This document shows positions 1 through 20,000 of a stretch of DNA of 20,000 nt, one piece after another (positions within the stretch are counted from its first letter, which is position 1; every line of letters begins with the position of its first letter). Source of the DNA: an uncultured virus (IMG/VR IMGVR_UViG_3300030107_002792). Its lineage: Duplodnaviria; Heunggongvirae; Uroviricota; Caudoviricetes; Kyanoviridae. The notes under the pieces are model-generated. The model was not told the DNA's origin. It saw only the letters and a program-made list of their open reading frames with translations, and ran no database searches. The stretch lies in IMG/VR virus record IMGVR_UViG_3300030107_002792. One strand, 5' to 3'. The position numbers were made by a program, and so were the translations under genes.

Positions 1-2
1 AC

Positions 3-2570
3 ACTGTTCGTTGGCAGAATGTATATGCAGATGCTGCTAATATCACTGCTATAACAGGAACCTTAACTGGTACTGCATCTAGTATTGCAAACCATAATAC
101 TGATGCATTAACTGAAGGATCAACTAATTTATACTTCACTGATGAGCGTGTAGATGATAGACTTAATGCTGTTATCGTTGCTGGCACAGGTGTTACTAAG
201 GTATATGATGATGGTGCTAATACATACACACTATCTGTTACTCAGGCAGATGTTAATACCGATAACATAACAGAAGGAAGCACAAATCTATTCTTCACTA
301 ATGAAAGAGTAGATGACAGATTGAATGCTGTTATCGTTGCTGGTACTGGTGTTACTAAGGTTTATGATGACGCTGCTAACACATATACGTTATCAGTTAC
401 ACAGGCAGATGTTAATACTGATACTGTAACTGAGGGATCAACAAATCTCTTTACTACTGCTGCAAGAACCAGAACTCACTTTACATATGGAACTGGTATT
501 ACACATAGTTCTGGAACTCTATCTGTAACTCAAGCAGATATTAATACAGACAATGTAACTGAAGGATCAACAAATCTCTTTACCACTGCTGCTAGAACTA
601 GAGGTCACTTTACATACGGCACAGGTATTACACACAGTTCAGGTACTCTTAGTGTTACTCAGGCAGACATAGACACAGATAATATTACTGAAGGTTCAAC
701 AAATGTATTCTTTACTAACACTCGTGCTGATGCAAGAGTTGCTGCTGCTACTGGTGCAAACTTAGATCTATCAAGTAAGTCTACAACTAACCTTTCTGAA
801 GGAACTAATCAATACTATACAGAAGCAAGAGTTCAAGCAAAACTTGACAGTGCTTATGAGCAACTAAGAGCAATGTTGAATAACCTTGCTACTGCAACAA
901 CACTAAAACTGAATCTATCTGGAGACCCAACTCCTGGTGCAGTTGTAACTCTTGGATCTATCTCTAATGGTGGTCTTGGTGGATACACTGCTGGAACAAA
1001 TGTTGCTACTACAGGTGGAACTGGATCAGCATTAACAGTTGATACTACAGTGACCAGTGGTGCTATAACTGGAATTACTTTAAACACTGCAGGTACTGGT
1101 TATCTTATTGGCGATACAATTACAATTACTAACCCTAATCTAGGTGGTGTTAAGACACTTAACCTTGGATCACTATCTAATGGTGTTGGAGGATTTAGTT
1201 CTGGAACTGCTGTTGCTACTTCATCATCTGGATCAGGAACTAGTTGCACAGTTAATACAACTGCTGATGGCAACGGTGCTATTACTAACGTAGTAATTAA
1301 CGCTGCAGGGTCTGGTTATGCCATTGGAGAGACCTTAACCATTACTAACCCTAATGCAGGTGGTGTAGCAACCGTAGACACGCTTGTAGGTGGCACAGGA
1401 TACGCTAACGGAACTGCTATTGCTACTACAGGTGGTGGAGGATCAAGTTTATCACTAGATCTTACAACCTCTAATGGTGTTGTGACTGGAGTTGCAGTTA
1501 ATGCTGCTGGTACAGGATACGCTGTAGATGAGACAATAACGATTGTAAATGCTAACGCAACTGGTGCTAAGACTCTTGGTTCTATTGCAACTGCAGGAAC
1601 TGGATATGCTGCTGGATCTGCAATCGCAACTGCTGCTTCTGCTTCTGGATCTTCTGCAACTGTTGACATTACAGTTGATGGATCTGGTGCTGTAACAGGT
1701 GTCACAATTAATGATGATGGTACTGGATATGCAGCATCTGAAGTATTGACAATTACTAACGCTAATGCATCTGGAGTTCGGACTCTCGGTTCTATCAGTG
1801 CTGCTGGTACTGGTTACACTGCTGCAAATGGAGTTGCTACAACTTCATCTGGATCAGGAACTGGATTGACTGTTGATATTACAGTTTCTGCTGGTGGTGT
1901 TGCTGGAGTTACCATCAATGATGATGGATCTGGTTATGCTGCATCTGAGGTAATTACTATCACTAATGCTAATGCAAGTGGTGTTAAGACTCTTGGATCA
2001 ATAACTGCTGCAGGAACTGGATACACTTCTGGAACAGTTACTGGAGTTGCTACAACTTCATCTGGATCTGGAACAGGATTAACAGTTGATGTTACTGCTG
2101 ATGGATCAGGAAATGTTACTGGTGTTGCAATTAATAATGATGGATTGAATTATGCAGCATCTGAAATTATAACTATATCAGGTGAAGGTAATGGTGATGC
2201 AACCATAACCGTATCTGCTATTCATACAAGTGGAGCACAAATCCCTGTTTCTGCAATACATGGTAACGGATGCACAATACCTGTTTCCGCTATACATGGA
2301 AATGGAGCAACAGTTGATGTTGCTACAATCTTTGCTAATGCAACAGTTAATACTTCTACAGTATTCACCAATGCAACCTTCGCACTCTCTGACATCACAA
2401 CGATGGAAGTTGGTGCAACAGTAACTGGAGCAACCTCTGGTACAACTGGAGTTATAACTGCTATGGATGCAACTTCAGTCACAGTTGATAATGTCGATGG
2501 TTTCTATAAAAAAGGAGAAACCGTTGGTGCTAATGATGTCACTAATCTGACTATAAGTTCATTCGGATAA
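3..2570 (+). CDS. Repeat-rich virion fibre/adhesin-like structural protein, 5'-truncated
   Basis: The frame of ORF 321..2570 is open back to nt 3 (TVRWQNVYADAANITAITG...), so TTG 321 is an internal Leu. Thr/Gly/Ser/Ala-rich with TEGSTNL(F/Y)FT repeats and six ~70-aa GxGY repeats. Lies directly upstream of gp13, the wac/fibritin position in T4. Confidence 0.75.
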   Translation, partial: TVRWQNVYADAANITAITGTLTGTASSIANHNTDALTEGSTNLYFTDERVDDRLNAVIVAGTGVTKVYDDGANTYTLSVTQADVNTDNITEGSTNLFFTNERVDDRLNAVIVAGTGVTKVYDDAANTYTLSVTQADVNTDTVTEGSTNLFTTAARTRTHFTYGTGITHSSGTLSVTQADINTDNVTEGSTNLFTTAARTRGHFTYGTGITHSSGTLSVTQADIDTDNITEGSTNVFFTNTRADARVAAATGANLDLSSKSTTNLSEGTNQYYTEARVQAKLDSAYEQLRAMLNNLATATTLKLNLSGDPTPGAVVTLGSISNGGLGGYTAGTNVATTGGTGSALTVDTTVTSGAITGITLNTAGTGYLIGDTITITNPNLGGVKTLNLGSLSNGVGGFSSGTAVATSSSGSGTSCTVNTTADGNGAITNVVINAAGSGYAIGETLTITNPNAGGVATVDTLVGGTGYANGTAIATTGGGGSSLSLDLTTSNGVVTGVAVNAAGTGYAVDETITIVNANATGAKTLGSIATAGTGYAAGSAIATAASASGSSATVDITVDGSGAVTGVTINDDGTGYAASEVLTITNANASGVRTLGSISAAGTGYTAANGVATTSSGSGTGLTVDITVSAGGVAGVTINDDGSGYAASEVITITNANASGVKTLGSITAAGTGYTSGTVTGVATTSSGSGTGLTVDVTADGSGNVTGVAINNDGLNYAASEIITISGEGNGDATITVSAIHTSGAQIPVSAIHGNGCTIPVSAIHGNGATVDVATIFANATVNTSTVFTNATFALSDITTMEVGATVTGATSGTTGVITAMDATSVTVDNVDGFYKKGETVGANDVTNLTISSFG
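99..830 (+). repeat. Intragenic tandem repeats with TEGSTNL(F/Y)xT core, 6 copies
   Basis: TEG/SEG codons start at 111, 270, 429, 558, 687 and 795, giving spacings of 159, 159, 129, 129 and 108 nt. Confidence 0.9.
942..2399 (+). repeat. Six ~70-aa beta repeats (TLGSI...G(T/S)GY...TITNxN) followed by six 11-12-aa short repeats
   Basis: Read from the translation. Short units: DATITVSAIH / TSGAQIPVSAIH / GNGCTIPVSAIH / GNGATVDVATIF / ANATVNTSTVF / TNATFALSDIT. Confidence 0.85.
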
Positions 2571-2576
2571 TAAGAT

Positions 2577-3383
2577 ATGTCTGCTACTAGACCCGCTTCT
2601 AAAACAGAATTAAGGGATTATGCTCTTCGTAGGTTAGGTTATCCTACGATAGACATTAACGTTGCGACTGAGCAACTAGATGATCTAATAGAAGAAGCAA
2701 TCGATTACTACCAAGAGTATCATTATAATGGAAGTTATAAGACTTTCATGAGAATTGAAGTAACCGAAGCAATGCAAACTGCTACAACGGGATTTACTCA
2801 GGAAGGTTCAACTTCATGGTATGGTGCAGATAATTATGTTTCAACACCTCCTGGAATGTTAGGTGTTAATCATGTTTATACAGGAATTGGTGCATCTAGT
2901 ATAGTACCAGGTAATATATTCAATATTAAATATCAGATCTTTTTGAATGACATCTATTCTATGACTCATGGTCATATCTTACATTATTTCTTGACTTCTC
3001 AATATCTTGAAACTCTTGATTGGGTAACCAACTCACAAGCAAACCGTAGAGTTAAATGGAATGAACATCAAAATAGATTGTATCTTGATTTTGATTGGGC
3101 AGACTTGTCTCCAGGTGATTATATAATGGTAGATATGCAGATGAGACAAGATCCTACAACATATACCGATATGTTTAATGACAATTGGTTAAAAGATTAT
3201 GTTGAATCATTGTTCCAACAGCAATGGGGTCGTAACCTAAGTAAGTATGACGGCATTCAAATGTTGGGTGGTGTCACTCTTAATGGTAGACAAATTTTAG
3301 AGGATGGTTCTAAATTCAAGACTGATCTTGAAGATGAACTTCGTGATCGTTATGAGCTTCCACCAATGGACTTAGTGGGGTAA
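2577..3383 (+). CDS. gp13: Neck protein gp13 (head completion)
   Basis: N-terminal LRRLGYPTIDINV, C-terminal QQQWGRNLSKYDGIQMLGGVTLNG...PPMDLVG; T4 gene order. Confidence 0.93.
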   Translation: MSATRPASKTELRDYALRRLGYPTIDINVATEQLDDLIEEAIDYYQEYHYNGSYKTFMRIEVTEAMQTATTGFTQEGSTSWYGADNYVSTPPGMLGVNHVYTGIGASSIVPGNIFNIKYQIFLNDIYSMTHGHILHYFLTSQYLETLDWVTNSQANRRVKWNEHQNRLYLDFDWADLSPGDYIMVDMQMRQDPTTYTDMFNDNWLKDYVESLFQQQWGRNLSKYDGIQMLGGVTLNGRQILEDGSKFKTDLEDELRDRYELPPMDLVG

Positions 3384-3386
3384 CTA

Positions 3387-4313
3387 ATGACTTTTAGAAA
3401 TACACCAGCACAAGATTACGTTCAATCCGATTATACGTCTTCATCTCGTTTACAAATAAACGGTTCTGCTCAAGAGCAGAAGTTCATGGAAAACCTTATC
3501 GTAGAGAGCATTGAAATTTATGGGCAAGACATATATTATGTACCGAGAACTATCGTCAATCGTGACACGGTTTTCGGAGAAGATTCGGATGGCAAGTTCG
3601 AGTCTGCAAAACCAATCCGAGCCTACGTCAATAATGTCGATGGATGGGAAGGACAAGGTGAGTTACTTACAAAGTTTGGAATACGCATCGAAGATAAAAC
3701 GACGTTTATATTCTCCCGTGAAAAGTTTAAAGAAAAGGTTGACGACTCTACAGTCCTTAATGTCGAAGGAAGACCAAACGAGGGGGATCTAATTTGGTTC
3801 CCAATAACAAAACATTTATTTGAAATACAATTTGTAGAAGTTGAGCGTCCTTTCTATCAGTTAGGTAAAGGATATGTTTGGGAATGTCAGTGTGAACTCT
3901 TCGAGTACAGTGATGAAGAAATTAACACTGGTATCACTGAACTGGATGCTGTTGAGACTGCCTTTGCTAATGCTATTACGGTTGGTCTCGTAGCTGGTGG
4001 TAGTGGAGACTTTACTGTTGGAGAAACTGTTACTGGAGGATCATCTAATGTTACGGCTGAGGTTAAGTCTTGGGATTCTTCTACTAGGACTCTCATCGTT
4101 ATCAATCGTTCTGGTATCTTTACTATCCCAGAAACAGTTACGGGGGGAACATCTAGTGCCTCTTGGACAACTGCTACATATAATACAATAGATAATAAGG
4201 CAGTTACCTATGATCAAAATTATGAATTTGAAACTGCCGACGATGATATCATTGACTTCTCCGAATCAAATCCATTTGGTTCTATCGGATCTACTACTGA
4301 CTTGACAATCTAA
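3387..4313 (+). CDS. gp14: Neck protein gp14
   Basis: ESIEIYGQDIYYVPR, RPNEGDLIWFP, PFYQLGK, ELFEYSDEEINTG, DFSESNPFG; follows gp13. Confidence 0.93.
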   Translation: MTFRNTPAQDYVQSDYTSSSRLQINGSAQEQKFMENLIVESIEIYGQDIYYVPRTIVNRDTVFGEDSDGKFESAKPIRAYVNNVDGWEGQGELLTKFGIRIEDKTTFIFSREKFKEKVDDSTVLNVEGRPNEGDLIWFPITKHLFEIQFVEVERPFYQLGKGYVWECQCELFEYSDEEINTGITELDAVETAFANAITVGLVAGGSGDFTVGETVTGGSSNVTAEVKSWDSSTRTLIVINRSGIFTIPETVTGGTSSASWTTATYNTIDNKAVTYDQNYEFETADDDIIDFSESNPFGSIGSTTDLTI

Positions 4314-5344
4314 TGCTAGGAACTTACTCGTATAACGAAATATTTCGTAAAACTATTATTGCCTTTGGTACATTATTCAATAATATTGAACTAAGGAGAT
4401 CTGATGAGGTGATGAAAGTTCCTCTTGCTTATGGTCCTAAGCAAAAGTTTTTAGCACGTTTAGATCAGAACCCCGATCCAACAAATAAAAGAGTTCAAAT
4501 AACTCTACCTAGAATCTCTTTTGAAATAAATGGAGTCTCTTATGATCCTACAAGAAAGGTTTCTCCAACTCAGAAGATAAAAATTAAAAAGGATTCTACT
4601 CAGAATTACAATACATATATGCCAGTTCCATATAATTTGGATTTTGAAATGGCAGTTATATCAAAAAATCAGGATGATGGATTACAGATTGTAGAACAAA
4701 TACTACCATTCTTTCAACCTCATTATAATCTAGCAGTCAAGTTATTAACTAGTATGGCTGAAGTTAAAGATGTTCCTGTAGTTTTAAATAGTCTTGAATA
4801 TGAAGATGATTATGAAGGAGATTTTTCAAATCGTAGAGCAATCATTTACACATTTCAGTTTACTGTAAAGACATATCTATACGGACCAATCCACGAGTCC
4901 AAGACTATCAGAAAGGCACAGGTCGATTACTATACATCAACCAATACTACTTCTGCACCAAGACAAGTTCGTTATGCTGTTACACCTGCATCTACTATTG
5001 ATAGAGATGGAACAGTTGTAACAACTGTAGGTACAGCAATAGGAACTACTGAAACAACTTTAGTTGTTGCAGATGCATCTAATATTGCTCAATGGGATAA
5101 TATTTACGTTGATACTGAGACCATGCGAGTATCTAAAAAGGTTGGTAATAATCTAACTGTTATTCGTGCATGGCAAGGGACTGCTGCAGGTAGTCATGCT
5201 TCAAGTGCAAGTGTTTATAAGATAGATGCTACTGACGATGCATTAGTGGATTCAGATGATGACTTTGGATTTAATGAACTTACTAGTGAGTTTACAGATA
5301 TGAAGAAGTATAATCCTACTAGTGGGTCAGATGAGGCAATCTAA
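4313..5344 (+). CDS. gp15: Tail sheath stabilizer / tail completion protein gp15
   Basis: FGTLFNNI, VPLAYGPKQKFL, LPRISFE, QIVEQILPFFQP, YLYGP; TAATG overlap with gp14. Confidence 0.93.
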   Translation: MLGTYSYNEIFRKTIIAFGTLFNNIELRRSDEVMKVPLAYGPKQKFLARLDQNPDPTNKRVQITLPRISFEINGVSYDPTRKVSPTQKIKIKKDSTQNYNTYMPVPYNLDFEMAVISKNQDDGLQIVEQILPFFQPHYNLAVKLLTSMAEVKDVPVVLNSLEYEDDYEGDFSNRRAIIYTFQFTVKTYLYGPIHESKTIRKAQVDYYTSTNTTSAPRQVRYAVTPASTIDRDGTVVTTVGTAIGTTETTLVVADASNIAQWDNIYVDTETMRVSKKVGNNLTVIRAWQGTAAGSHASSASVYKIDATDDALVDSDDDFGFNELTSEFTDMKKYNPTSGSDEAI

Positions 5345-5766
5345 TGAAAGAGTTTGATGGTCTTAATAATGCTTTTGGTGCTGAACCGTCAGAATTACAA
5401 AAGCATGTAGAGAGTGTAAAACCAACTCTCAAGAAAAGTGAAGAAGGAGATGTAAAGCAAGACTATGAAATGAGTCGTGCTAATTTGCATAACCTAGTTA
5501 TGAAAGGTCAAGAAGCATTAGATGGTATAATGGATGTTGCACAGAGTAGTGATCATCCTAGAGCATATGAAGTTGCTGCTTTAATGATTAAAAACGTTGC
5601 AGATACAACAGATAAGTTGATTGATCTACAGCGAAAGATGAAAGATTTAGATGCTGAAGATAAGAAAGTTACAAATAATACTACCAATGCAATGTTCGTT
5701 GGAAGCACAAGTGATCTTCAGAAGATGTTGAAAAATATAAATAATAAGACAACTGAATCTACATAG
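5344..5766 (+). CDS. gp16: Terminase small subunit gp16
   Basis: DYEMSRANL, SDHPRAYEV, NNTTNAMFVGSTSDLQKML; TAATG overlap with gp15. Confidence 0.92.
   Translation: MKEFDGLNNAFGAEPSELQKHVESVKPTLKKSEEGDVKQDYEMSRANLHNLVMKGQEALDGIMDVAQSSDHPRAYEVAALMIKNVADTTDKLIDLQRKMKDLDAEDKKVTNNTTNAMFVGSTSDLQKMLKNINNKTTEST
5736..5743 (+). promoter_or_regulatory. T4-type late promoter TATAAATA
   Basis: Exact consensus inside the 3' end of gp16, ~30 nt before ATG 5775. Confidence 0.7.
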
Positions 5767-5774
5767 ACACGACA

Positions 5775-6311
5775 ATGACAGTAATTAATGTATTAAGTAC
5801 AAACGCCGTTGCAGCAGGAGCGACAGAATACCAAGTCGTAAAGACTGGATTTTATCGTGTTATTGGTACCGCAGGAGATGCTACTATAGCATTTAATGAC
5901 GGACCTGCAATCACTCTGATACAAGACGAGGCTATATTATTAAAAGGTGGTAAGCCTGGTCATGCAAAGGTAGTTAAGGCAGTAGATGATTCTACAGCAG
6001 ATTATCAATTAGGATTACATCTGCAAGAAACATCATCACAACATCCTTTCTCTAGTGGCGATTATATCGCTGTTGAAGATGATAGTACTTCACCTGCTAT
6101 TGATAGTAATTTTCTCTCTGCAGGAACTGTAGGTAAGAAGATAACTGCAGTTGTTAATAATACAATTAGTACAGATATAGATTCATCGAGTGCGTCAGCT
6201 GACTACACATATGCATACTCTGGTCCTCAAGCAGTTGTTAAACGTTGCGTTAAAGTCGCAGTAACTGGCAATGCAATAGTCCTAGAGGAAATACAAGTAG
6301 TAGGTGGTTAA
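5775..6311 (+). CDS. Hypothetical beta-rich protein, probably virion structural/decoration
   Basis: 178-aa ORF downstream of a late promoter; beta-strand pattern and an HPFSSGDYI motif reminiscent of HxFxxGDxV modules in cyanophage structural proteins. Confidence 0.6.
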   Translation: MTVINVLSTNAVAAGATEYQVVKTGFYRVIGTAGDATIAFNDGPAITLIQDEAILLKGGKPGHAKVVKAVDDSTADYQLGLHLQETSSQHPFSSGDYIAVEDDSTSPAIDSNFLSAGTVGKKITAVVNNTISTDIDSSSASADYTYAYSGPQAVVKRCVKVAVTGNAIVLEEIQVVGG

Positions 6312-6974
6312 ATGCCAGCCGTTAATCAAGAAGCAGAACGTATAGTTAAAGGTATGAAGCGTCAATCAGCGAAACGCTTCAGGAAACTATATGGGACACG
6401 TGACAAGGAAGTCATGTATGCAACGGCAAACAAGTTAGCTCAGAAAGAACAGCTCAAAGTTATGTATTATCAAGATTTCATCAACATAGTAGAAGGTAAT
6501 CCTACCACTAGAATGTTAACCAAGTCAAAGACAAAAGTGACTGGTCATATCAGTGCAGATAGGGGTGGAGATGAAAAAGCGAATAGATCGAAACGAAAGG
6601 GTTTAGAAAAAGATTTAAAAAAGAAAGGCATCGGATATAAGAAAGGTGTCGGAGAATACAAATACGACGATGGTAAGACAGGTAGAGAAGTATCCTATCA
6701 AACTACAAAACCAGATAAAATGAGCAAGAGGAAGTTTGGAAAATTAACTCGCCGTCTTGGTCGTAAACATGGACAAGAATCTGTAATTACCAAAGACAAA
6801 AACAAACCCGCTAAGTTACACTATACTGATAAGAGTAAGAAAAAATCTGAGACTGTTGGCAAATCAAAAGCAGGAAAGCACCCAGATAGTTATGGTGAAA
6901 CATCAGGTACTAAGGTAAGAAGTGGAAAACTCCCCAAGAAAACAAACAAAGCAGCATATCATTACAACAAATAA
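6312..6974 (+). CDS. Lys-rich basic protein: internal-head-protein-like N-terminus plus putative SAM-lyase-like domain
   Basis: The ORF is clear and abuts the previous stop. Motif string ISADR...N...L...L...GEY...REVS...LGRKHGQESVI...AKLHY resembles phage SAM lyases (recalled, not searched). Confidence 0.55.
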   Translation: MPAVNQEAERIVKGMKRQSAKRFRKLYGTRDKEVMYATANKLAQKEQLKVMYYQDFINIVEGNPTTRMLTKSKTKVTGHISADRGGDEKANRSKRKGLEKDLKKKGIGYKKGVGEYKYDDGKTGREVSYQTTKPDKMSKRKFGKLTRRLGRKHGQESVITKDKNKPAKLHYTDKSKKKSETVGKSKAGKHPDSYGETSGTKVRSGKLPKKTNKAAYHYNK

Positions 6975-7101
6975 TGACTTTCAAGAGATATTATTAAGGG
7001 AACTAGCAAGACTACAAGACGAGAAGTTATGTCGTAAGTCACAGTCCCCTAATGATGTGTTGAATCGGAAATAATGTTAGGCACAATTACTCATTCCGTG
7101 C

Positions 7102-7109
7102 TATAAATA
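7102..7109 (+). promoter_or_regulatory. T4-type late promoter TATAAATA
   Basis: Exact consensus, upstream of a GGAG RBS and ATG 7137. Confidence 0.75.
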
Positions 7110-7136
7110 ATCGAGTAACGTGGAGTTGAAACTATC

Positions 7137-7301
7137 ATGTCCCACTATACTGTCGGTTATCACGACGAACAGAGACATATGCTGGAAATTTGTACGTATG
7201 CACATGATGCGTATGAAGCCATAGAAGACGTAAAGGAGGATGTACCATATTTAAATGGGCATCCTCATTATATTGATTACGTCTTGCAAGATAAATCATG
7301 A
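7137..7301 (+). CDS. Small His/Tyr/acidic hypothetical protein, 54 aa, absent from ORF track
   Basis: MSHYTVGYHDEQRHMLEICTYAHDAYEAIEDVKEDVPYLNGHPHYIDYVLQDKS; promoter and GGAG upstream; ATGA overlap with the next ORF. Confidence 0.75.
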   Translation: MSHYTVGYHDEQRHMLEICTYAHDAYEAIEDVKEDVPYLNGHPHYIDYVLQDKS

Positions 7302-7393
7302 AACATGAAATTATGTGGTGGATGAGCCGACTCACCATCATGGGAGTATCATTAGGGTTAGCATTCAGACTTGCTGCTGAAGCGTATGTATAA
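7298..7393 (+). CDS. Small hydrophobic peptide, 31 aa, absent from ORF track
   Basis: MKHEIMWWMSRLTIMGVSLGLAFRLAAEAYV; coupled to the upstream ORF by ATGA and fills the gap to purM. Confidence 0.6.
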   Translation: MKHEIMWWMSRLTIMGVSLGLAFRLAAEAYV

Positions 7394-7414
7394 GTAGTTA
7401 AAACTATTTTCGTT

Positions 7415-8329
7415 ATGGATTATAAAACTGCTGGTGTTGACATTGAAGCAGGTAATGCTTTTGTGGAAAGACTCAAAAAGAAAGCATATACCATTGGTGG
7501 ATTCAATGGTATGTTTAAGGTTCCTCGTGGATATGAGGAACCTGTTTTAGTATCTGGTGCTGATGGTGTTGGCACTAAGATTAATATAGCAAAGATCCAT
7601 AGAGAATTTACTACTATAGGTATTGATCTCGTTGCCATGTGTGTCAACGATGTAATCACTTGTGGTGCTAAACCTTTATACTTTCTTGATTATATTTCTA
7701 CTGGTAAGATATCTCCTATCATAGATGAGATTATGGAAGGCATTCTTAAGGGATGTGAATTATCAGGGATGGATCTATTAGGTGGAGAAACTGCTGAACA
7801 TCCTAGACCTGCACCACCACCAACATATGATGATGATCTAGATCTAGCAGGATTCTGTACAGGTATTGTAGAAAAGAATGAGATTATAGATGGATCTCTT
7901 ATTAAAAAAGGAGATAAGATTGTAGGTTTTCTTAGTAGTGGATTCCATAGTAATGGGTATAGTTTGATCAATGAACTTATATGGAGACAGAAAATATATT
8001 ATAGAGATATGCCTGAGTTACTTAGACCAACTACCATATATGCACCTAAGATTAATCAATTGATGGATGAGATACCTATCTTAGGTATGGCACATATTAC
8101 AGGTGGTGGTATTCCAGAGAATATTCCTAGATGTTTACCAGAAGGATTGGAAGCACATATTGATTATAGTTCTTGGGAAAGACCTCAAATGTTTAAAACT
8201 GTTCAAGAAGCAGGTGAAATAGAAGAGCAAGAAATGAGAAGAGTATTCAATTGTGGTATTGGATTTTGTATTGTGGTACCTCCTGACGTTGATGTTTCAG
8301 ATGGAATTGTAATTGGAGAAGTCCATTGA
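7415..8329 (+). CDS. purM: Phosphoribosylformylglycinamidine cyclo-ligase (AIR synthetase), auxiliary metabolic gene
   Basis: YKTAGVDIEAG, DGVGTK, GIDLVAMCVND, PLYFLDY, GGETAE, SSGFHSNGYSL, AHITGGG, VFNCGIG. Confidence 0.96.
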   Translation: MDYKTAGVDIEAGNAFVERLKKKAYTIGGFNGMFKVPRGYEEPVLVSGADGVGTKINIAKIHREFTTIGIDLVAMCVNDVITCGAKPLYFLDYISTGKISPIIDEIMEGILKGCELSGMDLLGGETAEHPRPAPPPTYDDDLDLAGFCTGIVEKNEIIDGSLIKKGDKIVGFLSSGFHSNGYSLINELIWRQKIYYRDMPELLRPTTIYAPKINQLMDEIPILGMAHITGGGIPENIPRCLPEGLEAHIDYSSWERPQMFKTVQEAGEIEEQEMRRVFNCGIGFCIVVPPDVDVSDGIVIGEVH

Positions 8330-8472
8330 GCGAAGTTGTCTGGTCGATAAATATTATGTTAGCAATCTTGCTCATTATGGTAGGATATGTGATATACTGG
8401 ATATTTAAGTACGATGATTGGAATCCTAATCCCATTATTACTGATGACCACACCAGTGAAAGCGGAAGCTGA
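8326..8472 (+). CDS. Small single-TM membrane protein, 48 aa, TTG start, absent from ORF track
   Basis: MSEVVWSINIMLAILLIMVGYVIYWIFKYDDWNPNPIITDDHTSESGS; GGAG at 8315-8318; TTGA overlap with the purM stop. Confidence 0.65.
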   Translation: MSEVVWSINIMLAILLIMVGYVIYWIFKYDDWNPNPIITDDHTSESGS

Positions 8473-8716
8473 TCCACAGGTCAATGCCATCTATGGACCA
8501 GAATTAGAAAGATCTAATTCTATTTTGGACTGGAAACCAGAGGATATGCATAAATTATTTGATGCATTAAGAGAACATCATCGTGCAAAGAATAGATCGT
8601 CTGTTGATGATATGCTAAATAAAGCTTTACTGGAGTATCAAGATGGGAGCGATGGTTCCACCGAGCAGGAAGAGCTGCTACAACTTTCGAGTGGTGACGA
8701 TAGACAAGGTACTTGA
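8414..8716 (+). CDS. Hypothetical protein with N-terminal signal/hydrophobic segment
   Basis: 100-aa ORF starting MIGILIPLLLMTTPVKA; overlaps both neighbours. Confidence 0.5.
   Translation: MIGILIPLLLMTTPVKAEADPQVNAIYGPELERSNSILDWKPEDMHKLFDALREHHRAKNRSSVDDMLNKALLEYQDGSDGSTEQEELLQLSSGDDRQGT
8615..8621 (+). promoter_or_regulatory. Late promoter variant CTAAATA
   Basis: Upstream of GGAG (8632-8635) and the nuclease ATG 8643; the same variant precedes gp19, gp20 and the aaRS-like gene. Confidence 0.5.
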
Positions 8717-9101
8717 TGGCGATACTATTGACGTTACCATTGATCTTGGGTTTGATCTATACAAGAAAGAAAGAGTTAGAATTGCAGGAGTTGATACGCC
8801 AGAGAAAAGAACAAGAGATCTTGAGGAGAAGGCACTAGGAATCGATGCAACAAACTGGCTTAAAGAAAAATTGGAGACTACCATTGCTGGCGATGATGAG
8901 CTCTCTGTTCGTACTGAGCTTGTCGGCGGCGTTGGGAAGTATGGTCGGCTTCTTGGGTGGCTATACGTGGGGGACGCAACAGTGTCACTCAATGAACAAA
9001 TGATAGAGGAAGGTTATGCTTGGTCGTATGATGGTGGCACTAAACAAAAAGACTTTGAAGAGCTACGTGAAATTAGGAGAACGAATGGGACTTTGGTCTA
9101 G
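8643..9101 (+). CDS. Thermonuclease / staphylococcal nuclease (SNase)-family protein
   Basis: VLDGDTIDV, RVRIAGVDTPE, GKYGRLLG, LNEQMIEEGYA. Confidence 0.9.
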   Translation: MGAMVPPSRKSCYNFRVVTIDKVLDGDTIDVTIDLGFDLYKKERVRIAGVDTPEKRTRDLEEKALGIDATNWLKEKLETTIAGDDELSVRTELVGGVGKYGRLLGWLYVGDATVSLNEQMIEEGYAWSYDGGTKQKDFEELREIRRTNGTLV

Positions 9102-9171
9102 TCTTGATCAAAGAACACTTGATACTAAAGGAATAGTTGTGAATAGATTGATTATTGAATTTAAAAAATGA
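9085..9171 (+). CDS. Possible 28-aa peptide bridging the nuclease and gp17
   Basis: AGGAG at 9075-9079, ATG 9085, MGLWSSLDQRTLDTKGIVVNRLIIEFKK; its stop overlaps the gp17 ATG (ATGA). Confidence 0.4.
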   Translation: MGLWSSLDQRTLDTKGIVVNRLIIEFKK

Positions 9172-10820
9172 GTAAAACACAAGAGATTTATTTAGGTAAT
9201 CCCAATCTAAAGAAGGCAAACGTCACTGTAGACTTTACTAAGAAACAAGTAAATGAATATTTGAAGTGTGCTAAAAATCCTGTGTACTTTATAAGAAAGT
9301 ATATCAAGATTGTATCTCTAGATGAGGGTGTCATACCATTTAAAATGTATGACTTCCAAGAAGGGATGGTAGAGAAGTTTCATGAACACAGGTTCAATAT
9401 ATGTAAACTACCTCGTCAGTCTGGTAAATCTACAATTGTTACGGCATATCTATTGTGGTATGTCTTGTTTAATAGTAATGTAAATGTCGCAATCCTCGCA
9501 AACAAAGCCCCAACTGCAAGAGAAATGCTGGGCCGCTTACAACTTTCTTACGAGAATCTTCCTAAATGGATGCAACAAGGTATCGTGGGGTGGAACAAAG
9601 GAAGCTTGGAGTTGGAGAACGGAAGTAAGATCCTCGCTTCAAGTACTAGTGCTAGTGCTGTTCGCGGTATGTCCTTTAACATTATATTTCTGGACGAATT
9701 CGCGTTTGTTCCGAATCATATTGCTGAACAGTTTTTTGCTAGTGTCTATCCTACTATATCTTCTGGTAAATCAACAAAAGTTATTATCATATCTACACCA
9801 CATGGGATGAATCAGTTTTATAAACTGTGGCATGATGCGGAAAGAGGATCGAATAACTATGTTGCAACAGAAGTCCATTGGTCTCAAGTACCTGGTAGAG
9901 ATGCTAAATGGAAACAACAAACAATTGAAAATACTTCAGAATCACAGTTCAGAGTTGAGTTTGAATGTGAGTTCTTAGGATCAGTTGATACATTAATTAG
10001 TCCAAGTAAATTGAGGATTATGCCATATGAAGAACCAGTCACACAGAATAGAGGATTGGCGGTCTATGAGCAAGTCCAAGAGGAGCATAACTATATTCTT
10101 ACAGTTGATGTATCTCGTGGCATTGGCGGTGATTATTCAGCATTTTGCGTAATGGATACAACCACGCTTCCATATACGATGGTTGCAAGGTATAAGAATA
10201 ATCAAATTAAACCTATCATCTTACCTAATATAATAGTTGATGTAGCTAAGAATTATAATAATGCTTACATCCTATGTGAAGTAAATGACATTGGTGGACA
10301 GGTAGCAGATATAATTCAATACGATTTAGAGTATGAGAATCTTCTTATGGCAGCAATGCGTGGAAGAGCAGGACAACAATTAGGACAGGGATTCTCAGGT
10401 AAGAAAACCCAGTTGGGTGTAAAGATGAGCACGACTGTCAAACAGGTAGGATGTTCTAACCTTAAAGCATTAATAGAAGATGATAAATTAATCATAAAAG
10501 ATTATGATACTATTTCTGAGTTAACTACTTTTATTCAAAAGGGTCAATCATTCCAAGCAGAAGATGGATGTCATGATGATCTTGCTATGTGTTTAGTTAT
10601 TTTTGCGTGGATGGCTATGCAAGAATATTTTAAAGAGATGCATGATAATGATGTACGTCAGAGAATATATGATGATCAGAGAGATTCGATAGAACAAGAT
10701 ATGGCTCCCTTTGGATTTGTTAGTGATGGATTGGAAGATGATGTTATTGTAGATGCTCAAGGGGAAAGATGGGAACTCGCGGAATATGGAGATATTCAGC
10801 ACATGTTAGACTTCAGGTGA
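9168..10820 (+). CDS. gp17: Terminase large subunit gp17
   Basis: YLGNPNLKK, Walker A PRQSGKST, Walker B IIFLDEFAF, ISTPHG, nuclease motifs DVSRG and HDDLAM. Confidence 0.97.
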   Translation: MSKTQEIYLGNPNLKKANVTVDFTKKQVNEYLKCAKNPVYFIRKYIKIVSLDEGVIPFKMYDFQEGMVEKFHEHRFNICKLPRQSGKSTIVTAYLLWYVLFNSNVNVAILANKAPTAREMLGRLQLSYENLPKWMQQGIVGWNKGSLELENGSKILASSTSASAVRGMSFNIIFLDEFAFVPNHIAEQFFASVYPTISSGKSTKVIIISTPHGMNQFYKLWHDAERGSNNYVATEVHWSQVPGRDAKWKQQTIENTSESQFRVEFECEFLGSVDTLISPSKLRIMPYEEPVTQNRGLAVYEQVQEEHNYILTVDVSRGIGGDYSAFCVMDTTTLPYTMVARYKNNQIKPIILPNIIVDVAKNYNNAYILCEVNDIGGQVADIIQYDLEYENLLMAAMRGRAGQQLGQGFSGKKTQLGVKMSTTVKQVGCSNLKALIEDDKLIIKDYDTISELTTFIQKGQSFQAEDGCHDDLAMCLVIFAWMAMQEYFKEMHDNDVRQRIYDDQRDSIEQDMAPFGFVSDGLEDDVIVDAQGERWELAEYGDIQHMLDFR

Positions 10821-10831
10821 CGTTTCAAAAA

Positions 10832-10839
10832 TATAAATA
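10832..10839 (+). promoter_or_regulatory. T4-type late promoter TATAAATA for gp18
   Basis: Exact consensus in the gp17-gp18 gap; AGGAG RBS follows. Confidence 0.85.
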
Positions 10840-10883
10840 ATCTTAGACAAAGCGAAAAGCATTTTTTCTAGGAGTATATAAAC

Positions 10884-13133
10884 ATGGCAGCCAATCAATC
10901 ATCGCCAGGTGTAGTAGTACAGGAAAGAGACCTGACAACAGTCTCTACTGTATCATCTGCAAATATAGGCGTTCTTGCAGCACCCTTTGAGTCAGGTCCA
11001 GTTGAAGAGATTGTAGAGATCGCTTCTGAGAGAGCGTTGGCTGAAACATTCGGTGATCCAAATAGTGCAAACTACGAATACTGGTTTACAGCATCACAAT
11101 TTTTAGCATACGGTGGTGTTCTTAAAACCATCCGTGTTAATTCTTCAACTCTTAAGAACGCTGTTGATACTGGAACTGCTCCTCTAATTAAGAATTTTCA
11201 AGATTACGAAACAACCTACGAACCTGCTAATAACAGTTGGACATGGGCTGCCAAGACTGCTGGAACAAAAGGTAATTCAATAGGAATATTTGTAACAGAC
11301 TCTGGTGCTGATCATATTGCTGTTCTTCCAGCTCCTAGTTCAGGTAACGAATGGGAGTATGTTGCTAATGCTGCTCTAACTGCTGCTTCTGGTGCTTCTG
11401 GTAAAGTTTATAAGTATACACTTATCCTTGATATTGATACTATTGTTGGTTCATTTACTCCTGGTGTTGCTACTACAATTAATATTGGTGGTTCACAAGA
11501 AAGTGTAAACGTTCTTGCATACGATGCAACTAATAAGAAATTAGAAGTTGATCTTCCTAGTGGTGGTGTTACTGGTATCATTGCTAATGATCAAGCAATT
11601 ACACAGGGAACTAATACTGCTGCTGTTAATACAACAATTGAGCGTCGTCTTTATATCGTTAAAGACAAAGATAGCATCGACTTTGCTGCTAGTGATGTTC
11701 TTGCTGATACAAACTCAAACAACGCTACTGTTTCTTCTATTCGTACTGAGTATGCAGAGCGTGAGTATCTTCCTGGTGTTAAGTGGATTAACGTTGCTCC
11801 CCGTCCAGAAACTTCACAGTTTACAAGTCAAGTAGGTGGACATCGTGACGAACTACACATTCTTGTAGTTGATATTGATGGTAAGATTACTGGTACAACT
11901 GGTGCTTTACTTGAGCGTTACATTGGTCTTTCTAAAGCATCTAATGCTAAGACTTCTGTTGGAGAAACAAACTACTACGTTGATGTTCTGAAGCAACGTT
12001 CACAGTATATCTACTGGGGTGAGCACGAGGGAACTACTTTCGCTGCCACAGCTGTTTCTGCTGATGGTCTTTGGGGAACTACTGCAGACGCAAGACAGTT
12101 TAACTTACTACAGTCTGCTACAGGTACTACTGATTTCCCTGCTGGTGCTACAACTGTTGCTTCTAAGAAGAATGCAACTTACTACTATCGTTTAGCTGGT
12201 GGTGCAGACTACGCAGTTTCTGGTGGACAGTATAGTGTATCAAACACAGATGTTACAGGTGCATATCAACTAGTTGAAGATCCTGAGTCACAAACAATTG
12301 ACTTCCTATTAACTGGTCCTTCTGGAACAGATGATGCAGGTGCAATTGCTAAGATTACTGGTCTAGTTAACATCGCTGAAGAGCGTCGTGACTGCATGGT
12401 ATTTGTTTCACCTCGTCGTGCTAACGTTGTTGGTCAAACTAATACAACTACAATCACAACAAATATTGTTGACTTCATGAGGCAACTACCAAGTTCTTCT
12501 TACGTGGTATTTGATTCTGGTTACAAGTATATCTACGACAAGTATAGTGACGTATATCGTTACGTTCCTTGTAACGGTGACATGGCTGGTCTATGCTTAC
12601 AAACTGCTGAAGTTTCTGAAGCATGGTTCTCACCTGCTGGTTTCCAACGTGGTGTTCTAAGAAATGCTATTAAACTAGCATATACACCAACTAAGACTCA
12701 GCGTGATCGTCTATATGCAAATAGAGTTAACCCAATCGTAGCCTTCCCTGGACAGGGTGTGGTACTATTTGGTGATAAAACTGCTCTTGGATTTGCTAGT
12801 GCATTTGACCGCATTAACATTCGTCGCTTATTCCTTGTTGTTGAAAGAGTTATTCAAAGTGCTGCTAAGGCACAACTCTTCGAGCAAAACGATGAGTCAC
12901 AAAGAAGTCTATTCGTTAACATTATCGAACCATATCTCCGTGACGTTCAAGGACGTAGAGGTATTACAGACTTCCTTATTAAGTGTGATAGCACAAACAA
13001 TACACCTGAAGCAGTTGACCGTGGAGAATTCTATGCTGAGATCTTCATCAAGCCAACACGCACAATTAACTACATCACTCTAACCTTCGTTGCAACCAGA
13101 ACTGGTGTTGCATTTACTGAGGTTGCGAACTAA
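10884..13133 (+). CDS. gp18: Tail sheath protein gp18
   Basis: SPGVVVQERDLT, WFSPAGFQRG, FDRINIRRLF, IKPTRTINYITLTFVATRTGV. Confidence 0.96.
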   Translation: MAANQSSPGVVVQERDLTTVSTVSSANIGVLAAPFESGPVEEIVEIASERALAETFGDPNSANYEYWFTASQFLAYGGVLKTIRVNSSTLKNAVDTGTAPLIKNFQDYETTYEPANNSWTWAAKTAGTKGNSIGIFVTDSGADHIAVLPAPSSGNEWEYVANAALTAASGASGKVYKYTLILDIDTIVGSFTPGVATTINIGGSQESVNVLAYDATNKKLEVDLPSGGVTGIIANDQAITQGTNTAAVNTTIERRLYIVKDKDSIDFAASDVLADTNSNNATVSSIRTEYAEREYLPGVKWINVAPRPETSQFTSQVGGHRDELHILVVDIDGKITGTTGALLERYIGLSKASNAKTSVGETNYYVDVLKQRSQYIYWGEHEGTTFAATAVSADGLWGTTADARQFNLLQSATGTTDFPAGATTVASKKNATYYYRLAGGADYAVSGGQYSVSNTDVTGAYQLVEDPESQTIDFLLTGPSGTDDAGAIAKITGLVNIAEERRDCMVFVSPRRANVVGQTNTTTITTNIVDFMRQLPSSSYVVFDSGYKYIYDKYSDVYRYVPCNGDMAGLCLQTAEVSEAWFSPAGFQRGVLRNAIKLAYTPTKTQRDRLYANRVNPIVAFPGQGVVLFGDKTALGFASAFDRINIRRLFLVVERVIQSAAKAQLFEQNDESQRSLFVNIIEPYLRDVQGRRGITDFLIKCDSTNNTPEAVDRGEFYAEIFIKPTRTINYITLTFVATRTGVAFTEVAN

Positions 13134-13157
13134 ATAGTTCTGAGTTCGAGATGGATC

Positions 13158-13183
13158 AGAGACCCTACGGGGTCTCTTTTTTT
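13158..13183 (+). terminator. Rho-independent terminator after gp18
   Basis: AGAGACCC-TACG-GGGTCTCT stem with a cUACGg tetraloop, followed by a T tract. Confidence 0.9.
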
Positions 13184-13203
13184 GCGTGAAAATATTAATA
13201 CTT

Positions 13204-13210
13204 CTAAATA
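13204..13210 (+). promoter_or_regulatory. Late promoter CTAAATA for gp19
   Basis: Between the terminator and the AGGAG RBS of gp19. Confidence 0.7.
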
Positions 13211-13238
13211 ATAAAGTTAGGAGTACTTTTATACAATC

Positions 13239-13817
13239 ATGGCAGAAAGAGGAACAATTGATGCTTTTAAGAGTAATGTCGCCGCAGACTTTGCTCGTCC
13301 TAATCTATTCCAAGTAGATTTAGCATTCCCACAAGAAATACAAGCGGCCGCTGATCTATCAAGACTTGGGAAGTTTACAGTTAGAGCAGCAAATTTACCT
13401 TCATCACAGTTAGGTGTCATTGAAGTACCATTTAGAGGTAGAACACTTAAGATTGCTGGAGACAGAACCTTTGAACCTTGGACAATCACTGTAATGAATG
13501 ACAGTGCATTTAGAATCCGCACTACATTTGAAAAGTGGGCTTCTTCAATACAAGCATATAATGAGAACTTTACTGCTGCAGCAGGACTAGGAGATGATGA
13601 TGATTCTACTGGTTATTTTGCGGATATGAAAGTTCATCAACTCTCACGTGGAATAAAGACAGGTGATTCACCTAAGATTCTCAAGAGTTATAAATTCTTT
13701 AACTGCTTCCCAAGTAATATCGCTGCTATCGATCTTGATTTCGGTAACAACGATGCTGTTGAAGAGTTCACTGTGGAGCTACAAGTCCAGTACTGGACTC
13801 CAATAGCGTCTGACTAA
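13239..13817 (+). CDS. gp19: Tail tube protein gp19
   Basis: ARPNLFQV, VPFRGRTLKIAGDRTFEPWTITVMND, EEFTVELQVQYW. Confidence 0.96.
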   Translation: MAERGTIDAFKSNVAADFARPNLFQVDLAFPQEIQAAADLSRLGKFTVRAANLPSSQLGVIEVPFRGRTLKIAGDRTFEPWTITVMNDSAFRIRTTFEKWASSIQAYNENFTAAAGLGDDDDSTGYFADMKVHQLSRGIKTGDSPKILKSYKFFNCFPSNIAAIDLDFGNNDAVEEFTVELQVQYWTPIASD

Positions 13818-13822
13818 CCCTA

Positions 13823-13829
13823 CTAAATA
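13823..13829 (+). promoter_or_regulatory. Late promoter CTAAATA for gp20
   Basis: Intergenic, 30 nt before ATG 13859. Confidence 0.7.
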
Positions 13830-13858
13830 GAAACAGGACCAATCAGTTTTATAACATA

Positions 13859-15487
13859 ATGGCACAACAGCTCTTCGGATTTTCATTACAAAGAGCGAAG
13901 AAGGTCCCCAAGGGGCCTTCTTTTGTTCAAAAGGATAGTCTAGATGGATCACAACCTATTGTAGGTGGTGGTTACTATGGCTATTCTGTTGATTTTGATG
14001 GACAGATCCGAAATGAATATGAATTAATCACCCGATATAGGGAGATGGTTTTACAACCAGAATGTGATAGTGCAGTTGATGATGTAGTCAATGAAACTAT
14101 ATGTGGTAATTTTGATGATGTACCCGTAGCAGTTGAATTATCCAACCTTAAGGTATCATCAAAAGTAAAGACTTTAATTAGAGAAGAGTTTGATGAGATT
14201 CTTCGTTTACTAGATTTTGACAATAGAAGTTATGAGATCTTCCGTAGATGGTATGTCGATGGAAGACTTTTTTATCATAAAGTTATTGACCCAGATAAAC
14301 CTAGAAGTGGTTTGGTAGAACTACGTTATATCGATCCACGTAAGATTCGTAAAGTTACTGAGTATGAATCTAAGAATCCTGAGTTGATGAGAGGAGTAGA
14401 TCTTAATACTGCTCTTAGTAGAAAGAGTGCAGATTATTTCTTATACAATCCAAAAGGATTAAAGAACTCCACTAATCAGGGTATGAAAATTGCACCTGAT
14501 TCAGTTACATATGTCCATAGTGGCATACAGGATTTAAATAAAAACATGGTGCTATCGCACCTACACAAAGCAATCAAGGCAGTCAATCAGTTAAGAATGA
14601 TTGAAGACTCTCTTGTTATCTACCGTTTATCACGAGCACCAGAAAGAAGAATTTTCTATATTGATGTTGGTAATCTACCTAAGAATAAGGCAGAGCAATA
14701 CCTCCGTGAAGTAATGGGTCGTTACAGAAACAAACTTGTATATGACGCAAACACTGGTGAGATCAAGGATGACAAGAAGTTCATGTCCATGTTGGAAGAC
14801 TTCTGGTTACCTAGAAGAGAGGGTGGTAGAGGAACTGAGATCTCTACTTTACCTGGTGGTCAGAACCTTGGAGAACTAGAAGACGTTAAGTACTTCCAGA
14901 AGAAACTATACAAATCACTGAACGTTCCTAACTCAAGATTAGAGACAGAGACTACATTTAACATTGGTCGTGCTGCTGAGATCACAAGAGATGAGGTTAA
15001 GTTCCAGAAGTTTGTCGCAAGATTGCGTAAGAGATTCTCTGAATTGTTCATGGATCTTCTCAAAACTCAATTGGTTCTAAAGGGTATTATTACTCTTGAG
15101 GATTGGGAAGATATGAAGGAGCATATCCAATTCGATTACATTGCTGATAACTATTTCTCTGAATTAAAAGACATTGAAATCCGCAATGAAAGGATGAATG
15201 AAGTTGCTCAGATGGATCCTTACGTTGGTAAGTACTTCTCTGCTGAGTATATCAGGAAGCAAATTCTTAAACAAACTGATGTTGAGGTTAAAGAAATCGA
15301 CAAACAGATTGAGAAAGAAATTAATGACGGAACTATCATGGATCCCCAAGCAATGCAAGCAATTGAAATGGGGATAGGTGAAGAAGATCCTGCTGCTGCA
15401 GGACAACTACCTCCCGCAGAAGGGGGAGGAACCCCCGACCCAAAAGGTCAAATTGACGCTGCAGATCAACGCAGGGGAGAAATCTGA
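13859..15487 (+). CDS. gp20: Portal vertex protein gp20
   Basis: FRRWYVDGR, YRLSRAPERRIFYIDVGNLPK, EDFWLPRREGGRGTEISTLPGG, EITRDEVKF. Confidence 0.97.
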   Translation: MAQQLFGFSLQRAKKVPKGPSFVQKDSLDGSQPIVGGGYYGYSVDFDGQIRNEYELITRYREMVLQPECDSAVDDVVNETICGNFDDVPVAVELSNLKVSSKVKTLIREEFDEILRLLDFDNRSYEIFRRWYVDGRLFYHKVIDPDKPRSGLVELRYIDPRKIRKVTEYESKNPELMRGVDLNTALSRKSADYFLYNPKGLKNSTNQGMKIAPDSVTYVHSGIQDLNKNMVLSHLHKAIKAVNQLRMIEDSLVIYRLSRAPERRIFYIDVGNLPKNKAEQYLREVMGRYRNKLVYDANTGEIKDDKKFMSMLEDFWLPRREGGRGTEISTLPGGQNLGELEDVKYFQKKLYKSLNVPNSRLETETTFNIGRAAEITRDEVKFQKFVARLRKRFSELFMDLLKTQLVLKGIITLEDWEDMKEHIQFDYIADNYFSELKDIEIRNERMNEVAQMDPYVGKYFSAEYIRKQILKQTDVEVKEIDKQIEKEINDGTIMDPQAMQAIEMGIGEEDPAAAGQLPPAEGGGTPDPKGQIDAADQRRGEI

Positions 15488-15497
15488 TAAATAAATA
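15487..15497 (+). promoter_or_regulatory. Probable late promoter (tandem ATAAATA)
   Basis: ATAAATAAATA directly at the gp20 stop. Confidence 0.55.
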
Positions 15498-15514
15498 TTA
15501 AAGTGGGAATTATT

Positions 15515-15880
15515 ATGCCAAGCGAAATCGCACATACTATAGTAAATCATGTCTTTAGTGATGAGAAAGCTAAAGCTATTGACGCAATGAATGATGCTTT
15601 AAGTGCATCTGCATATGATGCTATTCAACAACAAAAGGTTGAGTTTGCAAAAATGCATGGATTTAATCCAGATGACACGGCACAAGATGTGGCTGACGAA
15701 ATTGCTGACAATCAACCACCTGCAGGTGATGTTCAGGATGTAGACTTTCAAGGTCGCAAACCTGAAGATGCTCCAGCAGATGAAATGGCAGATGAAGTCC
15801 CCGATCCACTACCACCTAACACAGCAGTAGTAGATTCAATAGAACCTATAGAGGAACCAGAAAATGAGACTAATAGCTGA
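15515..15880 (+). CDS. Small acidic prohead core protein (gp67-like by position)
   Basis: Lies between gp20 and gp21; helical N-terminus and D/E/P-rich tail. ATG 15515 preferred over GTG 15503. Confidence 0.6.
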   Translation: MPSEIAHTIVNHVFSDEKAKAIDAMNDALSASAYDAIQQQKVEFAKMHGFNPDDTAQDVADEIADNQPPAGDVQDVDFQGRKPEDAPADEMADEVPDPLPPNTAVVDSIEPIEEPENETNS

Positions 15881-16511
15881 ACAAATCACCAAAGCAGAAT
15901 TCATTCTAGAAGACCGTAAAGGTGGTGGAAAGAACTATTTCATTGAAGGTGTATTTCTCCAAGCGGAATTGAAGAATAAGAATGGTCGTATGTACCCATT
16001 CAAAACTCTTCAAAGGGAAGTGGCTAAATATGATGAGAACTTTATTACTAAAGGGCGTGCATTGGGTGAGTTAGGTCATCCCGAAGGTCCATCTATCAAC
16101 CTTGATAGAGTATCTCATAAGATCGAAAGTCTTAGAGAAGATGGTAATAACTTCATCGGTAGAGCAAAGATACTTGATACTCCAAATGGAAAGATTGCAA
16201 AATCTCTTCTTGATGAGGGTGTAAGTCTCGGAGTTTCTTCTAGAGGTATGGGTTCACTTCGCAAAGAAGATGGATGTAATATCGTAGAAGATGACTTTAT
16301 GCTTGCCACTGCTGCTGATATAGTTGCAGATCCTTCAGCTCCAGATGCTTTTGTTGATGGAATTATGGAAGGAAAAGAATGGGTTTGGGACAATGGAATC
16401 ATAAAAGAATCTGCTGTTGCTCAAATCAAACAAGAAATTGACCAAGCAACTCTTAGAAACTTACAGGAAAGAAAAATTTCCGCGTTCAACAAGTTTTTAA
16501 GAAGTTTGTAA
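15864..16511 (+). CDS. gp21: Prohead protease gp21
   Basis: NKNGRMYP, ALGELGHP, GVSSRGMGS, DIVADPSAPDAFV. Confidence 0.96.
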   Translation: MRLIAEQITKAEFILEDRKGGGKNYFIEGVFLQAELKNKNGRMYPFKTLQREVAKYDENFITKGRALGELGHPEGPSINLDRVSHKIESLREDGNNFIGRAKILDTPNGKIAKSLLDEGVSLGVSSRGMGSLRKEDGCNIVEDDFMLATAADIVADPSAPDAFVDGIMEGKEWVWDNGIIKESAVAQIKQEIDQATLRNLQERKISAFNKFLRSL

Positions 16512-16513
16512 TT

Positions 16514-16521
16514 TATAAATA
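16514..16521 (+). promoter_or_regulatory. T4-type late promoter TATAAATA for gp22-gp23
   Basis: Exact consensus right after the gp21 stop; GGAG RBS follows. Confidence 0.85.
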
Positions 16522-16558
16522 AACATAGACAACGTAAAAGTTAACGGAGTTAATTCAA

Positions 16559-17596
16559 ATGGCTGAGACCCTCGACAAAAATCTAGATAACATGGAAGAA
16601 GTGACCGAAGGTTCTAATCCAGTTACTAAAAACGCTAAACCTGGCGAATCTATTGACACCTCTAAAGGTGGTGGCAAGAAGGTTATTGCAGTAACTACCG
16701 ACTCTTTCGAGGGTGCGGCTGGAACTAAGAACGCTGGAGCAAGTGCTTCTGGTGACGTAAGTGTAGAAAAGGATAAGTCTTTAAAGACGAAGCCTTCGGA
16801 TGCATCTAGTAAACAGGAGGAGGTTGAAGCCGATGGCGAAACGATCCAAGAAGAAACCCCTGAAACCAACTACGACTTTAGTGAAGACGTTGACGCTCTT
16901 GTCGCTGGTGAAGAACTCACAGAAGAGTTCCGAGCAAAAGCAGTGACAATCTTCGAGGCGGCTGTTACTTCACGTGTTAATAGCGAAGTTAAAGTCGTAC
17001 AGGAAGCGTTGGAAGAATCTCTCAATGAAGAAGTTGAGAAGATCAAAACAGAATTGGCAGAAAAAGTCGATGACTACCTATCTTATGCTGCTAAAACCTG
17101 GATGGAGGAGAATTCTCTACAGGTTGAGCACGGAATTAAGACTGAGATGGCAGAGTCATTCTTTAACGGCCTAAAAGAACTCTTCGTAGAACACAACTTT
17201 AGTGTTCCCGAAGAAAAATTCAACCTGCTCGATGGAATGGCAGGTGAGCTTGATGAGATGGAGAAAAAACTCAATGAGCAAATCGACACTAATGTATCTT
17301 TGAATAAGAGAATTGGTGACTTTAGTAAAATGGAAATTGTGAACGAATGCGCTGCAGGACTTGCTGAAACCCAAAAGGATAAGCTTGCTAAACTTGCAGA
17401 GGGAGTTGAGTTTGAGAATGAAGCAGACTATCGTAAGAAAGTCGAAACTATCAAGGAATCATATTTCACTAGGAAGGCCGAAGTTGCAGAATCTGTAACG
17501 GAACCCACCGAAGAAAGTTCTGAGCCATTGGTAGAAAGCAACGAGTCAGGATCTATGTCGAAGTACGTAGATGCCCTAGCACGTTGGTCCAAATAA
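16559..17596 (+). CDS. gp22: Prohead core scaffold protein gp22
   Basis: Acidic coiled-coil with IFEAAV, KVDDYLSY, IKESYF, MSKYVDAL; between gp21 and gp23. Confidence 0.93.
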   Translation: MAETLDKNLDNMEEVTEGSNPVTKNAKPGESIDTSKGGGKKVIAVTTDSFEGAAGTKNAGASASGDVSVEKDKSLKTKPSDASSKQEEVEADGETIQEETPETNYDFSEDVDALVAGEELTEEFRAKAVTIFEAAVTSRVNSEVKVVQEALEESLNEEVEKIKTELAEKVDDYLSYAAKTWMEENSLQVEHGIKTEMAESFFNGLKELFVEHNFSVPEEKFNLLDGMAGELDEMEKKLNEQIDTNVSLNKRIGDFSKMEIVNECAAGLAETQKDKLAKLAEGVEFENEADYRKKVETIKESYFTRKAEVAESVTEPTEESSEPLVESNESGSMSKYVDALARWSK

Positions 17597-17625
17597 TTAA
17601 AAACAACTACTTTTTTTAAGTCAAA

Positions 17626-19014
17626 ATGACATTACAACAACTTACAGAAAAGTGGGCTCCCGTTTTGAATCACGATTCAGTTCCTGAAATCAAAGATTCA
17701 TATAAAAAAGGCGTAGTCGCACAACTTCTAGAGAACCAAGAATTAGCAATCAAAGAAGAATCAAACGTTCTTTCTGAGACCCTACAAACAACTGGTTACA
17801 CAACAGGCGATACTGGAACAGGTCCAGTCGCTGGTTTCGACCCCGTATTGATCAGTCTTATTAGACGTTCAATGCCTCAACTAATTGCATATGATGTTGC
17901 TGGCGTTCAGCCAATGACAGGTCCAACAGGACTTATCTTTGCAATGAGATCATTCTACGGCACAGAGCGTAGACCTGCTAATAGTGACTTCAGAGAAGCA
18001 TTATTCAACGAGCCAAACGCTGGTTTCTCTGGTGGTCCTGGCAACCGTCTTACAGACTACGATCCTACTGCTTCATCTTCTGCTATCAACGATGCTGAAG
18101 GTGCTAACCCTGGACTTCTTAACGACTCCCCTGCTGGAGACTACGAAGTAACTGGTGATGCTACTGGAATGGCAACAGCTACTGCTGAAGCTCTTGATGA
18201 CTCTGCTGCTGCTACAGCATTCAGAGAGATGGGTTTCTCAATCGAGAAAGTAACTGTTACTGCGAAGTCACGTGCTTTAAAGGCAGAGTACTCAATCGAG
18301 ATGGCTCAAGACCTTAAGGCGATTCATGGATTGGATGCAGAGCAAGAGCTTGCTAACATCCTTTCTACCGAGATCCTTGCTGAAATCAACAGGGAAGTCG
18401 TTAGAACAATCTATACGAACGCTGTTAAAGGTGCTATCGCTAATACTGCTACTGACGGTATCTTCGACTTAGACGTTGACTCTAATGGTAGATGGTCTGT
18501 TGAGAAATTCAAAGGACTTCTATTCCAAATAGAAAGAGATTCAAACGCTATCGGACAAGAAACTCGTCGCGGGAAGGGCAACATCCTAATCTGTTCTGCA
18601 GACGTTGCTTCAGCTCTCGGAATGGCTGGCGTTCTTGACTATGCTCCTGCTCTTAATGGTAACAACAGTTTGACTGGTGTAGATGATACATCTTCAACAA
18701 TGGTTGGTACTCTTAACGGACGCATCAAGGTTTACGTTGATCCTTATTCATCTAACGTTGCTGACAAGCACTTCTACGTTGCTGGATACAAAGGAACTTC
18801 TCCTTATGATGCTGGACTGTTCTATTGCCCATATGTTCCATTGCAGCAAGTCAGAGCAATCAACCCTAACACCTTCCAACCAAAAATCGGGTTTAAGACT
18901 CGTTACGGTATGGTTTCAAACCCATTCTCAGGTGGTCTTACTCAGGGATCTGGTGCTCTTACAGCCAATGCTAACAAGTACTACAGAAGAGTACAAGTTG
19001 CTAACCTCATGTAA
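17626..19014 (+). CDS. gp23: Major capsid protein gp23
   Basis: EKWAPVL, GVQPMTGPTGLIFAMR, SRALKAEYSIEMAQDLKAIHG, FYCPYVPL, FQPKIGFKTRYG. Confidence 0.98.
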   Translation: MTLQQLTEKWAPVLNHDSVPEIKDSYKKGVVAQLLENQELAIKEESNVLSETLQTTGYTTGDTGTGPVAGFDPVLISLIRRSMPQLIAYDVAGVQPMTGPTGLIFAMRSFYGTERRPANSDFREALFNEPNAGFSGGPGNRLTDYDPTASSSAINDAEGANPGLLNDSPAGDYEVTGDATGMATATAEALDDSAAATAFREMGFSIEKVTVTAKSRALKAEYSIEMAQDLKAIHGLDAEQELANILSTEILAEINREVVRTIYTNAVKGAIANTATDGIFDLDVDSNGRWSVEKFKGLLFQIERDSNAIGQETRRGKGNILICSADVASALGMAGVLDYAPALNGNNSLTGVDDTSSTMVGTLNGRIKVYVDPYSSNVADKHFYVAGYKGTSPYDAGLFYCPYVPLQQVRAINPNTFQPKIGFKTRYGMVSNPFSGGLTQGSGALTANANKYYRRVQVANLM

Positions 19015-19035
19015 TTTGAGATTAACACATAACTT

Positions 19036-19064
19036 AAAGAGACCCATAAGGGTCTCTTTTTTTT
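19036..19064 (+). terminator. Rho-independent terminator after gp23
   Basis: AAAGAGACCC-ATAA-GGGTCTCTTT followed by further Ts. Confidence 0.9.
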
Positions 19065-19066
19065 GT

Positions 19067-19073
19067 CTAAATA
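19067..19073 (+). promoter_or_regulatory. Late promoter CTAAATA for the aaRS-like gene and tRNA
   Basis: Immediately after the terminator, 22 nt before ATG 19095. Confidence 0.65.
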
Positions 19074-19094
19074 GATTAGTTTTGCAAAGAAATA

Positions 19095-19892
19095 ATGACA
19101 AGTTTGATTGATCCAAAAAAATACAGCGAAGCGGTTGACCTATTAAGGTCATTTTTTTTGTCTAAAAACTTTTTGGAAGTTCATACTCAAAACAGACTGA
19201 GTATCCTTGCTGCCTGTGAAGATCCAGAAACAGTAGCAACCTATAACTATGGTGGTAATATTTGGCCACTACCACAGACAGGTCAGATGTGGCTTGAATA
19301 TGAATTACTTTCTAACCCCAAAGCAGAGGGGTTTTTTTGTGTCTCAACTTCGTATAGGGCAGAACCTAACCCAGTACCAGGTAGACATGAGACTATTTTC
19401 CCTATGTTTGAATTTGAAATGAAGGGAGGTGTCAGTGAACTTAAAGATATGGAAATTGATTTATGTCGTTGGTTAGGGGTACCACTAGATGATGGTTCCA
19501 TACAAACTTATGATGATTGGACTAATCAATTCAACACTAAAGAGTTAGACCATGAACATGAGAAACAAATTGGTCGTGGTATGATTACTGACTTCCCTGA
19601 GTGGACATCACCTTTCTGGAATATGGCAAGGAATGATGACGGCACTAGTAAAAAGATTGATGTTATTCTAGGAGGAATGGAGACAATAGGTTCTGCAGAA
19701 CGCAGTACCGACAAAGATCAAATGCGTGATACCTTTTACACTATATCAGATGGCAAGTATGCTCAACTGATTATTGATCTGTTTGGTAGAAGTAGAGTAG
19801 AGAAAGAACTAGAAGACTTTCTATCCTTTGACTTCTTCCCAAGATCAGGTGGAGGCATTGGTATGACTCGCATAATCTCGGCACTTTCATAG
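19095..19892 (+). CDS. Class IIb (Asn/Asp/Lys) aminoacyl-tRNA synthetase-like protein, catalytic domain only
   Basis: Motif 1 LRSFFLSKNFLEVHTQ; LPQTGQMWLE; motif 2 SYRAE...GRHETIFPMFEFE; ETIGSAER; motif 3 SGGGIGMTRI. Motif 1 begins ~15 aa from the start, leaving no room for the N-terminal OB-fold. Confidence 0.85.
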   Translation: MTSLIDPKKYSEAVDLLRSFFLSKNFLEVHTQNRLSILAACEDPETVATYNYGGNIWPLPQTGQMWLEYELLSNPKAEGFFCVSTSYRAEPNPVPGRHETIFPMFEFEMKGGVSELKDMEIDLCRWLGVPLDDGSIQTYDDWTNQFNTKELDHEHEKQIGRGMITDFPEWTSPFWNMARNDDGTSKKIDVILGGMETIGSAERSTDKDQMRDTFYTISDGKYAQLIIDLFGRSRVEKELEDFLSFDFFPRSGGGIGMTRIISALS

Positions 19893-19900
19893 TGCCTCAA

Positions 19901-19983
19901 TCTAGGGTGGCGAAACTGGTAAACGCGACACGCTGTTTCCGTGTTGACTTTTAGTCTTGGTGGTTCGACTCCATCCCCTAGAG
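19901..19983 (+). tRNA. tRNA with GUU (Asn) anticodon, atypical long-variable-arm body, CCA not encoded
   Basis: Acceptor TCTAGGG/CCCTAGA + G73; D-arm GCG-AAACTGGTAAA-CGC; anticodon arm ACACG-CTGTTTC-CGTGT; variable arm T-GACT-TTT-AGTC-TT; T-arm GGTGG-TTCGACT-CCATC. Confidence 0.9.
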
Positions 19984-20000
19984 TTACTATATATCAAAGC

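Follow-up and report, generated by a model that had tools for sequence, protein, structure and literature searches.

An AsnRS-derived catalytic core and an adjoining chimeric tRNA in marine phages: a probable link to nucleotide synthesis

Why would a phage carry the catalytic core of an aminoacyl-tRNA synthetase directly upstream of an unusual tRNA gene? The question is raised by the 3' end of a 20,000-nt stretch of DNA from an uncultured virus (hereafter the window), for which a late-transcribed private asparagine charging pair had been proposed. The features from which that proposal had been argued, all on the plus strand, are present where it had placed them. An intrinsic terminator (19036..19066) begins immediately 3' of the gp23 stop codon with a stem-loop (19036-19059; 10-bp stem, 4-nt loop) followed by a T run; the region contains 4 terminator-like sites, whereas 0.6 are expected from shuffled sequences. 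The motif CTAAATA (19067..19073), which together with its shorter form TAAATA we take to be the late-promoter consensus of T4-type phages, ends 21 nt 5' of the ATG. TAAATA is found at a fixed spacing, 27-31 nt 5' of the start codon, in 82 of 82 related loci, and the complete CTAAATA in 52 of them, against a background of 100 in 5464 windows of 80 nt; a late-promoter-like motif at a fixed distance upstream of the gene is the arrangement of a T4-type late transcription unit. The ORF itself (19095..19892, including the stop codon) encodes 265 aa, and an 83-nt tRNA (19901..19983) begins 8 nt past its stop codon. No pyrimidine-synthesis gene is located within the window. Among Logan contigs, an exact 159-nt piece of the ORF (19668-19826) is present in a single marine metatranscriptome sample (two runs) and short diverged pieces appear in an oligo-dT study; these contigs cover small shares only, and none spans both the ORF and the tRNA. 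Rfam matches near the ORF are weak and far under the gathering scores (for example, RAGATH-22 with 26.8 bits versus 120).

The sole Pfam match of the ORF is the class II D/K/N core (PF00152, 51.6 bits, cut-off 25). The OB-fold anticodon-binding domain (PF01336) has no match in the ORF, and the protein begins at the motif 1 helix, which bears out the prediction of a class IIb core devoid of an anticodon domain. Class II motifs 1-3 are legible and include the adenylate-forming residues: the arginines of motifs 2 and 3 and the Mg-binding glutamate belong to the positions with 97% or higher conservation among 78 representatives, which include R88 and E90 of motif 2, H98, E196, R203 and R259 of motif 3. 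Judged by these residues, the class II ATP and adenylate machinery is kept. At two positions distinguishing aligned AsnRS and AspRS sequences the enzyme carries AsnRS-type residues: L67-E68, after the QxxQ motif, corresponds to the AsnRS pattern (L-E or A-E) where AspRS has K-Q, and E106-x-E108 corresponds to AsnRS where AspRS has D-x-E. The AlphaFold2 model (mean pLDDT 96.6) has its closest folds in the catalytic domains of AspRS and AsnRS, and the closest PDB sequences are AsnRS 2xti (3e-15) and archaeal AspRS 3nel (6e-14). The protein matches PHROG 29758 over its full length (E 1e-174, residues 1-264), shares 57-62% identity with members from CPR, Aureispira and giant viruses, and is placed by the tree within a single clade (support 99). 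The ORF is intact and belongs to a widespread family of catalytic cores that derive from AsnRS and are uncharacterised; ocean metagenomes, where the family abounds, yield more than 8000 clusters of it at 90% identity. Our literature search found no paper on the enzyme family, the odd tRNA or an asparagine route to dihydroorotate; in the available part of Sullivan et al. 2010, a 'tRNA ligase' (T4-GC 194) merely appears in a table.

Among known synthetase-like enzymes, the class IIb catalytic domain of AsnRS (PDB 2xti/2xgt, 1x54, 8h53) is the top PDB sequence match and one of the best fold matches (TM about 0.75 over the query). Both share motifs 1-3, the SYRAE and RH signature of motif 2, an ACE(D/G) loop, Q-x-x-(L/A)-E and E-x-E. 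In contrast to AsnRS, the enzyme has no OB fold, carries, like the rest of its family, a lengthened helical hairpin ahead of motif 3, and scores far below the equivalog cut-offs (TIGR00457, 20.9 bits versus 342.6; NF003037, 19.9 versus 414). A branch at least 2.3 long separates the family from AsnRS, AspRS and LysRS, and its gene context is pyrimidine synthesis. The EF-P lysine ligase EpmA/GenX likewise consists of a class IIb core that lacks the anticodon domain, but the enzyme remains well under its cut-offs (TIGR00462, 15 bits versus 286.9; NF006828, 17.5 versus 264) and has a pocket of AsnRS rather than LysRS type. The signature had been called AsnRS-like rather than EpmA-like, and family scores, PDB matches and conserved residues agree; the same family scores lend no support to free asparagine synthesis or protein aminoacylation, which had been named as alternatives.

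Downstream of the enzyme lies, on sequence grounds, a genuine tRNA whose scaffold is of Leu type. ARAGORN calls it as Asn GTT, it exceeds the gathering score of the Rfam tRNA model (45.9 bits versus 29), and 21 of the 24 predicted pairs display compensatory changes among 58 distinct family members. Its D arm is identical to that of host tRNA-Leu at 16-17 of 20 positions, versus 9 of 20 for host tRNA-Asn, while the anticodon and the acceptor end (U1:A72 and G73) match host tRNA-Asn, as does C32-U33. The non-canonical, non-Asn body predicted originally is specifically of Leu type, and the acceptor end is Asn-like rather than foreign. Further differences from bacterial tRNA-Asn are the long variable arm (14 to about 40 nt in the family), U37 in place of A37, here followed by C38, and the C33 of some members. 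The tRNA has the cloverleaf, GUU, G73 and U1:A72 of a canonical elongator tRNA-Asn, but neither its short variable loop nor the purine that such a tRNA has at position 37. All 58 distinct sequences share G34-U35-U36-U37 and G73 without exception. CCA is not encoded in this tRNA, but is encoded in nine divergent members of the family. Excerpts from PMC9976931 describe the anticodon and G73 as the Asn identity, U1-A72 as the amidotransferase determinant, t6A37 of yeast tRNA-Asn as a block to AspRS and G73 as a block to LeuRS. In the host genus Prochlorococcus, asnS is found in none of three genomes and gatB in all three. Both ARAGORN and Rfam miss tRNAs with very long variable arms (L066, L115, L117), so we used a motif scan of our own; its matches in L123 and L161, located 232 and 354 nt from the gene and accompanied by no ARAGORN tRNA, were taken as probable chance hits.

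Linkage between the two genes across viral genomes had been proposed as the check on a charging pair, and it is close to complete in both directions: the tRNA is found 3' of the enzyme in all 78 marine-phage loci with enough room, and the enzyme 5' of the tRNA in 110 of the 114 loci retrieved by means of the tRNA alone. The association is kept in differing genome contexts, across about 50% protein divergence, despite a small ORF inserted between the two genes (L407, L434), and at gaps of 98-280 nt, where the usual gap is 8-20 nt. Against an obligate coupling of enzyme and tRNA, the enzyme is missing from two complete phage records of 195 kb in which the tRNA is present. In G164, the one of the two whose sequence was inspected, a canonical tRNA-Asn is also present at a distance of 0.9 kb, which suggests that the odd tRNA is not a plain decoder; in P-SSM2 and G010 the odd tRNA is the sole tRNA of the phage. 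Family members from giant viruses and bacteria (57-62% identical) occur without such a tRNA. A comparison for residues specific to tRNA-linked enzymes yielded six columns, most of them hydrophobic and none basic, and the net charge of these enzymes (-15 to -25, versus a median of -11) is more acidic than that of the tRNA-less ones. We take PylS-tRNAPyl as the comparison case of a dedicated synthetase-tRNA pair, in which the gene of the enzyme and that of an unusual tRNA are likewise inherited together. Unlike PylS, the present family is also found without its tRNA and is tied to nucleotide synthesis, and no recoding signal was seen here.

The tie to nucleotide synthesis comes from relatives that are fused to, or adjoin, pyrD, pyrE or pyrF. 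Fusions of DHO_dh to the core make up 9 of the 15 longer homologs, none of which contains an OB fold; a fusion of the core to OMPdecase (P0157) has no relative among the viral contigs searched. DHODH, OMPdecase or both are located at most 2.3 kb away in 16 of 110 loci, which come from giant-virus contigs, Aureispira/Chitinophagales, Alphaproteobacteria, Rickettsiaceae and marine phage-like contigs; the other 94 have no nearby pyrimidine gene. Two near relatives show the genes side by side, in the order DHODH, enzyme, tRNA (L115) and enzyme, tRNA, DHODH (L141). All three related phages bearing the module carry pyrE elsewhere in the genome, and none carries pyrD. In five enzyme-carrying genomes, pyrB, pyrC and carB never exceed the cut-off (0/5 each) and DHO_dh does in four, whereas in control genomes pyrB, carB and DHO_dh each do so in 14 of 14 and pyrC in 11 of 14, with a match in all 14. 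In CPR G005, a complete genome that carries the enzyme, DHO_dh is absent altogether. In one sampled order, many genomes of which are MAGs, all five enzyme carriers belong to the 21 of 151 genomes without pyrB; the 16 other pyrB-less genomes do not have the enzyme. Since its relatives stand beside, or are fused to, enzymes of pyrimidine synthesis, the enzyme-tRNA pair probably serves nucleotide synthesis through a route not yet described, rather than being simply a private translation pair.

We tentatively favour an asparagine-activating enzyme that would supply dihydroorotate, with the tRNA as its asparagine carrier in a host devoid of AsnRS. The family would activate L-asparagine with ATP and hand dihydroorotate to PyrD, so that carbamoyl phosphate, ATCase and dihydroorotase would not be needed. 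A suggestion that is plausible on purely chemical grounds is that Asn-AMP and CO2 would form an N-carboxyanhydride, the C2 of which would be attacked by the side-chain amide. In the phage, the enzyme would act as an auxiliary metabolic gene together with phage pyrE and the PyrD and PyrF of the host. The tRNA appears to keep GUU and G73 as marks for aspartylation by a non-discriminating host AspRS, and U1:A72 as a mark for amidation by GatCAB, while its position 37, which is a purine in decoding tRNAs, is U. It may not be mainly a decoder, but a carrier that gives activated asparagine to the enzyme in the form of Asn-tRNA, or one that is loaded by the enzyme itself. A fuller version, which we consider doubtful, is a tRNA-fed and carbamoyl-phosphate-independent entry into pyrimidine synthesis. 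Here, the host AspRS would put aspartate on the dedicated carrier tRNA, GatCAB would amidate it to Asn-tRNA, and the AsnRS-derived core would turn the activated asparagine and CO2 into dihydroorotate. Atoms and ATP cost would equal those of CarAB, PyrB and PyrC, with housekeeping translation enzymes doing the work; the phage would provide the enzyme together with a tRNA protected from depletion by translation, and cellular members would use free asparagine or their own tRNA-Asn. Several observations speak against the favoured reading: the 94 loci without a nearby pyrimidine gene, the DHO_dh-less genome G005, the 16 pyrB-less genomes without the enzyme, the occurrence of the enzyme without the tRNA in cells and giant viruses, the two complete phages having the tRNA alone (G164 with a canonical tRNA-Asn as well), and the absence of clade-specific basic residues from the strongly acidic tRNA-linked enzymes. 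A late-promoter-like motif inside a structural module also fits a translation role better than nucleotide supply.

Some of these observations would be expected if the enzyme were a metabolic one of the pyrimidine branch and the tRNA an independent element, the two being united only as a tightly packed, putatively co-transcribed cassette. We give this possibility a low probability. The tRNA could, for instance, serve as a decoder or a decoy out of reach of the tRNA-targeting nucleases or modification enzymes of the host, and the occurrence of either gene alone, together with the lack of tRNA-specific adaptation in the tRNA-linked enzymes, is consistent with separate roles. With a usual gap of 8-20 nt, recombination would seldom part the genes, and the available portion of Sullivan et al. 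2010 places cyanophage tRNA genes at non-syntenic, possibly mobile regions. However, packing alone is hard to reconcile with a linkage that outlasts deep protein divergence, several genome contexts, an inserted ORF and the wider gaps. The retention of GUU, G73 and U1:A72, even though the purine on which good decoding depends has given way to U37, and the canonical tRNA-Asn that G164 carries in addition to the odd one also argue against an unrelated decoder.

We regard as less probable still the private pair for translation, in which the core would charge the odd tRNA with asparagine via its acceptor end and give the phage, late in infection, a direct route to Asn-tRNA where its host has only the indirect one. 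The AsnRS-type pocket with its intact adenylate machinery, the AsnRS-less host, the conserved late-promoter-like motif, the near-total linkage, the invariant GUU and the phages having the odd tRNA as their only one are all in its favour. Yet the fusions and neighbourhoods of the family indicate pyrD, pyrE and pyrF rather than translation, U37 is invariant where decoders have a purine, the very acidic enzyme has gained no basic residues specific to the tRNA clade, and complete phages possess the tRNA but not the enzyme. Asn-rich late proteins had been offered as the reason for late expression, but neither gp23 (6.1% Asn) nor the gp22-like protein (5.2%) is notably rich in asparagine. The charging pair finds partial support, through the linkage, but not in the form in which it was proposed: an orthogonal translation pair does not account for the pyrD/E/F fusions, the neighbourhood and the complementary distribution.

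Archaeal asparagine synthetase A (AS-AR, or 'AsnRS2'; PDB 3p8t/1nnh) makes asparagine from aspartate as a metabolic enzyme and is likewise an AsnRS-derived core without an anticodon domain; to our knowledge it has no tie to pyrimidine genes or to a tRNA gene. An enzyme of this type, amidating aspartate to free asparagine next to an unrelated tRNA, is very improbable: the shared architecture, weak matches to NF005055 (3e-5) and 3p8t (6e-7), and an asnB that does not exceed the cut-off in one of three Prochlorococcus genomes and in CPR G005 are outweighed by an NF005055 score of 23.2 bits versus a cut-off of 389, far better matches to AsnRS and AspRS, the unexplained DHODH and OMPdecase fusions, pyrimidine operons and missing carB, pyrB and pyrC, and the presence of the enzyme in Aureispira alongside asnB and asnS.

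If an asparagine-activating enzyme does supply dihydroorotate, the family would represent an unrecognised entry into de novo pyrimidine synthesis, in which one synthetase-derived enzyme replaces carbamoyl-phosphate synthetase, ATCase and dihydroorotase. Supposed pyrimidine auxotrophs among ultrasmall bacteria, some Bacteroidota, Rickettsiales-like bacteria, giant viruses and abundant ocean phages would then have to be re-read. For marine cyanophages, the locus would be a new kind of auxiliary metabolic gene, and its tRNA would be a natural example of a tRNA retained for a non-decoding job, showing that Asn identity can be put on a Leu scaffold. Should only the charging pair hold, an AsnRS that is blind to the anticodon and comes with a tRNA of its own would still be of interest for synthetase evolution and for the engineering of orthogonal pairs.

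The window is part of a T4-like Prochlorococcus myovirus; P-SSM7 matches positions 19000-20000 at 84.3% identity across 86% of the length. The gp23 gene ends at 19014 and is followed by a stem-loop with a 10-bp stem and a T run (19036-19059), a CTAAATA motif (19067-19073), the 265-aa ORF of the AsnRS-like enzyme (19095-19892) and, 8 nt after the ORF, the 83-nt odd tRNA (19901-19983), which ARAGORN calls as Asn GTT and which scores 45.9 bits in Rfam (gathering score 29). The coordinates given in the original prediction were all confirmed. Related loci keep the promoter-like motif upstream of the enzyme gene: in all 82 with sufficient upstream DNA, TAAATA is found 27-31 nt 5' of the start codon, and in 52 of them it is the exact CTAAATA, against a background of 100 in 5464 80-nt windows. 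We take this motif to resemble the T4 late-promoter consensus. Two terminator-like hairpins with T runs within the ORF (19136-19151 and 19314-19333) are probably chance occurrences in AT-rich DNA. Full-text literature searches returned nothing on the enzyme family or the odd tRNA; in the part of Sullivan et al. 2010 that bears on it, the enzyme is named merely as 'tRNA ligase' in a list.

The sole Pfam match of the 265-aa protein is the class II D/K/N core (PF00152, 51.6 bits), and the Pfam search found no OB-fold anticodon domain, which agrees with the class II core without OB-fold first read from the sequence. A confident AlphaFold2 model built with 60 homologs (mean pLDDT 96.6) has the catalytic domains of AspRS and AsnRS as its top Foldseek matches. 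The family profile matches AsnRS (2xti, 3e-15) and archaeal AspRS (3nel, 6e-14) in the PDB, and more weakly archaeal asparagine synthetase A (AS-AR; 3p8t, 6e-7) and EpmA (~1e-5). Membership in the NCBIfam equivalogs for AsnRS, AspRS, AS-AR, EpmA and LysRS was rejected at 15-27 bits versus cut-offs of 264-468, and PHROGs assigns the protein to phrog_29758 (function unknown, E 1e-174). Across 78 representatives, conservation reaches at least 97% at the arginines of motifs 2 and 3, at the RH pair and along the ETIGSAER strand. Two positions distinguish AsnRS from AspRS in the aligned sequences, and the family is AsnRS-like at both: L67-E68 after QTGQ (L-E or A-E in AsnRS, K-Q in AspRS) and E106-x-E108 (E-x-E in AsnRS, D-x-E in AspRS). 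From the structural literature, both presumably line the side-chain pocket. The adenylating core of AsnRS type is intact and, given the AsnRS-type residues at these two positions, the enzyme most probably still makes asparaginyl adenylate.

An alignment of 58 distinct odd-tRNA members yields a cloverleaf with compensatory changes in 21 of 24 pairs. U8, parts of the D loop, the T loop and the discriminator G73 are invariant, as are the four consecutive anticodon-loop bases G34-U35-U36-U37, while position 33 is U or C; at pair 1:72, 52 sequences have U:A and 4 have A:U, and CCA is encoded in nine divergent members. Among the 38 tRNAs of one complete Prochlorococcus genome, those nearest to the window tRNA are tRNA-Leu(UAA) and tRNA-Leu(UAG), and its D arm is identical to host tRNA-Leu at 16-17 of 20 positions versus 9 of 20 for tRNA-Asn. 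Host tRNA-Leu carries G1:C72 and A73; host tRNA-Asn carries U1:A72, G73 and the loop CUGUUAA. Since the D arm is Leu-like and U1:A72, G73 and GUU are as in host tRNA-Asn, the odd tRNA is, judged by its sequence, a Leu scaffold bearing an Asn acceptor end and anticodon, with U in place of A37. The portion of PMC9976931 concerned with these elements gives the anticodon and G73 as Asn identity in bacteria, U1-A72 as the amidotransferase determinant, t6A37 of yeast tRNA-Asn as an antideterminant against AspRS and G73 as one against LeuRS. The odd tRNA is a structured molecule under selection that bears the marks for Asn loading and departs from a decoder at position 37. AsnRS exceeded the cut-off in none of three complete Prochlorococcus genomes, with gatB present in all three and asnB in two; Asn-tRNA is accordingly produced in this host through ND-AspRS and GatCAB, the indirect pathway outlined in the same portion of PMC9976931. 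Just 5' of the module in P-SSM7, a tRNA with a Leu anticodon (UAA; L001:2871-2943) measures only 73 nt and lacks a long variable arm, the mirror image of an Asn-anticodon tRNA on a Leu body.

Linkage of enzyme and tRNA in phages runs both ways. The 'tRNA ligase' gene is followed by the odd tRNA in P-SSM7, where the neighbours are gp23, three tRNAs and gp3, and in P-SSM2 and P-SSM5, where they are hypothetical genes and a lipase. Relatives in IMG/VR number at least 592, of which the best 80 were examined together with these three isolates and the window. Starting from the enzyme, the odd-tRNA anticodon arm and T loop were found in 78 of 78 cyanophage-like loci that had 110 nt or more downstream; another 6 loci lacked the room. 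Starting from the tRNA pattern alone (at least 120 loci, 114 with room and 6 without), the enzyme lay upstream in 110 of 114 among the matches listed, 108 of them by tblastn and 2 on visual inspection, past a small ORF that had been inserted. This is the adjacency that the original prediction proposed to test, and it holds across marine phages. The four remaining loci have no enzyme anywhere in the sequence recorded for their records, two of which are complete 195-kb phages. G164, one of the two complete phages, has both the odd tRNA(GUU) and, 0.9 kb from it, a canonical 77-nt tRNA-Asn with the loop CUGUUAA (locus L449, 55393-56459). A tiny Cys-rich ORF (~20 aa, more than half Cys) lies just 5' of the odd tRNA in G164, with L351 and L398 named in the same entry. 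The P-SSM2 record (L002, AY939844.2) annotates tRNA-Asn PSSM2_199 within a CDS ~2 kb downstream, and ARAGORN places a tRNA directly after 'tRNA ligase' (locus 3813-3900); the annotated positions in this version of the record seem to be shifted.

The odd tRNA is present too in a second phage clade, ~50% identical (L103-L106, L108), and in marine contigs L114-L118 and L141. On the marine MAG contig L117, a permuted alpha-type tmRNA (RF01849, 125.7 bits, 7559-7932, minus strand) lies directly 5' of the enzyme gene and the odd tRNA 3' of it. Giant-virus contigs encode the enzyme at 54-59% identity with no odd tRNA adjoining; of 26 viral loci judged, it is missing from 21, and the other 5 belong to the second phage clade. 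Prokaryote genomes contain 265 relatives, the best 80 of which (57-62% identity) come mostly from Saccharibacteria and other Patescibacteria, besides Aureispira/Chitinophagales, Alphaproteobacteria and Rickettsiales-like MAGs; the odd tRNA was not found with these 80. In a tree of 78 representatives, which left out sequences covering fewer than 230 of 280 profile positions, the family forms one tight clade (support 99) at a branch length of at least 2.3 from the AsnRS, AspRS and LysRS outgroups, with L115 and L117 as sister of the cyanophage clade. Several representatives (P0124, P0134, P0140) have 40-70-residue N-terminal extensions that look like targeting peptides by sequence. One cluster (Pithovirus LCPAC304 member P0277) takes its name from a pithovirus MAG, so the range of the family extends to viruses that infect eukaryotes and perhaps to eukaryotes themselves.

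Nearly all of the 667 homologs (E <=1e-3) among 1.84 billion representatives consist of the core alone. The 15 longer homologs include no OB fold and nine fusions to dihydroorotate dehydrogenase (DHODH, pyrD); both DHODH-core and core-OMPdecase (pyrF) proteins occur. In another long homolog, P0294, a GIY-YIG/NUMOD3 homing-endonuclease module precedes the core, probably an endonuclease gene inserted beside or merged with it. Ties to pyrD/E/F run through the whole family, in genomes that yielded none of the first three enzymes of the pathway. At L126 the core comes first in a series of genes on one strand and is followed by OMPdecase, PRTase and DHODH; L142, L191 and others have DHODH and pyrE/F within 2.3 kb of the enzyme gene, and L115 and L141 combine DHODH, enzyme and odd tRNA. 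A phmmer scan placed DHODH and/or OMPdecase near the enzyme gene in 16 of 110 loci, giant-virus contigs included. Of five genomes with the enzyme gene (two of them complete chromosomes), none had pyrB, pyrC or carB over the cut-off, versus 14, 11 (all 14 matched) and 14 of 14 controls; DHODH passed in 4 of 5 versus 14 of 14. Within the order of genome G003, all 5 carriers among 151 genomes fall within the 21 without pyrB; the five carriers may be close kin, and so do not count as five separate events. Of three phages with the module, all have pyrE and none has pyrD. A Dus-family flavoenzyme gene (tRNA dihydrouridine synthase, PF01207) lies just 5' of the enzyme gene at 11 Patescibacteria (CPR) loci (L121, L125, L131, L132, L137, L143, L150, L155, L160, L166, L192), and could stand in for DHODH or mark a tRNA link in cells.

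A reading that is quite possible, if short of probable, is that an asparagine-activating enzyme supplies dihydroorotate and the tRNA serves as asparagine carrier. The family would convert asparagine, ATP and CO2 to dihydroorotate; asparagine contains N1, C6, C5, C4 and N3 of the ring, with only C2 missing, and a putative route via the N-carboxyanhydride of the activated amino acid is plausible on chemical grounds. Counted against it are the majority of loci without a pyr neighbour, the lack of a DHODH match in G005, one of the Dus-adjoining Patescibacteria genomes, and the very acidic tRNA-linked enzymes without extra basic residues; these points, with those below, set the strengths given here. 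Enzyme alone and tRNA alone both occur, which also counts against it, and a metabolic enzyme with an independent tRNA, set against the two-way phage linkage, is somewhat unlikely. The late-type promoter suits translation better than nucleotide supply, as the dedicated charging pair of the original prediction would have it; Asn-rich late proteins, its proposed rationale, did not materialize, gp23 having an unstriking 6.1% Asn, and such a pair is unlikely. An asparagine synthetase, for all the weak AS-AR profile match, is highly improbable beside the closer AsnRS one. If the enzyme does feed dihydroorotate synthesis, the phage tRNA would bring in activated asparagine that host ND-AspRS and GatCAB have produced, or the enzyme itself would charge this tRNA, in either case with no draining by the ribosome.
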